A program made the position numbers and the translations under genes. Shown one piece after another: positions 1-64,000 of a stretch of DNA of 64,000 nucleotides. Origin of the DNA: an uncultured Acidimicrobiia bacterium. Its GTDB lineage: Bacteria; Actinomycetota; Acidimicrobiia; Spongiisociales; UBA5794. The notes beneath the pieces were generated by a model, which was given only the letters and a program-made list of their open reading frames with translations, did not search any database and had not been told where the DNA came from. How positions within the stretch are numbered: the first letter of the stretch is position 1; each line of letters opens with the position of its first letter. The stretch spans positions 1,537,140 through 1,601,139 of the forward strand of contig CAVWBO010000007.1 in assembly GCA_963753185.1 (NCBI GenBank), given 5' to 3'.

Positions 1-1213
1 CTTCCCGACGACGCTGCTGGAGTCGACATCCGGCGCCCGCTCGGGAACGGGAGATGGGCTCGAGGCCATTCTCAACGAGGAGGAGCTCTTTGCCGGCGAG
101 GTCGAGGCGGCAGCGCAGGCGGGGCGCATCGGACTCATCGTGGGCTCCATCGCCCTGATCCTGATTGCCGGAGGGCTGGGCTTGATCACCTACCTCCGCT
201 ACGGCAGGGAGCCGAAGGTCGACTACGACCGGGAGTACGAACAGTCGCCCCCGACCGACCTCACGCCAGCCGAGGTCGGAGCCCTCCTGTCCCAGGGCGA
301 CGTCACCGAGAAGGAATTCACGGCGACGTTGTTCGACCTGATCCGGCAAGGCGCCATCGACGCGGCCCCGACGCAGATCGAGCGCAGCACCTGGGCGGGT
401 CTGCGGAAGGAGACCATCACAGACCTGGAGCTCAGCCTCGGGACGAAACAGACCGGTCTGCGAGACTTCGAACAGTCGGTCATGACCGTCGTTCGAAGGG
501 TCCTTTCGGAAGGTCCGCAACCCCTGACGGAATTCCGAGACCGGATCCGTGACGACGCCGCTGCGAACGCATCGACCTATCAGACGTACCGGGCAGAGGT
601 TCTCGACGCCGTCAAACGCTCCGGCATGCTCGACACCTCGGGGAACGTCGCAGCCTTCCTCACCGTCCTCCTTGCGGGCATCCTCGCCGCGGCCGGGTGG
701 TTCTTCCTGCCCGGTGCGCTTGGGAGCCGACCCGGTGGCGGGACCATGGCGTTCCTGATCGTGTTCGGAATGGTCCTCGGGACGCTGTTGCTCAGTGCGT
801 TCCTGCTCTTTCGGCGAGTCCGCGTCAAGCGATCCAAAGCGGGTGCACTCGAGGCAGCGCGGTGGTTCGCGTTCAAGCGCTACCTCTCCGACTTCTCGCG
901 GCTCGAAGAGGCGCCGGCAATCTCCCTCGCGCTGTGGGATCGGTTCCTCGTCTATGCGATCGGGTTCGGGGTTGCCTCGGAGGTGCTGGCACAGGCGAGG
1001 CTCCACGCACCACCCGAACTTGAAACGACGTCGTCGATCTACTGGTACGGCACATACGGCTATTCGGGTGGCCACACCGAGAACGCGTTCTCCGGTATCG
1101 AGTCAGCCCTGTCTGGTGCCTTCACCCCTCCATCATCCAGCGGCGGAGGAGGGGGAGGCTTCTCAGGCGGTGGCGGCGGTGGAGGCGGCGGTGGAGGCGG
1201 CGGCGCGTGGTGA
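1..1213 (+). CDS. DUF2207-family membrane protein, C-terminal part. The ORF is open to the window start, so it is 5'-partial.
   Basis: The reading frame runs with no stop from nt 2. It has TM helices, a W.FKRYLSDFS...LW.RFLVYA motif, and the glycine-rich GGGGGGFSGGGGGG...AW C-terminal tail typical of DUF2207 and TPM proteins. Confidence 0.6.
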   Translation, partial: FPTTLLESTSGARSGTGDGLEAILNEEELFAGEVEAAAQAGRIGLIVGSIALILIAGGLGLITYLRYGREPKVDYDREYEQSPPTDLTPAEVGALLSQGDVTEKEFTATLFDLIRQGAIDAAPTQIERSTWAGLRKETITDLELSLGTKQTGLRDFEQSVMTVVRRVLSEGPQPLTEFRDRIRDDAAANASTYQTYRAEVLDAVKRSGMLDTSGNVAAFLTVLLAGILAAAGWFFLPGALGSRPGGGTMAFLIVFGMVLGTLLLSAFLLFRRVRVKRSKAGALEAARWFAFKRYLSDFSRLEEAPAISLALWDRFLVYAIGFGVASEVLAQARLHAPPELETTSSIYWYGTYGYSGGHTENAFSGIESALSGAFTPPSSSGGGGGGFSGGGGGGGGGGGGGAW

Positions 1214-1255
1214 CGGGAAAGGCCCTCGCGGCCTTCAGGTGAACCGCGACCACGG

Positions 1256-2449
1256 TCAGGAGAAGGCCGCGTGCCCCGTGATCGCCTGGCCCATGATGAG
1301 CTGGTGGATCTCGTTCGTGCCCTCGTAGGTGAGGACGGTCTCGAGGTTCAGCAGGTGCCGGATGGGCACGTACTCGAGGGTGATGCCGTTTGCACCGTGC
1401 AATGACCGCGCCTCCCTGGCGACCGCGAGAGCTTCGCGTGTGTTGTCCATCTTGCCGAACGACACCTGGGCCGGTGCGAGGGTTCCGGCGTCCTTCATCC
1501 GCCCCAGATGGAGGGCGAGCAGCGTCCCCTTCTCAACGCGCACCATCATCTCGACGAGTCGCTGCTGGGTGATCTGGAACCGTGAGATCGGACCGCCGAA
1601 CGCCTCTCGCTCACCCGTGTATGCGAGGGATGCCTCGTAGCACGAACGGGCAGCGCCCATCACACCCCAGAGGATCCCGAAGCGTGCCTCCGAGAGGCAG
1701 GACAGGGGCCCCCGCATCGACGCAACGCCGGGGAGGGCGGCATCGCCAGGCAGCCTGACGTCCTCGAGCACCAGCTCTGCCGTGTTCGAGGCGCGGAGCG
1801 ACATCTTGTGCTTGATCGCGTTCGCTCCGAATCCCGGTGTGTCCGTCGGAACGACGAAGCCTCGGACGGTGCCGTCGTCGGCACGTGCCCAGACCACCGC
1901 GACGTCTGCGATGTTGCCGTTGGTGATCCACATCTTCGTGCCGTTGATGATCCAGTCGCCACCGGCATCCTGTTTCGCATGGGTCCGCATGTTCGCGGCG
2001 TCCGAACCAGAATCCGGTTCGGTCAGGCCGAAGCACCCGACAAGGTCCCCTGCCGCCATGCCCGGCAGCCACTGCTGCTTCTGCTCCTCGGAGCCATAGG
2101 CCCAGATCGGGAACATGGCGAGGGACCCTTGGACGCTCATGAACGACCGAACGCCGGTGTCACCTGCTTCGAGTTCGAGCGCGGCGAGGCCGTACTCGAC
2201 AGCCGACGTTCCCGCGCATCCGTACCCCTCGAGGTGCATACCGAGGAGGCCGAGGCCGCCCATGTCCTTGGCAAGGGACTTCGGGAGCGACCCCTGCTCG
2301 AACCACTCGGCGATATTCGGAGCGATCTCCTTGTCCACCCATGACCGCACCGTGTCGCGGATCATCTTCTCCTGCCCGTCGAGCTGATCGGAGATGGCGA
2401 GGAAGTCGTGCGGATCGATGCGCAGCTTCGAGGTGTCGGCGTGGCTCAT
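1256..2449 (-). CDS. Acyl-CoA dehydrogenase (glutaryl-CoA dehydrogenase-like)
   Basis: The 398-aa product starts MSHADTSKLRIDPHDF and has a full ACAD fold (GLTEPDSGSD ... YEGTNEIHQLIMG). The track ORF extending to 3583 is an antisense read-through of the E1alpha gene. The real ATG is at 2449. Confidence 0.85.
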   Translation of the reverse strand: MSHADTSKLRIDPHDFLAISDQLDGQEKMIRDTVRSWVDKEIAPNIAEWFEQGSLPKSLAKDMGGLGLLGMHLEGYGCAGTSAVEYGLAALELEAGDTGVRSFMSVQGSLAMFPIWAYGSEEQKQQWLPGMAAGDLVGCFGLTEPDSGSDAANMRTHAKQDAGGDWIINGTKMWITNGNIADVAVVWARADDGTVRGFVVPTDTPGFGANAIKHKMSLRASNTAELVLEDVRLPGDAALPGVASMRGPLSCLSEARFGILWGVMGAARSCYEASLAYTGEREAFGGPISRFQITQQRLVEMMVRVEKGTLLALHLGRMKDAGTLAPAQVSFGKMDNTREALAVAREARSLHGANGITLEYVPIRHLLNLETVLTYEGTNEIHQLIMGQAITGHAAFS

Positions 2450-2581
2450 CGGGGGGTGCTCCGTTGGCTCGGGGTCGATGGATCGAATGCTACCGACCCC
2501 AAGACGGCTGGGTTCGAGCTCGGTGACGCAGTGCGGCCCGATCACGCCGTGATCACGGCGAACACCCGTAGTATCGGCCCG

Positions 2582-3607
2582 ATGGACCAGATCCTCGGCC
2601 CCGACGGGGTCCTCCGACGCACCCACTCGCTCGCGATGGACGAGATCGTCGGCCTCTACGAGGCGATGGTCATCGCCCGCCAGTACGACCACAAGAGTGT
2701 CTCGCTCCAGAAACAGGGCAGGCTCGCCACCTATGCGCCTTTCGAGGGGCAGGAGGCCGCGCAGATCGGTGCGGTCGCCGCCCTCGAGCCGAGCGACTGG
2801 CTTGTCGCCACGTACCGCGACGCGGCGGCGATGTGGTACCACGGCTATCCGATGGAGGCGCTCTTCCTCGGGAGGACAGGCGACGAGCGAGGTGGGTCCC
2901 CACCGGACGGCGTTCCGATCCTCCCGCCCTCGATCACCGTCGGTGGCCACATGATCCACGCGGTCGGGCTTTCGTGGGCAGAGAAGCTCAAGGGCACATC
3001 GGTTGCAGCGATGACGATGTTCGGAGATGGTGCGACCAGCGAAGGCGACTTCCACGAGGCGATGAACTTTGCAGCCGTGTACGAGACCCCGACGGTGTTC
3101 CTGTGCCAGAACAACGGATACGCCATCAGCCTTCCGATCGAGCGACAGACGCGCTCGGAGTCCATAGCGGCCAAGGCCGCCGCGTACGGCATGCCGGGTG
3201 TCCTCGTCGACGGCAATGACCTCCTCGCCGTCCACGAGGCGAGTTTCGCAGCACTCGAACGTGCCCGCTCGGGTGGTGGGCCGACGCTCATCGAGGCGCG
3301 GACCTATCGGATAGGGCCACACACGACGAACGACGATCCGGGCCGGTACCGGAGCGAGGAGGAGGAAGCGGCGGCGAGAGCCGCCGACCCGCTCGTGCGG
3401 GTCCGCATCCTCCTCGAGGCGAATGAAGCCTGGGACGATGCTCGACAGGTCCTCACCGAGGAGGCAGCGGGCGTGACTGTCGACGGAGCGATCGCCGCCG
3501 CCGAGGCGCTCGCCGTCCAGGGGATCGACGACGTGTTCGGAGCCATGTTTGCCGAACGCACCATCCAGCTCGACGAACAGCACGACGAGGCGTCGAGATG
3601 GCGGTGA
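2582..3607 (+). CDS. 2-oxoacid dehydrogenase E1 component alpha subunit (branched-chain keto acid or pyruvate dehydrogenase type)
   Basis: It contains a TPP-binding E1alpha core (FGDGATSEGDFHEAMNFAAV...LCQNNGYAIS). An in-frame GTG at 2549 is an alternative start. Its end overlaps the E1beta start. Confidence 0.85.
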   Translation: MDQILGPDGVLRRTHSLAMDEIVGLYEAMVIARQYDHKSVSLQKQGRLATYAPFEGQEAAQIGAVAALEPSDWLVATYRDAAAMWYHGYPMEALFLGRTGDERGGSPPDGVPILPPSITVGGHMIHAVGLSWAEKLKGTSVAAMTMFGDGATSEGDFHEAMNFAAVYETPTVFLCQNNGYAISLPIERQTRSESIAAKAAAYGMPGVLVDGNDLLAVHEASFAALERARSGGGPTLIEARTYRIGPHTTNDDPGRYRSEEEEAAARAADPLVRVRILLEANEAWDDARQVLTEEAAGVTVDGAIAAAEALAVQGIDDVFGAMFAERTIQLDEQHDEASRWR

Positions 3608-4578
3608 GGAACCTCGCCCAGGCGATCACCGACGCGCACGATGTCGCGCTCGGAGCCGATGACCGCGTCGTCGTGCTCGGCGAGGACGTCGGCGTCAACG
3701 GGGGCGTGTTCCGCGTCACCGACGGCCTCCTCGAGGCATACGGCCCGAACCGTGTCATCGACACGCCGGTCGCAGAATCAGGGATCGTGGGTGCGGCGTT
3801 CGGGATGGCGATCGCCGGCCTGAGGCCGATCGCAGAGATCCAGTTCATGGGGTTCTCCACGCCTGCGTACGACCAGGTGATCAACCACGTATCGCGTATC
3901 CGCAACCGCTCGAGGCACAGGTTCACGAGCCCGCTCGTCCTCCGGATACCATACGGCGGTGGCTTCGGTGCCGCAGAGCACCACTCCGAATCCTGGGAAG
4001 CGCTCTACGCCCACATACCGGGACTGAAAGTCGTCACGCCGAGCACACCGCACGATGCGAAGGGGCTGCTCCTGGCTGCTGTCGAGGACCCCGATCCCGT
4101 TGTGTACCTCGAGCCCATTCGCCTCTACCGCTCCGTGAAGGAGGAGGTCCCGGAAGGCCATTACACCGTCGAACTCGGCACGGCAGCGATCAGGTCGAGT
4201 GGAAGCGATGTCTCGCTGATCACCTGGGGTGCCATGACGAAGGAGTGCCGCGCGGCGACCGAGCAGCTCCTCGAGGAGGGCATCTCTGTCGAGCTGATCG
4301 ATGTTCGATCGCTCGTGCCCCTCGACACGGACACCATCGTCGAGTCGGTCACGCGGACAGGCAGGGCCGTGATCGTGCACGAAGCGCCTCGCACCGGGGG
4401 TTTCGGCGCCGAGATCGCGGCGATCATCTCCGAACGCTGCCTCTATTCGCTGCTGGCGCCGGTACGGCGCATCACCGGGTGGGACACGGTCTTCCCGCTC
4501 AAACGCAGCGAGCACATCTACCTCCCGTCGGTCGAACGCATCGTCACGGCCGTCCGTGACTCGCTCGAGGACGGCTGA
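3598..4578 (+). CDS. 2-oxoacid dehydrogenase E1 component beta subunit
   Basis: It has a transketolase-like E1beta signature (VVLGEDVG...GGVFRVT, IDTPVAESGIVG, PYGGG). Its stop overlaps the E2 start as TGATG. Confidence 0.9.
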   Translation: MAVRNLAQAITDAHDVALGADDRVVVLGEDVGVNGGVFRVTDGLLEAYGPNRVIDTPVAESGIVGAAFGMAIAGLRPIAEIQFMGFSTPAYDQVINHVSRIRNRSRHRFTSPLVLRIPYGGGFGAAEHHSESWEALYAHIPGLKVVTPSTPHDAKGLLLAAVEDPDPVVYLEPIRLYRSVKEEVPEGHYTVELGTAAIRSSGSDVSLITWGAMTKECRAATEQLLEEGISVELIDVRSLVPLDTDTIVESVTRTGRAVIVHEAPRTGGFGAEIAAIISERCLYSLLAPVRRITGWDTVFPLKRSEHIYLPSVERIVTAVRDSLEDG

Positions 4579-5807
4579 TGGCGAACGTCTTCAGACTCCC
4601 CGATATCGGAGAGGGCCTCACCGAGGCCGAGATCGTCGAGTGGCTCGCCGCCGAGGGTGAGGCGGTGACGGCCGACCATCCACTCGTCGTCGTAGAGACC
4701 GACAAGACCCAGGCCGAGCTCCCCGCACCGATTTCGGGCACCCTGCTGCACCGTGGAGCGCGCGAGGGCGACATCCTCGCCGTTGGCTCGATCCTCGCCG
4801 TGATCGGTGAACCTGGCGAGGAGTGGGACGCAACCGCCAGTGGTCCAGGCGCCGGATCGAGTGACCATGTGCCCGCGCCGGAGGGTGGCGCTGCGGTGCC
4901 GGTGAAGAGCGCCAGGCCCCCGGCCCTGCCCGTCGTTCGTCGAGCGGCCAGGGACGCGGGCGTCGACATCGCAGCGATCGCCGGATCGGGACCCGACGGT
5001 AGGGTCACGCGGGCCGACCTCGCAGCGCACCTCGATCTTCACCGGAACCAGATGGTGGCGGTGGATCGACCCCCGCTCGTCGGCACACTCGACGAAGCTG
5101 CCGAGGACCTCACCTCGAATCCGTCGGTACCGAAGGACGGTCCGGGGTCGACCATCCGTCTGTCGCCGACCCGTAGGGCGATCGCCGCCAGGCTCTCCCG
5201 ATCATGGAGCGAGATACCCCACGTCACGACGTTCGACTCCTTCGATGCCACAGCGCTCCTGGCGCTCCGAAGGGAGTTGTCGGCCACGTCGGGGAGGTCG
5301 ATTCCCCTCGAGGCACTCATCATCTGGGCGGTCCTGCCCATCCTCACCGAGTACCCGGAATTCAACGCCACCCTCACGGGTGACGAGTTGACCCTCCATT
5401 CCCGCCATGACATCGGCATCGCCGTCGACGGCGCCGACGGCCTTCTCATCGGCGTGGTCCACGACGCCGATGGATCGACGATCACAGAACTGTCCCTGAC
5501 GATCGATCGGCTCGTCTCGACCGCGAGGAATCGATCCCTCACACGGGAAGATGCCACCGGAGCCACGTTCACGATCTCCAACATCGGAGCTGTCGGAGGC
5601 GGCTACGGCACCCCGATCATCCCGCTCGGCACGACGGCGATCCTTTCCATCGGGCGGGCCGTCGACACGGTGGTGGCTCGAGGAGGAGAGATGCTGATCG
5701 CACCGATGGCTCCTCTGTCGCTGTCGTATGACCATCGTGTCATCGATGGCGCCCTCGGGAGGTCGTTCATGGCCCGTGTGGTCGATCGGCTGACCGATGC
5801 CTCGTAG
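4578..5807 (+). CDS. Dihydrolipoamide acyltransferase E2 component
   Basis: It has an N-terminal lipoyl domain (ETDKT), an E3-binding domain and a catalytic domain containing SLSYDHRVIDGA. Confidence 0.9.
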   Translation: MANVFRLPDIGEGLTEAEIVEWLAAEGEAVTADHPLVVVETDKTQAELPAPISGTLLHRGAREGDILAVGSILAVIGEPGEEWDATASGPGAGSSDHVPAPEGGAAVPVKSARPPALPVVRRAARDAGVDIAAIAGSGPDGRVTRADLAAHLDLHRNQMVAVDRPPLVGTLDEAAEDLTSNPSVPKDGPGSTIRLSPTRRAIAARLSRSWSEIPHVTTFDSFDATALLALRRELSATSGRSIPLEALIIWAVLPILTEYPEFNATLTGDELTLHSRHDIGIAVDGADGLLIGVVHDADGSTITELSLTIDRLVSTARNRSLTREDATGATFTISNIGAVGGGYGTPIIPLGTTAILSIGRAVDTVVARGGEMLIAPMAPLSLSYDHRVIDGALGRSFMARVVDRLTDAS

Positions 5808-5958
5808 GAACCTGGGCCCGAGCCGTCCTGGCGGTGCAGGCGACCGTACCGTCGATTCCACCACGCGTTACGCACGGTGACCAGGCAACCGCGAGCGGTG
5901 GTCGCAATGAGTCGTACGACCCATGGGACTGGATGGGAGCGTTCCGTAAGATCGTGCC

Positions 5959-6158
5959 ATGATGGAACGGGTCAACACATTCACATACAGGCTTGCGGCA
6001 CGGTGGCACGCGATCAGGGCGAATGACAACGGGGCCTCGATGGTCGAGTACGCGTTGCTCGTCGGACTCATCGCAGTCGTGGCGCGATCGTCGCTGTGAC
6101 ATTCCTCGGGACACAACTCAGCGCCGAGTACGACGATATCGCGAGCAGCATTCCCTGA
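5959..6158 (+). CDS. flp: Flp/Fap type IVb pilin, apparently frameshifted. The intact frame stops at 6099.
   Basis: This small ORF is absent from the track. It reads MMERVNTFTYRLAARWHAIRANDNG/ASMVEYALLVGLIAVVA and carries the Flp G-x4-EY prepilin motif. After a GCGCG run near 6084-6087 the reading shifts by 1 nt. The shifted frame continues IVAVTFLGTQLSAEYDDIASSIP*, which is a normal Flp C-terminus. Confidence 0.5.
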
Positions 6159-6211
6159 GTCGACTTCGCGTTCGATGCCACTTCACGCGAGCGTCGACCA
6201 GCCGAGTCTGT

Positions 6212-6439
6212 TCAGTCGAGGTCTTCTGCGACGTCTTCCAATGCGTCGCGGGCTCGTTCGAGGTCCTCGACCCGCACCATCACCCGCGCCCCGCCGCTGA
6301 GGGCGGTCAAGGATGGAATCACTCCTCCGGCGTCATCGCTGAGAACCTTCGCATCGATTCCCACCGACGCGAGGTGCGCGACGGCCAGGCTCGCAGCGAA
6401 GGCGGATCCGAACGACGCAGCTTCGACGATGTCATCCAT
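6212..6439 (-). CDS. DUF2007-like small protein (putative signal-transducing protein)
   Basis: It contains two short beta-alpha-beta repeats (ASFGSAFAASLAVAHLASVGIDAKV...GGARVMVRVEDLERARDAL). The start was chosen at the internal Met, because the track start at 6490 would abut the divergent gene. Confidence 0.45.
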   Translation of the reverse strand: MDDIVEAASFGSAFAASLAVAHLASVGIDAKVLSDDAGGVIPSLTALSGGARVMVRVEDLERARDALEDVAEDLD

Positions 6440-6531
6440 GTCGTGGAGCGTACCCGGACCCGAGCGATCCGGCTCCACACTGGTCCCCATCCATGGGGGC
6501 GCTCGACGGTACCGTTCGGTCGAGGAGATCG

Positions 6532-7146
6532 ATGTCGAGCACCGCCATGTATGAAGTGATCGGGTACGCAGGGTCCATCCTGGTCGTCATATCGCTCTCC
6601 ATGAGCTCGGTTGTCAAGCTCCGAGTCGTGAGCCTCGCAGGGTCATTCGTGTTCGGTGCCTACGGGTTCCTCATCGGGTCCATCCCCATCGTGGTCACCA
6701 ATATCGTGATCGCTGGCCTCAACGTGTGGCACCTCGCCAGGGAACTCAGAACGCTCGACGTTCTCGGGGTGGTCGTGGTCGACGCGGCCGACCCCTTCCT
6801 CGCCAGCTTCATGGACCACCACCACGGGGACATCGAGTCCCATGCGACCACCGACATCTCGCGTGCAGACGTCTACTTCGTCATGTTGCGCGACACGACA
6901 CTCGCCGGGGCGTTCGGAGGTCGGAGAGTCGGAACGGACGAGCTCGAGATCGTCCTCGACTACGTCGCCCCACCCTTCAGGGATCTCCGGTCCGGCGAAT
7001 GCCTGTACGCGGACAATGGACGCCGATTCGCAGATCTGGGTTTCCGCACCCTGACCATGCGGGATCCCGATGCCAGACACCTCGACTATCTCGAGGCCAT
7101 GGGCTTCGAGGAGCAGGAAGGTGTGTTCGTCAAGCATGTCGGATGA
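6532..7146 (+). CDS. Hypothetical membrane protein with an N-terminal 2-TM segment and a C-terminal soluble domain
   Basis: The ORF shows periodic codon usage and hydrophobic helices. No family was recognised. The start is uncertain; candidates are 6493, 6532 and 6547. Confidence 0.4.
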   Translation: MSSTAMYEVIGYAGSILVVISLSMSSVVKLRVVSLAGSFVFGAYGFLIGSIPIVVTNIVIAGLNVWHLARELRTLDVLGVVVVDAADPFLASFMDHHHGDIESHATTDISRADVYFVMLRDTTLAGAFGGRRVGTDELEIVLDYVAPPFRDLRSGECLYADNGRRFADLGFRTLTMRDPDARHLDYLEAMGFEEQEGVFVKHVG

Positions 7147-7732
7147 CGACTCCCTCGTCCACGACGCGGCACTGAGCCCGATGCGTCCTTCGGATCCGCC
7201 GACCGACTACCCGCGCGAACTCGAGCAGTGGACAGACCTCCCCGGTGGAGAACGGATCTTCATCCGTCCCATCCTTCCGGAAGACGTCGCCCGGATAGCG
7301 AACGCGTTCGAACATGCGGACATCGACACGATCCGTCGCAGATTCTTCACCGCGGCACCTCCGACGGATCGCGCACACCTCGAATACCTCGCGCGTGTCG
7401 ACTACGTGAAGAGGCTTGCGCTCGTCGCCATGGACTCCAACGGCGACTCCGTCGGAATCGGGCGGTACGAGACGACGGCTGACGGCAAAGCCGAGGTCGC
7501 GATCGTCGTCGCACCGACGTGGCGCAGGCTCGGAGTGGCGACAGCGCTCCTCCTTGCACTCGAGGCTCCTGCGATCTCCCACGGAATCGACGCCTTCCAT
7601 GCGCTCTACCTGCCGGAGAACACGTCGGTCGAGAGACTGCTCGTCGGCCTTGGATACGGTGATCGCCGCGTCATCGACGGCATCGCCGAGCTCGTCAAGC
7701 CACTGACCGATACGGGTACCATCGCCGAGTGA
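7136..7732 (+). CDS. GNAT family N-acetyltransferase
   Basis: It has an acetyl-CoA binding motif (RRLGVATALLLALE). The ATG overlaps the upstream stop (ATGTCGGATGA). Confidence 0.7.
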   Translation: MSDDDSLVHDAALSPMRPSDPPTDYPRELEQWTDLPGGERIFIRPILPEDVARIANAFEHADIDTIRRRFFTAAPPTDRAHLEYLARVDYVKRLALVAMDSNGDSVGIGRYETTADGKAEVAIVVAPTWRRLGVATALLLALEAPAISHGIDAFHALYLPENTSVERLLVGLGYGDRRVIDGIAELVKPLTDTGTIAE

Positions 7733-8509
7733 TCGTCTCGTCCCTCGTCGCAGCCCTCGACGACAGGTTCCCATTCCAGGGTGCGGCCTCGTGGGATCCG
7801 GTCGGTCTCCAGGTCGGGTCGGCGGATGCCGACGTCGGCCCCGTCGCGGTCTGTCACGAGGTGACCGAGCGCCTCGTCGATGCCGTCGTCGACGGGGACA
7901 TCACCACGGTCGTCACCTACCACCCGCTGCTGTTCACCCCCACGGCGCGCATCGTCGCTGGGCCGACACCCGAGGGCCGAGTGCTGAGGCTGGCAGCGCG
8001 CGGCGTCTCCGTTGTCGTCATCCACACCGCGCTCGACACAGCGAGCCCCGGCACCGCGGACTTTGCGATCGCGGATCTCGACTGGACGACGTCTGGCACC
8101 TTCGGTGCCGTCGAGGATGACGGCCTCCACATCGGGAGGGTCGCAACCCTCGATGACGAGATGACGACCGGCGACCTCGCTGGTCTGCTTTCCGGACCGC
8201 ATGGGCGTCGCAATTCGTGTGGCCGACGCAGGTCGACCGATCCGTTCGGTCGCCGTCCTCCCCGGCTCTGGTGCGAGCTTCCTCGAAGCTGCGGTGCTCC
8301 ACGGCGATGCGATCATCACGGGGGATGTGTCCCATCACCGTGCCATCGCAGCGCGCGATGCGGGTCTGACCGTCCTCGACGTCGGGCATAGCGCCACAGA
8401 ACGCGCCGGTGTGGGAGCGCTGTACGCTGCTGTACGCGAGGTGGTTCCCTCCGCGGTCCACCTCGCCGACGATCCGACCCCCTGGGAGGCCATGACGTGG
8501 AACAGCTGA
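7729..8509 (+). CDS. Nif3-family dinuclear metal center protein (GTP cyclohydrolase 1 type 2 homolog), frameshifted
   Basis: The N-terminal 155 aa (MIVSSLVAALDDRFP...HTALD) and the C-terminal 100 aa (MGVAIRVADAGRPIRSVAVLPGSGAS...GHSATER) lie in two different frames. They join near 8194-8200 at a GGACCGC run, consistent with a 1-nt insertion. A GTGA overlap links it to the GNAT gene. Confidence 0.75.
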
Positions 8510-9207
8510 CGAGCCTCGCTGACCTGCTCGATCTGCACGACATCGACCTCCAGATCGACCGGTTGCTCGAAGAGCGCGGCTCCCTCGCCGAGCTGGCCCT
8601 GTACAAGGATGCACACGAACAAGTGCAGGAGCTCGAGGCAGCCCTGTCCGAGGCCAGGAGCCAGCTCAAGGCTGCGGAGCTCGGCCTCGATCGAACGAAC
8701 GGTGAACTCGAGATCGCTGCCAACAAGGCAGCGTCCGAGCAGAACCGCCTGTACGCGGGAGGCATCTCCGCCCGCGACGCGGACTACCTCCGTCGGGAGG
8801 TCGACATGCTCTACGCACGGGTCAAGGGCCTCGAGGACGGTGTCCTCGAGTACATGGAGGCCAGGGAGGTCGCAGGGAAGACGGTCGACGAGCTCGAAGC
8901 CTCGCTGGCCGAGCTCGTCGCAGAGAAGGATCGCCTCGGTGCCGTCATCCAGGACCGATGGAGGCTCATCGACAAGGAACTCGCCGTCAAGGAGGGTCGC
9001 AAGGCCGCCGCGGCGGAGCTCGTCGACGAGTACCTGATGGAACTCTATGACGACCTCCGAGCGCGCCGAACAGGCCGCGTCGTGGCGCGGCTCACGGACG
9101 CGACCTGTGGTGCGTGTCACCTGAGGCTCTCCGCCGCAGAAGCGGCGAGGGTCGTCAGGGACGACCCGCCAAGGTGCATCCATTGCCAGGCGATCCTGGT
9201 CATCTGA
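8497..9207 (+). CDS. COG1579-type coiled-coil zinc-ribbon protein, the conserved Nif3 partner
   Basis: It has a long coiled coil followed by a C-terminal C4 ribbon (CGACHLRL...CIHCQ). It starts at a GTG that overlaps the Nif3 stop. Confidence 0.75.
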   Translation: MEQLTSLADLLDLHDIDLQIDRLLEERGSLAELALYKDAHEQVQELEAALSEARSQLKAAELGLDRTNGELEIAANKAASEQNRLYAGGISARDADYLRREVDMLYARVKGLEDGVLEYMEAREVAGKTVDELEASLAELVAEKDRLGAVIQDRWRLIDKELAVKEGRKAAAAELVDEYLMELYDDLRARRTGRVVARLTDATCGACHLRLSAAEAARVVRDDPPRCIHCQAILVI

Positions 9208-9210
9208 TCC

Positions 9211-9738
9211 GTGCTGTTCTGGCATGTCGGCGCCACGGTCGCGTTCATCCGATATGCGTTCCGGGATCCGAACATGGATCTCCGCTTCCTCGCCCTTGGA
9301 GCCGTGCTTCCTGACCTGATCGACCTTCCGATCGGTATCGCGATGTGGGACACCTACGGCACTCCCAGGCTCGGTGCTCACTCCTTGCTCTTCGGTGCGA
9401 TCGTGATGGTGGCCGTACTCTTGGCGACCAGACGGGGACCGCGTCGGAAGCAGTGGATGCTCCTCGCCGTCGGTGTCCTCATGCACATCCTGCTGGATGC
9501 GCTCTGGCGGCAGCCCGAGACGCTGTGGTGGCCCTTCCTCGGATCCAGCTTCGCCACGAGCGGTTTCGACTCGTACGCGGCTTACGTGCGCGACCTCCTG
9601 GCGAGCCCCACGATGTGGGCCGGAGAGCTCGTGGGTCTGGCGTATCTGGTGTGGCTGGGTCGTCGGTCGGGACTCGGGAGTCCCGACGCGCGCTCACGCC
9701 TGCTCTCGACAGGCGTGGTTTCAGCTCGGCTCGACTGA
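9211..9738 (+). CDS. YdjM/DUF457-family membrane-bound metal-dependent hydrolase
   Basis: The motifs LPDLIDLP, GAHSLLF and HILLDALW...LWWP match the YdjM pattern. Confidence 0.7.
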   Translation: MLFWHVGATVAFIRYAFRDPNMDLRFLALGAVLPDLIDLPIGIAMWDTYGTPRLGAHSLLFGAIVMVAVLLATRRGPRRKQWMLLAVGVLMHILLDALWRQPETLWWPFLGSSFATSGFDSYAAYVRDLLASPTMWAGELVGLAYLVWLGRRSGLGSPDARSRLLSTGVVSARLD

Positions 9739-10116
9739 TCGCCCCGGGCGGATGTTCCTCGCACGTAGGGCCATACGCACGGCGAGACCGGCGAGAACGA
9801 GGGCGAAGATTCGTCGCAGGAGCGCCTCGTCGACCAGATACGCGACCTGCGACCCGATGAGAGCACCGGCGATGCCAGCTGCGCCGGTGAACAGGGCGAC
9901 CCTCCAGACGACCCGGTTGGCCCGCATGTGACCGATCGTTGCGATGATCGCCGTCGGGACGATCACAGCAAGGGAGGTTCCCTGTGCATCGAGCTGCGAG
10001 AAGCCGAACACGGACACCAGCACGGGCACGAAGATGATCCCTCCGCCGATGCCGAGCGATGCGGCGAACATGCCGGCGACGAGGCCGAGAACGACGAGGC
10101 CGACGATCTCGATCAC
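9721..10116 (-). CDS. TauE/SafE (DUF81) sulfite-exporter-family protein, C-terminal 4-TM half
   Basis: It contains the SLGIGGGIIFVP repeat motif. Its GTG start overlaps the stop of the upstream half gene (GTGA). Confidence 0.55.
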   Translation of the reverse strand: MIEIVGLVVLGLVAGMFAASLGIGGGIIFVPVLVSVFGFSQLDAQGTSLAVIVPTAIIATIGHMRANRVVWRVALFTGAAGIAGALIGSQVAYLVDEALLRRIFALVLAGLAVRMALRARNIRPGRSVEPS

Positions 10117-10478
10117 AGCGCCATCCGAATCGACGAGACCAGCATCACTACGGAGAAGACCCCTGCGAGCACGTGCTCGGGTACCCGTTCGAGGTAATGG
10201 GCACCGACCCATGCACCGATGCCAGAGCCTGCGAGGATCACGATCGCTGACGGCCAGTCGACGGAGCCCTTCGTGCCGAACGCGATGAGCGCTGCGGCAG
10301 CGGACATGACGATGGTGGCCGAGGACGTCGCCGTGGCGCCGTACTGGTCCATCCTCAGGATGAGCACGAGACCCGGCACCACGATCACCCCACCACCGAT
10401 GCCGAGAAGTCCGGAGGCGAAGCCCGCGACGACGCCGATGAGAATCGCCTTCAGCCACGTGGGTCCCATCCGACGCAC
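10113..10478 (-). CDS. TauE/SafE (DUF81) family protein, N-terminal 4-TM half
   Basis: It contains the LLGIGGGVIVVP motif and is 121 aa long. Confidence 0.6.
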   Translation of the reverse strand: MRRMGPTWLKAILIGVVAGFASGLLGIGGGVIVVPGLVLILRMDQYGATATSSATIVMSAAAALIAFGTKGSVDWPSAIVILAGSGIGAWVGAHYLERVPEHVLAGVFSVVMLVSSIRMAL

Positions 10479-10522
10479 GGTAGCGGTGCCCGGTTTGTGA
10501 CCTCCGTCGGTACGCTTCCCGT

Positions 10523-11182
10523 GTGTTCCGCATGCTCACCCTTGTCGTCGCTCTCGCGACCATCGCGCCCGCATGCTCGGGCGACGATGCCGATCCCGGT
10601 GGTCAGGACAGCCCTGAGCGTGCCGTCGTCGCATGGTTCGAAGCGATCGACGCGCGGGATCCCGCGGCGGCCGCTGACACCGTCCACAACGGTTCGTTGA
10701 CGCTCATCCTTGCGATCGAGAATGACCTCGACGAGGCGACCACGGCGGACTACCTCGAGACCGGGGTGCCGATCGGGGTCCATGCCGCGTACTGGTCCTC
10801 GTTCGCGGAAGGCTTCAGCCAATTCGCGTCGCGACCCGTGTCGACGCTCACCGTCGGCGAGAGCGAGCTCGTGGTGGGAGGAGGGCAGCAGTTCGCCCGA
10901 GTCCCGATCACGGGCGGACAAGGGGTGTCATCGGTCGTCTTCACCCGTCAGCACCCCGACGGGTCGTGGGAGGTCGACCTCGTCGCGACGCTCGCTGACG
11001 GGTTCTCGAGTCTGTTGGTCGACAGGTACGACAGGCTTGGCGCGAGCGAGGATGCAGCGGTCATTCGTGCCGCGTTCGTCGACATCGTCGCGCCGGCGAT
11101 GTGGGCAGCGATCGCTGACGGGGCATTCGGAGAGGACTTCAACCGTATTGCCCTCACGCTGATCGGCCAGATCGAGGCCTGA
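10523..11182 (+). CDS. Secreted protein or lipoprotein of unknown function
   Basis: It has a signal peptide followed by Cys (LVVALATIAPAC/SGDD). Confidence 0.45.
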   Translation: MFRMLTLVVALATIAPACSGDDADPGGQDSPERAVVAWFEAIDARDPAAAADTVHNGSLTLILAIENDLDEATTADYLETGVPIGVHAAYWSSFAEGFSQFASRPVSTLTVGESELVVGGGQQFARVPITGGQGVSSVVFTRQHPDGSWEVDLVATLADGFSSLLVDRYDRLGASEDAAVIRAAFVDIVAPAMWAAIADGAFGEDFNRIALTLIGQIEA

Positions 11183-11195
11183 GCGGCGTACGGCC

Positions 11196-12182
11196 TCAGC
11201 CCAGCGAACGGAGCTCCGGGAGCACCTCGGATCCGAGCATCGCGATCGTTGCGTCCTGATCCATCGACGTCGTCTGGATCGCAACGATGTCGGCGTGGAC
11301 CTCGGTGATGAGCGGTGCGTACACCTCGACGTAGTCCGCAGCGGAGTCCACGCGGCTGTAGCGATCGAGGATCTCATTCCGTGGCATGGTGTCGGCGCGC
11401 ATGCGCAGATCCATGGGGTCGACCGCCTCGAGTCGTCCCGGGGCGCGCAAGCCCCTCCACGCACCGAGCGTCGTCCACGCGTCCTGATCGTTCGACGCCC
11501 TGATCGTCCAGCGTGATGCCAACACGGTGGGCGCTGTTCGACCGGCCTCCGCGGCGGCGGATCGAGCAGGTGTGATGACCCGCTCGATTGTTTCGGCAGG
11601 GTCCTTCACCGAGACGATGACCCCATCGGCCTTGGTTCCTGCGAGCACCGCAGACTTCGGTCCACCTGCCGCCATGAGGATCGCCAGGTCGTGGACCGGC
11701 GGGCTGTACAGCTTCGCACGATCCGTTGAGTAGTACGTCCCGTCGTAGGTGACCTTCTCCCCGTCGAGGAGTCGACGCATGATGTCGAGCGCCTCGCTCA
11801 TCCGAGCGGCGCGCTCGGAGTAGTCAGGGAAGTGATAGCCGAGGGGGCCCTCATTGAGGTTCTCCCCGGTCCCGACGCCGAGGCTGAACCGACCGCTCGA
11901 GAGGCGATCCAGGGTCGCCGCGGCCTGAGCCACCACACCGGGGTGGAACCTCCACAGGGGGGTCGTCACGCCGGTGACGAACTCGACCCGCTCCGTGGCC
12001 TGGGCCATGGCGGCGATCGTCGCAAACGCGAATCCGGATGCCCCAAGGTCGTCGACCCACGGGTGGAAGTGTTCCGACACCTCCACCATGTCGAATCCCG
12101 CTTCCTCGGCGATCACTGCGTGGCGTACGAGCTCCTCCGGCTGGAACTGTTCGTGGCCGCAGAAGTAGGCGAATCTGGTCAT
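11196..12182 (-). CDS. LLM-class F420-dependent oxidoreductase (luciferase-like monooxygenase family)
   Basis: It has an F420-dependent G6PD-like TIM barrel (GVGTGENLNE, FHPWVDDLG). Confidence 0.8.
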   Translation of the reverse strand: MTRFAYFCGHEQFQPEELVRHAVIAEEAGFDMVEVSEHFHPWVDDLGASGFAFATIAAMAQATERVEFVTGVTTPLWRFHPGVVAQAAATLDRLSSGRFSLGVGTGENLNEGPLGYHFPDYSERAARMSEALDIMRRLLDGEKVTYDGTYYSTDRAKLYSPPVHDLAILMAAGGPKSAVLAGTKADGVIVSVKDPAETIERVITPARSAAAEAGRTAPTVLASRWTIRASNDQDAWTTLGAWRGLRAPGRLEAVDPMDLRMRADTMPRNEILDRYSRVDSAADYVEVYAPLITEVHADIVAIQTTSMDQDATIAMLGSEVLPELRSLG

Positions 12183-12249
12183 GGATGAACCTCGTCTCGG
12201 GGTCCGCCCAGCCTAGGTGGCCATTGGCTCGCAGGTGGCAGCACGTCGA

Positions 12250-14595
<2,346 letters not shown>

Positions 14596-14724
14596 TCAAG
14601 ACGAGGAGTGCACACCACACATCGCGTGGCGGGTGGATCACCGGAAGAGCGCCGACGAAACCTCGGTGGCCTCCGCGAGGTCGGAGTTCTGGGCAGGGTT
14701 CACCCTCGACGATTGGGAGGATTC

Positions 14725-15411
14725 ATGACGGATATCAGGAAGCTCGCTGCCGAGATGCTCGGGTCGTACGTCCTGGTGCTCATTGGGTGCTCGGCGATTC
14801 TCGCCGCAGGAGCCAGTGGTGCCACGACGGCGATCGTGCCGATCGCCCTCGCGTTCGGCCTCGCCCTGCTCGTGGGCCTGTACGCCTTCGGGGAGGTCTC
14901 CGGGGGCCACTACAACCCAGCGGTTTCGCTCGCGATGTTCATGGACCAGCGCATCGACGCCATGACGATGCTCGGCTACTGGGTCGCCCAGGTCGTCGGC
15001 GGCGTCCTCGCAGGGGCGACCATGCTGGTCGTGGCGACGCGGGACCAGGTTGCGAGCACGGCGACCACGCTCGGCGGAGGCGTCGAGGTGTGGGAAGCAT
15101 TCCTCCTCGAGATCGTATTCACGGCCATCTTCTTGTTGGTCATCCTCAAGGTGACGTCGAGCGCGGCTTCGGCTCCGACCGCCTTCCTGGCCATCGCCTT
15201 CACGCTCACGGCGATCCACCTCGTCCTCGTCCCATTCACCGGCACGTCGGTCAACCCCATTCGATCGTTGGGTCCGGCACTTGTGGGCGGCGTGTGGTCA
15301 GACCAGTGGATCTACTGGGTCGCACCCCTCATCGGCGGCGCCCTGGGGTGGGCTATCCACCGATTTGTGGCCGGTGGACATCACGAGGAAGCAGCTGCAT
15401 CCACGTCGTGA
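14725..15411 (+). CDS. MIP-family channel (aquaporin or glycerol facilitator-like)
   Basis: It has six TM helices. The first NPA box is GGHYNPAVS. The second is a variant, SVNPIRSLG (NPI). The RBS is GGGAGG. Confidence 0.9.
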   Translation: MTDIRKLAAEMLGSYVLVLIGCSAILAAGASGATTAIVPIALAFGLALLVGLYAFGEVSGGHYNPAVSLAMFMDQRIDAMTMLGYWVAQVVGGVLAGATMLVVATRDQVASTATTLGGGVEVWEAFLLEIVFTAIFLLVILKVTSSAASAPTAFLAIAFTLTAIHLVLVPFTGTSVNPIRSLGPALVGGVWSDQWIYWVAPLIGGALGWAIHRFVAGGHHEEAAASTS

Positions 15412-15440
15412 CCCGTGTAGCGGGCCTGGTGCCTGCGCGT

Positions 15441-15470
15441 TTGAGGGGCCGCCCTTCGGCGGCCCCTCAA
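15441..15470. terminator. GC-rich hairpin that probably terminates both aqp and rnpB
   Basis: TTGAGGGGCCGCC-CTTC-GGCGGCCCCTCAA has a 13-bp perfect stem. It lies between the aqp stop and the rnpB 3' end and has no T-tract. Confidence 0.5.
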
Positions 15471-15473
15471 ACG

Positions 15474-15889
<416 letters not shown>

Positions 15890-15929
15890 ACCACAACGGT
15901 AGCGGCGAGGCCAACTACCGGTGAGCGGA

Positions 15930-16280
15930 TCATCGACGACGGAGTGCCTCGGCGATGAAGCCTCCTGCGGATCCGAGGACGAGGGAGATGATCCCGAAGA
16001 ACACGAGGGCGACACCGGTCAGCGAAGCACCCGAGATGATCGCAGTGGTTGCCAGTCCGAAATAGAGCACGAGCCCCGCAAACCCACCCGCTGCCACGGC
16101 TCCGACCAAGGACAGCCGGCCAGCGATGAACCCCGCCACCACGAACGCGATGAGCTGTGCCAGAGCGAGGAGGACGGCGCTCGAATCCGGTCCTCCTGCG
16201 AGAGCAGCGAGGCCGAGTCCCAGGATGAATCCACCACCGGCGCCAAAGAGGATGCCGCTCCAGTTGAGGGAGCGAATCAT
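15930..16280 (-). CDS. Small Gly/Ala-rich integral membrane protein, 3-4 TM
   Basis: It is hydrophobic throughout and sits 4 nt downstream of the GGCT-like gene. Confidence 0.4.
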   Translation of the reverse strand: MIRSLNWSGILFGAGGGFILGLGLAALAGGPDSSAVLLALAQLIAFVVAGFIAGRLSLVGAVAAGGFAGLVLYFGLATTAIISGASLTGVALVFFGIISLVLGSAGGFIAEALRRR

Positions 16281-16284
16281 GGTG

Positions 16285-16794
16285 TCAGAGCCCGGATCCG
16301 AGTCGCTCCTCGAGCCCGGCGATCCAGCCAGCGGGAAGACTCCAATGGCGCGACCCTCGCACCATGATCGTCACGTAGTCCCTCGATGGAGCCAAGTCGG
16401 TCGATTGCCCGTCGGCTCCCACGTGCGTGAGGACCCTGTGACGCTTCCCCGTGCGGTCCATCGCCTCAACGGTCCGCTCCACCCTGCCCTCGTCGACCTC
16501 CACCTCGTTCAGCAGCGAACGTTCGGCATCGGGAACCGAGTAGACGGCCCCCCACACGGTGCTTCCGGGCTCGGGTCGCGCTGTCGGGAGGCCACCGCCC
16601 CACCCGTTACCTGTGAGGGGGAATTCGAGTCCCCATTCCGGTAGGTGCGCGATGAACTCGAAGGTGGCGTGCGGGCAGACTTCGGCCATACGATCGGGCG
16701 CGATCCGGGCGGTGTAGGCGAAGTACAGCAACTCGTCCTCCGTGCTTGTCGGTCGTGAGTGTAGAGGGCGATGTGAGGGGAACCTCGAGGGCAT
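16285..16794 (-). CDS. Gamma-glutamylcyclotransferase (AIG2/GGCT-like) family protein
   Basis: It has an ELLYFAYxxxIAPDRM N-terminal motif and a conserved Glu in VEVDEG. The start was chosen at an internal Met. Confidence 0.6.
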   Translation of the reverse strand: MPSRFPSHRPLHSRPTSTEDELLYFAYTARIAPDRMAEVCPHATFEFIAHLPEWGLEFPLTGNGWGGGLPTARPEPGSTVWGAVYSVPDAERSLLNEVEVDEGRVERTVEAMDRTGKRHRVLTHVGADGQSTDLAPSRDYVTIMVRGSRHWSLPAGWIAGLEERLGSGL

Positions 16795-16845
16795 GCCCGA
16801 TCGTCGTAGGTGCACATACGAATGAACCTCCTGGAGATACACGAC

Positions 16846-17118
16846 ATGAACACCTTGGATGACACGCAGATCCTCGACATACTCGGGGTTCCCTTCGGTG
16901 AGGAACGACCGTGGGCGACCTTCGCCGCCTGCGTCACTGTCCCCGGCATGACCTTCTTCCCGCAGAACAAGAAGGAGGAGGCAGCCGCACTAGCCGTGTG
17001 CGCCGCGTGCCCGGTTCGGGTCGAGTGCCTCGGCCACGCGCTCGCGACGAACGAGCGATTCGGTGTGTGGGGCGGCACGACCGAGAGGGAACGCCGTTCG
17101 CTGTCACGTATCGCCTGA
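16846..17118 (+). CDS. WhiB-family transcriptional regulator
   Basis: It has four Cys (C..C..AACPVRVEC) and a GVWGG turn. Confidence 0.8.
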   Translation: MNTLDDTQILDILGVPFGEERPWATFAACVTVPGMTFFPQNKKEEAAALAVCAACPVRVECLGHALATNERFGVWGGTTERERRSLSRIA

Positions 17119-17227
17119 CTTGCATCCGCCACCCAATCCATTTCCCCGACACCCACTTTCCCGACGGAGTCGATCCGATCGGACGAGAATCATGTCAATC
17201 ACCTGGCCCTGATGGACATGAAGGGCT

Positions 17228-17791
17228 GTGGAACGCACAGCGAGGAATGGCAAGACGCGATTCGAGACCCTGTACGAGGAGTATCGACTCCCGGTGCTTG
17301 CGTACTGCGCAAGGCGTACTGGCTCGTCGGATGCGGCTGATGTCTGTGCCGAGACGTTCTTCGTGGCGTGGCGGCGTATCGACGACATCCCGGAACCCCC
17401 GAAGACGCTTCCGTATCTCTATCGCATCGCCGGCAACGTCCTGTCCAACCAGCTGAGGACGAGCCGACGGCGCCACCGACTCGTGGCGAGGCTGGCTGGC
17501 CTCGGCCTCACGCCATCCCAGGATCCGCTGAACGTCGTCGTCCAGAACTCGTTGGACGACGCGGTGGTGGCTGCGGTCCGTCGGCTGAAGCCTGCTGATC
17601 GGGAAATCGTGATGCTCGCTGCGTGGGAGGACCTTCCCAGGGAGGCGATTGCCGAGATGTTCGGGATGTCCAAGGCAGCGGTCGACCAGCGCATCCACAG
17701 GGCGTATCAGCGTTTGGCGAGGGTGCTCGGCCCTGCGCTCGCTCGCGAAGGGATGGAGTTTCCACCGATTGCCACGAGGGGTGAGGCATGA
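17228..17791 (+). CDS. ECF (sigma-70 family, group 4) RNA polymerase sigma factor
   Basis: It has sigma region 2 (YEEYRLPVLAYCARRTGSSDAADVCAETF) and region 4. It starts at GTG and has an ATGA overlap with the next gene. Confidence 0.8.
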   Translation: MERTARNGKTRFETLYEEYRLPVLAYCARRTGSSDAADVCAETFFVAWRRIDDIPEPPKTLPYLYRIAGNVLSNQLRTSRRRHRLVARLAGLGLTPSQDPLNVVVQNSLDDAVVAAVRRLKPADREIVMLAAWEDLPREAIAEMFGMSKAAVDQRIHRAYQRLARVLGPALAREGMEFPPIATRGEA

Positions 17792-19050
17792 CGCTCGACC
17801 ACATCGATCAGATGGTCCGCAGGGCGAACCCGGTGCCGGACCCGCATGCCCTCGAGAGCGTCATCGCGCCGGTGTCCATGATCAATCAGCACGGGACTTC
17901 CCAGATGCAGACCCAGAATCTCGTCAATGATCCCCCGACGAACGATCGGAGGCGGCGCGGTTGGGTCGTCGCCGTCGGTGCGTGCGTCGCCGCGGTGGCA
18001 GCGGTGGCAGCGGTGTTCGTCCTCAGCGCGCAGGACGAGGACCCGGCAGAGCCGGCGGCACCACCCACCACGGTCACACCCGTCGTGCCGACGACGATTT
18101 CTCCTGTGGTGACGCCGCCGGTGGGCTCGTCCCCGTTGGGCCTCGAGCTCGTCGGACTCGACGGCTCGACATCGAACCTCCGGCTTCCCGCCGACGCGTG
18201 GATGGCTGATCTGTCCCCGGATGGTTCGAGCATCGTCTTCATCACGGCGTCGACCGAGGTCGCGTTCTGTGGTGGGTGTGCCGAGGGCAAGGTGCAGCTC
18301 GCCATCGTACCGGTGTCGTCTGGTATCGGTCGCTTCGTGTACTTCGAGGAAGAGAAGTTCATTTCCATCGGGCAGCCATCATGGTCGCCGGACGGCACGA
18401 AGCTCGCATTCCAAGGGGACTACTACGGCAACCTCGACATCTACGTGGCAGACCTCAGCGCCGACGACGACGCAAGTCTTGGCTTCTTCGGTGTACCGAC
18501 GACGCGTCTGACGACCGATCCCGGCGTCGATGAGTTCCCTGCCTGGTCGCTCGACGGGACCGTGATCTACTACGACAACCTCGGTACCGGCACCGTGAGC
18601 TCCGGGATGGCAGACACGGGGGAGATCTGGAGCGTCCCGGCGTCCGGGGGCGAACCGACGAGGCTCACCGACAACGATGTTCCCGACATGCAGCCCGACG
18701 TCGGTCCCGACGGAAGGGTGGCCTACTGGTCCGGCGGCGAGATCTGGACCATGGCACCCGACGGCTCCGAGCAGCAGCACCTCTCGACCGTTCCGTGGGA
18801 CCTCGGCTGGAACCCTCGCTGGTCCCCGGACGGAACGAAGCTCGCCCTCCTTCGCTACGAACCCAGGTCCCCCAGGGCCATCTTCGAGCCAAACCCCATC
18901 CATGAGACGGACCTGCCCCCGATGGACGTGGTGGTGGTCGACATCGCCTCGGGCGAGGTCACCGACCTGGGCGTCCAGGTCGCCAGCTTCTACAACCCGG
19001 TGTCGTGGACACCGTTTGGCGATGTCCTCCTCGTGACTCGATACCGATGA
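17788..19050 (+). CDS. Putative anti-sigma factor. It has a short cytoplasmic N-terminus, one TM helix, a Pro/Thr linker and a TolB-like (PD40) beta-propeller.
   Basis: It is translationally coupled to the ECF sigma gene. It contains repeated SPDGxKLAF / WSPDGTKLA blades. Confidence 0.55.
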   Translation: MTLDHIDQMVRRANPVPDPHALESVIAPVSMINQHGTSQMQTQNLVNDPPTNDRRRRGWVVAVGACVAAVAAVAAVFVLSAQDEDPAEPAAPPTTVTPVVPTTISPVVTPPVGSSPLGLELVGLDGSTSNLRLPADAWMADLSPDGSSIVFITASTEVAFCGGCAEGKVQLAIVPVSSGIGRFVYFEEEKFISIGQPSWSPDGTKLAFQGDYYGNLDIYVADLSADDDASLGFFGVPTTRLTTDPGVDEFPAWSLDGTVIYYDNLGTGTVSSGMADTGEIWSVPASGGEPTRLTDNDVPDMQPDVGPDGRVAYWSGGEIWTMAPDGSEQQHLSTVPWDLGWNPRWSPDGTKLALLRYEPRSPRAIFEPNPIHETDLPPMDVVVVDIASGEVTDLGVQVASFYNPVSWTPFGDVLLVTRYR

Positions 19051-20123
19051 GCAACTCGAGACTGACGATGCGGTCGGCTGCTGTGGCGGGGATGGTGCTT
19101 GTCCTCATCGGTGCCGCCGTATTGGTTGGAACGATCGCAGCTGACGGAGACCAGCGATCCGCCGGAGAAGGTGGCGTGACTTCGACGCAACCGTCCGGTG
19201 CTCCGACAACGCAGGTGACGGAGCCTGCAAATCGAGGAAGTATTGAGCCCCGTGGCAACACCCTGCTTCCGGGGAACGGCGCGATCCTCTCCCTATCCGG
19301 AGGGGATGTGGCCGCCAGGTCAGCCGATGGGTCATCGATCCGTGGGCTTGCGCTCCCTCACGGCATCGGCGTGGATCAATCACCAGCTTGGGCTCCCGAC
19401 GGGAAGCGTCTCGCCTGGTCCTCGGACACGGGCACGTGGGTCATCGATACGTCGACTGGGACGGAGCGAAGAATCAGCGGTGTCGGCCGCTGGTGTGGGA
19501 TCTGCCATGTGGCGTGGTCCCCGGATGGCTCGCGAATCGCGGTGCTCGGAGTGGACCGCGTTCACCTGCTCGATGCCGTGACTGGTGCGTCGGTGGGGGT
19601 GATCGACCTTCCAGCGCTCGGCGCCGCCACCGGCCTCGTGTGGTCGACCGACGGCGAGTGGCTCATCCTCGAGGAACGGATCGAGCTCGAAGGGCAGTCG
19701 ACGGGACGTCTCATCGGCATGCACCCGGATGGAACTGGGCTCAACACCTTCTACGAGGGGGCGGTCGCATGGTCGTTCGCGTGGTCCAGCCAGGTCGGTG
19801 GCGTCATCGCGCTCACGGCCACGAACGTGCCATCAGATCTCCCCATCAAGCTCAACGTGGTAGCGATCCCCATTGACGGTTCGCCGGTCCGACATCTCGC
19901 CGAGGCTGGGCGGTGTTACTGCCTCGGGTTCATCCCCGGTCTCACGGTGTCGCCGGACGGAGCCGTGATCGCGATGAACGTCCCCGGTCCCGGGCCGAAC
20001 ATACCAGGTCAGGGCTTGTACCTGATGAACATCGATGGGAGCAATGTCCGACACCTCGGCCAGGCAGGGGACGGCGATCCGCTCTGGCAACCATTGCCAG
20101 CCACGCCGAATGGGACCCCATGA
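19047..20123 (+). CDS. Membrane-anchored TolB-like beta-propeller protein
   Basis: It has an N-terminal TM anchor (MVLVLIGAAVLVG) and PD40-like blades (WAPDGKRLAW, WSPDGSRIAV). It has ATGA overlaps on both sides. Confidence 0.5.
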   Translation: MSNSRLTMRSAAVAGMVLVLIGAAVLVGTIAADGDQRSAGEGGVTSTQPSGAPTTQVTEPANRGSIEPRGNTLLPGNGAILSLSGGDVAARSADGSSIRGLALPHGIGVDQSPAWAPDGKRLAWSSDTGTWVIDTSTGTERRISGVGRWCGICHVAWSPDGSRIAVLGVDRVHLLDAVTGASVGVIDLPALGAATGLVWSTDGEWLILEERIELEGQSTGRLIGMHPDGTGLNTFYEGAVAWSFAWSSQVGGVIALTATNVPSDLPIKLNVVAIPIDGSPVRHLAEAGRCYCLGFIPGLTVSPDGAVIAMNVPGPGPNIPGQGLYLMNIDGSNVRHLGQAGDGDPLWQPLPATPNGTP

Positions 20124-21702
20124 GGCGACGACTACCGAGGAAGCGACGGGACCAACGAACGCCTGAGCTCCAGGGGACTCGTGATCCGGCTGCCGTCCGG
20201 ATTCCGCTGGCGGTGGTACTCGGTGCGGTGCTCATCGCGTGTTCGCCGCAGCAAGGGTCGGGTCCGGCGGGCGACTCGCCGTCCACCACGGTGGCGGCAC
20301 CGACGACAACGGCGACGGCACCCGATAAGCGCCTCGAGGGCTTCTCCCCATGCCCGGGCGGGTACTTGACAGACTGGCTGTGCGGTACCGTCGATGTGCC
20401 GTTCGATCGCGGCGTTCCAGGAGCGGGGACCATTCCCATCTGGGTGTGGTTCAGGCCCCAGTCAGACCCATCCTTGCCAAGCAAGGCGCCGCTCTTCACC
20501 ACACCCGGGGGGCCAGGTGCACCGGGATCGGAGAACTACGCCATGGTCGACTTGCCACGCTTGTTGGGGGCCGATCGAGACTTCGTGTCCATCGACCCCC
20601 GCGGGACCGGCCGGTCAGGCGTCATCGAGTGTCCCGACCTTCAGAATGGTGTGCCCGACCGACCCGCCTTGTTGGCGGCGATCGAGGCCTGCGGCGAACA
20701 GCTCGGGGACGCCTCGGACCGGTACGGCGCTGCCGACCGCGCCCTCGACCTCGAAGCAGTCCGGGAGTGGTTCGGATACGAACAGATCGACTTCTACGGA
20801 CCGTCGTACGGAGGTGTCGACCTACAGGCCTATGCCTCCCGATTCCCTCTTCGGCTCAGGGCTGCCGTCATCGACAGCGGATTCCCCGTCAATGATCCCA
20901 GATTCCAGACGGCGCTCGGATCGACGGTCGTTCCCTGGTGGTTGAAGTACATCGATCGCGTTTGTCTCAGACGATGCGGAGTGTTCCCGACCAGACCGAA
21001 GATGCGAGCGGGGTCCTCTCCAGATTGGTCGTTCGGGCTGGGGTCGAACCCATCGAAGGAGTCGCCGCAGACGGCACCGTCGTGCGTGTCGATCAAGAGT
21101 TCCTGGCCGAGGCGGTATATGAACTGGACATCGCTCCTCTCGTCGTCGCGGCGGTCGCGGACGAGGGCGGGAATTCCCAACCACTTCTCGACTATGGAGC
21201 CGAGCACCCCCACTGGTACCAGGCGGGACTCGGCGATATCGAATGGTTCTCCGGCGGCGCGAACCTCTCCGGATGGTGCAACGACCAGGACGATCCCTAT
21301 GACCTCAACGACCCGGTCGATGTGCGCCGTGAGAAGCTCTATGGCGCCCTCGCTGCATTGCCAGAGGATGTCTATGCGCCGTGGTCCAAGGAAGCGACAC
21401 AGTTCTACAGCGGATTCGACCAATGCGTCGAATGGCCCTCTCCGGACGACCGCTCCGAGCCGGCGCTTCCCGACAACACTCCGACGTCAGCCTTTCCCGT
21501 TCTCGCCCTCTCCGGTGAGCTCGACCGGTTGGTTCCCACCGAAACCAGTCGCCGTCTCCTCGAGACCTATCCGGATGCCTCCTTCGTCATCGTGGCCGGC
21601 GCCGACCATCCCACCTTGTCGAGCGGTTTGTGCGTCGCCAATCTCATCGCCGACTTCATCGAGACCCTCGAACCCCTCGGTGAGCGGCAGTGCGATGGAT
21701 GA
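20120..21702 (+). CDS. S33-family alpha/beta hydrolase (tripeptidyl-aminopeptidase-like) lipoprotein, frameshifted
   Basis: The N-terminal part carries a lipobox (LIAC) and the motifs FTTPGGPGAPGS and IDPRGTGRS. The C-terminal part is in the +1 frame (DQTEDASGVLSRLV...ALSGELDRLVP). The two join near 20986-20990 (CCCGA), consistent with a 1-nt deletion. Confidence 0.65.
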
Positions 21703-21958
21703 GCGCGGGCGGCGTGTACCCAACCGGAGTCCCGTGACCTGTCCGTGGAGCGATGGCAGATCAACCGTTCCGTTCATCATCGGGGACGGCACTTCCCTCG
21801 TGCATCACGTGATTCTTCCCGGCTTCCACGAGCGGCTCTACCTCCTCGAATGGAACGGAGGCAACGTGGTGATCGAGGTGGGTCCTGAAGGCGCGCCGCT
21901 CGATGAGTACCTGACCGAAGTCCTCCCGATCATCGAGAGCCTCACGTTCGGCGCGTGA
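21695..21958 (+). CDS. Hypothetical small protein (about 87 aa)
   Basis: The ORF begins ATGGATGA, overlapping the hydrolase stop, and has good codon periodicity. No similarity was recognised. Confidence 0.25.
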   Translation: MDERGRRVPNRSPVTCPWSDGRSTVPFIIGDGTSLVHHVILPGFHERLYLLEWNGGNVVIEVGPEGAPLDEYLTEVLPIIESLTFGA

Positions 21959-22060
21959 GTCACGAGCCGAGTGTCGTCCGAGAAGTCGCTTCCTGCTGTT
22001 CGCGCCGCTCGAGTCGGGCCGCCGGTACCTAGCATCGGGTGGTCGTGAAGGCTCCTACCC

Positions 22061-22480
22061 GTGCATGAACTCGCCCTTGCGGACGCCGTGATCAAGGCGG
22101 CCCTGCGCGCAGCGGACGATGCGGGCATCGCCGCCATCGAGCGAATCGTTGTGTCCGTCGGTGAGCTCCAACAGATCGAGCCGGAACTGTTCACGTACTC
22201 CCTCACAACCGTGCTGCCCCAAAGCGACCCCCGACTCGAAGGCACGTCGTTCGACGTGGAGATCGCCGAGGCGCGCTTCGCGTGCCGTTCGTGCAGCGCG
22301 ACCTATGGTCGGGCAGACATCGATCTCGGAGCGCATGAGGGAGAGTCGGTCCACTTCATCCCGGAGCTGCTCCACGCCTTCGCAGGGTGTCCACGTTGTA
22401 CGAGCCCCGACTTCGACATCATCGAGGGCAGGGGCATCCTGCTCAGGCGTATCGTCGGGCGCGCGGGGGACCGACGGTGA
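22061..22480 (+). CDS. hypA: HypA/HybF-family nickel metallochaperone
   Basis: It has the N-terminal MHE Ni-binding motif and two CxxC pairs (CRSC ... CPRC). A His/Glu-rich insert of about 30 aa sits between the pairs. Confidence 0.75.
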   Translation: MHELALADAVIKAALRAADDAGIAAIERIVVSVGELQQIEPELFTYSLTTVLPQSDPRLEGTSFDVEIAEARFACRSCSATYGRADIDLGAHEGESVHFIPELLHAFAGCPRCTSPDFDIIEGRGILLRRIVGRAGDRR

Positions 22481-22521
22481 CTGACAGCATCGATCCGAGG
22501 CGCGGTGTGGTGGAGGAGCGG

Positions 22522-23214
22522 ATGTCGGGCATTCGCCGGATCGTTGCGGTCACGGGCTCCAAGGGAGGGATCGGCAAAAGCGTCTTGGCAACCCTGCTCG
22601 CACTCCATCTCGCAGACACCGGTCGACGTGTCGGGCTGTTCGACCTCGACCTGACGTCACCGACCGATCACCTCGTCCTCGGTGCGCGTTTCGGGGTACC
22701 CGACGAGGTGTTCGGCATCGATCCGTACCGGGTCGAAGGCGTCGACCTCATGTCGATCGCCGGCTTGTCGCACGGAGCTGCACTTGCCCTTCGCGGGACT
22801 GGCGCGACCGAGGCGCTCCTGGAGATGCTTGCGATCACGCGGTGGGGCGAACTGGACCTGCTGGTGGTCGACATGCCGCCGGGTCTCGGGGACACGACCC
22901 TCGACGTCATCGAGCTCCTGCCGCGCACCGAGTTCCTGGTCGTTGCCGATGGTTCGCCCGTCGTGATCGACAGCGTCAGGCGGGCGGTGGACCTCCTCGT
23001 GTCGCTCGGCAAGCCGATCATCGGCGTCTTCGAGAACATGTCCAGGGGAGATGCCGGTGCGGTCGAGCGACTCGCGATCTCGGCTCGGATCGCGTACCTC
23101 GGCGTTGCAGGGTCCGATCCGGGGCTCGAGGGTGCCATCGGTGACGGTCGGGCCCTGCGCGCAACGAACCTGTACCGATCGATGCGCGGGTTGGCGGCCC
23201 ATGTCCATCTATGA
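22522..23214 (+). CDS. Mrp/NBP35 (MinD-superfamily) P-loop ATPase
   Basis: It has the deviant Walker A GSKGGIGKS and the DMPPGLGDT signature, but no C-terminal CxxC. An alternative GTG start at 22477 overlaps the hypA stop as GTGA. Confidence 0.75.
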   Translation: MSGIRRIVAVTGSKGGIGKSVLATLLALHLADTGRRVGLFDLDLTSPTDHLVLGARFGVPDEVFGIDPYRVEGVDLMSIAGLSHGAALALRGTGATEALLEMLAITRWGELDLLVVDMPPGLGDTTLDVIELLPRTEFLVVADGSPVVIDSVRRAVDLLVSLGKPIIGVFENMSRGDAGAVERLAISARIAYLGVAGSDPGLEGAIGDGRALRATNLYRSMRGLAAHVHL

Positions 23215-23383
23215 GGCGCATGTCAGCGGTTCGCGGACGGACGATCGGTTCATACCCATTGGATGATGCAGCTCTGATGCGTTCCGTGTTGACTGTTCGA
23301 AGGAGACCGTGGCGGACGGCGCCGACGGACAAACAGGGATGTAGGATCCTGTATCACCCCAAGGACGATGGAGGAAGGCGACG

Positions 23384-23815
23384 ATGATCAAACACGGACC
23401 CGTTGATGTGTACGTACTGGCGTTGGGAGCGCCAAGATTCGATGGCGCGATCCTGAGCGAGCTCCAGCACCAGACCGCCAAGGGGATCATCCGTGTGCTC
23501 GACGCCATGGTGTTGTTCAAGGACGAGGGCGGGGCGTGCTTCACGCTCGACATGGAGGACCTTCCCGAGGAGGACCTGGCAGCCCTGTCGTTCATCGAAT
23601 CGGGAACACGGGGCATGTTCGACGCCGAGGACGCCGACACGCTGTGGGAGGGAATGGTGCCCGGTTCCGCTGTCGTAGCCCTCGCGATCGAACACACGTG
23701 GGCAGTCGATCTCGTGAACGCGTTCCACGCGAACGATGTCGAAGTCGCTCTGCACTTCCGCGTCCCCTCACCCATCGTCGACGAGGCCCTCGCCGCGGTC
23801 GAGGCAGCACACTGA
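23384..23815 (+). CDS. Conserved hypothetical protein
   Basis: A good RBS (GGAGGAAGG) precedes the ATG. The ORF is 143 aa and is followed by a SHOCT gene. Confidence 0.45.
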   Translation: MIKHGPVDVYVLALGAPRFDGAILSELQHQTAKGIIRVLDAMVLFKDEGGACFTLDMEDLPEEDLAALSFIESGTRGMFDAEDADTLWEGMVPGSAVVALAIEHTWAVDLVNAFHANDVEVALHFRVPSPIVDEALAAVEAAH

Positions 23816-23841
23816 ACGTTCAGGATCAAGGAGGATTCGAC

Positions 23842-24129
23842 ATGCCGGGATTGGTACGAACAATGGGTCGGACTGCTGCGGTGGTCGGCACGGCCACCGC
23901 AACACGCAACGCGGTGGATCGCCGCAATATGGACAAGACCGCCCAGGCGAATGCAAACGCCATGGAGACCGCCAACGTAACAGCCGCCCCTGCGCCGGCA
24001 CCACAACCGCAGCAGGCGCCTGTTGACGACCCGATCGCCCAGATCGAGCGACTGGGGGCCCTTCACGCCCAAGGAATCCTGACCGACGAGGAGTTCTCGG
24101 CCCAGAAGGCGAAGCTGCTCGGCATGTAG
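23842..24129 (+). CDS. SHOCT-domain protein
   Basis: Its C-terminus is LHAQGILTDEEFSAQKAKLLG. The RBS is AAGGAGG. Confidence 0.6.
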   Translation: MPGLVRTMGRTAAVVGTATATRNAVDRRNMDKTAQANANAMETANVTAAPAPAPQPQQAPVDDPIAQIERLGALHAQGILTDEEFSAQKAKLLGM

Positions 24130-24152
24130 CCGGGGGCCGGTATCGTCGCACC

Positions 24153-25113
24153 ATGAGTGACTTCTCATGGCCGGCGACGATCGGCGCCCTCATCGACTCC
24201 GAGGACCTGTCGCGACAGGCGGCAGCGAGAGCGATGGCCGAGATCATGTCCGGTCGCGCCTCCGACGCGCAGATCAGCGCCTTCATCGTCGCACTGCGGA
24301 CCAAGCGCGAGACCGCCGATGAGGTGGCGGGAATGGTCGACGCGATGATGGACGCAGCCGTGACGGCAAACGTTCCCAACTCGGTCGACATCGTCGGGAC
24401 GGGCGGCGACGGATTCGGGACGTTCAACGTCTCGACGACGGCGGCCTTCATCGCCGCAGGCGCCGGTGTCCGGATCGCCAAGCACGGCAACCGCGCCGCA
24501 TCATCCAAGACGGGTTCCGCCGACCTCCTCGAGGCACTCGGATTCGACATCGAGCTCGGACCCGATCAGGTTGCGCGGATGGTCGACGAATCGAACTTCG
24601 GCTTCTTCTTCGCCCCGAGGTACCACCCCGCGATGCGCCACGCCGCGAGCTGCGCGGAGGGACCTTGGCGTTCGGACCGTCTTCAACTTCCTGGGACCGC
24701 TGTGCAATCCCGCCGGTGCGCGCATGAGCGTCGGCGTTTCCGATCCACGCATGGCCGAGGTCATGATCGAGGTCCTTGCGGCCAGAGGTGTCGACCGCGC
24801 GTTCGTGGTGTACGGGGAGGAGGGCCTCGACGAACTCTCACCGGCAGGTCCGTCGAGGATCCATCGCCTGATCGACGGCGAGGTGACCGAGGCCGAGTTC
24901 ACACCAGAGGACTTCGGGATACGTCGCTCCCGTATCGAGGACATCGTCGGCGGTGACAGCGACCGAAACGTCGCGATCACCCTGGCGATCCTCGACGGCG
25001 AGGCAGGCCCACAACGAGACGCAGCCGTCATCAACGCGGCGCCCGCGATCATCCTGGGTGGGCTCGCCGACGGATTCGTGCATGCGGTCGAAGCTCGCCG
25101 AGGACGCCATTGA
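24153..25113 (+). CDS. trpD: Anthranilate phosphoribosyltransferase, frameshifted
   Basis: It has the GTGGDG and KHGNRA motifs. The frame changes near 24648-24660 within a GCGCGG run. The downstream part continues RDLGVRTVFNFLGPLCNPAGA in the +1 frame. Confidence 0.8.
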
Positions 25114-25212
25114 CAGCGGAGCCGCGAAACGGGCGCTGACGAAATCCTTGACGATCAATGAACTCGTCTCCAGATCGACGTGGTAGGGCGGGTGCACATC
25201 TACCGTCCACGG

Positions 25213-25833
25213 ATGAGTCGAGTGAACCTCACCCTGTCAGCGATCCTCATGCTCGTCGTGTCGGGGTGTGCCGCCTCCACGGACCCGACCCAACCGGACG
25301 GGACGACGACCTCCGTCACCACACCATCGACGACGCAATCGGAATCCGAGGCACCTTCGGCTGGCGAACCCACGGACACCACGACGACAACCGTCGATGA
25401 AGCACCATCGAGGCCCGACGGACCCGCAGCGCCCGACTTCACCCTCGCCCTCGGCGCGGACGGCGCATCGACCTTCTCACTCTCGCAGGAGGTCAAGCCC
25501 GTGTTCATGGTGTTCTGGGCTGAGTGGTGAAGCATCTGTCGACGGGAGTTGCCCGTCGTCGACTCTGTCGCTTCCGACTACCTCGCTGACGTCTCGTTCC
25601 TCGCGGTCGCCGGTCGGTCCGACATCGCACGGACGTCGGAGAGGGCGGACGAGCTGTTCAGTGAGAATCTGGCATGGGGGCTCGATGATCGCATCTGGGA
25701 CCTGTACGGCGTTCCCGGCCAGCCTGCGACCATCCTGATCGCCGACGGCGTGATCGTCGACCAGTGGTTCGGCGCTGCTCCCGAGGAGTTCATCCGCGAG
25801 CGCCTCGACAGGCTCGTCAGCCTGTCCGGGTGA
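25213..25833 (+). CDS. TlpA/ResA-like thiol-disulfide oxidoreductase lipoprotein with an in-frame TGA, a putative selenocysteine, at the first position of the CxxC motif
   Basis: The lipobox is LVVSGC. The thioredoxin-fold motifs read KPVFMVFWAEW-[TGA 25528-25530]-SICRRELP ... YGVPGQPATILIADGVIV. Both halves are in the same frame. Confidence 0.6.
25540..25558 (+). promoter_or_regulatory. Candidate bacterial SECIS hairpin
   Basis: CGACGGG-AGUUG-CCCGUCG forms a 7-bp GC stem with a 5-nt loop. It starts 12 nt after the in-frame UGA. Confidence 0.4.
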
Positions 25834-26518
25834 CCCTGCGGTCGGCGAGGAATGCGGCGGCCATCCACCCCACTCCGACAAGGGCGGCGATCAGGTACAG
25901 AGCGACAGGGCCACCGTCGATCGAGATCCGGAGGGGTTCCGTGACGAGCCGCAGCGACCCCGCGGTGGCGATCGCCACGCCGGCGATGACTCCCGGCCAC
26001 GGCCGTGCCTTCCACTTCCACACGGCGAGGACACCTGCAACGAGGACGAATCCGATCGCGACATACAGCTCGACGGGATGCCTGGTCACCGTGCTCCCCG
26101 GAAGCGACCACGCCCACGGGACCCCTGATTCGACACCCAGGCATGCGTTCGACGTCACGCACCCGGCGTGCCATCCGGCGAGCCCCGCGAGTGCTGCGGG
26201 GGCGATCGCATCGGCGGTCGTTACGAGGTCCCGTCTGGCAAGGACGGCGAACACGACGAACGCGCCAACTGCGGCTGCCGTGGTCGATACGCCGCTTCGT
26301 ATGAGCAGGATCTGACCCGGGTCGCTGATCGGGTTGATCCCGGCGCCCACCATTGCCGAAAGCCTTCCAATGAAGACCCCAGCGATCGCAGAGGTGAGTC
26401 CCGCCTCCCACAGGTCGACGGCGCAACCCGCGGCGTTGCCTCTCGGCGCCTCCCATCGAAGCACGGTCCAGAAGGAGGCCACACCGATCGCCGCGGCTCC
26501 GAGGAGTGAGAACTCCAT
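25817..26518 (-). CDS. lgt: Prolipoprotein diacylglyceryl transferase
   Basis: It has the RHPVELYV (HPxQLYE-like) motif and GVFIGRLSAMV, and is polytopic. Its ATG overlaps the upstream tlpA stop as TGATG. Confidence 0.65.
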   Translation of the reverse strand: MEFSLLGAAAIGVASFWTVLRWEAPRGNAAGCAVDLWEAGLTSAIAGVFIGRLSAMVGAGINPISDPGQILLIRSGVSTTAAAVGAFVVFAVLARRDLVTTADAIAPAALAGLAGWHAGCVTSNACLGVESGVPWAWSLPGSTVTRHPVELYVAIGFVLVAGVLAVWKWKARPWPGVIAGVAIATAGSLRLVTEPLRISIDGGPVALYLIAALVGVGWMAAAFLADRRVTRTG

Positions 26519-27003
26519 CAGCGGTCGATCTCGTCGAGGTACCGCGCCATCGTGGGCTCGTCGATGACCCCGAAGTGCAGGTGGGCGAGAGTTCCGTCGG
26601 ATGCGTAGAAGTAGGTCAGCGGCACACCCGCCGTGCCACCGAGGTCGATCGGGATCCTCCCCGATCGATCACTCAGGTGAGTCATCTCGGCATCGCTGAG
26701 GAACTCAGCCATGAATACCCGAGCATCCGGGTCCCGATCCTTGACATTGAGCCCTATGAAGGTGACGGACGGCCGGCTGGTGCTCGCCGATGCGATGAGC
26801 GGCGCCTCGCTGCGACACGGCAGGCACCACGAGGCCCACACGTTGACGACCGCCGGAGCCGATGCGGTGATCTCGGCGAGGAGATCCTCCGTCGTCGTCG
26901 GTACGGGAGGATCGGGGAGGGGGCCCTGCGGAGACGATGTGCACGATGCGATCCCGATTGCCACAGCCAGGAACGCCGTGACGACGAAGGGTGGGAGCCG
27001 CAT
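26518..27003 (-). CDS. TlpA/ResA-like thiol-disulfide oxidoreductase lipoprotein (Cys form)
   Basis: The lipobox is IGIASC. It has the VVNVWASWCLPCRSEAP motif and a GVPLTYF segment. Confidence 0.8.
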   Translation of the reverse strand: MRLPPFVVTAFLAVAIGIASCTSSPQGPLPDPPVPTTTEDLLAEITASAPAVVNVWASWCLPCRSEAPLIASASTSRPSVTFIGLNVKDRDPDARVFMAEFLSDAEMTHLSDRSGRIPIDLGGTAGVPLTYFYASDGTLAHLHFGVIDEPTMARYLDEIDR

Positions 27004-27029
27004 GGAACCGAGCGTAGGGAGCGGAGGGG

Positions 27030-27657
27030 TCAATGCATCCGGGCTCGGAGTTCGGCCGCGATCTCCTCGACGTCGAGGCCTGCACCCGACGACGAGCGCG
27101 AGCAGGTGATACAGAAGGTCGGCTGCCTCTTCGATCACTCGCGAAGGATCGCCACCGAGCTCGAGGTCCTTCCGTGCGAACGCCACCTCTCCCGCTTCCT
27201 CGAGCACCTTGCGTGCGGCGAGATCCGGGTTCGAGATGAGCCTCGCCGTGTAGGAGACCTCCGGATCGGCGTCCGCGCGCGTCGCAATGATCCGGTCCAG
27301 ACGGTCGATGGTCCCGCCGAGTGACGCGCCGAGTGATGCGGCACGGGACGCTCCGAAGCATGTATCTGCACCCGTGTGGCAGGTGGGTCCGTCGGGCTGT
27401 GCGGTGACGAGGAGCGCATCGCCATCGCAGTCCACCGAAACGGAGAGCACCTTCAACGTGTTCCCGCTCGTCTCACCCTTCTTCCAGATGCGACCCCTCG
27501 TCCTGCTCCAGAAGTGCACGAACCCTGTGTCCTGGGTGAGGCGGAGTGCCTCGGCATCCATGAACCCGACCATCCGCACAGAGCCTGTGGCCTCGTCCTG
27601 GATCACGGAGACCACGAGGCCGTCGCTCGATGGTGTGAGATCGGAGAAGTCGATCAC
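27030..27657 (-). CDS. hisIE: Bifunctional phosphoribosyl-AMP cyclohydrolase / phosphoribosyl-ATP pyrophosphatase, frameshifted near the 3' end
   Basis: The HisI part contains GFMDAEAL...[17 protein letters not shown]. The HisE part contains LLYHLL. The HisE C-terminus ([17 protein letters not shown]) is in the +1 frame after a GGG run near 27085. A GTGA overlap links it to hisF. Confidence 0.8.
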
Positions 27658-28415
27658 GGCGTGCTCCTGACCGGGATCCCGGCGTCTGCGAGTGCGGCAT
27701 GGATCTCGCCGACCGTGTAGTGGTCGCGGTGGAAGATGGACGCCGCGAGCACGGCGTCCGCCCTTCCCGTTGCGAGGGCATCCGCCAGGTCCTTCGGGCC
27801 GCCCGCGCCGCCCGATGCGATGATCGGAACATCGACGCGGGCGCGAACGGCCTCGAGGAGCTCGAGGTCGTACCCCAGGTTCGTTCCGTCGCGATCCATC
27901 GATGTGATCAGGACCTCGCCCGCTCCGAGGCGACACGCACGAGCTGCCCAGTCCAGGGCGTCGAGCCCGATGTCGACGCGCCCTCCATGCGTGTGCACGG
28001 TCCAACTCGTCGCCGTGCGTCTGGCGTCGATGGCCACGACGACGCACTGCGATCCGAACGCCGCTGCGCACTCGCGGATCAGCCTCGGACGTTGTACAGC
28101 GGCGGAGTTCACGGCGACCTTGTCCGCCCCTGCCCTCAGGACAGCGCGCATGTCCGAGACCCCACGCACACCGCCTCCGACTGTGAGGGGGACGAAGACG
28201 TTCTCGGCCGTGCGCCGAACTGTCTCGAGCATCGTGGAGCGACCGGATGGTGTCGCGGCGATGTCGAGGAAGCAGATCTCGTCCGCGCCAGCATCTGCGT
28301 ACCGGGCGGCCATCTCAACCGGATCCCCTTCATCCGTGAGGTCGACGAAGTTCGTTCCCTTCACGACGCGGCCATCTGCCACGTCGAGGCATGGGATCAC
28401 ACGCCTACGCAGCAT
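27654..28415 (-). CDS. hisF: Imidazole glycerol phosphate synthase cyclase subunit
   Basis: It starts [12 protein letters not shown] and contains the VGGGVR motif. Confidence 0.9.
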
Positions 28416-29031
28416 GCGCTGCCTCGCGACACGACCTGACGAAGCTGTTCAGGACAGCACGACCCGCATCGGAGGACCGCTCCGGGTGGAACTGGACACC
28501 CGCGACGTTCCCGGAACGGACGATCGATGCGAAGCGGTCAGTGCCGTGGCTGGTCCAGCCCGTGACGATCGACGGATCGTCGGGACGCGGGGCGAAGCTG
28601 TGGACGAAGTAGAAGGTGGTGTCGGCACCGGGCGGTACGAGCGGGTCCGTGCAGTCGTCGACGTCGTTCCAACCCATGTGGGGGAGTGGGCTGGCCGTCA
28701 GGCGACCGATGTGGCCGTCCATGAGGCCGAGGCACGTCGTGTCGTCCTCCTCGGAGTACTCGAACAGCAGCTGCATGCCGACACACACACCGAGGAAGGG
28801 GCCCGCGTAGGCCTTGAGTGGTCCGACGAGGTCTGCGCGCCGGAGGGTACGCATCGCAGCACCGGTCGCACCGACGCCGGGAAGGATCACCCCGTCGAAA
28901 GGCGAAAGGTCCCGCGCGTCGTCCACCCTCGTGGGATGCGCCCCCGACCGCACCAGGGCCTGCTCCATCGAGACGAGGTTCCCTGCCCCGTGGTCGATGA
29001 CGGCGATCGATGTGACATCGGACTGCCTCAC
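28405..29031 (-). CDS. hisH: Imidazole glycerol phosphate synthase glutamine amidotransferase subunit
   Basis: It has [10 protein letters not shown] and GVCVGMQLL. Its GTG start overlaps the hisB stop as GTGA. Confidence 0.85.
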
Positions 29032-29612
29032 ATCGTGCCCTTCGTCGATGGAAGGCCGACTCGTCGATCGTCCATGGCGACCGCAGCCCGAATCGACCGT
29101 GCGAGGGCCTTGAACATCGCCTCGGCGATGTGGTGATCGTTTCGGCCTGTTGCCTCGATGTGCAGGGTGAGCCTCGCGCTCCGGCTGAATGCCTCGAGTG
29201 CGTGCTCGATCATCTGGGTCGACAGGCCGCCGAGGCGCTCCCCATGGAACGATGCTGTGACCACCGCATACGCCCTGCCCCCGACGTCTATGGCACACGC
29301 GGCCACGGATTCATCCATGGGAACTCGGGCGTCGCCATATCGGGTTATCCCGGAGCGATCGCCGAGTGCGATGTCGATCGCTTCGCCGAGCCTCAGCATC
29401 GTGTCCTCCACGGTGTGGTGGTCGTCGACGTGCAGGTCGCCGGTCGTCGTGAGCGTGACATCGATGAGCGAGTGGTGGGCGAATGCGGTGATGAGGTGGT
29501 CGAGCATCCCGATCCCCGTGGTGACCGCGGCGCGACCCGCGCCATCGAGGTCGATGCCCACGTCGACGGTCGTCTCGGCTGTCGTGCGCGAGATACTGGC
29601 TGTGCGGGTCAT
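29028..29612 (-). CDS. hisB: Imidazoleglycerol-phosphate dehydratase
   Basis: It contains RTTAETTVDV and the DxHHxxE motifs. Confidence 0.9.
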   Translation of the reverse strand: MTRTASISRTTAETTVDVGIDLDGAGRAAVTTGIGMLDHLITAFAHHSLIDVTLTTTGDLHVDDHHTVEDTMLRLGEAIDIALGDRSGITRYGDARVPMDESVAACAIDVGGRAYAVVTASFHGERLGGLSTQMIEHALEAFSRSARLTLHIEATGRNDHHIAEAMFKALARSIRAAVAMDDRRVGLPSTKGTM

Positions 29613-30664
29613 GGTTGGCGTCTCCTCAGTGCATCGATGAGCCTGTCATTCTCTTCCCGAGTCCGAACCGTGAATCGCAGGAACTCGTTGATCGGGCTTG
29701 CCGGTGCGAATGCCCGAACGACGAGGCCCTCCGTCATGAGATCGTCCGCCAGGGCGTTGGCGTGGGGTCCGACGTTGCAGAGAACGAAGTTGGCCTCGGA
29801 ACCCTGCACGACGTCCAGACCGACGTCTCGAAGTGCATCGGCGAGTCGACCTCGTTCGCGGATGATCCTGTCCACTTGTCGGTGCATCCTGCTGGTGGTC
29901 AGGAGGGCGGACTCCGCGATCTCCGCGGACATGGACGAGATACTTCCCGGTGGCCTGACTCCGTCGAGCTGTCGGGCGATATCAGGGCTCGTCAGGGCGA
30001 AACCGACCCGCAGCGCAGCGAGACCGAAACCCTTGGACAGGGTGTGGCACACGATCAGGTTGTCGAACCGTTCCACCCATCGAGACCAGCGGTCCTCCGT
30101 GAACTCCGCGTAGGCAGCGTCGATCACGACGATGCCCCCGGCGGCCCCGAGGATGGCCGCTACCTCCTCGTCGGGGATCCGGTGCCCCGTCGGGTTGTTC
30201 GGGGAACACAGCCACGTGACGTCAGAGGTCTCAGCGGCCTCACCGATGGGCCTCGAAGGAAACGTGAACCCGGGGAATCCGTAGTCGACGGCGATGAACT
30301 CCGCGCCTTGCTGGAGGGAGGCGATCTCGTAGAGCGGATAGGTGGGGATTACGGCTGTCGCGCGCTTGTTCGGGCCGAGGAACGCCTTCGCGATGAGCAG
30401 GATGATCTCGTCGATGCCAGCGCCAGGCACGATTCGATCGAGATCGGCGTCCAGGTAGGAAGCGGCGGCGGTGCGCAGCGGTGCGTACGACGCTCCCGGG
30501 TATTCGTTGAGGCGTTGCGCCATCGGTGCGACGATCGACGGAGCCCAGTCCGTCGGGAACGGTGAGGTGTTGTGATCGAACCTGACCACGTCGGTTGGAC
30601 GAAGCCCATAGCGCTGGGCGATCTCAGCCGTTGTCGGTTGCCACGAGTATCGAGGAGCGGTCAT
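29609..30664 (-). CDS. hisC: Histidinol-phosphate aminotransferase
   Basis: It is a class-II aminotransferase with the LCSPNNPTG motif and a PLP-binding Lys in TLSKGFGLAALRVG. Confidence 0.85.
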   Translation of the reverse strand: MTAPRYSWQPTTAEIAQRYGLRPTDVVRFDHNTSPFPTDWAPSIVAPMAQRLNEYPGASYAPLRTAAASYLDADLDRIVPGAGIDEIILLIAKAFLGPNKRATAVIPTYPLYEIASLQQGAEFIAVDYGFPGFTFPSRPIGEAAETSDVTWLCSPNNPTGHRIPDEEVAAILGAAGGIVVIDAAYAEFTEDRWSRWVERFDNLIVCHTLSKGFGLAALRVGFALTSPDIARQLDGVRPPGSISSMSAEIAESALLTTSRMHRQVDRIIRERGRLADALRDVGLDVVQGSEANFVLCNVGPHANALADDLMTEGLVVRAFAPASPINEFLRFTVRTREENDRLIDALRRRQP

Positions 30665-31962
30665 GGTGTCGCCCCGAGCCTTGCCGTCACCGAGTTCGCG
30701 TGCGCGGTGAAGCCCTCGGCGCTCGCGATGGCGAGGATCGTCGGCGCCAGTGCGATCAGGCCGTCGCGGGTGAGGGTCTGCACCTGGCGCCACGAACCGA
30801 AGTCCTCCACAGCGAGCGGCCCATACGAACGCGCGAGGCCTCCCGTCGGCAGGACATGGTTCGCACCCGTTGCGTAGTCACCTGCCGCCTCCGGTGTCCA
30901 CGTCCCGATGAACACCGATCCCGCGTTCGGCACGCTGTCGGCAGCCTGCCTGGCGTCGGGTGCATGGATCGAGAGATGTTCAGGCGCCCACTCGTTGGCG
31001 AACTCCAGTGCCTGTGGGAGGTCCCTGGCGATGGCAACGAGCCCGTGGTTCACGAGTGCCGCGGCGATCGCCTCCCTGCGCTCCAGTCGGGGGAGGGCAG
31101 CGTCGATCTCGGCAAGGACATCCGACGCCATCGATGCGTCGGTCACGATGAGGGCGACAGCGGATTCGGCACCGTGCTCGGCCTGGCACATGACATCGGC
31201 GGCGACGACCACGGGGTCTGCTTTGCCGTCCACAACGACCGCTGCCTCGCTCGGCCCAGCCGGAAGGTCGATGCCGCAGGATCCGAACACCGCGAGCTTG
31301 GCGGCGGTCACCCACGGTCCTCCCGGTCCCACGATCTTGTCGACGCGTTCGATCGTCTCTGTTCCGTGTGCGAGCGCGGCGACCGCCTGCGCACCTCCCA
31401 TTGCATACACCGTGTCGACGTCGAGGAGGTGCGCAGCGGCGAGGACGACCGGGTCGACGACGCCATCTGGACCCGCCGGGGTCGCCACGACGACCCTGGG
31501 GACACCCGCGATCGCGGCTGGTACGACGCCCATGATCAGGGAAGAGGGATACAGTCCGCGACCGCCGGGCACGTACACGCCGACTGACGACAACGGTGTC
31601 CAAATGCGCTCGACGGTGACACCACCGATCGGGCTGACCGCGGTATCACTCGGCCGCTGTGGTCGATGCACGGTGGTGACGTGCCTGATCGATTCCTGCA
31701 GGGCCGTGAGGAGTGCAGGTGCGATGATCCCGGGTGCCTTCTCGATGTCCTCCGTCGGCACGACATGGGAGCCATCGGCGAGCGCGCCTCCATGCACAGA
31801 GCTGAAGCGGTCGAGCGCCGTGTCCCCGCCGGCGGCGACCTCGGCGACGATCGATGCCGCGAGTGCGAAGACCTCGGGGTCGGGCAGCGCCGAGCGGATC
31901 ACGGACGACGATCGGGTGGCCAGGTCGCGCGTGAGGTCGAACGTCGGGATCTCGATGGTCAT
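30661..31962 (-). CDS. hisD: Histidinol dehydrogenase
   Basis: It contains QAEHG and IDLPAGPSE, and is 434 aa. Confidence 0.9.
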   Translation of the reverse strand: MTIEIPTFDLTRDLATRSSSVIRSALPDPEVFALAASIVAEVAAGGDTALDRFSSVHGGALADGSHVVPTEDIEKAPGIIAPALLTALQESIRHVTTVHRPQRPSDTAVSPIGGVTVERIWTPLSSVGVYVPGGRGLYPSSLIMGVVPAAIAGVPRVVVATPAGPDGVVDPVVLAAAHLLDVDTVYAMGGAQAVAALAHGTETIERVDKIVGPGGPWVTAAKLAVFGSCGIDLPAGPSEAAVVVDGKADPVVVAADVMCQAEHGAESAVALIVTDASMASDVLAEIDAALPRLERREAIAAALVNHGLVAIARDLPQALEFANEWAPEHLSIHAPDARQAADSVPNAGSVFIGTWTPEAAGDYATGANHVLPTGGLARSYGPLAVEDFGSWRQVQTLTRDGLIALAPTILAIASAEGFTAHANSVTARLGATP

Positions 31963-32807
31963 GCGAGGACCTGGTCGACTGGCAGGACCAGGATCCCGGA
32001 GGCACCTGCGTCCTTGAGCCTCGGCAACACGTGCCACACATCGGCTGCGTCGACGACCGAGTGAACGGCGACCTTGCCCTCGACGGCGAGCGGCACGACC
32101 GTTGGCGCGTCGATGCCGGGGATGATTCGGGAGATGGCACCGACCGAGCTCGTCGGGGCGTTCATCACGACGTACCGCCTCCGCAATGCTGCCATCGCGG
32201 CGCGCAGCATCGTCACCACGGTGTCCGCAGTCTCTGAACGGGCCGCTCCCGTCGCCTCGACGAGGACGGCCTGGGATTCGAGGAGCGTCGCGATCGGCCG
32301 GAGGCCGTTCACCAACATGGTCGAGCCAGACGACACGAGGTCGGCGACCGCGTCGGCGATGTCGAGCTTCGGGGCGACTTCCACAGAGCCGGCGAGCGGA
32401 ACGGTGGTCACCGCGATGCCCTTGCCGGAGAAGAAGCGCTCCACCGTGTTCGGGTGCGAGGTCGCGACCCGCAGCGAGGCGAGGTCCTCGATGCTCGTCA
32501 TGGCGGACTCATCAGGCACGGCGGCGACGAGGGAGCACCGCCCGAAGCCGAGCTCGAGGGCGACCTCCAGGGGTGCCTGCATCTCGCGGATCATGTCGAG
32601 CCCGGTGACGCCGAGGTCAGCGACTCCGTCGGCGACGAGTTCGCCAACGTCCTTCGCACGGACGAAGAGGAGCTCGATCGGGGCATCGAGGACCGGTACC
32701 GCGAGGCTTCGCTCTGTCCGTTCGAAGCGAAACCCTGCCCTTCGGAACAGCTCGGTCGCCGGCTGTTCGAGCCGTCCCTTGTTCGGGAGCACGATCCGAA
32801 GTGTCAT
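31959..32807 (-). CDS. hisG: ATP phosphoribosyltransferase, long form with a C-terminal regulatory domain
   Basis: It starts MTLRIVLPNKGRL, contains DLVSSGSTM, and is 283 aa. Confidence 0.9.
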   Translation of the reverse strand: MTLRIVLPNKGRLEQPATELFRRAGFRFERTERSLAVPVLDAPIELLFVRAKDVGELVADGVADLGVTGLDMIREMQAPLEVALELGFGRCSLVAAVPDESAMTSIEDLASLRVATSHPNTVERFFSGKGIAVTTVPLAGSVEVAPKLDIADAVADLVSSGSTMLVNGLRPIATLLESQAVLVEATGAARSETADTVVTMLRAAMAALRRRYVVMNAPTSSVGAISRIIPGIDAPTVVPLAVEGKVAVHSVVDAADVWHVLPRLKDAGASGILVLPVDQVLA

Positions 32808-33124
32808 TCGGAATCCCTTCGCTCGATGCCCGCACGTTCGAGTGCTTCGACATACCCACCGGTGCCATGACGGAGCCACTGGGCGATCCTCGTGATCGTC
32901 GCCGTGGAAACGCCTGTGAGTTCGTGGATCTCGCGGTACGAGTGGCCCTCGGCAAGGCGTCTCACGACCTCCCACCGCGACGTCATCTCCTCGAGCTCAC
33001 GGCGCGTGCAGAGGTCTCGGAAGAAGCGTGCCGCCTCGTCGCGGGTCGTCAGGTCGACGATGGCATCCATGAGCGCGGCGGTCGACGCGTTGCGCCAGTC
33101 GTCCGATGTTGGCTGTGTCGTCAA
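32804..33124 (-). CDS. TrpR-related YerC/YecD-family DNA-binding protein, the first gene of the his operon
   Basis: It has a Trp-repressor-like HTH (SYREIHELTGVSTATITR). It starts at TTG and overlaps the hisG start as ATGA. Confidence 0.7.
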   Translation of the reverse strand: MTTQPTSDDWRNASTAALMDAIVDLTTRDEAARFFRDLCTRRELEEMTSRWEVVRRLAEGHSYREIHELTGVSTATITRIAQWLRHGTGGYVEALERAGIERRDSE

Positions 33125-33171
33125 GGTGTATCTCCGACCGGGTCTGTTGCTAGCGCCTTAGTGTAATAGCA

Positions 33172-33187
33172 TGATAGCACGCTATCA
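33172..33187. promoter_or_regulatory. Perfect inverted repeat TGATAGC-AC-GCTATCA in the AT-rich yerC-like/hisA divergent promoter region. It is a candidate operator.
   Basis: It lies in a 102-nt intergenic region that is unusually AT-rich for this genome. The region has ATAGC direct repeats and a TAGAAT -10-like hexamer at 33192-33197. Confidence 0.35.
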
Positions 33188-33226
33188 CATCTAGAATCCA
33201 CCATCCCCAACCAGCGCGAGCCAACC

Positions 33227-33952
33227 ATGGACATCATCCCGGCAGTTGACATCCTCGACGGCGCCGTCGTGAGGCTGCTTCGTGGCTCGTACGACGAGGT
33301 GACGACCTATGGACGGGACCCCGTCGCCGTCGGCGCTCGCTTCGTCGCCGAGGGAGCACCGCTGATCCACGTCGTGGACCTCGGCGCGGCGCGCAACGGG
33401 ATCCGCGACCTGGCGGCCCTCGAGGCCCTCGCCCGGGCCGGGATCCCGTTCCAGGCAGGTGGGGGAGTGAGGACAGCAGCGGACGCCATCCGGACACTCG
33501 AGGCCGGAGCCCTCCGAGTCGTGGTCGGGTCCGTGCTCACTTCGGGGAGCGATGAGTCGTACGGGATCGTCGAGGTCGCTGGACCCGGTCGCGTCGTGGC
33601 GGCGATCGACGTGCGCGCAGGCAAGGCGAAGGGATCCGGTTGGCTCGACGAGGGTGTCCCGCTCTCGGACATGGTGGCGAGGGTGGTTGCACTCGAAATA
33701 CCCCGTGCGCTGGTCACGGGAATCGACCGCGACGGGACCATGGACGGACCGGACATCGATCTCCTTGGCACGGTCCGTGAGCATGGTCCGCGGCTCGCCC
33801 TCATCGCGTCTGGCGGCGTCGGCTCCCTGGAGGATCTCGCCGTGCTCAGGTCCTCGGAGGTCCATGTGGAAGCCGCGATCGTCGGCAAGGCGCTCTACGA
33901 ATCGCGCTTCACGGTCGCCGAGGCGGTCGCGTCCCTCTCTCGCACGGGATGA
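33227..33952 (+). CDS. hisA: Phosphoribosylformimino-5-aminoimidazole carboxamide ribotide isomerase (HisA; PriA-like in Actinobacteria)
   Basis: It starts MDIIPAVDILDGAVVRL and has a (beta/alpha)8 fold with the SGGVGSLEDL motif. Confidence 0.85.
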   Translation: MDIIPAVDILDGAVVRLLRGSYDEVTTYGRDPVAVGARFVAEGAPLIHVVDLGAARNGIRDLAALEALARAGIPFQAGGGVRTAADAIRTLEAGALRVVVGSVLTSGSDESYGIVEVAGPGRVVAAIDVRAGKAKGSGWLDEGVPLSDMVARVVALEIPRALVTGIDRDGTMDGPDIDLLGTVREHGPRLALIASGGVGSLEDLAVLRSSEVHVEAAIVGKALYESRFTVAEAVASLSRTG

Positions 33953-33957
33953 ACGCG

Positions 33958-33993
33958 CACGGGGGTGCGAACCTCGAGATTCGCACCCCCGTG
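33958..33993. terminator. Bidirectional terminator hairpin between convergent hisA and the LPXTG protein gene
   Basis: CACGGGGGTGCGAA-cctcgaga-TTCGCACCCCCGTG has a 14-bp perfect stem. Confidence 0.5.
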
Positions 33994-34024
33994 ATCGGCG
34001 CCCTGTTCTCAGGGAACCTCGGTG

Positions 34025-36130
34025 TCAGACCACCTCGGCACTCGGGTCTTCGTCACGGCGTCTGGTCACCGCGAGCGCGGTTGTGCCGATGATGACGAGG
34101 GCGATACCGACGATGGCGAACTGATCGCTCGAGAGCCCGGTATCGGGGAGTGTTGCGACGACCCCGAAATCGGCAGCGAGGAACGACTGACCCTCAGCCA
34201 GCGTGACGTTGAACAGACCGGGCGTCGTCAACTTCAGGTTGCCCTCGGATGGCGTCGGCAGCGAGCTCATGATGAGTTCGACCTTGTACGTCCCCGCAGG
34301 CAGAGCCGAGAAGAGGTAGAGGCCATTCGCGTTCGTCGTTGTCTCGATGGTGGACCCGTCTGGGAGCGTCAGGCGCACGCGGGCACCGGCGATTCCCTTC
34401 TCACCGTTGTCCTGGATCCCGTTGGCGTTCTCGTCGGACCACACCGTGTCACCGATCGTTCCGGATGCCGCGACCCGTCCGAAGGTCGCTGTGGACTCGG
34501 CAGGTCCGACCGGCCTTCCCTCGGGATCCACGCCGCTCGTCACCGCGGTGTTGCTACCCGGTGCGCCTGCGATGACCGTGCTATCGCACTCGAAGGTCAC
34601 ACTCTGGCCCGCAGGGAGGATGAGCTCGTCTCCAGCGGCCCATCCCTCGGCTCGGATGGCAGCGTCGAAGGCCGCCTCGCACTGGGGTGCGTTCGCATCG
34701 GTGAGCGATACCTGCCTCAGATCGAAGCCGTTCGGGTTCGTAACGGTGATCCGCCAGCTCGCCCTCGTCTCAGGCCCCGGTAGGAGACCATCGCTCGCCC
34801 AGGCGGGTGGTGTCCCGAGCTGATTCCAGACCTCCTTGACGATCTCGATTGTGCCTTCCTGTGGCGTCTCGACGACGGTCACAGGCTCGTCATCAACGTC
34901 GGTGACCTGTGGCCCTGCTGGTGGCACACCCACGACTACGGCGGTGTTGTCAAACGATGCCGTGAGAGGATCCGTGGTGCACGTATACGAGAAGGACTCG
35001 CCCACGTCGAGGGTTCCGTCGAACGCACCCCCGGGAATCGTTGTCATTCCGCCTGCGCCGAAGTCGCACGAGGGCGTCTGCTCGTCCGTCACAACGACGT
35101 CCGTGAGTGGCACCTGCCCGGTGTTCACAACCGTGATAGTGAAGGTCGCGGTGCCACCGGGTGCAACCTCGGAGTCCTCCGTCTCCTTCGTGATGTCGAT
35201 TCCTGCAGGCAGGGGATCAAGGGCGACGCATATCGCATGGACGCTGTTGATCTCGGTACCGACTGCTGCGTGCTCGACCGTCACCTGGGTCTGGTCATCG
35301 CCGACGACGAGCCGATTGGCGAATGTGCCCTGGGCGAAATCGGTCGTGTCGGGGATGTCCGTTGTCGGATCACTCACGGCGTCCCCGATCCGGAGGCGCC
35401 AGATCTCCTCGAGTTGTGCCTGACCCGGTTTGAAGTCATGCCAGTCGTACGACGCCCAGCTGACGGAGTAGGTGCCTGCCGGCACCGACGTCGCGATCGG
35501 CCCTACCGTCCAGCCCTGCTGGAGCATGAATCCGCCGTCACCGGTTGGATCGTCTCCGAAGATGTCGATGATGATCCGACCCTGTGCGGGGCCATAGGGG
35601 CACACGAGCGTCGGGGTGTAGTGGGACCGGTCGCTGTCGGTGACGGTTCCCTGCTGGCCAACGACGGTCCCCGTGGCGGTCGCCGTGTTGACGTGGAGCT
35701 GCATGCTGCGGGTGAAGAGCGAGACCGAGCTCGCGCTGCACTCGATCGACTCCCCGGCGGCGAGGGTGATCGAGCCATTCACCTGCCCTGAGCACGAGAT
35801 CGAAGCACCCTGCGTGTTGTCGTCCGCTACGGTGATGTTCTCGACGGCTACGCCGCCGTCGTTCGTGACGACGTAGATCCACGTGACGGGATCCTCAGCA
35901 GGTATCACCGGTCCTGGAGGATCGTCAGCGTCCTGGCCGTTCGTCGACTTCTCGATCGTCAGCGAGGGTGCTATGTCGAGCACCACCGCGTCTTGCTCGG
36001 TGTCGTCCTCTGCGTGGGCGGCCTGGACCGCCCCTGGCATGACGGCCAATGAGGCGAGGGCCAGCGCGGCCGCAATCACGATCACCAGCAATCGACGAGT
36101 GACCCCATCTGGGGACCATGTATCAGGCAT
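34025..36130 (-). CDS. LPXTG-anchored cell-surface protein with DUF11 (CARDB-like) repeats and an SdrD-B / Cna-B-type domain
   Basis: It has a signal peptide. It contains an SdrD-B repeat (GDTVWSDENANGIQDNGEKGIAGARVRLTLPDG...GTYKV). The C-terminus has LPDTG, a hydrophobic segment and an RRRDED tail. Confidence 0.75.
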   Translation of the reverse strand: MPDTWSPDGVTRRLLVIVIAAALALASLAVMPGAVQAAHAEDDTEQDAVVLDIAPSLTIEKSTNGQDADDPPGPVIPAEDPVTWIYVVTNDGGVAVENITVADDNTQGASISCSGQVNGSITLAAGESIECSASSVSLFTRSMQLHVNTATATGTVVGQQGTVTDSDRSHYTPTLVCPYGPAQGRIIIDIFGDDPTGDGGFMLQQGWTVGPIATSVPAGTYSVSWASYDWHDFKPGQAQLEEIWRLRIGDAVSDPTTDIPDTTDFAQGTFANRLVVGDDQTQVTVEHAAVGTEINSVHAICVALDPLPAGIDITKETEDSEVAPGGTATFTITVVNTGQVPLTDVVVTDEQTPSCDFGAGGMTTIPGGAFDGTLDVGESFSYTCTTDPLTASFDNTAVVVGVPPAGPQVTDVDDEPVTVVETPQEGTIEIVKEVWNQLGTPPAWASDGLLPGPETRASWRITVTNPNGFDLRQVSLTDANAPQCEAAFDAAIRAEGWAAGDELILPAGQSVTFECDSTVIAGAPGSNTAVTSGVDPEGRPVGPAESTATFGRVAASGTIGDTVWSDENANGIQDNGEKGIAGARVRLTLPDGSTIETTTNANGLYLFSALPAGTYKVELIMSSLPTPSEGNLKLTTPGLFNVTLAEGQSFLAADFGVVATLPDTGLSSDQFAIVGIALVIIGTTALAVTRRRDEDPSAEVV

Positions 36131-36387
36131 CGTGCCTTCCTCCGCCTTGTCGTGTCCGAGGCCATCGGCCCCTGTTTCGCCACGTCCTGCCTGTCAAGGC
36201 TCGTGACTCGTTCACACCGCCGGTAGCCCCACCGGCTGTGTGTCTCGTTTGCTATTGGTTCATTCTCCCAGATCCGGGACCTCTGTCGTCGCACCGACAT
36301 GGGTCGGGAGACCCAAAGGTGGATCTCACTGCACCGTAGGGCCACTAAGGGTGGTCGTAAAGCACCAATGTGTGGTCGGTGGTCTAT

Positions 36388-38286
36388 CTAGTCACCGCCG
36401 AGCGCCGATCGTACATGATGGATGGCCACCGTGGTCGCATGGGGGTCGTCGCGCATCGCCCGGATGGCGGCACCCCTGAGCAGTCCGTCGAGATCGGCGA
36501 AGGACATTCCCTCCGTCATCGCAACGAGATCGCTTCGATCCACATCCTCGTCGAGCGGCACCGACGTCATTTCGAAGAACGTCAACCTCGCCTCCGGCCC
36601 GGGGAGATCGAGCAGGAGGTGGACCTCGAATCGGCCAGGTCGAAGCAACGCAGGATCGATGAGGTCGATGCGGTTCGTGGCGCCGATCACGAAGACGTCG
36701 CCGCGCCTCGCGACGCCGTCGAGTTCCGTCAACAACGCAGCAACGACGGTGTCCGTGACGTTGTTCGTGGACGACCCGCGTACGGGTGCGAGCGCATCCA
36801 ACTCGTCGAAGAAGACGATGGCAGGCGCAACAGCGCCCGCACGGGCGAAGACCTCGCGCACGCCGCGCTCGGATTCCCCGACCCATTTGTCGAGGAGCTC
36901 TGCGCCCTTGATCGAGAAGAACGCCGCTCCTGACTCGTGCGCGAGTGCCCTGATCACGTAGGTCTTGCCTGTTCCGGGCGGGCCATGGAGCAACAGGCCC
37001 CTCGGGGGCTGGATTCCCATGCGGGAGAACCGCTGTGGGTCGGTCAGTTGCCAGATGACGGTTTCGGTCAGTACCTGCTTGACGTCGACGAGATTGGCCA
37101 CCCGTTCGAAGCCGTATGACGGGATGGATCCAAGGGAGGTCGTGCCCATGGACGGCGGAGTCGCTCGGATGGCGGCGAGAACGGCATCGGTGCTGAGCAC
37201 GCCGTTCGTCGCCGCGCGGGCATCGAGGACGGCGGTGCTGATGTCGAGGGCGGAGAAACCGGGTGATGCGTTCGCCAGGGCGTCGATGTCGATGCCCTGC
37301 ACGCCGATCGCTGCGCTCAGGAGGGCTCTTCGGCGCTCGAGGGTCGGTGCCGTGATCTCGAGCGTCCTTCTGAGGAGGTCCTGGGCGTCGAGGTCCGAGG
37401 CGATCGAGGGACGGGTCGAGCTGACCACGACGGCGACACCCGGTGTTGCGGCGACCGTATCGAGGAACCATCTCGTGACGGCGGCCGCCTGGTGTCGCAC
37501 ACCGGATTCGCGTTCGAGGAGCGGATCGAGCCTGTCGACGAGGAGTATCGTGCCCGGCCGGGCGTTCGACACGGCCCGCTCGAACGTCGCCAGCAGTCTT
37601 TCCGGGGTCGTGACGGTCCGTAGGTCGATCGCTGTGACGGCAAGGCCGAGCGTGTCGGCGGCGCTCTTCACGAGTTCGGATCTCCCCGAGCCCATCGGTC
37701 CGCTCACCGTGACACCCGCCACGGGTTCATGACCGGCTGCGCCTGCCCCGGTGAGGAGGCGCAGCCAACCGATCAGCAACTCGAGCTCGTTCTCGAGGCC
37801 GGCGACCATCATCGAGGTCTCGGACTCCGGTCGACGTTCAGATCCGCCCGGAGCCACGTCATTGCGCAGTGGTGTGACCACCGCGGTCGTACCGGCGGTG
37901 ACGACCGCGGGTGACTCCGGTTCGACCAGTACCACGGTGATGACGCCCTCGGCGGTTGGGAACCGGTCCCCGGTTGCGACGGGAAGCGATAGGAGGTCCC
38001 GTGGCACGGAGTGGACGGGCTCGCCGTCCAGCTCGAGGTACACCCTCGCTGCCTGTGGCACCACGAGTCGCGTGACGTCGACGGCACCTCCGGGGCTTCC
38101 CGCTCCGTTCGAGAATGCGAACTCGGGGATCGCAAGGTCGTTCGGTGCCTTCATGTCCCGGGGCGTCACTCGGACCTGGGTGGACCCGACCCTGACAACG
38201 CCGCCGCCCGGTAGTCCGAGGGCCGCCAGCATCGCTGGATCGGCATGGGCGACGACGTCGTCGGTGGATCGGAGTACGAAGCGCAT
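36388..38286 (-). CDS. CDC48/VCP-like AAA+ ATPase with two AAA modules
   Basis: It has an N-terminal CDC48-type domain. The D1 Walker A is degenerate (GPMGSGRS). D2 is canonical (GPPGTGKT ... FFDELDAL). Confidence 0.8.
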   Translation of the reverse strand: MRFVLRSTDDVVAHADPAMLAALGLPGGGVVRVGSTQVRVTPRDMKAPNDLAIPEFAFSNGAGSPGGAVDVTRLVVPQAARVYLELDGEPVHSVPRDLLSLPVATGDRFPTAEGVITVVLVEPESPAVVTAGTTAVVTPLRNDVAPGGSERRPESETSMMVAGLENELELLIGWLRLLTGAGAAGHEPVAGVTVSGPMGSGRSELVKSAADTLGLAVTAIDLRTVTTPERLLATFERAVSNARPGTILLVDRLDPLLERESGVRHQAAAVTRWFLDTVAATPGVAVVVSSTRPSIASDLDAQDLLRRTLEITAPTLERRRALLSAAIGVQGIDIDALANASPGFSALDISTAVLDARAATNGVLSTDAVLAAIRATPPSMGTTSLGSIPSYGFERVANLVDVKQVLTETVIWQLTDPQRFSRMGIQPPRGLLLHGPPGTGKTYVIRALAHESGAAFFSIKGAELLDKWVGESERGVREVFARAGAVAPAIVFFDELDALAPVRGSSTNNVTDTVVAALLTELDGVARRGDVFVIGATNRIDLIDPALLRPGRFEVHLLLDLPGPEARLTFFEMTSVPLDEDVDRSDLVAMTEGMSFADLDGLLRGAAIRAMRDDPHATTVAIHHVRSALGGD

Positions 38287-38353
38287 GGACCGAGTCTGCC
38301 GGTGCCGCGCGCGCTGTGCAATACGGAGTCCTCCCCCCGGCTACCGTGGTGCG

Positions 38354-38689
38354 ATGTCGTACGCATCGATGAGTGATCTGGAGCGACTCGACCTGCGAAT
38401 CGGAACTGTCACGGATGCGCGGCCGAACACCGGATCGAGGGATCCGGCGCTGTGCCTGTGGATCGACCTCGGACCGGACCGCGGCGTGGTGCAGTCGTCG
38501 GCGAAGATCACCGACGTGTACCCACCGGAGGCAATCGTCGGCACACAGGTCGTGGTTGTGGCCGGCTTCGAACCGATGCGCGTCGGCGGGTTTCGGTCGG
38601 ACGTCCTCGTTCTCGGCGCCCTCGCCCCGGACGGTGTGGTCGTCCTCCGACCCGATGTCGACGTCGCTGACGGCACTCCGATCGCCTAG
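38354..38689 (+). CDS. CsaA/Trbp111-like tRNA-binding (EMAP/Myf) domain protein
   Basis: It contains LDLRIGTVTDARPN...LCLWIDLG in an OB-fold tRNA-binding pattern. Confidence 0.65.
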   Translation: MSYASMSDLERLDLRIGTVTDARPNTGSRDPALCLWIDLGPDRGVVQSSAKITDVYPPEAIVGTQVVVVAGFEPMRVGGFRSDVLVLGALAPDGVVVLRPDVDVADGTPIA

Positions 38690-38752
38690 CTTCCAGAGGA
38701 TTCGATCGGCTCTGATGGGTACCGGCGGTTCAGCCAGCCGGTGCCGTGGCCA

Positions 38753-40366
38753 TCAATCCTCGAGCCGATCGAGTTGCGGTATGGGGTGGACCGGCGTCGC
38801 AAGGCATCCGGTGACGGACACGAGCGTCGTGCCCGACGCCGTCAGCCACTTCCACAAGAGGACGGCCTCGTCCCCCTCGACGATGCTCGACCCCGGATAC
38901 GCCTCCTCGAGGCGCCCGTCCGCATGGGATTCGAGCGAGTGGGCCCAACCGCCATCGGTTCGAACATCGATCATGCGCCCGCGTTCGATGCGGATCGTCG
39001 CCGTGCCCTCCCGCGCCACGATGGTCCCGGCGTCGGTGAGCGCCTGCTGGATGCGTGAACGCTCGAGGACCCGCGCCAGTGTGCTCCAGCCGTCCCTGCA
39101 TCGGGCGGCCTCCTCGAACCGACCGTGCTCGACCAGCGCGCCGAGCCTGCGCCGAATGGCCTCGAGCAGGGTCGTCGGATGTGTGAGGCCGGTGCACAGC
39201 TCTTCGACAACGGCCGCGTAGTCGGCATCGGTCGTCTCGTCGTCATGGGGACACATCGCGACGCCGAGCTGGGCATAGTGGCAGCCGGATCCGGCACGCG
39301 TGCAGCGGCGGATCCTCGATGCGTCCCACAGCGTGTGAACGACCGCCTCTGCCTGCTGTCTGCTGCGAAGCGGTCCGAGATCGGTGATGCCACGCGATGG
39401 TGACCGCGTGATCGCCAGGCGTGGATGGCGCTCGCGCGTGAGCGTGACCCAATGAAGGGATCGCGGCTCCTTGGAACGCCGGTTGTAGCGTGGCGACTCC
39501 GACGCGATGAGTCGGAGCTCGATGACGGCAGCCTCGATCTCGTTCGCGGTGGTGAGGTGGTCGATCCGACGCAGGTCCCGCAACATCGCGTCGATCGAGC
39601 GGCGATGGTCGCCTGCGAAGTACGACCGCACCCTGGCCCTCAGGTTCGTCGCCTTGCCGACGTAGATGGCAGCATCGGTGCGATCCCGGAATATGTACAC
39701 GCCGGGGCCACGAGGCAGGTGCTCGGTGAGCGAGAGCTTGCCGATCGCCCTCGCACCCTTGATCGTCGGGAGCGCCAGGAGGTCGTCGAGATGGGTCACA
39801 CCGATCGAGCCTGCACGCTCGAGGAGGGCCCAGAAGACGTGCGCGGTGGCCTGTGCATCGTCAAAGGCGCGATGGTTGGGCGATATCGGCGAACCGAGGT
39901 GGGCCGCGAGGCTCGAGAGGCGCAGGCTTCGGACCTCGGAGCCGAGGAGGCGCCTCGCGAGTCGCAAAGTGTCCGCCGATCGATTCGGCAGTCGTCCATA
40001 GCCGAGCCTCAGCGATGCCGCGTTCAGGAAGCTGATGTCGAATCGGACGTTGTGTCCGACCACGACGGCACCCGAGAGGAACTCGAGGAACGAGGGGAGG
40101 ACCTCCTCGATCGTGGGGGCGGTGATCACCATTGCCTGGGTGATCCCCGTCATCACCGTCACCGTCGGCGGAATCGGGGACCGCGGATTCACGAGCGTAT
40201 GGAACCGGCCGGTCTCGACACCTCCCTCGTAGCGGATCGCACCGATCTCTGTGATCGCGCAGGTGTCCGGTGCCACACCCGTCGTCTCGAGATCGAGGAC
40301 GCAGAACGGCACGTCTGCGAGGGACACACCCATGTCGGAGAACGATCTCTGGCCAAGCAGCGTCAT
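38753..40366 (-). CDS. DnaQ-like DEDDh 3'-5' exonuclease fused to a GIY-YIG (UvrC/Cho-like) nuclease domain
   Basis: The exonuclease motifs are FCVLDLETTG, GHNVRFD and HRAFDDAQA. The GIY-YIG motifs are GVYIFRD and IYVGKATNLRAR. The architecture resembles Mtb Rv2191. Confidence 0.75.
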   Translation of the reverse strand: MTLLGQRSFSDMGVSLADVPFCVLDLETTGVAPDTCAITEIGAIRYEGGVETGRFHTLVNPRSPIPPTVTVMTGITQAMVITAPTIEEVLPSFLEFLSGAVVVGHNVRFDISFLNAASLRLGYGRLPNRSADTLRLARRLLGSEVRSLRLSSLAAHLGSPISPNHRAFDDAQATAHVFWALLERAGSIGVTHLDDLLALPTIKGARAIGKLSLTEHLPRGPGVYIFRDRTDAAIYVGKATNLRARVRSYFAGDHRRSIDAMLRDLRRIDHLTTANEIEAAVIELRLIASESPRYNRRSKEPRSLHWVTLTRERHPRLAITRSPSRGITDLGPLRSRQQAEAVVHTLWDASRIRRCTRAGSGCHYAQLGVAMCPHDDETTDADYAAVVEELCTGLTHPTTLLEAIRRRLGALVEHGRFEEAARCRDGWSTLARVLERSRIQQALTDAGTIVAREGTATIRIERGRMIDVRTDGGWAHSLESHADGRLEEAYPGSSIVEGDEAVLLWKWLTASGTTLVSVTGCLATPVHPIPQLDRLED

Positions 40367-40444
40367 AGCCCCATCGTAACCGAACACATGTTCGATACAA
40401 CGACCGGCAGGATGATCGATCGGCGGGTCGCCTACATTTCCTGT

Positions 40445-40942
40445 ATGCGATTCGACGGTCAGGTCTGGTTCGACTTCACGGAGCCTGCCGTGTGGCAGTT
40501 CTATCGATTCGTCCGTGCCCTCGCAGAAGAAGGCCACGAGGTGGCGCTCGAGTGGAAGCCGTTGCCCAGGGTCGGCGAGGAATCCATCGCATCGACATTC
40601 CTCGGCCTGCAGGAGCCGCGCGAGCGCGGTCGGTTCCTCCACGCCGCACTCGGGCTCATCCACGGGGAACACGAGGACCCGACGGCGAGCTCGACCGTGG
40701 AAGCGGCGCTGACCGCCGCAGGACTCAACACGGTCACCGTCGCGCAAGCGGATCGTCTCGATGCACTCCGTGCCGAGGCGAGCGACCTCGGCGTGATCGA
40801 TGTCCCCACCATGTATCGGCACGGTCCCGTGGTCAGGATCGACCTGAACCCGGCGGCGACGAGGGGGAACGTCGCACTCCGAGCCGGGACCATCCTCCGT
40901 ATGCTCGACGATGACGGGATCTGGGGACTCACGAAACCATGA
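40445..40942 (+). CDS. DsbA-like thioredoxin-fold protein lacking the CxxC active site
   Basis: It is FrnE/DsbA-like but has FDFTEPAVWQFYRF in place of CPxC. Upstream Met codons at 40388 and 40412 are alternative starts. Confidence 0.5.
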   Translation: MRFDGQVWFDFTEPAVWQFYRFVRALAEEGHEVALEWKPLPRVGEESIASTFLGLQEPRERGRFLHAALGLIHGEHEDPTASSTVEAALTAAGLNTVTVAQADRLDALRAEASDLGVIDVPTMYRHGPVVRIDLNPAATRGNVALRAGTILRMLDDDGIWGLTKP

Positions 40943-41145
40943 CGACATACCGATGCGCCGCGTGCGGCAACAAGACCCGCTTCGACGTATTCGACACGGT
41001 CCGGAGGCGAAGGTTCGAGCACGCCGACCTCTCCGGCGCAGTGACGGTCGACGAGGAGGAGATCCTCGAGCGCCTCATCGAGCGTGTCGTGTGTAGGTGG
41101 TGTGATCGCTCGGACACCATCGAGGTCGATCAGGCGGAGCGCTGA
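40939..41145 (+). CDS. Small zinc-ribbon protein
   Basis: It has a CAACGNK...CRWC Cys4 ribbon and is 68 aa. It has an ATGA overlap with the upstream gene. Confidence 0.45.
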   Translation: MTTYRCAACGNKTRFDVFDTVRRRRFEHADLSGAVTVDEEEILERLIERVVCRWCDRSDTIEVDQAER

Positions 41146-41888
41146 CGAACCGCCTCCGCGAGGGCGATCGCCGCGGTCACCGAAGCATTGAACGAGTCGG
41201 CCGAGCCGACCATCGGGACCCTGAAGTCGGATCCTGAAGCGATCCACTCGGGGTCGACGCCAAGGTGCTCGCTCCCGATGACGATCGAGACGTCACTGCG
41301 CAGGTCGAGGTCCCACAACGCCACCCTCGCTGTCGGGGTCGCCACGACGATCGAGCCGTGGCTTCTGCACCACGCCGTGACCTGCCGACGCGTGCCGACG
41401 CCGGTCGGGAAGGCGAACAATGAACCCTGGGCCGATCGGACGACATTCGGATTCACGAGGTCGGTGCCCAGATCCGATCCGATGAATGCGGCACCGAGAC
41501 CGTCTGCCGTTCGCAGCATGGCGCCAATGTTCCCCGGTTTCTCGATGCCGTCACCGACGAGGATGAGTGCGGGCCGTTGAACGGTCAAGGATGTGATGCT
41601 GTGATCGGGCGTCCTCATCACGGCTGCGATGCCGTCGGGGTTCTGGCGTGCGGAGAGCGTGTCGAACACGCGCGGTGACACCGTCACGATGTTCGGAAGG
41701 TCGACGGGCATGCGGTCGACACGGACGATGCTCGTGACGACTTCCAACCGCTCCGCCATCGTGAACGTCTCGCGCTCTCCCTCGACGAGGAACGTCCCTG
41801 TCGCGTCGCGTTCACTGCGCGCTCGCAGCGAACGCCATCCCTTGACCTGGGCGTTGTTGGGGCTCGTGATCTGCCCGTCGGTCACCAT
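41130..41888 (-). CDS. TrmH/SpoU-family RNA 2'-O-methyltransferase
   Basis: It has a SPOUT fold with the motifs GDGIEKPGNIGAMLRTADGLG and IGSEHLGV. Confidence 0.75.
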   Translation of the reverse strand: MVTDGQITSPNNAQVKGWRSLRARSERDATGTFLVEGERETFTMAERLEVVTSIVRVDRMPVDLPNIVTVSPRVFDTLSARQNPDGIAAVMRTPDHSITSLTVQRPALILVGDGIEKPGNIGAMLRTADGLGAAFIGSDLGTDLVNPNVVRSAQGSLFAFPTGVGTRRQVTAWCRSHGSIVVATPTARVALWDLDLRSDVSIVIGSEHLGVDPEWIASGSDFRVPMVGSADSFNASVTAAIALAEAVRQRSA

Positions 41889-44176
41889 CCGCCGCCTCCG
41901 CCCCCGGAGAACCCGCCACCGCCCGAGAACCCGCCGAAGCCGCCCATCGATCCCGTTGGCGTTCCCCACGTGCCGGTGTCCCACGATCCTCCACCGGCCG
42001 ATCCGAATCCCCTCCCTCCGTCCCACCAGCCGGAACCCCCGTCGTTCCAGGATCGGGATCGGTACAAGCCGTCCCACCCGGTACCTCCGCCGGCGCCGCC
42101 GAGGGCCGCCCAGTGCAGGAACAGGAACGTGAACGGATCGAAGTCGACCCTGGACGTCGAGAGTGGGCGATCGGTCCACGAGTCGCGTTGGCGCGACGTG
42201 CCGGCGTGGGCGAGCTCGGGGGCGTACCGCGTGAGGTCACCGAGATGAGCATGTTCGAGGGCGCTGCGCTGAGCTGCGTAGGCGAGGGCGAAGACCCTCG
42301 GTCCCCTCGGATCCGATGCCCCGAATGCCGCTGCAACGTCCGCATAGGAGCCGACGAGGCCGAGGGATGCGAGCGCAGTCCTGCTCTCTCGCCATCTCGC
42401 GACCGCTACCGCAGGCTCGAGCGACACGGCGAGGATCCCTGCGATCACACGAACGTCCGCTGCGTCCGCGTGCTGTGAGATCTCGTCGAGGAGGCGTCGA
42501 TACACGTCGGGTCCGTCGTCTCGCCGCTCCCGCAGCGCCACGGCGACGGCGATCGGGATGCCGAGCCCATCTGCGACCTCCCTGACCGATCGGAGTTCGG
42601 CATCGCTTGACAGTCCGGCCATCACCGCTTCGAGTGCGACGGCAGGCTCCACGGCGTCGGCGAGTTCACTGTATGTGGACACGAAAGTGTCGATCGCGTC
42701 CGCCGAGTTGTTGACCAGCAGGAGGGCGGCAACAGCTGGCAGGGAGAGCCCGTCATCGACGAGGGCAGCGCCGACGCGCTCGAGGTGGCTCAGCGTCGAT
42801 GTGAATCGGCTGAGGGACTCTTCCGGGCTGTCACCGAGATCGGCGAGTGCGATCGAGGCGATGTCCCTTGTCGGTGACTCGTCGAGAGATGAGCGGATCA
42901 TGATGACCCGTTCGGTCTTCGCCGAGGCGATGTCGCTCGCGGACACGACATCGTCGACCGTCGTGCGGATCACCTGTGCTGGATCGAGGACCGGGGCCGA
43001 GGACATGAGGAGGTGCCCGAGGGGCTCCACGGTGACCGCCCCGATGGGTGTGTCGACCAATCCTTCGATCAGGGCATCCGCTGCCCGACGGCGTGCGGCT
43101 CCGACGCGATGGGGTCGGAGCGCCTGCACGACATGCCTGACGTCCTCGAGCGCGACCTCGAAGGCTTCGCCATTCCGGGGCTCGATCGCCATGGCATGGG
43201 CGACCGACCCATCGAGCCCCGACTCGAGAATTGGCCGTTCGCCGCTCGCGCGCAGGTCCATCGGCACACGTGTCGCATCCCTCAGCGCATCCACGTCGAC
43301 GGCGGTTATCGCTTCCAGGGCTGCGAGGGCGGTGAGGGCTTCCCCGTCGGTCGCCTTCGCCCTGTTCGCCCGAATGTCGAAGAGGGCTTGGATGGCGAGC
43401 GAGGTCGGAACGGTTCCATCGCTGGTGAACCCGATGGCGTGGTGGCGCGCGAGCGCGAGATCGTCGCCGCTCGGCTCGAGCCCGACGAGCACGGCGTCGA
43501 TGCGGCGGCTTCGACCTGCCATCACGGCTGCGGCGCGGGCCCTACGCGTGACCACGACGGATCCGACGCCGAAGATGACGCCGGGTACGAGGAACACGCC
43601 GAGAACCACCAGTCCGATCGGGAGCGACGAGCCTTCGTCTGCCGCATCGAGGCCGTCGGGTATCGAATCCCCGGAGAGCACCTGGTCGACCGCACCGATG
43701 ATCGCCAGCACACCGGCTTCGAAGTCGCCCGCACCGAAGAACGTGCGTCCGGTGTTGGCCACGGCGCGGCCCGGAAGCTGCACGCCTTCCTGCGTGACGA
43801 CCTCCGTTCGGCGCTCGTCGATGGCGACAAGGACCAGGATGCCGTTCTGTTCGCTCGGATCCCCGACACCCCACTCGTTGGCGAGATTGGCTGCGAACTC
43901 CTCGGGATCCTCACCCCTGGTCGACGACGCGATGACCACGGCGAAGGGATTGCCGTGCGTCGCGGTCACCCGCTCGATCGCGGCAGCGACGCGGTCGGGG
44001 TCCTCGACCACGTCCGGCTCATCGGTGAACAGACCCTCGCACACGAGGCCGCGATAGGTGCCACATTCCACGTCCTGGGCCACCGCGGGACCCAGGGTGG
44101 ATACTCCCACGACCGTGATGGCGAGCAAGGCGCTCCATGTGATCACGCATCGGCGCGACCGCACGACCGCCGACAT
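41882..44176 (-). CDS. TPM (TLP18.3/Psb32/MOLO-1) domain membrane protein with a long Ala-rich central region and a glycine-rich C-terminal tail
   Basis: It has a signal peptide, a TPM core (GILVLVAIDERRTEVVTQEGVQ), a TM helix and a central region of about 450 aa. It ends in GGFGGFSGGGGFSGGGGGGW. Confidence 0.6.
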   Translation of the reverse strand: MSAVVRSRRCVITWSALLAITVVGVSTLGPAVAQDVECGTYRGLVCEGLFTDEPDVVEDPDRVAAAIERVTATHGNPFAVVIASSTRGEDPEEFAANLANEWGVGDPSEQNGILVLVAIDERRTEVVTQEGVQLPGRAVANTGRTFFGAGDFEAGVLAIIGAVDQVLSGDSIPDGLDAADEGSSLPIGLVVLGVFLVPGVIFGVGSVVVTRRARAAAVMAGRSRRIDAVLVGLEPSGDDLALARHHAIGFTSDGTVPTSLAIQALFDIRANRAKATDGEALTALAALEAITAVDVDALRDATRVPMDLRASGERPILESGLDGSVAHAMAIEPRNGEAFEVALEDVRHVVQALRPHRVGAARRRAADALIEGLVDTPIGAVTVEPLGHLLMSSAPVLDPAQVIRTTVDDVVSASDIASAKTERVIMIRSSLDESPTRDIASIALADLGDSPEESLSRFTSTLSHLERVGAALVDDGLSLPAVAALLLVNNSADAIDTFVSTYSELADAVEPAVALEAVMAGLSSDAELRSVREVADGLGIPIAVAVALRERRDDGPDVYRRLLDEISQHADAADVRVIAGILAVSLEPAVAVARWRESRTALASLGLVGSYADVAAAFGASDPRGPRVFALAYAAQRSALEHAHLGDLTRYAPELAHAGTSRQRDSWTDRPLSTSRVDFDPFTFLFLHWAALGGAGGGTGWDGLYRSRSWNDGGSGWWDGGRGFGSAGGGSWDTGTWGTPTGSMGGFGGFSGGGGFSGGGGGGW

Positions 44177-45105
44177 CAGGACGCGCCGAAGCGGAGAGGT
44201 ATGTCGGTCGGCCGGTAGAAGCCGGGGCTCAGGCTGTGCATGTGCCGAAGCGCGGTCACGACGTGCGCCGCTGTGCCTTCGTCGACCGGATAACCACCAG
44301 GGAACTCGTTCACGATCATCGGATCGCCGTCGATTCGAATCCGGTCGACCTCGTCGGTGACGCCCCATGCCATATGAAGGTCAAGGAGGATCTCGCGCTG
44401 GCCGCCCGCCGCCAAACGTGCGGAGTGACTCGCTCCGATGATCGTTCCGTCGACGATCACGGGAACGACCGAGACCGTTACATCGTGATATGGCCATTCC
44501 AGGCCGCGAGCGATGAGCCTGGCGCTCGAGTCGAGACCCTTGTGCCCGACCCTGCCAGAAGCGATGCCCTCGGCGAACTGCTCAGCGGTGAGGCCGCGTC
44601 CAGACTTGGCGACGAGCGACGGTCGCCGTGTCGACGTGTCCATGCGACGCTCCACCCGGATCCTGGTGATGCCGCGCGTCGCTCCTGCCAGCAGGAGTGG
44701 CAGGCGGTCCATGACGAACCCCGGATTCGCCCCTGTCACGATGATCGTTCGGCCGTCCGATCGAGCGGATGTGTGCATTGCGTCCCAGATGTGGCGGGGA
44801 GCCCAAGCGAGGCCCTCGCACGTCGTGACCACGTTGTATCCGGCCGATACGAGGCGGATCACGTCTGGTGCGACCTTCTCGGCGGCCGACGCGAACGCGA
44901 CCAATGCCGCGTCACCCTCCCCGGCCCTCGGGAGGTCAACGGTCGATGCATATCCGGGTGCACCGGTCGCCGCGACCAGTTCGCTTCGAGCCCTGGCGTC
45001 CGGATCGACGACGGCCGCGATGCGATCGACGGCGCCGTCTGCCAGCGCGCCTTGCGCCACCCAGGTACCGATCGGCCCTGCTCCAACGATCACCAGTCCT
45101 GCCAT
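44176..45105 (-). CDS. DapB-like NAD(P)-binding oxidoreductase (dihydrodipicolinate reductase / amine dehydrogenase family)
   Basis: It has a Rossmann N-terminus (GLVIVGAGPIG) and a DapB-like C-terminal domain. Confidence 0.6.
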   Translation of the reverse strand: MAGLVIVGAGPIGTWVAQGALADGAVDRIAAVVDPDARARSELVAATGAPGYASTVDLPRAGEGDAALVAFASAAEKVAPDVIRLVSAGYNVVTTCEGLAWAPRHIWDAMHTSARSDGRTIIVTGANPGFVMDRLPLLLAGATRGITRIRVERRMDTSTRRPSLVAKSGRGLTAEQFAEGIASGRVGHKGLDSSARLIARGLEWPYHDVTVSVVPVIVDGTIIGASHSARLAAGGQREILLDLHMAWGVTDEVDRIRIDGDPMIVNEFPGGYPVDEGTAAHVVTALRHMHSLSPGFYRPTDIPLRFGAS

Positions 45106-45182
45106 GCACCTGATGTTGGTCGCTCGGCGATCACTAACCAAACAGCGGGTACACAGCCCGGAGACATTGCTACGGTCGAGCG

Positions 45183-46058
45183 ATGATCGAGCGACGGTTT
45201 CCGGTGGATGGACCCTTCGACCTCGCGGCGACGACGCGGGCGCTCGGTGTCGGAACCCGCGACCGTTCCGGACGGTGGTGGTGGGTGGTCGCCGACGATG
45301 AGGGTGCCTCGACGTTGTCGATCGAGCATGTGGCAGATGGCATCGCAGCTGCTGCGTGGGGACACCACCCACAGGGTCTGATCGGGAGGGTTCCCGAGCT
45401 CCTCGGGTTGGATGATCGCCAACGGGTCGACTTCCGCGGAACGCCCGCGGAGCGGTTCCTGGTCAGGCTCCAAGGACTGCGATTGGGCGCGACGAGGGAC
45501 GTCCATGGTGCACTCGTCAGGTCCATTCTCGGACAGGTCGTGACGACGGCGGAGGCGGGCGCATCGCTTCGGTCGATGGTGCGACGTTGGGGGGAGCCAG
45601 GGCCCGGTCCGGGGAGTGATCTGCGATCCATCCCCGTGCCGTCCCGCATTGCGGCGCTGGGCTACGGCGACCTCCACGAGTGCGGAATCGAGAGGAGGCG
45701 CGCGGAAGTTCTGATCGAGGTGTCGAGGCGGGCACGACGCCTCGCGGAGATCGCCGACATGACACCTGTCGATGCCCGTCGTCGGTTGCTGGGCGTCAAG
45801 GGAATCGGCCCGTGGACAGCGGAGCTCGTCATCGGATCGGCGCTCGGCGATGCCGATGCCGTACCCGTTGGCGACTACCACCTGCCGAACACGGTCGCGT
45901 ACGCCCTGGCCGGCGAACCCCGTGGGGACGACGCACTCATGCTCGAGCTCCTCGAGCAATACCGTCCCGAGAGGCGCAGGGTCGTCGTTGCGATCCTCCA
46001 ATCGGGTGTCCGAGCCCCGAAGTACGGGCCCCGAACACCTGTGAGGCGCCACATCTGA
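45183..46058 (+). CDS. HhH-GPD DNA glycosylase (AlkA / 3-methyladenine glycosylase II-like)
   Basis: It has a helix-hairpin-helix motif (LLGVKGIGPWTAELV) with a catalytic Asp downstream. Confidence 0.7.
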   Translation: MIERRFPVDGPFDLAATTRALGVGTRDRSGRWWWVVADDEGASTLSIEHVADGIAAAAWGHHPQGLIGRVPELLGLDDRQRVDFRGTPAERFLVRLQGLRLGATRDVHGALVRSILGQVVTTAEAGASLRSMVRRWGEPGPGPGSDLRSIPVPSRIAALGYGDLHECGIERRRAEVLIEVSRRARRLAEIADMTPVDARRRLLGVKGIGPWTAELVIGSALGDADAVPVGDYHLPNTVAYALAGEPRGDDALMLELLEQYRPERRRVVVAILQSGVRAPKYGPRTPVRRHI

Positions 46059-46075
46059 CGGTCATGTCGATCGGC

Positions 46076-47302
46076 TCAGGTGACGCCCCGTGCCGCCCCG
46101 TGCTGCTCGAATGACCCCGTGTCGAGTACCGCGGTCAGCCTTTCGACAGCATCGAGGACCTGGCGATGGCTGTTGAAGAGTGGTGCAAAGCCGAACCTGA
46201 TGATGTCGGGCGCCCTGAAGTCCACGATCACACCCTCGGCGCGCAGGGCCCTGGACACCCCGTATCCATCTTGGTGTCGCAGTGCGATGTGGGATCCCCT
46301 GCGACTTCGGTCAGGTGGGCCGACGATTCCGATCGATCCTGCTTGCACCAGCGGAGCCACGGCATCGATGAAGAGGTCCGACATCGCGAGGCTCTTGGCG
46401 CGGATCCGGGGGATGCCGGCTTCCGCCGTGACCTCGATCCCGACGACGGTCGCAGCCATCGAGACGACGGGTGGCGTGCCCACCAGGAAGCGCCCGATCG
46501 ACGGAGCGGGGGCGAATCGCGGTTCGAATGCGAACATGTCGACATGGCCGAACCAACCCGTGATCGGCTGGACGAGTTCACCCTGGAGGTCTCGGCGCAC
46601 GTAGAGGAATCCGGGAGATCCGGGACCACCGTTGAGGTACTTGTAGGTGCATCCAACGGCGAGGTCGGCTCCCCAGTCGTGCAGGTCCACGATCGTCGCC
46701 CCCGCCGAGTGGGCGAGGTCCCACAGCATCCGCGAGCCGTTTCGATGGGCAAGGGCCGTGACCGCGGATCCGTCGTGCATGAACCCCGATCGGTATCCGA
46801 CGTGGGTCAACGCGACCAGCGCGACGCGGTCGTCGAGTGAGCTCGCGATCTGACTCGGGGTCGGGTCCTCTGGGATGACGATGAGCTCCCCGCCATTGGC
46901 GGTTGCCACGGACGACAAGATGTACAGGTCCGACGGGAAGTTCCCCGCGTCGGTGACGATGTTCGGGCGATCGGTCGCGTCGAGCGCCGCGGATGCAAGC
47001 TTGTACAGGTTCACGGATGTCTGGTCCGCCACCGCGACCTCGCCCTGCCGCGCGCCGATGATCGGTGCGAGGAGATCCCCCAGCCTTGTCCCTATGTCGA
47101 TCCATCGGTCCCAGCCCATGACGAGGTCCCTCGCCCACTCGTCCATGATGGTTCCGACACGGTCTCGAGCGGCCAACGGCATCGGCCCGAGGGAGTTCCC
47201 GTCGAGGTAGACGAGATCGTCAGCGAGGTCGAAGCGTTCCCGGAAGGAGGCGAGGGGGTCTTCGGCGTCGGCCAGACGCGCCCGATCCTCCAGGTCGCCC
47301 AC
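46076..47302 (-). CDS. kynU: Kynureninase
   Basis: It has a PLP fold type I core (LDGNSLGPMP ... DLAHSAGATIVDLHDWGADLAVGCTYKYLNGGPG). Confidence 0.8.
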   Translation of the reverse strand: MGDLEDRARLADAEDPLASFRERFDLADDLVYLDGNSLGPMPLAARDRVGTIMDEWARDLVMGWDRWIDIGTRLGDLLAPIIGARQGEVAVADQTSVNLYKLASAALDATDRPNIVTDAGNFPSDLYILSSVATANGGELIVIPEDPTPSQIASSLDDRVALVALTHVGYRSGFMHDGSAVTALAHRNGSRMLWDLAHSAGATIVDLHDWGADLAVGCTYKYLNGGPGSPGFLYVRRDLQGELVQPITGWFGHVDMFAFEPRFAPAPSIGRFLVGTPPVVSMAATVVGIEVTAEAGIPRIRAKSLAMSDLFIDAVAPLVQAGSIGIVGPPDRSRRGSHIALRHQDGYGVSRALRAEGVIVDFRAPDIIRFGFAPLFNSHRQVLDAVERLTAVLDTGSFEQHGAARGVT

Positions 47303-47304
47303 AG

Positions 47305-48453
47305 TCAGAACAGCTCGTAGGAGCCGTCGATGAGGCGGTCGGTGACGCCGCTCCAGTCTGCGAAGCAGTCGTGGACGATCTCCGTGACAGCGTCATCGTC
47401 AGCGGAACCCGAGACCTCGACGTGAACGGCCTGGGGCTCGGTGACGAGGTGCCCGATCGACGAGAGGAGCCGGATGGTGACTTCCTCGATCGAGGTCTCG
47501 GAGATCAACCGATCGGAGATGTCGGATCCGATCGCGTGGTAGGTCTTGCCAACGTGGGAAGCGGGGTTCTTGCCTGCTGCCGCCTCGAGGCTCATGGGTC
47601 GATAGGGCGTGATGAGGCCACCGAACCGATTCCCCCTCCCGACCTGTCCGTCGTCCCCGGCCTCGGCCGAGGTGCCGGTGAGGGTCAGGTACACGGACTC
47701 CTCCTGGTCGGCCTGGTTGACCCGCACCGTCACGGGTCGCCCCGCGATCGCAGATGCGATCGAGGTTGCGTCATCGCGCACGGTGTCCATGACTGCGTCG
47801 TACTGATCACGATCAGCCACGCTACGAGCCAGGACGGGGCAGGCGACCGTCACGGTGATGTCGTCTCCGATGCGAGCCCCCATGACCTTGATATCGCGCC
47901 CGACGGGAACCCGCTTGCGGTAGGACTCGTCGTTGAGGTGGACCTCGATCTCGTGGACGATCGACTCGAGAATGGAGCGGGGGAGCGACACCGCGGCGAA
48001 GGAGGTGTCGTTTGCGAGTGGCGCGACGGTCTCGGCGTGGACGACCGCAGCGAGGTCGACTGACGATCGATTCAGCCAGACCTCGACTTCGAACGCTTCT
48101 GGCGATGCATCCGGCAGGAGCTCGAGCAGGCGCTTGTGGTACCGATCTGCGAGCTCGTCGGTGTCAGGCTCCCAATCGAAACCGAACGCGGCCTTGCCCA
48201 CGAGCACGAGCTTCGAGGGCTTGACGTGGACACCGCCGCCAAACCCGATGTCGACGGCGCCCGCGGCGAGGATCGCCTTGTCGACGTTGAAGTGACGGAC
48301 GGCGCCCGTGTACTGCAGGTAGTCCCGAGCGAGCTGGCACGCCAACTCCTCGGCCAAGCGGTCGCAGATGGTGTCGGGATGGCCGGTTCCCTTGCGCTCG
48401 ACGAACTCGATCGGCGGGTTGTAGCGGTCGCGTCGTGTGATGGTCAGGCTCAT
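47305..48453 (-). CDS. Archaeal-type S-adenosylmethionine synthetase (MAT; AdoMet_Synthase family)
   Basis: The N-terminus (IEFVERKGTGHPDTICDRLAEE...FNVDKAIL...GFGGG) closely matches methanogen MAT (VERKGLGHPDSICDGIAE ... GGRAYPRFGGGE). It does not match bacterial MetK. It is 382 aa. Confidence 0.75.
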   Translation of the reverse strand: MSLTITRRDRYNPPIEFVERKGTGHPDTICDRLAEELACQLARDYLQYTGAVRHFNVDKAILAAGAVDIGFGGGVHVKPSKLVLVGKAAFGFDWEPDTDELADRYHKRLLELLPDASPEAFEVEVWLNRSSVDLAAVVHAETVAPLANDTSFAAVSLPRSILESIVHEIEVHLNDESYRKRVPVGRDIKVMGARIGDDITVTVACPVLARSVADRDQYDAVMDTVRDDATSIASAIAGRPVTVRVNQADQEESVYLTLTGTSAEAGDDGQVGRGNRFGGLITPYRPMSLEAAAGKNPASHVGKTYHAIGSDISDRLISETSIEEVTIRLLSSIGHLVTEPQAVHVEVSGSADDDAVTEIVHDCFADWSGVTDRLIDGSYELF

Positions 48454-48554
48454 GGATCATCCCGGGGAGGCGGTGCTGAGGTCGCTGATGGTAGCCACCA
48501 TCGGCGACGTCTCTTCGCCCATCGACCGCGACGTCGACGACGTACACTCGACCC

Positions 48555-49610
48555 ATGCACGGTGACTCGACGCGCAGTGTTCACGCCGACCGCTCGCTGG
48601 CGGACCTACCGGACATCGCTCCACCGATCCGACCTTCGACGACCTTCGCAGCAGGGTCCGACCGCACCTACCGCAGGGACGGCCACGAGACGACCGAGCG
48701 CTTCGAGGCCGTCATCGGGGCCCTCGAGGGCGGACACACCGTCGCCTACGCGTCCGGCATGGCTGCGGCGGCGGCAGCGCTCGCCCACGTCCGCCCGCGG
48801 AGGATCAGCATTCCCTTGGACGTCTATCGCGGTGTGCGTGACCTCGTGGAGACACGGGCCGCCGAAGGTGCGTTCGAGATCGTCGACCCCGAGGCGCTCG
48901 GACCTGGCGACCTGTGGTGGATCGAGACACCATCGAACCCACTCTGCCGGATCACGGATCTCGCCACCGTCGCCGCCGACGCGAAGGGGCGTGGCGTCAC
49001 CACCGCGTGCGACGCAACATTCGCCACACCCGTCCTCGTGAACCCGCTCTCGTTCGGGATCGACTTCGTCATGCACGCAACGACGAAGGCGATCGCAGGC
49101 CACTCGGACGTGATGGGTGGCGTCCTCAGCGTGTCAGACGCCGGCACTGCCGATGTTCTGCGCCGCGAACGTTCCCTGACGGGCGCCGTGCCCGGTTCAC
49201 TCGACGTGTGGCTCGCCCTTCGGGGCGTTCGGACACTGCCCCTCAGGATGGCCAGGTCCTGTCTCACGGCCGGTGCTCTGACGGAGTGGTTCTCCGGAAT
49301 CGGTGTGCCGACGTACTACCCGGGCCTCGCCACCGACCCCGGCCACGAGATCGCCGCACGGCAGATGCGTGCGATGGGCTCGATGTTCAGCGTCGACTTC
49401 GGTGACGCGACGACGGCGGACCGGTTCATCGACGTGTTGCGGCTCTTCACGAACGCAACGTCCCTCGGTGGCGTGGAGTCCCTCGTCGAGAGGCGGGCGA
49501 TCAGTGATCCGACCGTCGCCGCGGGTGTGGTCCGGTTCTCGACGGGCATCGAGGATGCAGAGGACCTCCTCGAGGATCTGGCGATGGCAGGGTCGGCCGT
49601 GCTCGCCTGA
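48555..49610 (+). CDS. Cys/Met-metabolism PLP-dependent enzyme (cystathionine gamma-synthase / beta-lyase / methionine gamma-lyase family)
   Basis: Its PLP-binding Lys lies in ATTKAIAGHSDVMGGVL. It has the fold-type I trans-sulfuration pattern. Confidence 0.8.
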   Translation: MHGDSTRSVHADRSLADLPDIAPPIRPSTTFAAGSDRTYRRDGHETTERFEAVIGALEGGHTVAYASGMAAAAAALAHVRPRRISIPLDVYRGVRDLVETRAAEGAFEIVDPEALGPGDLWWIETPSNPLCRITDLATVAADAKGRGVTTACDATFATPVLVNPLSFGIDFVMHATTKAIAGHSDVMGGVLSVSDAGTADVLRRERSLTGAVPGSLDVWLALRGVRTLPLRMARSCLTAGALTEWFSGIGVPTYYPGLATDPGHEIAARQMRAMGSMFSVDFGDATTADRFIDVLRLFTNATSLGGVESLVERRAISDPTVAAGVVRFSTGIEDAEDLLEDLAMAGSAVLA

Positions 49611-49622
49611 GTCGTGTGACGA

Positions 49623-50990
49623 TCAGAGCCGCTCCAGCGCGGCAAGGGTTTCCTCGAGTGCCTGCTTGGCATCGGCGAAGTACATCAGGGTCCCCTCCTC
49701 ATAGAACAGGGGATTGTCGATTCCGGCGAACCCGGGAGCGAGGCTCCGTTTCACCACGATCGTCGTCCGTGCAAGGTCGACGTCGAGGATCGGCATGCCG
49801 TAGATGGGACTGGTCGGGTCGGTTTTCGCCGAAGGGTTGATCACGTCGTTGGCTCCCACGACGAGGATCACGTCGGTCTGGGCCATCTTCGGGTTCGCAT
49901 GATCGAGGTCGAGCAGCAACTCGTATGAGATGTCGGCCTCCGCAAGGAGCACGTTCATGTGGCCAGGCATCCGTCCGGCGACGGGATGGATCGCGTAGTA
50001 GACCTCGATGTCTCGAGCCTCGAGCGCCTTTGCGAGGTCTCGCACCGCATGCTGGGCTTGTGCGACCGCAAGGCCGTAGCCGGGAACGACGCCCACCCGC
50101 TGTGCGTAGGCGAGGGCGATCGCCGCGTCGTCCGCCGTTGCGCGTTTGACCGGTCTCGTGCCGATCTCCGTGTCGATCGGTCCGCCTCCGAAGCCGGAGA
50201 AGAGGACATTGGCCAGCGATCGGTTCATCGCGACGGACATTTCGATCGTGAGGATGAGGCCTGCCGCACCGACAAGGGCGCCTCCGACGATGAGCGCTTG
50301 GTTCGAGATGACGAAGCCCGCCATTGCCGCAGCGATGCCCGAGAGTGAGTTGAGCAGCGAGATGACGACAGGCATGTCCGCCCCGCCGATCGGCATCACC
50401 GCGGTGACACCGAGGACCGCGGCGAGACCCCCTGAAATCCAGTAGAGGATCTCGTTGCCGGTGACGATCGCCGCACCGGCCGAGAGGACCGTCGCGGCGG
50501 CGATGGCAGCGTTCGTCGCAGAGCCGCCAGGCATGCCGACGGGTCGTCCCGTGATGATGCCCTGGAGCTTCCCGAACGCGATGAACGAACCGGTCAGTGT
50601 GATGGTGCCGATGATGAGCGAGAGGGCCGTGGTGACAGATGTCTCTGTCGCCATCGTCGACGCCGTGGCGATGATCGCCGTGGCCGCGACGAGGGCGGAG
50701 GCACCGCCTCCGAAACCGTTGAATGCAGCGACCAGCTGGGGCATGTCGGTCATCTGGACGCGCAATGCGAGGACAGCGCCGATCGCGCCGCCGACGACGA
50801 CACCACCGATCACGATGGCCCACTTCGCACCGACGTCGAGATCGACCAGGTCGACGACGGCGGTGGCCGCTGCCACCAGCATGCCGACGGCGGCGATGCG
50901 GTTGCCGCGGCGCGCTGTCACGGGCGAGGTCAGACCCTTGAGGCCAACGATGAACAGGACTCCGGCCGTGAGGTAGGCGAGCTCGATCAT
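49623..50990 (-). CDS. pntB: NAD(P) transhydrogenase subunit beta
   Basis: It has a membrane domain and a C-terminal NADP(H)-binding dIII domain (GYGLAVAQAQH...VGANDV). Confidence 0.9.
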   Translation of the reverse strand: MIELAYLTAGVLFIVGLKGLTSPVTARRGNRIAAVGMLVAAATAVVDLVDLDVGAKWAIVIGGVVVGGAIGAVLALRVQMTDMPQLVAAFNGFGGGASALVAATAIIATASTMATETSVTTALSLIIGTITLTGSFIAFGKLQGIITGRPVGMPGGSATNAAIAAATVLSAGAAIVTGNEILYWISGGLAAVLGVTAVMPIGGADMPVVISLLNSLSGIAAAMAGFVISNQALIVGGALVGAAGLILTIEMSVAMNRSLANVLFSGFGGGPIDTEIGTRPVKRATADDAAIALAYAQRVGVVPGYGLAVAQAQHAVRDLAKALEARDIEVYYAIHPVAGRMPGHMNVLLAEADISYELLLDLDHANPKMAQTDVILVVGANDVINPSAKTDPTSPIYGMPILDVDLARTTIVVKRSLAPGFAGIDNPLFYEEGTLMYFADAKQALEETLAALERL

Positions 50991-51283
50991 CGCGGTCGCC
51001 CTGGGAGCTTCTTGAACATCTCGAGCATGCGATCCGTCACGAGGAAGCCGCCAACCACGTTGATCATGGCGAATACGACAGCCAGGAAACCGAGCGCGCC
51101 TGCGACCCAGCCCGAGCCGACCGCCGCTGCGATGATCGCACCGACGATTGTGATGCCGGAGATGGCGTTCGCGCCGGACATCAGTGGTGTATGGAGGGTC
51201 GCCGGCACCCGTCGGATGACCTCGAAGCCGACGAACGCGGAGAGTACGAACACCACGATTCCCGAGATGAACGCATCGCTCAC
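50987..51283 (-). CDS. pntA: NAD(P) transhydrogenase subunit alpha part 2 (membrane dII segment)
   Basis: It is a 98-aa, 3-TM protein containing LMSGANAISGI. It has an ATGA overlap with pntB. Confidence 0.85.
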   Translation of the reverse strand: MSDAFISGIVVFVLSAFVGFEVIRRVPATLHTPLMSGANAISGITIVGAIIAAAVGSGWVAGALGFLAVVFAMINVVGGFLVTDRMLEMFKKLPGRPR

Positions 51284-52368
51284 GGTGCTTCCCCCGTCGC
51301 GAGCAGGGCCGGTCCGATGACGGGATCCTCCGGATCGATCGACAGCGCACCATCGACCACCATTCGCGTCACCACCTCGAGCAGGTTCCGCGCGTACATG
51401 CGGCTTGCGTCCTCCGCGACCCGTGAAGCCAGGTCCGTCGGACCAAGGATCGTCACGCCGCCGATCTCCACGCGTTCGTCGGGTCTCGATCCGGCCACAT
51501 TCCCCCCTGACGAGGCGGCCATGTCGATGATGACCGAGCCCGGCCGCATGAGCTCGACCATGGTCTCGTCGACGAGGCGGGGTGCCCTCCGTCCCGGCAC
51601 CTGGGCAGTGGTGATGATGAGATCACTCTCGGCGACGACGCCGGTGAGGACCTCTCGCTGGCGCAGGGCGAGATCCTCATCGACGACCCGTGCGTATCCG
51701 CCCTCATCCATCTCCTGGGTCGGTGCGTCGACGAACTTCGCACCGAGGCTCTCCACCTGCTCGCGAGTCTCCGGGCGTATGTCATAGGCGAGGACGACCG
51801 CACCGAGACGGCGAGCGGTGGCAATCGCCTGGAGGCCGGCGACGCCCACGCCGAGGATGAGGACCCTCGCCGGAGGTACGGTGCCTGCAGCTGTGACCAA
51901 CATGGGAAGGAACTTCGGCATCGTGGTCGCCCCGAGGAGAACGGCAGCGTATCCCGCCGCCGTGGCCTGCGACGAGAGGGCATCCATCGACTGTGCGAGC
52001 GTCGATCTCGGGAGGTTCTCGATCGCGATGCACCGAACTCCGCGCTGTGCCAGGGCTGAGACCGCCTCGGTGTGCGATCCGGGATCGAGGAAGCCGACGA
52101 TCGCGCCGCCGTCAACCACGACGTCGGCACCACCGTCGAATGGCGGGTTCACCGTCAGAAGCACATCGACCCGTGTGTCGGTGGTGATCGCAGGAACGAC
52201 CCGGGCTCCCGCTTCCTCGTACGCTTCGTCGCTCGCACCCGCGTCGGAACCAGCGTTCGCCTCGATGATGACCTCGAAGCCGAGGGTCGCGAGCGACGCC
52301 ACAGAGGTGGGTGTGGCAGCGACGCGGTGTTCTGTGTCGGACCGTTCGGATCTGATTCCCAGGCGCAT
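51280..52368 (-). CDS. pntA: NAD(P) transhydrogenase subunit alpha part 1 (dI, alanine dehydrogenase-like)
   Basis: It has a Rossmann motif (LILGVGVAGLQAI) and the AlaDH/PNT N-domain. Confidence 0.9.
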   Translation of the reverse strand: MRLGIRSERSDTEHRVAATPTSVASLATLGFEVIIEANAGSDAGASDEAYEEAGARVVPAITTDTRVDVLLTVNPPFDGGADVVVDGGAIVGFLDPGSHTEAVSALAQRGVRCIAIENLPRSTLAQSMDALSSQATAAGYAAVLLGATTMPKFLPMLVTAAGTVPPARVLILGVGVAGLQAIATARRLGAVVLAYDIRPETREQVESLGAKFVDAPTQEMDEGGYARVVDEDLALRQREVLTGVVAESDLIITTAQVPGRRAPRLVDETMVELMRPGSVIIDMAASSGGNVAGSRPDERVEIGGVTILGPTDLASRVAEDASRMYARNLLEVVTRMVVDGALSIDPEDPVIGPALLATGEAP

Positions 52369-52394
52369 CAGGCACCAAGGTAATCATGTCGCCG

Positions 52395-53258
52395 TCACTG
52401 AGCGGAAACGGGACCCCTGGATCCGACGGCTTCAGCCACCTGCTGGGCGGCACCCTGGATGAGATCCTTCAGCGGGGGGCGAGGCGAGCCGCTCGCGAGG
52501 CCGCAGAGGCCCGCGGCGTGCTTCGTGCCAGGCACACCGTACCCCTCGACGACTGCGGTGAGAGCGTCGAGGCGTGCCTGGGCGTCTCCGTCCCCTGTCA
52601 CGGCAGCGGCGACATCCGCCAAGGCATAGTTCGCGCTGGCTGTGATCGCGCCGTGGACGCCGGCTCGATGGCTCTCGAGGATGGCACGAGACGCACCAAC
52701 GTAGGTGATGAACCCGCCTGCGATCGTGCCGGCGAGGGCCGTGATGCGCGTCGGGTCGCCCCCGGAGTCCTTCATGCCGATGATCGAAGGATGGTGTGCG
52801 AGCGTGGCGACCGACTCCGTCGGCAATTCCCATCCCGTGACCCTGGGAACGGAGTACAAGAGGATCGGCAGGGGCGATGCGTCGGCGAGATCCTCGTAAT
52901 ACGCCTCGACGGATGCTGCCACCCCTCGTACGAGGGTCGTTGGTGTGACGACCAACACACCGTCTGCCCCTGCGTCCGCCGCTTCCCCGATCTGTCGTAC
53001 TGCCTGGCGCACCGACTCCGCGAACACCCCGCAGAGCAGCACGAGACCGGGTGCGACCTGTGCTGCGTGCTTCAGGAGCACTGCCCGTTCCCCAGGGTCG
53101 AGGTACGGTCCCTCGCCCGTCGATCCTGCGATGAGTACCGCTTCCGCGCCCTGCTCGGCCATCGTCGCGATGTTGTGTGCGTGACCGTCGACGTCGAGTG
53201 ATCCATCGGGTGTGAACGGGGTGATGAGCGCAGGCATCGTCCGTGGCCAGGCCGTCAT
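52395..53258 (-). CDS. DapA-family (4-hydroxy-tetrahydrodipicolinate synthase / DHDPS-like) aldolase
   Basis: It is a TIM-barrel Schiff-base lyase with GSTGEG and a Lys in IIGMKDSGGD. Confidence 0.75.
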   Translation of the reverse strand: MTAWPRTMPALITPFTPDGSLDVDGHAHNIATMAEQGAEAVLIAGSTGEGPYLDPGERAVLLKHAAQVAPGLVLLCGVFAESVRQAVRQIGEAADAGADGVLVVTPTTLVRGVAASVEAYYEDLADASPLPILLYSVPRVTGWELPTESVATLAHHPSIIGMKDSGGDPTRITALAGTIAGGFITYVGASRAILESHRAGVHGAITASANYALADVAAAVTGDGDAQARLDALTAVVEGYGVPGTKHAAGLCGLASGSPRPPLKDLIQGAAQQVAEAVGSRGPVSAQ

Positions 53259-54721
53259 GCCGAGTACTGCTCGGATGTCGTGGCCCCACCCGTTCCCGTC
53301 CAGTTCGTGTGGAACCACTCACCACGAGGGCGGTCGATCCGCTCGTAGGTGTGTGCTCCGAAGTAGTCACGCTGAGCCTGGATGAGGTTCGCGGGAAGCG
53401 TTCCTGACCGGTAAGCGTCATAGAACGACAGTGCCGAGGCGTATGCAGGCGTCGGAATCCCAGCCAGGGCGGCACGAGCGACCGTGCGACGCCAGCCGGG
53501 GAGGACGTGGGTGATCTCGCCTGCAAAGAACGGGCTCACGAGGAGGTTCGGCAGCGACGGGTCCGACATGCAGGCCGCCGTGATGTCGTCGAGGAACCGT
53601 GAGCGGATGATGCACCCTGCGCGCCACAGCCCGGCAACCGTTCCCGGCGCAAGACCCCACCCGTATGCATCGCTCGCGGCCGACAGCAGCATGAAGCCCT
53701 GGGCATAGGAGATGATCTTCGACCCGTAGAGGGCGTCGTGGATGTCGTCGATGACCTCTGCATGAGGATCGGTGATCGCCGCCGCACCGCCAGCGAGGAG
53801 TGCGCTCGCCGCCGCACGCTCGTCGACGAGCTCGGACACCATACGTGCGTACACCGACTCGCCCACGAGGGTGACGGGAACGGAGTGGGCGAGGGAGGCT
53901 TCGACGATCCACTTCCCTGTTCCCTTCTGACCTGCGGCATCGAGGATCTGATCCAGGGTCACAACACCGGCCTCATCGGTGTGCCCGACGATGTTCGCGG
54001 TGATTTCGATGAGATAGGAATCGAGCTTCCCGTCATTCCAGGCCTCGAAGTGCTTCTGTTGCTCGCCTGGGGTCATGCCGAGCCCCCGCCGCATCAGGTC
54101 GTATGACTCTGCGATGACCTGCATGTCTCCGTATTCGATGCCGTTGTGGACCATCTTGACGAAGTGTCCGGCGCCTCCGGGGCCGAGCCAGGCAGCCATC
54201 GGTTCGCCGTTGGACCGTGCCGCGATCGACGTGAAGATGTCCTTCACGAGCGGCCACGCCGTCGGATCGCCCCCTGGCATGATGGAGGGTCCGAGCCTCG
54301 CTCCGTCCTCGCCGCCGCTGATCCCCGCGCCCACGAAGTGGATCCCGTCTGCTCCCAACCGCTCGCAGCGCCGTTCGCTGTCCGTGTACAGCGAGTTCCC
54401 GCCGTCGATGATCACGTCGCCAGGGTCGAGCAGTGGCAGGAGGGCCTCGATCTGGGCATCGACAGGGCTCCCCGCCTTGATCATCATCATGATGCGCCTC
54501 GGCCGGCCGATCGATCCGACGAACGATTCGAGGTCTGTCCAGCCGGAGAGGCGGTCGTTGCCAGCGCGGTCGACGAACTCGAAGGTCCGCTCAGGTGTCC
54601 TGTTGAACACGGATACACGCCATTCGCGATCGAGCATGTTCTCGACGAGGTTCTGGCCCATGACGGCAAGGCCGATCATGCCGATGTCGCTCGGCGGTGC
54701 GGGAGGAGGTGAGTCGTTCAT
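53255..54721 (-). CDS. gnd: 6-phosphogluconate dehydrogenase (decarboxylating)
   Basis: It contains GLAVMGQNL and HFVKMVHNGIEYGDMQ, and is 488 aa. Confidence 0.9.
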   Translation of the reverse strand: MNDSPPPAPPSDIGMIGLAVMGQNLVENMLDREWRVSVFNRTPERTFEFVDRAGNDRLSGWTDLESFVGSIGRPRRIMMMIKAGSPVDAQIEALLPLLDPGDVIIDGGNSLYTDSERRCERLGADGIHFVGAGISGGEDGARLGPSIMPGGDPTAWPLVKDIFTSIAARSNGEPMAAWLGPGGAGHFVKMVHNGIEYGDMQVIAESYDLMRRGLGMTPGEQQKHFEAWNDGKLDSYLIEITANIVGHTDEAGVVTLDQILDAAGQKGTGKWIVEASLAHSVPVTLVGESVYARMVSELVDERAAASALLAGGAAAITDPHAEVIDDIHDALYGSKIISYAQGFMLLSAASDAYGWGLAPGTVAGLWRAGCIIRSRFLDDITAACMSDPSLPNLLVSPFFAGEITHVLPGWRRTVARAALAGIPTPAYASALSFYDAYRSGTLPANLIQAQRDYFGAHTYERIDRPRGEWFHTNWTGTGGATTSEQYSA

Positions 54722-54753
54722 CCGTGGGAGCGTACCCCAGGGTGCGAGAGGAT

Positions 54754-55818
54754 TCAGCCGAGGTGGCTGATCACAGCCGCTGTCATGGTCTCCGTGTCGA
54801 CGGTCGGCCCACCGAACGCGATGTCGGGCGTTCGGAAACCGTCGTCGAGTGCACGCGAGACAGCCAGCTCCACCGAATCGGCCTCCTTCGGCAGTCCCAG
54901 GGAGTGTCGGAGGGCCATCGCCGCCGACAGGATCATCGCGAGCGGATTGGCCGTACCGCTGCCAGCGATGTCCGGAGCCGATCCGTGGATGGGCTCATAG
55001 AGTCCTGGCCCGTCGGATCCGACCGATGCGCTCGGAAGGAGACCGATCGACCCAGGGATCATCGAGGCCTCATCCGACAAGATGTCACCGAACAGATTGC
55101 CTGTCACGATCACGTCGAAGTCCCGTGGCCTCGAGATGAGGTGCATCGCCATTGCGTCGACCAGCTGATTCTCGAACTCGACGTCCGGGAACTCGTCGGC
55201 CATGATCCGGTCGGCCGTGCGGCGCCACAACCTCGACACCGCAAGCACGTTCGCCTTGTCGACGGAGGTCACCTTGCCGCGCCTCACCCGTGCCGCCTCG
55301 GCCGCCAGCCGAACGATCCGCTCGATCTCGGTGACGGAGTACCGCATGTGGTCTGCGACCTCCGTACCGTCGTCGGAGGTCGTCGAACCACCGAAGTAGA
55401 TGCCTCCTGTCAATTCCCTGTAGATCACGATGTCGACACCTTCGACGAGGTCGCGGCGGAGCGGGGAGGCGTCGAGGAGCTGTGGGTGGGCGACGATCGG
55501 ACGCACGTTCGCGAACAGTCCGAGTTCGCTGCGAATCGCGAGGAGGCCCTGCTCGGGTCTCGTCGACGCGTGGGGGTCACTCCATCGCGGCCCCCCGACG
55601 GCACCGAGGAGGATCGCGTCCGCACCCCGTGCGGCCTCGAGCGTCGCCGCGGGAAGCGGTTCACCGGTCGCGTCGATCGCGCAACCGCCGATGAGGTGTT
55701 CCACGGTGACGATGCGATGGCCGTGGAGGGTGCCCACACGTTCGAGTACCTCCGTGGCGGCTCGGACGACTTCGGGACCGATCCCGTCCCCGGGGAGGAG
55801 GACGACCTGGGCCTTCAC
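54754..55818 (-). CDS. leuB: 3-isopropylmalate dehydrogenase
   Basis: It contains LLPGDGIGPEV and NLFGDILSDEAS. Confidence 0.9.
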   Translation of the reverse strand: MKAQVVLLPGDGIGPEVVRAATEVLERVGTLHGHRIVTVEHLIGGCAIDATGEPLPAATLEAARGADAILLGAVGGPRWSDPHASTRPEQGLLAIRSELGLFANVRPIVAHPQLLDASPLRRDLVEGVDIVIYRELTGGIYFGGSTTSDDGTEVADHMRYSVTEIERIVRLAAEAARVRRGKVTSVDKANVLAVSRLWRRTADRIMADEFPDVEFENQLVDAMAMHLISRPRDFDVIVTGNLFGDILSDEASMIPGSIGLLPSASVGSDGPGLYEPIHGSAPDIAGSGTANPLAMILSAAMALRHSLGLPKEADSVELAVSRALDDGFRTPDIAFGGPTVDTETMTAAVISHLG

Positions 55819-57347
55819 GACGGTGGCGATTCGATCGGGGTCCTACCGATGGAGGCCTTGTTCAGAGCGGAGACGATGGCCCTCACGGAACCCTCGACGA
55901 CATCGGTCGAGACACCCCGGCCCGAGTAGGCGGTCGGTCCGACCCGGATGATGACGTCGACCTTCGCCATTGCATCGGCGCCTGCCGTGAGCGGGGACAC
56001 CCGATAGTCGACGAGGGTCGCCGGGATGTCGTATGCGTCCTGGAGGGCGACGAACGCTGCGTTCACCATCCCGTCTCCCTCGGCTGTCGCGACGACCTCC
56101 TCGCCACTGCGATCGAGGGTCACGCTGGCGATCGGTGTCTCGGTGGTTCCGCCTGACACGTGGACGGCGACGAGGCTCATCGCAGCCACCTCCGTGTCCG
56201 TCTCCGCCGTGATGATCGCCCTGATGCCCTCCTCGGAGATCTCTCCCTTTCGGTCAGCGAGTTCCTTGAACCTCCGGAAGGAGCGCTGGAAGTCCTCGTC
56301 CTCGAGGGTGATGCCGAGCTTTCGGAGGGCGTCCGCGAAGGCCGCCCGACCGGAGTGCTTTCCCAGCACGATCGTCGATTCATGGCCCACTGAGGCGGGG
56401 TCCATGATCTCGTACGTCTCACGATTCATGAGGACGCCCTGTTGGTGGATCCCCGACTCGTGGGCGAAGGCGTTGCGGCCGACGACGGCCTTGTTGTACT
56501 GGATGGGGTACCCGGTGAGGCTTGACACGAGCCGGGATGTCTCGAATATCTCGGTCGTGTCGGCACCGATCTCGACCCCGAAGTGGTCCTGGCGTGTCGT
56601 GACCGCCATGATGACCTCCTCGGTCGACGTGTTCCCCGCGCGCTCACCGATTCCATTGATGGCACCCTCGATCTGTCTGGCGCCCGCATGGATCGCCGAG
56701 AGCGAGTTCGCGACGGCGAGTCCGAGATCGTTGTGGCAGTGGGTCGAGATGATCACATCCTCGTTACCCCCCCGAACGTCCGAGTAGACCCTGCTGAGGA
56801 GCTCGACGAAGTCCTCAGGCATCGCGTACCCGACGGTGTCAGGGATGTTGATCGTCGTTGCGCCTGCCCTGACGGCCGCCCTGCACACCTCGACGATGAA
56901 GTCAGGGTGTGATCGGGTCGCGTCCTGGGGGGAGAATTCGACATCGTCGACGTATCGCTTCGCCCTGGCGACGCCCTCCGTGACCGCCCCGAGCACCTCT
57001 GCTGGGGTCATCCTGAGCATCTGCTCCATGTGGATCGGCGACGTGGATACGAACACGTGGATGCGCTTGCGCTCTGCCGCGGCGAGAGCGTCGGCGGCTC
57101 TATCGATGTCGTCGGGGCGCGTCCTGGCGAGCGAGGCGATGACGGGCCCCGTCACCTCGGCTGCGATCCTCGAAACGGCCGTGAAGTCGCCGTCGCTCGA
57201 AGCCGCAAACCCCGCCTCGATGACGTCCACCCTCAGCTTTGCGAGCTGCGTTGCGATCAGGACCTTGTCATCGGGAGAAAGCGCGATGCCCGGCGCCTGT
57301 TCCCCGTCCCTCAGGGTGGTATCGAAGATGATGAGTCGGTCTGACAT
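55815..57347 (-). CDS. leuA: 2-isopropylmalate synthase (short LeuA/CimA type)
   Basis: It contains FDTTLRDGEQ and HCHNDLGLAVANSL, and is 510 aa. It has an ATGA overlap with leuB. Confidence 0.85.
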   Translation of the reverse strand: MSDRLIIFDTTLRDGEQAPGIALSPDDKVLIATQLAKLRVDVIEAGFAASSDGDFTAVSRIAAEVTGPVIASLARTRPDDIDRAADALAAAERKRIHVFVSTSPIHMEQMLRMTPAEVLGAVTEGVARAKRYVDDVEFSPQDATRSHPDFIVEVCRAAVRAGATTINIPDTVGYAMPEDFVELLSRVYSDVRGGNEDVIISTHCHNDLGLAVANSLSAIHAGARQIEGAINGIGERAGNTSTEEVIMAVTTRQDHFGVEIGADTTEIFETSRLVSSLTGYPIQYNKAVVGRNAFAHESGIHQQGVLMNRETYEIMDPASVGHESTIVLGKHSGRAAFADALRKLGITLEDEDFQRSFRRFKELADRKGEISEEGIRAIITAETDTEVAAMSLVAVHVSGGTTETPIASVTLDRSGEEVVATAEGDGMVNAAFVALQDAYDIPATLVDYRVSPLTAGADAMAKVDVIIRVGPTAYSGRGVSTDVVEGSVRAIVSALNKASIGRTPIESPPS

Positions 57348-57430
57348 TGGCGTCCTTTCCTGAGGCGATTCTCAACGAGCCTGCGAGCGCCCCGTTGCCC
57401 GTCGTACGTCAGGGAATGGCGATGACCGCA

Positions 57431-58441
57431 TCAGACGTCGTCCGCTGGTGTCTTGGCGACGAGGAAGGTCATCAGCTCGCGGAGCCGCCGTCCCGTGACC
57501 TCGACGGGGTGGTCGTGGATGGCGGATCTCGCCGCCATGAGCCTCGGAGCGCCGTTCTCGTACTCGGCCATCCACTCGCGGGCGAATGATCCATCCTGGA
57601 TCTCGGTGAGGATCGAGCGCAGCTCGGCTCTCGTGGTATCCGTCACGATGCGCGGCCCCCTGGTGATGTCGCCGTACTCGGCGGTATCGGACACGGAGTG
57701 CCTCATCCACTCGATGCCACCCTCGAAGAGGAGGTCGACGATGAGTTTGAGCTCGTGCAGGACTTCGAAATACGCCATCTCCGGTGCATATCCGGCATCG
57801 GTGAGCGTCTCGAATGCTGCCTGGATCAGTGAGTCGACGCCACCACAGAGGATGGCCTGCTCGCCGAACAGGTCGGTCTCGGTCTCGTCCCTGAACGTCG
57901 TCTCGATGACGCCTGCACGCGTCCCACCGATCGCGTGTGCGTACGACAGGGCGAGCGGGAGCGCGCTACCGGACGCGTCCTGATGGACGGCGACCAATGT
58001 CGGAACACCGGATCCGTCGACGAACTGCCGTCGAACGAGGTGTCCCGGGCCCTTTGGAGCGACCATCGCGACATCCACGTCGATCGGCGGGGTGATGAAA
58101 CCGAAGTGGATGGAGAATCCGTGTGCGAACAGGAGGGCGTCGCCTGGGGACAAGCGGGGTGCGATGAGGCTCTCGTAGACGTCGCGCTGGTTCTGGTCGG
58201 GGATGAGGACCATGATGACGTCGGCCCACTCGGCGGCGGCCTCGGGATCGACGACCTTGAGACCAGCGTCCGATGCCGGCCTGATTCGCGAGGACCCGTC
58301 ACGGAGCCCGACGACGACGTCCACGCCGGAGTCCTTGAGGTTGAGCGCGTGCGCGTGCCCCTGGCTGCCGAACCCGAGGACGGCGACCTTCCTCCGCGTG
58401 ATCAGGCCGGGATCGGCATCGGGCTCGTAGTACATCTTCAT
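57431..58441 (-). CDS. ilvC: Ketol-acid reductoisomerase
   Basis: It contains [13 protein letters not shown] and [14 protein letters not shown]. Confidence 0.9.
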
Positions 58442-58475
58442 GGTGTTCTCCAGTTTCGAGGACGGTGACGCGCCC

Positions 58476-58964
58476 TTACCTGCGTGCGCCGGCCTTCGCG
58501 TCCTTCGCCAGGGCGATTCGACCCGATTTGACCAGCGAAATGATCCCGTAGGTGCGCATGATCTCGAGGAAGTCGGCGAGCCGACTCGGTTCGCCGACGA
58601 CCTCGAATGTGATGGTCGTGGCTCCCACATCGACGGCCTTCGCCTCGAAGATGTTCGCTGCCTCGAGGATCTCGCTTCGGCGCGCCGTGTCGGCGTTGAC
58701 CCGCACGAGCATGATCTCGCGCTCGATCGCCTCGCCGGGTAGGTGCTCGGTCACCTTGATCGTGTGCACGAGCTTGTAGAGCTGCTTGACGATCTGCTCG
58801 ACCTCGGGGGCGTCGACCACCATGGTGATGCGTGACCGTGTCGGGTCCTCCGTCGGTCCGACAGCGAGGGAGTGGATGTTGAAGTCCCTCCTCGCGAACA
58901 TCGATGAGATGCGGGCGAGTACCCCGGGCTTGTTCTCGACCGTCACCGACAGCACATGGCTCAT
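58476..58964 (-). CDS. ilvN: Acetolactate synthase small (regulatory) subunit
   Basis: It has an ACT domain ([26 protein letters not shown]). Confidence 0.9.
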
Positions 58965-60676
58965 GTGAAGTCCTCGAGACGGAGGATGATCTCGTCGTTC
59001 GAGCCACCGGCGACGACCATCGGGAAGACGAGGGCGTCGGGATCGCAGACGAACTCCATCACGACCGGGCGGTCGTCGACTGCGAGGCCCTTCTCGATGG
59101 TGGGAATCACGTCAGACGGGTGCTCCGCACGGAACCCCGCGCACCCCATCGCCTCCGCGAGCATCACGATGTTGGGGTTGTCGAATGACAGGACCGACCC
59201 GCTGTAGCGCTCGTCGTAGAACAGTCGCTGCCACTGGCGCACCATGCCGAGGTTCGCGTTGTTCATGACGGCGATCTTCACGGGCACGCCCTCGAGCGCG
59301 GCCGTGATGAGCTCCTGGAAGGTCATCTGGAAGCATCCGTCGCCATCGATGGCGATGACCGTCGACGACGGCATGCCGATTTGGGCACCGACGGCCGCGG
59401 GCACGGCGAAGCCCATCGTCCCGAGCCCACCCGAGTTGATCCATGTGTTCGGGCGCTCGAACGGCCAGAACTGGGAAGCCCACATCTGGTGCTGGCCGAC
59501 ACCGGCCACCACGGTGGCGTGCGGTGCATGCCGGGCGAGCTGGTCGATCACGTACTGCTGCTGGATCGGCCCGTCGGGATCCTGTTCGTAGGTCAGGGGG
59601 TGGTCGTGCTGCCACTGGGCGATGGTGGCGAACCACTCGGCACGATCCGGTGCGTCGTCGTTGGCCAGCGCCCGTGCTCCCCGGTCGATCAGCTGGTCGA
59701 GGACCGCCGATGCGTCGCCGACGATCGGCACGTCGGGAACCCGGATCTTGCCGATCTCGGCCGGATCGACATCGACGTGGATCACCTTGGCGCCAGGTGC
59801 GAAGAACTCCGGGTTCCCCGTGACCCTGTCATCGAATCGGGCTCCGATCGCGATGAGCAGATCCGCCTTCTGGATGGCCGTCGTCGCCGTGTACGAGCCG
59901 TGCATGCCCGACATGCCGAGGGTGAGGGGATGGGAATCGGGGATGGCGCCGCGCGCCATCAGCGTCGTGACCACCGGCAGGTTCTGCTGCTCGGCGAACG
60001 CCCTCAGGGCGTTGCTCGCACCGGCACGGATGATGCCGCCACCTGCGTAGAGGACAGGGCGCTCCGAGGCGATGATGAGGTCGATGGCGGCGGCAACCTG
60101 CCTTGGATGTCCCTGGACGGAAGGCTTGTACCCGGGGAGGTCCACATGTCCCTGTCCCTTCCATGGTGCCTCGCCCCCGAGCGCGTCCTTCGTGATGTCG
60201 ACGAGGACCGGCCCCGGTCGACCGGATGCGGCGATGTGGAACGCCTCACGGACGGCATCTGCGATCTCCTCGGTCCTCGTCACGAGGTGGTTGTGCTTCG
60301 TGACCGGCATGGAGATGCCCCATGTGTGCGCCTCCTGGAACGCATCGAGACCGATCGACGTCGACGGTACCTGGGCGGTGATGGCCACCACGGGGATCGA
60401 GTCCATGTAGGCGTCGGCGAGGGGAGTGATCAGGTTCGTCGCACCCGGTCCCGACGTCGCGAACGTCACCCCGATGCGTCCCGTCGCATGTGCGTACCCC
60501 GACGCCATGTGCCCGGCGCCCTGCTCATGGCGCGCGAGGATGTGTCGTATACCGCTGTCGAACAAGGTGTCGTACGCCTTGAGGATCGCTCCTCCCGGCA
60601 CACCGAAGATGACCTCGACGCCTTCGGCCTCGAGCGACCGTATGAGGATCTCCGAACCAGTGAGGATGTTTGTCAT
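58961..60676 (-). CDS. ilvB: Acetolactate synthase large subunit
   Basis: It has TPP, FAD and Mg-binding motifs (GDGCFQM, ...NNANLGMV). It has an ATGA overlap with ilvN. Confidence 0.9.
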
Positions 60677-60685
60677 GTCGTGCTC

Positions 60686-60779
60686 CAGATAAACGAAACC
60701 CTCCGGGGCACGGAGGGTTGGGCGCATCGGTTGTGTGATGCGCCTACCTGAGGAGGATTACTACGAGGTGTCTTTTCAT
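60686..60779 (-). promoter_or_regulatory. ilvB leader-peptide transcription attenuator
   Basis: An 11-codon leader ORF (60779..60744, minus strand) encodes [11 protein letters not shown], with six Leu/Val/Ile codons in a row. Hairpin GGCGCAUC..GAUGCGCC follows at 60721-60744. The terminator hairpin CCCUCCG-UGCCC-CGGAGGG follows at 60698-60716, then UUUCGUUUAUC. The ilvB RBS and ATG come 10 nt later. Confidence 0.6.
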
Positions 60780-62091
60780 GTCCCTATCGCCGACGTATGC
60801 GGCAGGTGTGGGAGTATGGCACCGTGGCGAAGAAGGTCAAATCGAGAGGGTGGACGTGGTGTCGGACGGGCCCGTGACCCTGGGTCGAGATGCCAGGCGC
60901 CTTCTCCGATCAGTCATTGCCGCGTCTCGGGAGGAGCTCGCTGATCGGGACTCCGATGAGGTGCCGGCGCGCCTTCGCAAGGTGGCTGCGAGCTCGGCTC
61001 GTTCGCTTCCACCCCCCCTCGAGAAGGCCCTGGTCGATGTACTCATCGCCGATGAAGCGTTCCGCACCGCCGTTGCTGGGCGGTGGAGCGCCGCTGGTCA
61101 CGGCGATGCAGCCTCGGAACTGTTCCTCGAGGATCCCGAACGGGCAGCCCCCATCCTCGAGGCGATGGCTGCGGGTGGCCTCCTCGATTCGGAACGCGCT
61201 CGGGTCGGTGTCCTCACGGATCGCGTCCAGGACCTCGAGCGCAAGCTAGCGGAGGCCAAGGCGAGGACCAGTGCAGCTCGCGACAAGGCACGCGCGGACA
61301 TTGCCGCCCTCAAGGAGGCCAATCGCCTCGCACGTTCGAGCACCGCCGAGACTGCGGCCGCCTCACGCCGGATCGCGGAGGCCGCAGCGACCGAGCACCG
61401 GAACACCGAAGCCGAGAGGGTTCGCCTCGTCGCCGAGGTCAGCGAACTCCGACGCACGGTGGACCGACTCACGGAGAAGGCGCGCCGAAGGACCGAGGAC
61501 GGCCGAGCCCCTGCCGACAGGTCGAGGGATGGCACCCTCCCAGGTCCCGGCACGGACCCCTCGGCAATCGCGAGGAATCTCGACGCCTTCGAGCGTGCCG
61601 TGCGCCCGTACCGACCCGCCGTTGATGTCACCATGGCCCCCGACCTCGAGGGAGCATTCACCCTTCCCGGCGGGATCGCCCCTGACACCGCGGAGGCGGT
61701 CGCTGCGGTCCTCGCCGGGCGGGTCGATGTGATCGTCCTCGACGGGTACAACCTCGCGGGGGTGCTCGGCGTCGAGCAGTTCGCGACATCCGAAGGCCGT
61801 GCCATCGTCGGAACCATCGCGACGGGCCTCGCTCGGTCGTCGACGGCCAGGGTCATGGTGATCTTCGACGCGGTCGGCGTGGTCGGAAGGCAAGCCGTTC
61901 GAAGCGACCTCGGTGTCGAGGTCATCTTCGCCCAGGATCGGTCAGCGGACGAGGAGATCGTCGATCTCGTCGCCAACGCTCGGGGACGATGGGTCGTCGT
62001 CACCAACGATCGTGAGCTGAGGGATCGGTGCGCGTCCCACGGAGCGGTGGTCCTGTGGTCCGACGCCGTTGCCTCCTGGTGGCACCGCTGA
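60778..62091 (+). CDS. NYN/YacP-like (PIN-fold) domain protein with an N-terminal coiled-coil region
   Basis: The C-terminus (VIVLDGYNLAG ... VVVTNDRELRDRCASHGAVVLWS) fits a NYN nuclease domain. The annotated ATG overlaps the ilvB leader peptide start. The true start is probably a downstream in-frame GTG at 60850-60861. Confidence 0.55.
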   Translation: MSLSPTYAAGVGVWHRGEEGQIERVDVVSDGPVTLGRDARRLLRSVIAASREELADRDSDEVPARLRKVAASSARSLPPPLEKALVDVLIADEAFRTAVAGRWSAAGHGDAASELFLEDPERAAPILEAMAAGGLLDSERARVGVLTDRVQDLERKLAEAKARTSAARDKARADIAALKEANRLARSSTAETAAASRRIAEAAATEHRNTEAERVRLVAEVSELRRTVDRLTEKARRRTEDGRAPADRSRDGTLPGPGTDPSAIARNLDAFERAVRPYRPAVDVTMAPDLEGAFTLPGGIAPDTAEAVAAVLAGRVDVIVLDGYNLAGVLGVEQFATSEGRAIVGTIATGLARSSTARVMVIFDAVGVVGRQAVRSDLGVEVIFAQDRSADEEIVDLVANARGRWVVVTNDRELRDRCASHGAVVLWSDAVASWWHR

Positions 62092-62195
62092 TCGGAGGAT
62101 CGAACGGCCACCACCTCGACGCCTGGTCGCGTCGGAACCCCTAAACGCAGGGGCCTGATCGCCCGATACACGACCGAGCGACCCGTTGGGGATCC

Positions 62196-64000
62196 GTGAC
62201 TGCAACGCTCCCGCGTGCCCATGTCGAAATCGAAGAGACCCCGCTGCCAGAATACGCGGCGGTGCTGACGCGGTGGCATGGGCTTCGGCGACTCGCCGGC
62301 ATCGTCACCATGGCGCTCGCCGCTTTCAGTGGCGTCGTACTCCAATGGCCGGTGCTTGCCGTCATCACCGCGTTGGGAGCGGGAATCGCGATCGATGCGT
62401 CGATCGCCCTGTCATCGGACAGATCGCGGGTCGGACCGACGCTCGTCGCGGACATCTCACTCACCGGGGTGGGTCTCGCCATTGCAGCGGTTCCCGCAGC
62501 CGCAGTCGGAGTCGTCGTCGCGTACTTCGTGCTGGTGACGACGATCCTCGGCACGACGAGGACCGCCTGGCGGATCGGAGCGTACGCGGTTGCGGTCGGC
62601 ATCGGGGCATCGGTCGCCTCCTTGCTCACCAACACGACGTCCGACATCCAGGTGAGATCTCTGGTCTCTGGTGTCATCACCGTCGCGGTATTCGGACTCC
62701 TCACGATCGCAATGGCACGCGAGTACGCGTTGGCCAGAACGCAGGGGGGAGTGACCGTCGGCCGAAGGATCGAGATCTCCGATGCCGTCGCCCAGGCATC
62801 CAAGGCCCTCGTCGCCGAGGATGACGCCAGGGCACTCGGATCCGCGCTCGATGCGATCCGCGATGCGATGGGTGTGTCTGCCGTGTTCGTGGAGAGGAAC
62901 GTCGATGATCCGACCCACGGCCTCGCAGCGGTCGTCGTGGAGCGATCGGCGGATCCCTCGACCGTCCACCCATCGCTCGACGTGAGGTCCAAGGTCCCGT
63001 GGTCGGCGATGCCCGGCGCGAGGTCGCATCTCGAGGGAGGTGCGCCGTTCTTCTACCGGGTCGAGGAGGCGCGGGGGACGGTCGCTGACAGGGGAGGTGA
63101 GGGGGGCCTCCACGTCGAGGTCAACATCCCCATCACGCTGCGCGACGAGTGGGTAGGCGTCATCGGTGCTGCCGACCGCGATCCGGATCGGCTGTGGCGA
63201 ACGGACGATCTCACGCTCCTACGGACGATGGCCGATCTCACGGCCGCGTTCTGGCAGCGAATGGAGGACGCACGGGTCCGCGACTCGCTGATCGGGACCC
63301 TCGACGGACGCTTGCGATACGAGGAAGCGATCGCCAGGGCGTCCCAGGCCCTCCTCGGTGAGCATGCGATCGACATCCAACCTGCCCTCGTCGCCGTCGG
63401 TTCAGCCGCGGGCGTCGATGAGCTCTTCGTCACCGAGACCGTGGTGGGTCCCGACGGGACGCCACACGCCGTCGTGGTCGGAGCTTGGGCATCGCCGGGA
63501 TCGACGGCGCGCTACGCCGTCGACAGCTCGTGGAGATACGGGGACCAGCCCGACGTCCAGAGTGCACTCCAGCGAGGTGAGATGACGAGCCGCAGGGCGC
63601 GCCACGACGTGTCCGAGCTGATCGCAGGTGTCGAGGTCGCCGGCGCATGGCATGGATCCGTCGGATTCGTCGTCAGCGGCGGCGACCATGTCTGGCGAAA
63701 CAGGGACGAAGCGTTCCTGAGGACCTTCGCCGACATCATCGGAGCCTTCCACGAAAGGGCACAGAACCGTGCCCGCCTGGAGGCCTCGCTCGCCTCGAAG
63801 GACCAGCTGATCGCGTCGGTCAGCCACGAACTGCGGTCACCGCTGACGGTGGTGGGGGGGCTCGCCGAAGAACTCCGATCCGCTGGAGACCGGCTCGGCG
63901 ACGAGGAACGCAGCGAGCTCCTCGGTGTCATCGCGACCGAGAGCTCGGAGATGGCGGACCTCGTCGAGGACCTCCTCGTCGCTGCTCGATCCGATGACGG
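62196..64000 (+). CDS. Sensor histidine kinase, 3'-partial. It has an N-terminal 6-TM domain, GAF-like domains and a HisKA domain.
   Basis: The GTG-start ORF is open to the window end, which is why the track omits it. Its H-box is ASVSHELRSPLTVVGGLAEEL. Confidence 0.6.
   Translation, partial: MTATLPRAHVEIEETPLPEYAAVLTRWHGLRRLAGIVTMALAAFSGVVLQWPVLAVITALGAGIAIDASIALSSDRSRVGPTLVADISLTGVGLAIAAVPAAAVGVVVAYFVLVTTILGTTRTAWRIGAYAVAVGIGASVASLLTNTTSDIQVRSLVSGVITVAVFGLLTIAMAREYALARTQGGVTVGRRIEISDAVAQASKALVAEDDARALGSALDAIRDAMGVSAVFVERNVDDPTHGLAAVVVERSADPSTVHPSLDVRSKVPWSAMPGARSHLEGGAPFFYRVEEARGTVADRGGEGGLHVEVNIPITLRDEWVGVIGAADRDPDRLWRTDDLTLLRTMADLTAAFWQRMEDARVRDSLIGTLDGRLRYEEAIARASQALLGEHAIDIQPALVAVGSAAGVDELFVTETVVGPDGTPHAVVVGAWASPGSTARYAVDSSWRYGDQPDVQSALQRGEMTSRRARHDVSELIAGVEVAGAWHGSVGFVVSGGDHVWRNRDEAFLRTFADIIGAFHERAQNRARLEASLASKDQLIASVSHELRSPLTVVGGLAEELRSAGDRLGDEERSELLGVIATESSEMADLVEDLLVAARSDD

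Follow-up and report, generated by a model that had tools for sequence, protein, structure and literature searches.

Gene organization of the locus

The analyzed window, a stretch of 64,000 nucleotides with 66% G+C from an uncultured Acidimicrobiia bacterium (GCA_963753185.1), contains on its plus strand a complete gene for a TlpA-like lipoprotein. ORF calling splits the gene into 25180..25530 and 25549..25833, which share one frame, the sole break between them being the TGA codon at 25528-25530; recovery of the same two ORFs agrees with the preliminary description of this DNA, which had reported one reading frame broken only by this codon. The gene, its predicted elements and the adjacent genes are as follows.

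24153..25113, plus strand: trpD, anthranilate phosphoribosyltransferase, upstream gene (Pfam Glycos_transf_3; frameshifted in the window)
25213..25833, plus strand: complete gene for the TlpA-like lipoprotein (206 codons including the predicted Sec106, plus the terminator)
25213..25269, plus strand: predicted signal peptide and lipobox (MSRVNLTLSAILMLVVSG-C), read directly from the sequence
25270..25422, plus strand: low-complexity linker, Thr-, Ser-, Pro- and Glu-rich, that joins the lipid anchor to the catalytic domain (from the sequence)
25423..25830, plus strand: TlpA/ResA/DsbE-like thioredoxin-fold domain, from APDFTLAL to the C terminus (Pfam and PDB sequence matches)
25528..25530, plus strand: UGA codon, read as the putative Sec106 of the W-U-S-I-C active site (TGA in relatives; Cys in the Cys forms)
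25537..25539, plus strand: Cys109 (TGT), predicted resolving Cys of the UxxC motif (Cys in 134/134 sequences)
25540..25558, plus strand: candidate bSECIS hairpin CGACGGG-AGUUG-CCCGUCG (folding, covariation, frozen codons and bSECIS constraints)
25831..25833, plus strand: true terminator of the gene, TGA, without a SECIS-like context (read from the sequence)
25817..26518, minus strand: lgt, prolipoprotein diacylglyceryl transferase, convergent downstream gene (Pfam LGT)
26518..27003, minus strand: second TlpA-like lipoprotein paralog with the Cys active site WASWCLPC, adjoining lgt (ORF and Pfam)

The ATG at 25213 is the preferred and presumable start codon, since the signal peptide then gains the positively charged residue R3. 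In 100-115 related loci trpD is the immediately preceding gene and has the same orientation; it is intact in the two closest genomes (L081 and L082), whereas the window carries at least one apparent indel error in it, the frameshift falling between about 24466 and 24956. On the other side, the 3' end of lgt overlaps the candidate selenoprotein gene by 17 nt, and the position and strand of lgt are kept in 85 loci. The Cys paralog (WCLPC) occupies the same position in 73 loci and is followed by hisIE and hisF. None of the genes ccdA, resB and resC was seen among the neighbors.

Domain architecture of the predicted lipoprotein

The N-terminal signal peptide ends in the lipobox LVVSG-C, and the Cys19 codon at 25267-25269 is predicted from the motif to encode the lipidated residue. 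C19 is nearly invariant among relatives, and a lipobox-like motif was recognized in 126 of 130 family members. The linker that follows varies in both length and sequence across the family in the full-length alignment.

Read through the stop, the product continues as ...KPVFMVFWAEW-*-SICRRELPVVD... When Cys is substituted at the stop, the protein gives a Pfam AhpC-TSA match (residues 71-181) as well as Thioredoxin and Redoxin matches, all of which span the codon; thus, a single domain is interrupted by the TGA, and the thioredoxin fold that had been described as intact around it is borne out by the AhpC-TSA and Thioredoxin matches. In the comparison with PDB sequences, the Sec column falls on the leading Cys of the WCGPC motif of thioredoxins with known structures. 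The same column is an invariant Cys (FWAEWCPxC) in the alignment of 31 full-length Cys homologs, which places the TGA at the first Cys of WCxxC, as previously claimed. Two further residues, Q170 and P171 of the cis-Pro loop, are invariant both in the Cys-homolog alignment and in 134 Sec-family sequences, and P171 presumably adopts the cis conformation. Taken from sequence features, the product is probably a TlpA/ResA/DsbE-type thiol-disulfide oxidoreductase of about 20 kDa that is exported, lipidated by Lgt and anchored to the membrane on its extracytoplasmic side.

Conservation of the in-frame UGA codon in related genomes

For the comparison, DNA of 80 metagenome loci was combined with that of 80 further loci in species-level genomes; almost all are Acidimicrobiia MAGs, and relatives of the gene occur in roughly 250 genomes. 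The codon after FWAEW is TGA in 74 of 75 metagenome loci and in 72 of 73 species-level genome loci, giving a total of 146/148; the only exceptions, L055 and L138, carry TGC. At the level of distinct sequences TGA is present in 132 of 134, some of which are only ~43% identical to the window protein. In all scored loci the frame continues past the codon as xxC[R/G/Q/K]RELPV[I/V]D. A comparison of UGA with Cys codons in orthologs had been suggested as a check, and its outcome is that TGA is kept rather than being uniformly replaced by TGC or TGT. Both the TGA and the hairpin recur in the closest genomes, L081 (DATHUV01, 83% identical in amino acids) and L082 (JAWOGV01, 80%), in line with the earlier view that a miscall of TGC or TGT was unlikely. 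The occurrence of the same TGA in independent assemblies excludes an error or a nonsense mutation private to the window.

A protein search with the Cys-substituted query returned full-length TlpA-like proteins from Acidimicrobiia MAGs that read FWAEWCPxC, together with 27 divergent short database proteins, each of which ends exactly at ...FWAEW. One database protein (P0001, a JGI gene call) has W at the Sec position; its DNA reads TGA, and the W results from the use of another genetic code by the gene caller. No full-length protein of this clade with an annotated Sec was found in the protein search, and an exact-sequence look-up of the N-terminal fragment gave no match.

The codon alignment of the 134 distinct sequences, 132 with TGA, was further used to assess the coding capacity downstream of this codon. 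The residues W+49, G+50, Q+64, P+65, W+79, and G+81, numbered from the TGA, are invariant, and synonymous codons are used freely at G+50, Q+64, P+65, and G+81; for instance, Gly+50 is encoded by GGC in 55 sequences, GGT in 43, GGG in 20, and GGA in 16. Invariant residues combined with free synonymous sites show purifying selection on the protein downstream of the TGA. The synonymous site of Cys109 is likewise free, as seen from its codons in the 134 sequences (TGC in 79 and TGT in 55). The genes of the family terminate with TAG (72), TGA (54), or TAA (8). Since TGA ends 54 of the 134 genes, including the gene in the window, the code has not been reassigned and UGA still functions as a stop. 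The TTG at 25549, a Leu codon in the hairpin loop, is replaced by CTC, CTT, CTG, or TTA in 34 of 132 relatives, and therefore it is not a conserved restart codon.

A conserved hairpin downstream of the UGA codon

The hairpin begins 12 nt past the U of the UGA, so that both its location at 25540-25558 and its distance from the codon coincide with those given in the preliminary description. It has a conserved 6-bp core, formed by 25541-25546 with 25552-25557, and in the window 25540 and 25558 add one more pair. The loop at its apex, AGUUG, spans 25547-25551, and the 27-nt fold has an energy of -13.9 kcal/mol. Folding of the sequence by itself says little here, as the z-score of the 71-nt fold is -1.03, and a perfect 7-bp hairpin at that distance follows 15 of the 1581 TGA trinucleotides in the window (~1%). 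Thus, from the window alone the hairpin is weak evidence, but the comparative data put it far beyond chance.

The codon usage within the hairpin differs sharply from that of control columns. Arg+5 is encoded by CGG in 120/120 sequences, whereas the control Arg+89 uses six codons. Leu+7 is TTG in 98 of 132 sequences, a codon that is rare at most other Leu columns (3/132 at Leu-26 and 1/106 at Leu+51). For Pro+8 the codon is CCC in 122 of 133 (control Pro-10: CCG 72, CCC 53), and for Val+9 it is GTC in 104 of 129 (control Val-9: GTC 64, GTG 55). Freezing of synonymous sites is confined to the hairpin codons, and the conserved Arg, Leu, and Pro columns elsewhere use all codons.

Covariation was analyzed in 126 distinct 54-nt segments, for which RNAalifold independently predicts the same 6-bp stem (25541-25546/25552-25557). 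Changes in this stem include compensatory GC-to-AU doubles at two pairs (15+3 and 8 sequences), namely at pair 20/36 (GC 99, AU 15, CG 3) and at pair 23/33 (GC 115, AU 8), as well as 36 AU-to-GU changes at pair 21/35 (AU 84, GU 36). In several cases an Arg-to-Gln replacement in the 5' arm is compensated by a silent change in the 3' arm, from CCC to CCT or from GTC to GTT. Paired cells amount to 89%, compared with 37-68% when the partner is slid, and the observed covariation score and paired-cell percentage were reached by 0/500 shuffles and by no slid control. These compensatory changes and the frozen synonymous sites in relatives, which also answer the earlier suggestion to examine hairpin conservation, indicate that the hairpin is selected as RNA.

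The Cys forms serve as a control for this signal. L138, which is an ortholog as judged by trpD upstream, has TGC at the codon and reads GCC CAG GAG ATG CCC GTC without a hairpin. Cys forms that keep the peptide RRELPV differ in their codons (CGC-GAG-CTC-CCG-GTG, CGG-GAG-CTA-CCC-GTC, or CGG-GAG-TTG-CCG-GTT); these represent only three or four distinct sequences, a small control set.

Drawings of the E. coli fdhF SECIS element usually show GGUC as the apical loop and place GGUUG in the 5' arm, so that the likeness to a GGUUG loop given in the preliminary description is a loose one. The published bSECIS consensus calls for a loop of 3-9 nt with a G in its first two positions, an upper stem of 4-16 bp, a UGA-to-loop distance of 16-37 nt, and a minimum free energy of -7.5 kcal/mol or lower (PMC13188914). 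The hairpin fits this model with a 5-nt loop, a 6-7 bp stem, a G in the second loop position with a U after it, a 16-nt spacing and the -13.9 kcal/mol noted above. The loop G is kept in 118 of 126 Sec forms, the remaining 8 lacking it. The spacing, which had been described as right for recoding, is acceptable but falls at the lower limit of the model. Similarly to fdhF-type and general bSECIS elements, the hairpin lies within the coding sequence just 3' of the UGA and combines a small loop, G-U at loop positions 2-3, and a stable stem; unlike the consensus bacterial SECIS, it has a very short stem of 6-7 bp, no bulged U, and this minimal spacing.

The Rfam searches of the window at the gathering threshold and of 25450-25650 at a permissive threshold gave no SECIS match, only chance ones; this result is uninformative, since bacterial SECIS elements are poorly covered. 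A near-identical hairpin at 32238-32252 on the minus strand was rejected as a candidate, since the open frame that contains it has no TGA ahead of the hairpin. The 64-kb window gave no credible further gene with an in-frame UGA, and in none of the related loci does another gene have this hairpin motif behind a TGA.

Relationship to known thioredoxin-fold proteins and selenoproteins

The window protein shows sequence homology over most of the domain to DsbF (3ios) and DsbE/Mpt53 (1lu4) of Mycobacterium tuberculosis and to Bacillus ResA (1st9, 3c73, 4nmu), with E-values from 5e-10 to 4e-06; the DsbF 3ios match covers query residues 14-129, and DsbE 3gl3 was also matched. Like DsbF, Mpt53, and ResA, it has the W-CxxC site at the same place and is predicted to be exported; unlike it, those proteins use Cys. 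The scores against the corresponding NCBIfam models are far below their cut-offs (44.2 vs. 170 bits for ResA NF002854, 24.4 vs. 123 for DsbE TIGR00385, and 22.8 vs. 230 for TlpA NF047696), and hence the protein is no ortholog of the ResA, TlpA, or DsbE groups. Two other NCBIfam families, NF041057 (Rcas_1661 family thioredoxin-like (seleno)lipoprotein) and NF041054 (ResA-like WAxxUGC), also comprise exported or lipoprotein thioredoxin-fold proteins with Sec in a CxxC-type motif. The window protein scores 20.6 bits on NF041057 (cut-off 190) and 16.5 bits on NF041054 (cut-off 300), and its motif WAEW-U-xx-C differs from the UGC of the latter. No NCBIfam model covers the window protein; the Cys homologs are named "TlpA disulfide reductase family protein" by NCBI.

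Thioredoxin-fold UxxC proteins had been cited as a known selenoprotein class, and TlpA-like UxxC proteins have indeed been catalogued since 2005. The "Thiol-disulfide isomerase-like protein" family (TlpA-like cd02966, UxxC), whose representatives are MGB1650493.1 and MAK15852.1, owes its first prediction to the metagenome of the Sargasso Sea (Zhang, Fomenko, Gladyshev 2005, PMC1088965) and is also included in the 2022 and 2026 reviews (PMC9312934, PMC13188914). Prokaryotic catalogues additionally list Prx-like thiol:disulfide oxidoreductases, a thiol:disulfide interchange protein, and a UGC-type TlpA family. The features shared by the window protein with the "Thiol-disulfide isomerase-like" family are the TlpA-like domain, the UxxC motif with Sec in the first position, a single Sec, and widespread Cys homologs. 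The field's convention groups proteins into one family when they share both domain and Sec motif, and by this convention the window protein, likened to the "Thiol-disulfide isomerase-like" family by description, would be placed there. However, that family was present in only 3 of ~5200 genomes in a 2016 survey, whereas the window gene is conserved, with a fixed neighborhood, in at least 72 species-level Acidimicrobiia genomes. A full-text literature search with the peptide string WAEWU gave no relevant match.

Selenocysteine machinery

No tRNA-Sec was detected by ARAGORN in the window or in 60 related loci, and tblastn with approximate E. coli queries gave no match to SelA, SelB, or SelD in the window or in 160-165 related loci. 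The Sec machinery is not linked to the candidate selenoprotein gene.

Ilumatobacter belongs to the class Acidimicrobiia, as does Ca. Microthrix. SelD, SelA, and SelB are all reported as present in Ilumatobacter coccineus, I. nonamiensis, and Ca. Microthrix parvicella, with 15, 10, and 7 selenoproteins, respectively (Peng et al., 2016, Tables S1/S2), and a 2026 preprint describes selA, selB, selC, and selD in all Actinomarina genomes (Actinomarinales). For the lineage of the window, support for the Sec machinery comes from this literature at the level of the class.

Proposed recoding and alternative explanations

Considering the conserved codon together with the hairpin, we propose that the in-frame TGA is very probably a selenocysteine codon in the gene of a secreted thioredoxin-fold lipoprotein. 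The UGA at 25528-25530 would be recoded by the standard bacterial pathway, with the in-frame hairpin acting as the SECIS element: the hairpin would bind SelB carrying Sec-tRNA(Sec) and thereby deliver Sec at the UGA, and translation would run on through the thioredoxin fold. Because the hairpin lies within the reading frame, the codons CGN-CGG-GAG-UUG-CCC-GUC would be fixed and the peptide RRELPV largely dictated. After export the product would receive its lipid at Cys19 from Lgt, and the flexible Thr/Ser/Pro linker would keep it on the outer side of the membrane, where Sec106 may attack substrate disulfides and Cys109 may resolve the mixed selenenylsulfide. Both SelB dependence and selenium insertion are presumed in this scheme, and the enzyme may operate either as a ResA/TlpA-like reductase or as an oxidase similar to mycobacterial DsbE/DsbF.

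Several other explanations of the TGA were considered. If the TGA came from an error in sequencing or assembly, or from a nonsense mutation of recent date, the gene would be an ordinary Cys TlpA or a pseudogene, and such an origin is suggested by the apparent indel in trpD of the window and by the single base that separates TGC and TGT from TGA; however, 146 of 148 independent assemblies, the closest genomes among them, share this TGA, the downstream frame is under purifying selection and a pseudogene would not keep a frozen hairpin, so that the probability left for this explanation is negligible. A genetic code of the lineage (table 4 or 25) that would make TGA simply a Trp or Gly codon has in its favor the JGI call P0001, which translates the codon as W. 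We consider it to have practically no likelihood, given that TGA terminates 54 of 134 family genes, the window gene at 25831-25833 among them, and that no other coding-like in-frame TGA occurs in the 64-kb window. Moreover, a G+C content of 66% is unlike that of the known code-4 and code-25 lineages.

Genuine termination at the UGA, yielding a short lipoprotein stub and a separate C-terminal fragment initiated at TTG 25549, corresponds exactly to the split made by gene callers, and the TTG is indeed present at this position. It is nevertheless very improbable, as the TTG is not conserved as a start (34 of 132 relatives differ), the thioredoxin-fold domain would be cut at its active site, and the second fragment would have no signal peptide. 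Somewhat less improbable, but still unlikely, is read-through of the UGA without selenocysteine, in which the hairpin would stimulate insertion of near-cognate Trp or Cys and a full-length protein, not a selenoprotein, would be made. Downstream hairpins can stimulate read-through in general, and the failure to find Sec machinery in the window or in 165 related loci would be accounted for. On the other hand, the codon is placed exactly at the redox-active Cys, forming a classic Sec/Cys pair, and the hairpin fits a SelB-type bSECIS in loop size, G-U motif, and spacing. The enzyme would lose its activity with Trp in the catalytic position, while insertion of Cys gives no reason for UGA to be kept in 99% of lineages; furthermore, members of the class have been reported to possess SelA, SelB, SelD, and many selenoproteins. 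Selenocysteine insertion thus remains the preferred interpretation of the codon.

Significance of the UGA-containing lipoprotein family

As a selenoprotein the window protein is of a kind already known, and its recoding is standard, so that existing knowledge of selenoprotein classes and of the recoding mechanism is unchanged. What is less ordinary is the near-constant Sec, the conserved neighborhood, and the truncated gene calls without a curated model. Tentatively, these proteins may form a distinct, uncurated selenoprotein subfamily, though this is rather doubtful: a seleno-lipoprotein with UGA in ~99% of its members, encoded by a fixed core gene of a large sediment and soil clade of Acidimicrobiia in the arrangement trpD -> tlpA(Sec) <- lgt <- tlpA(Cys), and perhaps forming a cell-surface redox pair with the Cys paralog. 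The absence of an NCBIfam model and the truncation in every public gene call examined fit this possibility.

With the annotation corrected, at least 72 species-level Acidimicrobiia genomes would regain a conserved redox enzyme of the cell surface, and the corrected gene would flag widespread Acidimicrobiia of sediment, soil, and marine habitats as selenium users. In addition, the ~130 divergent Sec forms and the one hairpin-less Cys ortholog provide a natural data set on the limits that an in-frame SECIS element imposes on codons and on the peptide RRELPV.

Reading Frames Around the Selenoprotein Gene

The genes flanking the TlpA-like selenoprotein gene and one further feature of the window are as follows:

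15474-15887, - strand: RNase P RNA of bacterial class A, matched over its full length at 288 bits
22049-23812, + strand: hypA-like nickel metallochaperone, Mrp/NUBPL-type P-loop ATPase and DUF6325 protein, upstream of trpD
24153-25113, + strand: trpD, in two overlapping frames, 24153..24956 and 24466..25113
26518-28071, - strand: hisIE joined with the gene for the Cys-type TlpA-like lipoprotein in a single 517-codon ORF without an intervening stop

Both halves of trpD are contiguous in a single frame in the two closest genomes (L081 and L082), and the split in the window is either an assembly indel error or a recent frameshift. On the other side of the selenoprotein gene, hisIE and the Cys-type TlpA-like gene are separate matches in L081, with about 80 nt between them; the fused ORF in the window may be another indel, or may reflect loss of the hisIE stop. 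Upstream of trpD, the P-loop ATPase gene overlaps the hypA-like gene in a different frame, neither the ATPase nor the DUF6325 protein has matches in the related loci, and this stretch of the neighborhood is not conserved among them.

Variant Forms Among the Related Loci

In the database protein P0001 (L165, 405-407), the JGI gene call reads FWAEWWGSC, where the W at the TGA codon is TGA translated under a code in which it is a sense codon; this call is a second route by which the selenoprotein gets mis-annotated. The more distant Cys forms P0026 and P0027 (loci L161-L163), which carry CPxCRRELPVVD, have a different neighborhood, and their proximity to another TlpA-like gene and to ccmH suggests a link of that branch to cytochrome c maturation. 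A single MAG contig (L092) contains the selenoprotein gene duplicated in tandem, at 2737 and 3406 (+), both copies having the active-site TGA and a hairpin; the first copy encodes the peptide RRELSVVAKL, and its hairpin stem includes a G-U pair.

Hairpin Look-Alike in the Window

Elsewhere in the window, one sequence nearly repeats the SECIS hairpin:

32238-32252, - strand: ACGGGAGCGGCCCGT, two mismatches, within the open frame 31959-32996 (-)

This near copy is not preceded by an in-frame TGA. With six matches against 2.9 expected, the look-alike is consistent with a chance occurrence.

Follow-up and report, generated by a model that had tools for sequence, protein, structure and literature searches.

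A conserved in-frame UGA codon in a predicted thioredoxin-like lipoprotein gene of Acidimicrobiia is a well-supported candidate for selenocysteine insertion

The question raised by this locus is whether a UGA codon that lies within the frame of a thioredoxin-like gene is translated as selenocysteine (Sec), and if so, what kind of protein results. The gene occupies positions 25213..25833 (+ strand) of the window, the whole stretch of 64,000 nucleotides from an uncultured Acidimicrobiia bacterium that was analysed, with its ATG at 25213 and its stop codon at 25831-25833. Translation, Pfam matches and orthologs in 80 genomes describe the product as a 206-aa TlpA/ResA/DsbF-like thioredoxin-fold selenolipoprotein, in which Sec would be residue 106. 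When aligned with Cys codons of homologs, the UGA (25528..25530, + strand) takes the first position of a U-x-x-C redox motif; the active site around it reads FWAEW-U-SIC, and the codon for the resolving Cys109 lies at 25537-25539. A sequence-only reading of the window had described this gene as a UGA variant (WUSIC) convergent with an lgt gene, whose 3' end it overlaps by 17 nt, and these particulars were all confirmed.

The genomes compared were species representatives, almost all of them Acidimicrobiia. Codon 106 was TGA in 78 of the 80 and TGT or TGC in the remaining two, and the reading frame ran on past it in all 80, which bears out the earlier view of the UGA gene as a conserved and genuine candidate for a selenoprotein. 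In tblastn searches, 82 of 82 sites read U-x-x-C-RRELPV... in a single frame, with alignments that crossed the TGA, for instance over residues 19-206 at 83% identity. The proteins of the TGA-bearing species genomes are only 43-83% identical, and about 100 codons after the TGA are open and conserved. Furthermore, 27 independently called protein clusters terminate exactly at ...FWAEW, and 30 full-length homologs carry WCxxC, the invariant first Cys of which is aligned with the TGA. Conservation of the TGA across species genomes is thus far beyond chance. Since TGA is the ordinary stop codon of 21 of the 23 genes in the window, the genetic code is not reassigned. These comparisons lend good support to the interpretation that the in-frame TGA would encode selenocysteine, and that the product, a thioredoxin-like protein anchored in the membrane, is conserved throughout Acidimicrobiia.

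The sequence-only reading had also proposed that this gene and a neighboring WCLPC gene form a Sec/Cys paralog pair of the kind used to validate new selenoproteins. The neighbor (26518..27003, - strand) encodes a 161-aa DsbE/CcmG-like thioredoxin-fold protein, as judged by TIGR00385 and by sequence matches in the PDB, the closest of which are CycY/CcmG (1kng) and DsbE (3kh7). The coordinates and motifs given for it hold: it is on the same strand as the LGT-family gene, and its TGA overlaps the ATG of that gene (TGATG), i.e. translational coupling. The pairing itself was not upheld. The two proteins are 30% identical over 111 aa, and mean identity between the two families is about 23%, compared with 50-54% within the Sec/Cys family. 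The phylogeny suggested for the two genes was run and recovered separate clades, with the DsbE-like genes forming a monophyletic clade of their own and the Cys forms scattered through the Sec clade. The adjacent DsbE-like gene is therefore a distant superfamily relative of the Sec gene, and the validating Cys homologs are orthologs found elsewhere at the same trpD-linked locus (L053, L057 and L087, and proteins P0002-P0032). Residues invariant in the alignment of the Sec/Cys family are W105, C/U106, C109, Q170 and P171 (the cis-Pro loop). Assignment of the neighbor to CcmG/DsbE proper was not obtained, because its best NCBIfam score (TIGR00385 dsbE, 63.1 bits) was below the cut-off of 123.15, and because its neighbors are hisIE and the LGT-family gene, with no adjacent ccm genes.

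Directly after the UGA there is a SECIS-like hairpin, CGACGGG-AGUUG-CCCGUCG (25540..25558, + strand), which was recognized by covariation and codon constraint. Its conserved 6-bp stem pairs 25541-25546 with 25552-25557 around an apical loop at 25547-25551; across the family the stem is 6-7 bp and begins 10-11 nt past the UGA, and the 5-nt loop is A-G-U-U-G, with the G present in at least 90% of the sequences. Stem pairs covary (GC 59, AU 15 and CG 2 at pair 14-30; GC 75 and AU 2 at pair 17-27), and hairpin cells were paired in 89% overall, compared with 39-69% in the control in which the partners were slid. The synonymous choice within the hairpin also departs from genome-wide usage, with CGG in 77 of 77 cases versus 22%, TTG in 58 of 82 versus 5%, and CCC in 76 of 81 versus 32%. 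When the hairpin of the window was folded alone, its stability was no better than that of shuffled sequence (z = -0.62). The hairpin overlaps codons for the conserved peptide RRELPV, which is present in Cys forms too. Among the six Cys-form DNAs, L053 and L057 are without the hairpin, L086 has retained it nearly whole, and different hairpins are formed by L085 and L087, so that the statement that Cys forms lack it is only partly true. Conservation of the hairpin is thus partly at the protein level, given the RRELPV codons and the near-identical hairpin in L086, and since its absence from Cys forms is only partial, the weight rests on covariation and codon bias. The hairpin pattern was found after no other TGA outside the Sec-gene family in the window and the related-locus sequence. 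Rfam has no model of bacterial SECIS elements, and a search of the window with it returned nothing at gathering or E-value thresholds except RNase P elsewhere in it; a promoter and terminator scan of 23.8-27.4 kb returned nothing useful. Bacterial SECIS elements have a small apical loop containing G (PMC1088965), and the candidate hairpin is as expected of such an element.

Could the UGA be explained without selenocysteine? If the gene were a recent pseudogene, with a Cys codon turned into TGA by mutation or by sequencing error, no full-length protein would be made. Gene callers do split or truncate the Sec gene, and there are frame errors in trpD and hisIE, both within 1.5 kb of it: trpD is read in three frames in the window, where comparison with the intact ortholog of locus L005 puts frame changes near 24645-24655 and 25060-25092, and hisIE has one near 27085-27089 relative to the intact HisIE of the same locus, which means that the sequence of the window is not flawless. 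However, a local error or a recent mutation would not produce the same TGA in 78 of 80 species genomes whose proteins have diverged to the extent given above, followed by some 100 open and conserved codons and by strong synonymous constraint on the hairpin; the pseudogene reading is already refuted by the comparative data, and we regard it as scarcely credible. It is more difficult to dismiss, but still very unlikely, that the UGA is read through without a Sec system, by a near-cognate Trp or Cys tRNA or by a suppressor tRNA, and that the hairpin merely stimulates read-through. In favor of this, ARAGORN detected no tRNA-Sec in the 64-kb window or in 53 related loci, neither the window nor some 1 Mb of related loci (which are genome fragments only) yielded selA, selB or selD, and in the homolog P0001 the Sec site is occupied by Trp (TGG). 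Nevertheless, the codon specifies the catalytic nucleophile of a CxxC motif, where Trp would inactivate the enzyme, and the interchange of Sec and Cys across the tree is the classic selenoprotein pattern. The small, G-containing loop is again that of bacterial SECIS elements (PMC1088965). In addition, Sec machinery has been reported within the class: selA, selC and selD, plus a divergent selB candidate below threshold, in Actinomarinales, an order of Acidimicrobiia (doi 10.64898/2026.04.03.716425).

Several features bear on where the protein would act. A signal peptide and lipobox (MSRVNLTLSAILMLVVSG-C19) are encoded at 25213..25269 (+ strand), with the Cys19 codon at 25267-25269. The lipobox is V-S-G-C, and the window protein matches the Gram-positive lipoprotein pattern G+LPP. 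A lipobox-like motif is found at 82 of 84 orthologous sites, and C19 is kept in at least 90% of the alignment rows. By its signal peptide and lipobox the Sec protein is a predicted bacterial lipoprotein. The sequence-only reading had seen lipoboxes on both thioredoxin-like genes, which was found to be correct; that of the DsbE-like protein (I-A-S-C, with S at -1) matched only the generic pattern. A low-complexity tether rich in Thr, Pro and Ser, identified by composition (25270..25431, + strand; of its 54 residues 15 are T, 8 are P and 7 are S), leads from the lipid anchor to the catalytic domain. In the model of P0005, a Cys ortholog, the N-terminal ~50 residues, which comprise the signal peptide and linker, have low confidence (block-mean pLDDT 45-56). 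Both thioredoxin-like proteins of the locus were assigned to the Pfam families AhpC-TSA, Thioredoxin and Redoxin, for which the Sec protein scored 33.5, 31.4 and 29 bits against cut-offs of 26, 23.5 and 26.6, respectively. It scored below the NCBIfam cut-offs for ResA (NF002854, 44.2 versus 170) and TlpA (NF047696, 22.8 versus 230), and below that for DsbE (TIGR00385, 24.4 versus 123 bits).

We consider it very probable that the product of the gene is a thiol-disulfide oxidoreductase of the TlpA/ResA/DsbF type, anchored by lipid outside the cytoplasm and with Sec as its attacking residue, and that the gene is recoded via the hairpin. As the anatomy of the gene suggests, a ribosome that reaches the UGA at 25528 would meet, 10-11 nt downstream, the AGUUG-loop hairpin, which would recruit SelB with Sec-tRNA(Sec), so that Sec106 would be inserted and translation would continue to 25833. 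The precursor would then be exported by its signal peptide and diacylglycerylated on Cys19, and the ~55-residue Thr/Pro-rich tether may keep the enzyme at the outer face of the membrane. There, Sec106 could attack a substrate disulfide or a sulfenic acid to form a selenenylsulfide that is resolved by Cys109, and the enzyme would probably be recycled by a membrane electron donor of the CcdA/DsbD type. The direction of this chemistry allows another reading, in which recoding is the same but the protein would form disulfides as an oxidase, or scavenge in the manner of a peroxidase, instead of acting as a reductase. The closest solved structure, M. tuberculosis DsbF, was deposited as a "disulfide bond forming protein", the next-closest is DsbE (Mpt53, "soluble secreted antigen"), the top Pfam match is AhpC-TSA, and no CcdA/DsbD gene is adjacent to the Sec gene. 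However, the reductases ResA, CcmG and Etrx1/2 fit the fold equally well, and the x-x residues of the active site, which vary freely among orthologs (SI, GS, PT, GV and others), give no redox-potential signature. We therefore regard an oxidase or peroxidase as possible, though rather doubtful.

The neighborhood of the gene is itself conserved. The order trpD > Sec gene < LGT-family < DsbE-like < hisIE is found again in the majority of related genomes. Conservation of the arrangement in related genomes was the check that the sequence-only reading had called for, and the Sec gene was adjacent to the LGT-family/DsbE-like genes in 41 of 73 evaluable loci and within 10 kb in 10 more, which is not the result expected of a second copy that lacks conservation. 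The sequence-only reading had considered the linkage to lgt unusual; it is typical of the lineage instead, and the Sec gene is linked more strongly to trpD, which precedes it in the same orientation in 64 of 72 loci. In the window, trpD (anthranilate phosphoribosyltransferase; 24153..25186, + strand; Pfam Glycos_trans_3N and Glycos_transf_3) ends 26 nt ahead of the Sec gene. An insertion of ~1.7 kb separates the two in some genomes; it was considered as a redox-related element and set aside, as its sequence looks like a 570-aa protein of the acyl-CoA-ligase (AMP-binding) type. On the other side, almost every related locus that has the LGT-family gene and enough flank also has a DsbE-like gene directly upstream of it in the same orientation. 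Upstream of the DsbE-like gene is hisIE, the last gene of the his cluster (27030..27657, - strand; located by tblastn with the intact HisIE of L005), and Pfam matches identified hisF, hisH, hisB, hisC, hisD and hisG further upstream. Where the his cluster ends, the DsbE-like and LGT-family genes thus make up a pair of their own on one strand, which converges on the Sec gene, and this convergent block is typical of Acidimicrobiia.

The LGT-family gene (25817..26518, - strand), whose 3' end overlaps that of the convergent Sec gene by 17 nt, encodes a 233-aa membrane protein, which Pfam, AlphaFold2 and Foldseek indicate to be a divergent, Acidimicrobiales-type Lgt. It scored 56.3 bits against the Pfam LGT cut-off of 24.9 (PF01790), and its AlphaFold2 model (pLDDT 87.6) had E. 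coli Lgt (5azb) as its sole significant PDB match by Foldseek (E = 8e-7, TM 0.72); Lgt being the only structural match, a role as a CcdA-like redox partner was rejected. The name lgt used in the sequence-only reading therefore stands for family and fold, and is too strong for the enzyme as known from E. coli, because the score against TIGR00544 was 18.3 bits with a cut-off of 118.9 and residues Y26, H103, R143 and N146 are missing. When 120 family members were compared with a partly verified E. coli Lgt sequence, Y26 was absent, H103 was replaced by T, V or A, R143 by H, and N146 by C; of the essential residues only G154 and R239 were kept, and E243 and the HPxxLY motif were kept too. C32, C120 and C126 are invariant, and the last two stand where Lgt has its catalytic motif.

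The linkage stressed in the sequence-only reading could imply that the Sec, DsbE-like and LGT-family genes are one functional module, in which, for instance, the thioredoxin-like lipoproteins would look after the cysteines of this divergent Lgt or would depend on it specifically. The adjacency in 41 of 73 loci, the coupling of the DsbE-like and LGT-family genes in the window together with their same-strand adjacency in almost all related loci that have an LGT-family gene, and the invariant C120 and C126 would all agree with it. In contrast, the Sec gene runs on the other strand, is missing from the vicinity of the LGT-family gene in 22 of 73 loci and is more tightly linked to trpD, and conserved synteny at a convergent-operon junction needs no functional link. 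Furthermore, a comparable Cys pair in Leptospira Lgt has been read as a structural disulfide (PMC13251419). We consider such a module improbable, and still more so its specific form, an Acidimicrobiia envelope module in which the divergent Lgt, having lost the canonical R143/N146/H103 chemistry and acquired invariant cysteines in its catalytic centre, works via or is controlled by a thiol/selenol step from the flanking lipoproteins; if true, it would tie selenium use to lipoprotein maturation.

With a lipid-anchored selenoenzyme as the preferred reading, the gene would add a clear example of a selenoprotein that a monoderm bacterium exports and anchors by lipid, and would be a handy marker of Sec use within Acidimicrobiia, an abundant class of soil, freshwater and sea. 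It is found in most sampled members of the class, and public annotation systematically cuts it short or splits it, an error that its recognition mends. Sec and Cys have been exchanged repeatedly at this one locus, and some Cys forms may carry fossil hairpins, so that the family offers a system for asking why Sec is kept or lost. The existing picture of how bacterial selenoproteins work is unchanged by the gene.

Among known systems, likeness of fold is broad. A model of the Cys ortholog P0005, used in place of the window protein, matched M. tuberculosis DsbF, ResA, DsbE and pneumococcal Etrx1/2 with target-normalised TM of 0.80-0.88. Its top solved match was DsbF (Rv1677, 3ios; 33% identity, rmsd 1.8 Å, TM 0.84), which was also the best match by sequence (E = 4e-10 over residues 69-201). 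DsbF and DsbE/Mpt53 (1lu4) are actinobacterial extracytoplasmic CxxC proteins, but they have Cys, not Sec, and a different genomic context. ResA of B. subtilis, TlpA of Bradyrhizobium and CcmG/DsbE are likewise membrane-tethered extracytoplasmic reductases with W-C-x-x-C and the cis-Pro loop; for ResA and CcmG the target-normalised TM is 0.78-0.88, whereas the likeness of TlpA, which was not among the fold-search matches, is at the sequence level only. The Sec protein differs from them in scoring far below the cut-offs of the named families, and the window has no adjacent cytochrome c maturation genes. S. pneumoniae Etrx1/Etrx2 (4hqs, 4hqz, 2yp6) are lipid-anchored proteins of a monoderm with the same fold (target-normalised TM about 0.8), but with Cys, not Sec. 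Their partner genes are CcdA and MsrAB, neither of which was seen near the Sec gene. The 233-aa neighbor shares with E. coli Lgt (5azb) the seven-helix fold, G154, HPxxLY, R239 and E243, but Y26, H103, R143, N146, Y235 and most of the periplasmic head are missing from it, and it is of the divergent type noted as an Acidimicrobiales subgroup of Lgt (PMC13251419). The same concept as that of the Sec protein, with Sec and Cys forms, is found in NCBIfam NF041057 (Rcas_1661 family thioredoxin-like (seleno)lipoprotein); membership was rejected at 20.6 bits versus a cut-off of 190, over the N-terminal half only. The nearest precedent is the UxxC "thiol-disulfide isomerase-like" selenoprotein family (cd02966, TlpA-like) of Zhang, Fomenko & Gladyshev 2005, which was defined from four Sargasso Sea sequences (PMC1088965) and listed again in a 2026 AEM review (PMC13188914). 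It likewise has a TlpA-like fold, Sec first in UxxC, Cys homologs that are widespread, and a hairpin immediately past the UGA, whereas its publication is without the lipoprotein anchor, the trpD linkage and the class-wide distribution seen for the Acidimicrobiia gene. By domain class and motif only, we infer that the Acidimicrobiia lipoprotein clade may belong to this family, and it is well supported that the gene is an unsurprising addition to a selenoprotein family known since 2005.

The plus-strand gene with its ATG at 25213 and its stop at 25831-25833 encodes a protein that begins MSRVNLTLSAILMLVVSG-C19, continues through a Thr/Pro/Ser-rich stretch to ...KPVFMVFWAEW, and then meets an in-frame TGA (25528-25530) followed by SIC-RRELPVVD... 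This Sec gene starts 26 nt after the end of trpD on the same strand, and its 3' end overlaps by 17 nt the minus-strand ORF of an LGT-family gene (25817..26518, 233 aa). Upstream of the latter on the minus strand lies a DsbE-like gene (26518..27003, 161 aa, WCLPC, lipobox IASC), into which hisG, hisD, hisC, hisB, hisH, hisF, and hisIE lead. The stop of the DsbE-like lipoprotein gene overlaps the start of the LGT-family ORF in TGATG, and the two are translationally coupled. In Pfam, both small proteins are AhpC-TSA/Thioredoxin/Redoxin members and the middle protein is LGT. The sequence-only reading had described the ORFs, motifs, TGA, overlap, and TGATG of this region in the same way, and its observation was confirmed on re-reading. 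The window has a G+C content of 66%, no tRNA genes in its 64 kb, and a sole Rfam match, a bacterial class A RNase P RNA (288 bits, 15474-15887, minus strand). The Sec, LGT-family, and DsbE-like genes are all intact in the window. Three frames are needed to read trpD (24153-25186, plus strand; changes near 24645-24655 and 25060-25092) and the frame of hisIE (27030-27657, minus strand) changes near 27085-27089, with intact orthologs of both in the related locus L005 as reference. These changes are probably assembly indels, as in long-read assemblies, the alternative being real pseudogenes, and therefore single-base details elsewhere in the window need some care.

As judged from sequence, the selenoprotein gene at 25213..25833 is genuine, and the SECIS-like hairpin that it carries is conserved. 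When the Sec protein, with U changed to C, was used as the query of a protein search, approximately 30 full-length homologs of 180-220 aa had WCxxC at the Sec site, and 27 protein clusters of 114-161 aa without a Pfam domain all ended exactly in ...[VI]FWAEW; these short clusters stem from gene calls that stop at this TGA. A one-genome-per-species scan found 275 relatives, of which the best 80, nearly all Acidimicrobiia MAGs, were kept, and among these 80 the codon at the Sec site was TGA in 78 and TGT or TGC in two (loci L053 and L057), with the frame beyond it open in every case (x-x-C-(R/Q/K)-R-E-L-P-V... to the conserved C-terminus). Since the TGA was kept among relatives that share only 43-83% identity with the Sec protein of the window, it is ancient and under selection. 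Furthermore, TGA is the ordinary stop in 21 of the 23 confidently assigned window genes, and thus the genetic code is not reassigned. Sec-decoding machinery was not seen within the 64-kb window or within 10 kb on either side of the related loci.

Several individual homologs depart from the common pattern. Two on contigs of about 1.1 kb have altered active sites: P0001, of full length, has Trp, one base from TGA, at the Sec position (FWAEW-W-GSC), and P0018 has CPNF and so is without the resolving Cys. Two tandem copies (2737 and 3406), both with the TGA and the hairpin, lie behind trpD in L016, and L007 has a similar extra spacing after trpD. The locus typical of Acidimicrobiia, with trpD, the Sec gene, and an LGT-like gene, also occurs on contigs of MAGs titled Kiloniellales or Acidobacteria (L018, L024, L080, L060, and L084), titles that probably result from binning contamination or mislabelling.

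The SECIS-like hairpin, CGACGGG-AGUUG-CCCGUCG at 25540-25558 on the plus strand, was analyzed in 82 distinct segments, each running 57 nt from the TGA onward and aligned without gaps. For this 7-bp helix 89% of cells were paired, compared with 39-69% when the 3' partners were slid. The alignment columns 14-30 (GC 59, AU 15, CG 2), 17-27 (GC 75, AU 2), and 15-29 (AU 47, GU 30) vary in base pair, the outermost pair 13-31 is retained in only about half of the sequences, and the inner pairs were independently found by RNAalifold. Because the stem lies within codons for a conserved peptide, its synonymous sites were checked against the codon usage of the 23 window genes. The second Arg codon was CGG in 77 of 77 sequences (22% of Arg background usage), the Pro codon was CCC in 76 of 81 (32%), and the loop Leu codon was TTG, with a background of 5%, in 58 of 82 and CTG once, a bias that reflects RNA-level constraint on the hairpin. 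The stability of the window hairpin alone was not significant, and no Rfam model matched it. In the published description, a bacterial SECIS element is a stem-loop that follows the UGA immediately and has a G in its small apical loop (PMC1088965), and the window hairpin has this anatomy.

Among the six Cys-form genes for which DNA was available, two are without the hairpin, L085 and L087 fold other hairpins, and L086 (about 4001-4456, TGC) keeps CGUCGGG-AGCUA-CCCGUCG, which is almost the hairpin of the Sec forms and may be a fossil SECIS. These hairpins are compatible with elements left by Sec-to-Cys conversion; since they persist in some Cys forms, the presence of a hairpin alone does not discriminate Sec from Cys. 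A second perfect hairpin, absent from the window, occupies columns 31-51 in about 20 of the 82 orthologs (for instance, L001 10514-10534 and L026 10139-10159), mostly in a subclade whose first-hairpin loop is without GUUG. Its variants CGAUGC-GGUC-GCAUCG and CGACGC-AGUU-GCGUCG differ by a compensatory change, and its GGUC loop is reminiscent of that of the E. coli fdhF SECIS.

The Sec protein is predicted to be an extracytoplasmic thiol-disulfide oxidoreductase that resembles TlpA, ResA, and DsbF and has U-x-x-C at its centre. Its N-terminus fits the Gram-positive lipoprotein pattern, with a lipobox-like motif at 82 of 84 orthologous sites and a lipobox Cys that is at least 90% conserved. In the alignment, W105, U/C106, C109, and the loop residues Q170-P171 do not vary. 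By sequence, DsbF and DsbE of M. tuberculosis, and ResA, are the best full-domain PDB relatives. In a model of the Cys ortholog P0005, which stood in for the window protein, confidence is low for the signal peptide and linker (the first ~50 residues), and the thioredoxin domain (pLDDT >95) superposes on M. tuberculosis DsbF (33% identity, rmsd 1.8 Å), on ResA, DsbE, CcmG, and StoA, and on the pneumococcal surface lipoproteins Etrx1/2. No NCBIfam model of named orthologs reached its cut-off with the Sec protein, which also fell below that of NF041057, the curated thioredoxin-like (seleno)lipoprotein family.

The sequence-only reading, right about the selenoprotein gene, had also taken the DsbE-like gene as its Cys paralog, and this part did not hold. 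Over 111 aa the two proteins are 30% identical, and a neighbour-joining tree sets the DsbE-like genes apart as a distinct clade, at about 23% identity to the Sec/Cys family (50-54% within it), with the Cys forms dispersed among the Sec forms. The validating Cys counterparts are therefore orthologs in other genomes, several of which (L053, L057, and L087) have the gene at this same locus, behind trpD. Three genomes with the Cys form (L085 6039-8594, L086 5901-8456, L087 6464-8648) have a ccmF-ccmH-thioredoxin-like cluster, for System I cytochrome c maturation, 1.4-1.8 kb downstream on the opposite strand and converging on the gene, a hint that in other genomes the DsbE-like neighbour may be related to CcmG.

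The linkage to lgt, which had been considered unusual, recurs among the Acidimicrobiia loci. In the 73 with enough downstream sequence, the LGT-family gene was convergent and adjacent in 41, within 10 kb in 10, and lacking in 22. The arrangement is conserved, which answers the refuting condition set by the sequence-only reading, a single tlpA next to lgt with an unconserved pseudogene as the second copy. Of 72 loci, 64 have trpD upstream of the Sec gene in the same orientation, and in almost every locus that carries the LGT-family gene and has sufficient sequence beyond it, a DsbE-like gene, usually after hisIE, is directly upstream of the LGT-family gene on the same strand. This looks like a class-typical synteny block at the convergence of two operons, in which the DsbE-like and divergent-Lgt genes are a lineage-typical pair and not paralog partners of the Sec gene. 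A subset of genomes, L028 (8158-9870) and about a dozen other loci, has an insertion between trpD and the Sec gene that encodes a 570-aa protein; from its sequence this protein resembles AMP-binding enzymes of the acyl-CoA-ligase type.

The name lgt holds only in part. Besides its Pfam assignment, the LGT-family protein has the Lgt fold in its AlphaFold2 model (pLDDT 87.6), E. coli Lgt (5azb) being the sole significant PDB match (TM 0.72), but its TIGR00544 score was 18 bits, where the cut-off is 119, and it is without most of the periplasmic head. The 120 members keep G154, HPxxLY, R239, and E243, but not Y26 (absent), H103 (T/V/A), R143 (H), N146 (C), or Y235 (A); C32, C120, and C126 are invariant, with C120 in place of N146, which is essential in E. 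coli Lgt. When Lgt diversity was surveyed in 2026, a divergent subgroup, including Acidimicrobiales, that departs from the canonical motif was reported, as were N146C variants that have another Cys close by, read as a possible stabilising disulfide (PMC13251419).

New here are the near-universal presence of the Sec gene among the closest 80 species genomes (best 80 of 275), the predicted lipid anchor of a UxxC selenoprotein, the tight linkage to trpD, and repeated Sec/Cys switching in the family. In Actinomarinales, an order in Acidimicrobiia, selA, selC, and selD have been reported, together with a divergent selB candidate scoring below the profile threshold (doi 10.64898/2026.04.03.716425). 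TlpA-like UxxC selenoproteins are a published family (PMC1088965), included again in a 2026 review (PMC13188914), and NCBIfam also curates thioredoxin-like selenolipoproteins, which are a different family from the Sec gene; the gene therefore adds a well-supported case and not a new kind.

Follow-up and report, generated by a model that had tools for sequence, protein, structure and literature searches.

A Probable Leader-Peptide Attenuator Sensing Branched-Chain Amino Acids Precedes ilvB in the Acidimicrobiia

Results

Organization of the ilvB Locus

The window is a 64,000-nucleotide stretch of DNA from an uncultured bacterium of the class Acidimicrobiia. Its minus strand carries the co-directional genes ilvB-ilvN-ilvC-leuA-leuB, which reach position 54754 and were identified by NCBIfam equivalog matches for five of five proteins. 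Given these genes, the element described here, which precedes ilvB (Table 1), heads an operon that serves all three branched-chain amino acids (BCAAs). An in-frame ATG at 60727 would extend ilvB to a 588-amino-acid ORF; it was rejected because homologues align from 60676 instead and because in the related locus L001 the upstream ATG stands in another frame.

Upstream of ilvB is a leader ORF of 11 codons that, read from the minus strand, starts with ATG (60779–60777) and ends in UAG. The codons after the ATG are AAA AGA CAC CUC GUA GUA AUC CUC CUC AGG UAG. The initial annotation had drawn attention to a mini-ORF with six consecutive branched-chain codons at this place, and they can be read directly at 60767–60750; two of the six are GUA, a rare valine codon. 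On both strands of the 64 kb, this is the sole mini-ORF with at least five L/I/V codons beside its stop. The Shine-Dalgarno (SD)-like AGGGA in front of the leader is poorly spaced, lying only 1–2 nt from the ATG; the GGA upstream of the ATG is kept in the alignment of the closest relatives.

Table 1. Features of the ilvB Leader Region and Its Flanking Genes
Feature	Position	Strand	Evidence
ilvB (acetolactate synthase large subunit)	58961..60676	-	NCBIfam equivalog match; homologues align from residue 1
ilvB SD GGAG, ATG 6 nt further	60683..60686	-	sequence
U-rich tract UUUCGUUUAUC	60688..60698	-	sequence, terminator scan
Predicted intrinsic terminator stem-loop, 9 bp, GC-rich	60697..60719	-	folding, terminator scan, covariation
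Predicted hairpin H1, 8 bp, loop ACACAACC	60721..60744	-	folding; compensatory changes in 77 leaders
Leader ORF, UAG (60746–60744) included	60744..60779	-	sequence and conservation in relatives
Putative regulatory run CUC GUA GUA AUC CUC CUC (L V V I L L)	60750..60767	-	sequence
SD-like AGGGA before leader ATG	60781..60785	-	sequence
Predicted extended -10 TGcCATACT	60813..60821	-	promoter scan; alignment
Predicted -35 hexamer TTGACC of leader/ilvB promoter	60835..60840	-	promoter scan; alignment
NYN (YacP-like) gene, start revised	60856..62091	+	Pfam NYN_YacP; tblastn and alignment of homologues

A promoter scan found one site, against 0.1 expected, with 16 nt between the -35 and -10 elements. 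When the window was aligned with L001–L003, L007, and L010, the DNA upstream of the leader was invariant only in the blocks TTGAC and TGC.ATA, the flanking sequence having diverged. The usual spacing predicts a transcription start near 60806 and a 5' UTR of ∼26 nt. A candidate for a second, leaderless promoter in the window (CATACG, 60799–60794) was discarded, as the final T is absent and there is no -35 element. A leaderless or nearly leaderless upstream ORF (uORF) is predicted for most Acidimicrobiia relatives, but not for the clade to which the window belongs.

Revised Start of the Divergent NYN Gene

The plus-strand ORF annotated from ATG 60778 has a Pfam NYN_YacP domain at residues 319–428, and divergently placed NYN homologues occur in at least 10 related loci. 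Its annotated ATG does overlap the leader ATG as CATG, as had been pointed out. The initial annotation had also argued that the ilvB promoter must lie inside the annotated 5' part of the NYN gene, and the conserved promoter pair at 60840–60813 is indeed within it. By tblastn and alignment, homologues match from residue ∼31–41 onward only. In L001, the closest relative, an in-frame stop forbids the extension and leaves a single possible NYN start, a GTG lying 198 nt away from the start of ilvB; this GTG corresponds to GTG 60874 of the window, where L002 and L003 start too. The GC3 of 60778–60849 is 0.54, versus 0.77 for the NYN gene.

By these comparisons the annotated start is an over-extension, and the true start probably lies ∼25–32 codons downstream. 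The earlier proposal of a downstream GTG within 60850–60861 is thus right as to direction and partly so as to range: among the candidates, GTG 60856 has the best SD sequence (GAGAGGG, 5–8 nt upstream), whereas GTG 60874 is the best positional match to the homologues' start. With either codon, the promoter falls outside coding sequence.

Two Adjoining Hairpins Precede ilvB

Folding predicts two hairpins between the leader ORF and ilvB. The arms of the first, H1, are GGCGCAUC (60744–60737) and GAUGCGCC (60728–60721). Its first base is the G of the leader UAG, which bears out the earlier statement that the leader stop lies inside this hairpin. The second is the predicted intrinsic terminator, in which AACCCUCCG (60719–60711) pairs with CGGAGGGUU (60705–60697) around the loop UGCCC. 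Only 1 nt separates the two in the window. Fold stability of the 127-nt leader gave a z-score of -3.55, and none of 200 shuffles was as stable. A second hairpin followed by a U-rich run had been reported in front of ilvB; the terminator scan agrees, with one site found where 0.1 was expected. The distance given at the time, 10 nt from the run to the ribosome-binding site, needs correction, for the run ends 1 nt before GGAG and 11 nt before ATG 60676. In the predicted fold of the window, the terminator does not sequester the ilvB SD.

The Element Is Conserved across the Acidimicrobiia

Relatives were collected with an IlvB protein query, keeping one genome per species; this gave 80 ilvB loci (58–80% identity), almost all from Acidimicrobiia metagenome-assembled genomes. 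The 250 nt upstream of each ilvB were searched for ORFs of 5–25 codons with at least four consecutive L/I/V codons ending no more than two codons from the stop. Such an ORF was present on the sense strand of 55 of 78 loci and on the antisense strand of none (0/78), and in 7 of 1560 dinucleotide shuffles (0.45%). Most loci that failed within 250 nt have the element at a greater distance upstream of ilvB, likewise with an ORF of the LVLI type. Conservation of the mini-ORF in related species, on which the initial annotation had staked its reading, is therefore borne out. The leader peptides are alike in the L/I/V run alone, the remainder being unconserved; examples are MTTNVVILLA, MNTPLNVVLILI, MTSSILVLP, MSRARAVLVLRT, and MHAYRLLVILT.

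A covariance model was made from 54 leaders. Its only significant match in the window is at 60689–60770 (50.3 bits, E = 1e-9); a second match, at 52884–52946 (E = 0.58), is within a coding region and was dismissed as chance. In 77 of 81 sources the model found exactly one copy, which in each case lay upstream of ilvB and on its strand; no copies were found elsewhere in 556 kb at E ≤ 0.01. In the alignment of 77 leaders, which was itself fitted to the covariance model, standard pairing holds in 96.2% of cells, and both sides have changed in 12 of the 13 pairs (138 cells). None of 500 column shuffles matched the observed pairing and covariation, and sliding the partners by 1–3 columns left 39–62% paired. 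An independent MAFFT/RNAalifold analysis returned the identical two helices, again with 12 of 13 pairs covarying. The terminator, helix 3 of the model, is 99.6% paired, with double changes in five of six pairs. An L/V/I run and both hairpins thus accompany nearly every Acidimicrobiia ilvB locus examined, in keeping with the leader-peptide and terminator attenuator that had been proposed.

Some bacteria control ilvB by a riboswitch, and a ppGpp riboswitch is known upstream of some ilvB genes (PMC10272879). The leader might by analogy bind a ligand or, as a T-box, tRNA directly, the mini-ORF being incidental. An Rfam scan of 60300–61300 at E ≤ 10 returned two matches only, DGCR5 and ar45, both at chance level; the ppGpp (ykkC-type), T-box, and ilvB-OMG models were unmatched. 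Both hairpins are simple, with variable loops and without a conserved unpaired core, and the ORF signal is strong and frame specific. We regard direct binding as exceedingly improbable. The same scan was unmatched by the Leu, Thr, His, and Trp leader families, so the comparison with Rfam leader models that had been recommended yielded no matching family.

Codon Choice and Geometry of the Leaders

The codons of the leaders differ from those of the ilvB genes in the same genomes. GUA makes up 63% of valine codons in the leaders and 2.5% in ilvB, a 25-fold enrichment; CUU makes up 21% versus 4% of leucine codons, and AUU 25% versus 9% of isoleucine codons. The leader stop is UAG in 50 of 57 cases (88%), compared with 25% in long ORFs of the same DNA (nominal p = 3e-23, the sequences being related).

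Positions in 45 leaders were expressed in nt relative to the first base of the stop. The L/I/V run lies at -18 to -6 (family median; -21 to -6 in the window), and exactly one non-BCAA codon, at -3, follows it in nearly all. GUA is found at -9, -12, or -15. H1, whose free energy has a median of -19 kcal/mol, starts at +1 (range -3 to +3) and is followed by a spacer to the terminator of median 1 nt (range 0–5), despite widely varying H1 loops.

The ribosome unwinds mRNA ∼11–13 nt beyond the first base of the codon in its P site. With these dimensions, H1 would stay intact as long as a stalled ribosome has a run codon in its A site, and arrival of UAG in the A site would require 7–9 nt of the H1 5' arm to be open. 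The geometry therefore suggests that H1 is placed to report whether the ribosome is stalled in the run or has reached the stop.

These biases also bear on the idea that the terminator attenuates partially and constitutively, or else affects RNA stability, that the mini-ORF senses no amino acids, and that regulation, if any, takes another route, for example through ilvB translation or an H1-binding protein. The H1 stem sequence (GCGCACGC/GCGUGCGC) is fairly conserved in many clades, and in Streptomyces coelicolor mutating the candidate regulatory codons of the ilvB leader made no difference (cited in PMC1262725); the folding and duplex tests described below, which found no antiterminator, point the same way. 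This idea leaves unexplained why the peptides are conserved in their L/I/V run only, why GUA is enriched 25-fold, and why the distances from run to stop and from stop to H1 are fixed. Moreover, H1 has compensatory changes rather than strict sequence conservation, and the ilvB SD of the window is left free by the terminator. We judge this explanation very unlikely.

Search for an Antiterminator

In a classical attenuator of the enterobacterial type, H1 would serve as the pause or protector hairpin (1:2), and the analysis would have missed a 2:3 helix that acts as antiterminator and excludes the terminator. Leader peptide, upstream hairpin, and terminator do stand in the correct order for this, and in some relatives the GGAGG 3' arm has possible partners, at -12 to -18 kcal/mol, in C-rich loops of H1 or in codons rich in CCUC. 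These pairings are at the level of dinucleotide shuffles, however, and are placed differently in each species. The initial annotation had suggested looking for an alternative antiterminator pairing; four different tests failed to reveal one.

Duplexes of the upstream RNA with either terminator arm were no better than shuffles (45 leaders, 100 shuffles each) and had no conserved position, the sites differing between species. When the ribosome footprint was masked at every codon in equilibrium folding, the terminator still formed (P ∼0.95). Real attenuators are kinetic traps. Equilibrium folding was for this reason judged too insensitive, and RNA cut before the terminator 3' arm was refolded; the terminator 5' arm of this truncated RNA was equally paired (0.38–0.43) across ribosome states. 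Neither approach thus revealed a ribosome-dependent switch.

H1 and the terminator have no nucleotides in common and co-exist in every prediction. The H1 3' arm is not complementary to the terminator 5' arm, the two hairpins being 0–5 nt apart. H1 can be extended into the terminator base by 2–3 bp at some loci (GGU:ACC in the window); this extension is marginal, requires an exposed -3 codon, and is not general. The opposite case, extension of the terminator into the H1 3' arm, was rejected as mechanistically irrelevant, since the partner would be the U-tract, and this has not yet left the polymerase when termination is decided. With four tests and no antiterminator found, the element is not of the enterobacterial 1:2/2:3/3:4 type as far as these tests reach, in line with the unmatched Rfam leader families, and we consider a classical attenuator with an overlooked 2:3 helix improbable.

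Discussion

Amino-acid sensing by a leader peptide is a textbook idea. The combined features of the locus make it very probable that the element is such a leader-peptide (uORF) transcription attenuator, sensing BCAAs and controlling ilvB-ilvN-ilvC-leuA-leuB. The individual steps would be as follows. Transcription would begin from the promoter at 60840–60813, and a ribosome would translate the 11-codon leader. Given an ample supply of charged Leu, Val, and Ile tRNAs, this ribosome would get to the UAG and unwind H1, whose base is the stop codon; with H1 unwound, the terminator 1 nt downstream would halt most transcripts short of ilvB. A shortage of any branched-chain tRNA would instead make the ribosome stall within L-V-V-I-L-L, the rare GUA codons being the most probable place. 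The front of the stalled ribosome would then be just short of H1, which could fold against the terminator base and lower termination, so that RNA polymerase would read into the operon.

What the sequences show is the anatomy of the element, its conservation, covariation, and codon bias, its fixed geometry, and the lack of a conventional antiterminator helix. Termination of transcription by the element and its relief by ribosome stalling are predictions. Because no antiterminator pairing was found, the step from stalling to read-through is one that we infer. The assignment of H1 as the relieving element follows the M. tuberculosis and C. glutamicum ilvB leaders and should be read as an analogy. 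Candidate ways in which folded H1 could lower termination are steric hindrance or stacking in the exit channel, a marginal invasion of the terminator base, and an effect on pausing. A more radical version has no antiterminator helix at all: H1 would melt only when a ribosome sits at the slow UAG in its base and would otherwise block the terminator, sterically, by stacking in the RNA-polymerase exit channel, or via the polymerase, without base-pair competition. We put this forward tentatively, as a possibility that is more doubtful than not.

The ilvB leaders of other Actinobacteria offer the closest comparisons. Seliverstov et al. (2005) described ilvB "leader peptides with terminators" in Corynebacterium, Mycobacterium, and Streptomyces and called their mode of regulation unclear (PMC1262725). 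Like the window, these leaders have a short ORF with an Ile/Val/Leu run, a terminator, poly-U, and no obvious antiterminator; their ORF overlaps the terminator hairpin, whereas that of the window overlaps a separate upstream hairpin.

In M. tuberculosis, a short, translated uORF precedes ilvB1. Its regulatory site "LVVI" includes GUA, and induction is lost when LVVI is changed to AAAA (PMC13236596); two GUA codons occur in the L-V-V-I-L-L run of the window. A terminated leader transcript of ∼120 nt has been reported for ilvB1 (PMC13236596; Nat Microbiol 2026). Two further likenesses are a hairpin that forms only if the ribosome stalls before the stop, as proposed here for H1, and a Rho-independent terminator. 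The anti-terminator and terminator of ilvB1 are mutually exclusive by description, whereas H1 and the terminator of the window co-exist.

The Corynebacterium ilvB-II motif (Narunsky 2023; PMC10272879) and the C. glutamicum ilvBNC attenuator (Morbach 2000) share with the Acidimicrobiia a BCAA-rich uORF with CUU and GUA control codons; these are the control codons named for the C. glutamicum ilvB leader (PMC11857589). There are also two stem-loops, the second being the terminator. In the three-hairpin model for C. glutamicum, the antiterminator abuts the terminator and shares only the boundary trinucleotide with it (PMC11857589), much as H1 adjoins the terminator in the window. The Corynebacterium uORF is leaderless or nearly so, as predicted for most Acidimicrobiia relatives but not for the window's clade. 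Other features set the two apart. In the published alignment, the Corynebacterium uORF has 15–17 codons and continues ∼6 codons beyond the BCAA run into P1, whereas in the window a single codon separates the run from the stop, which is itself the H1 base. Compared with the published ilvB-II P1/P2 consensus, in which the uORF spans P1 (Narunsky 2023), the window therefore departs in that its uORF ends at the H1 base. An anti-antiterminator hairpin over the uORF has been proposed for Corynebacterium; folding showed none in the window or its relatives. The two sets of leader sequences are not alignable by eye.

The enterobacterial leaders of ilvGMEDA (ilvL) and ilvBN (ivbL) resemble the window in that an intrinsic terminator comes after a multivalent Leu/Val/Ile leader peptide, ahead of the ilv genes. 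They have ∼32 codons and defined 1:2, 2:3, and 3:4 pairings, whereas the window has 11 codons and no 2:3 pairing was found in it. The initial annotation had likened the locus to the ilv attenuators of both Corynebacterium and enterics; the first likeness is supported by the matching codon choice, and the second extends to the leader peptide and the terminator, no antiterminator having been found.

An ORF with an L/I/V run, conservation of that run, a terminator, and GUA/CUU codons characterize the actinobacterial ilvB uORF attenuators, and all are present here. Judged by these sequence features, the element is of this kind, a lineage-specific member that is new for the Acidimicrobiia. The preference for GUA and CUU, shared with the C. 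glutamicum and M. tuberculosis leaders, ties it to relatives of the same phylum that have been studied by experiment.

For the window itself, the analysis corrects the local annotation: the NYN start is moved, and an 11-codon leader ORF, a promoter, and a predicted attenuator are added before ilvBNC-leuAB. Since no Rfam family matches, the covariance model would improve the annotation of many metagenome-assembled genomes. More broadly, the actinobacterial ilvB uORF attenuator is extended to a largely uncultured class, the Acidimicrobiia, where it appears near-universal (77 of 81 sources). Its fixed geometry without a detectable antiterminator bears on how actinobacterial ilvB leaders may relieve termination.

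Promoter and start of the leader across clades

Among the 80 related ilvB loci (L001–L080), most Acidimicrobiia clades other than that of the window (within L005–L080) carry a −10-like hexamer (CATACT, CACACT or CAGACT) that ends 7–10 nt before the ATG of the leader uORF, with TTGcc/TTGAC ∼17 nt further upstream; L025, L027, L029, L038 and L041 exemplify this arrangement. With the hexamer so close to the start codon, a leaderless or almost leaderless uORF is predicted for these clades, similar to that of C. glutamicum. In the clade to which the window belongs (the window itself, L001–L004, L007 and L010), the predicted 5′ UTR is instead ∼25–35 nt long and carries an SD-like GGA. The window also contains a second, imperfect copy of the −10 region within the leader 5′ UTR: GCATACG, 13 nt after the GCCATAC of the −10. 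No −35 accompanies this copy, and it is missing the last T of the hexamer.

One clade (L025, L027, L028, L029 and L039) shares an MSRxRA-type N-terminus of the uORF, whose codons (UCGCGCGCACGCGCC) are similar to the 5′ arm of H1, the hairpin at the leader stop. This may reflect a constraint at the RNA level or shared ancestry.

Features of the window discussed in this section
Feature	Position	Strand
Second covariance-model match	52884–52946	+
588-aa ORF (ORF finder) from the AUG in H1	58961–60727	−
Terminator	60697–60719	−
AUG within H1 3′ arm, ilvB frame	60725–60727	−
Leader stop codon (UAG)	60744–60746	−
−10 and its near-repeat	60793–60821	−
NYN (YacP-like) gene	60874–62091	+

Stop codon, hairpins and the start of ilvB

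UAG terminates 88% of the leaders (57 leaders), versus 25% of the long ORFs of the same DNA. The H1 stem usually includes the A and G of this codon, and the next base is C or G. The preference for UAG may arise from a pairing requirement or from selection for a slow, RF1-dependent stop.

The terminator arms, in the window and in nearly all of the 77 leaders, read CCUCC(C)/(G)GGAGG, such that the first is anti-SD-like and the second a perfect SD-like sequence. In a few loci (L011, L019, L021 and L024), the 17–20 nt that separate the terminator from the ilvB AUG contain no other SD.

The AUG within H1 was considered as the ilvB start and rejected. It looks incidental, since homologues align from the start at 60676 and its counterpart in L001 is out of frame. 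The covariance model built from the ilvB leaders also gave a weak second match (11.7 bits, E = 0.58), which includes AUCCUCGUAAUA and a small hairpin. As a second leader copy it was discounted: its position is within a long coding region, and it was attributed to chance.

The divergent NYN gene

In the NYN (YacP-like) protein, a long N-terminal region rich in Ala, Arg and Glu precedes a C-terminal NYN domain; NCBIfam models gave no match to the protein. Counterparts of the gene are found in L001–L010 and L013, and at least 10 Acidimicrobiia genomes retain the divergent arrangement of this gene and ilvB. The NYN promoter must overlap the promoter region of the ilvB leader.
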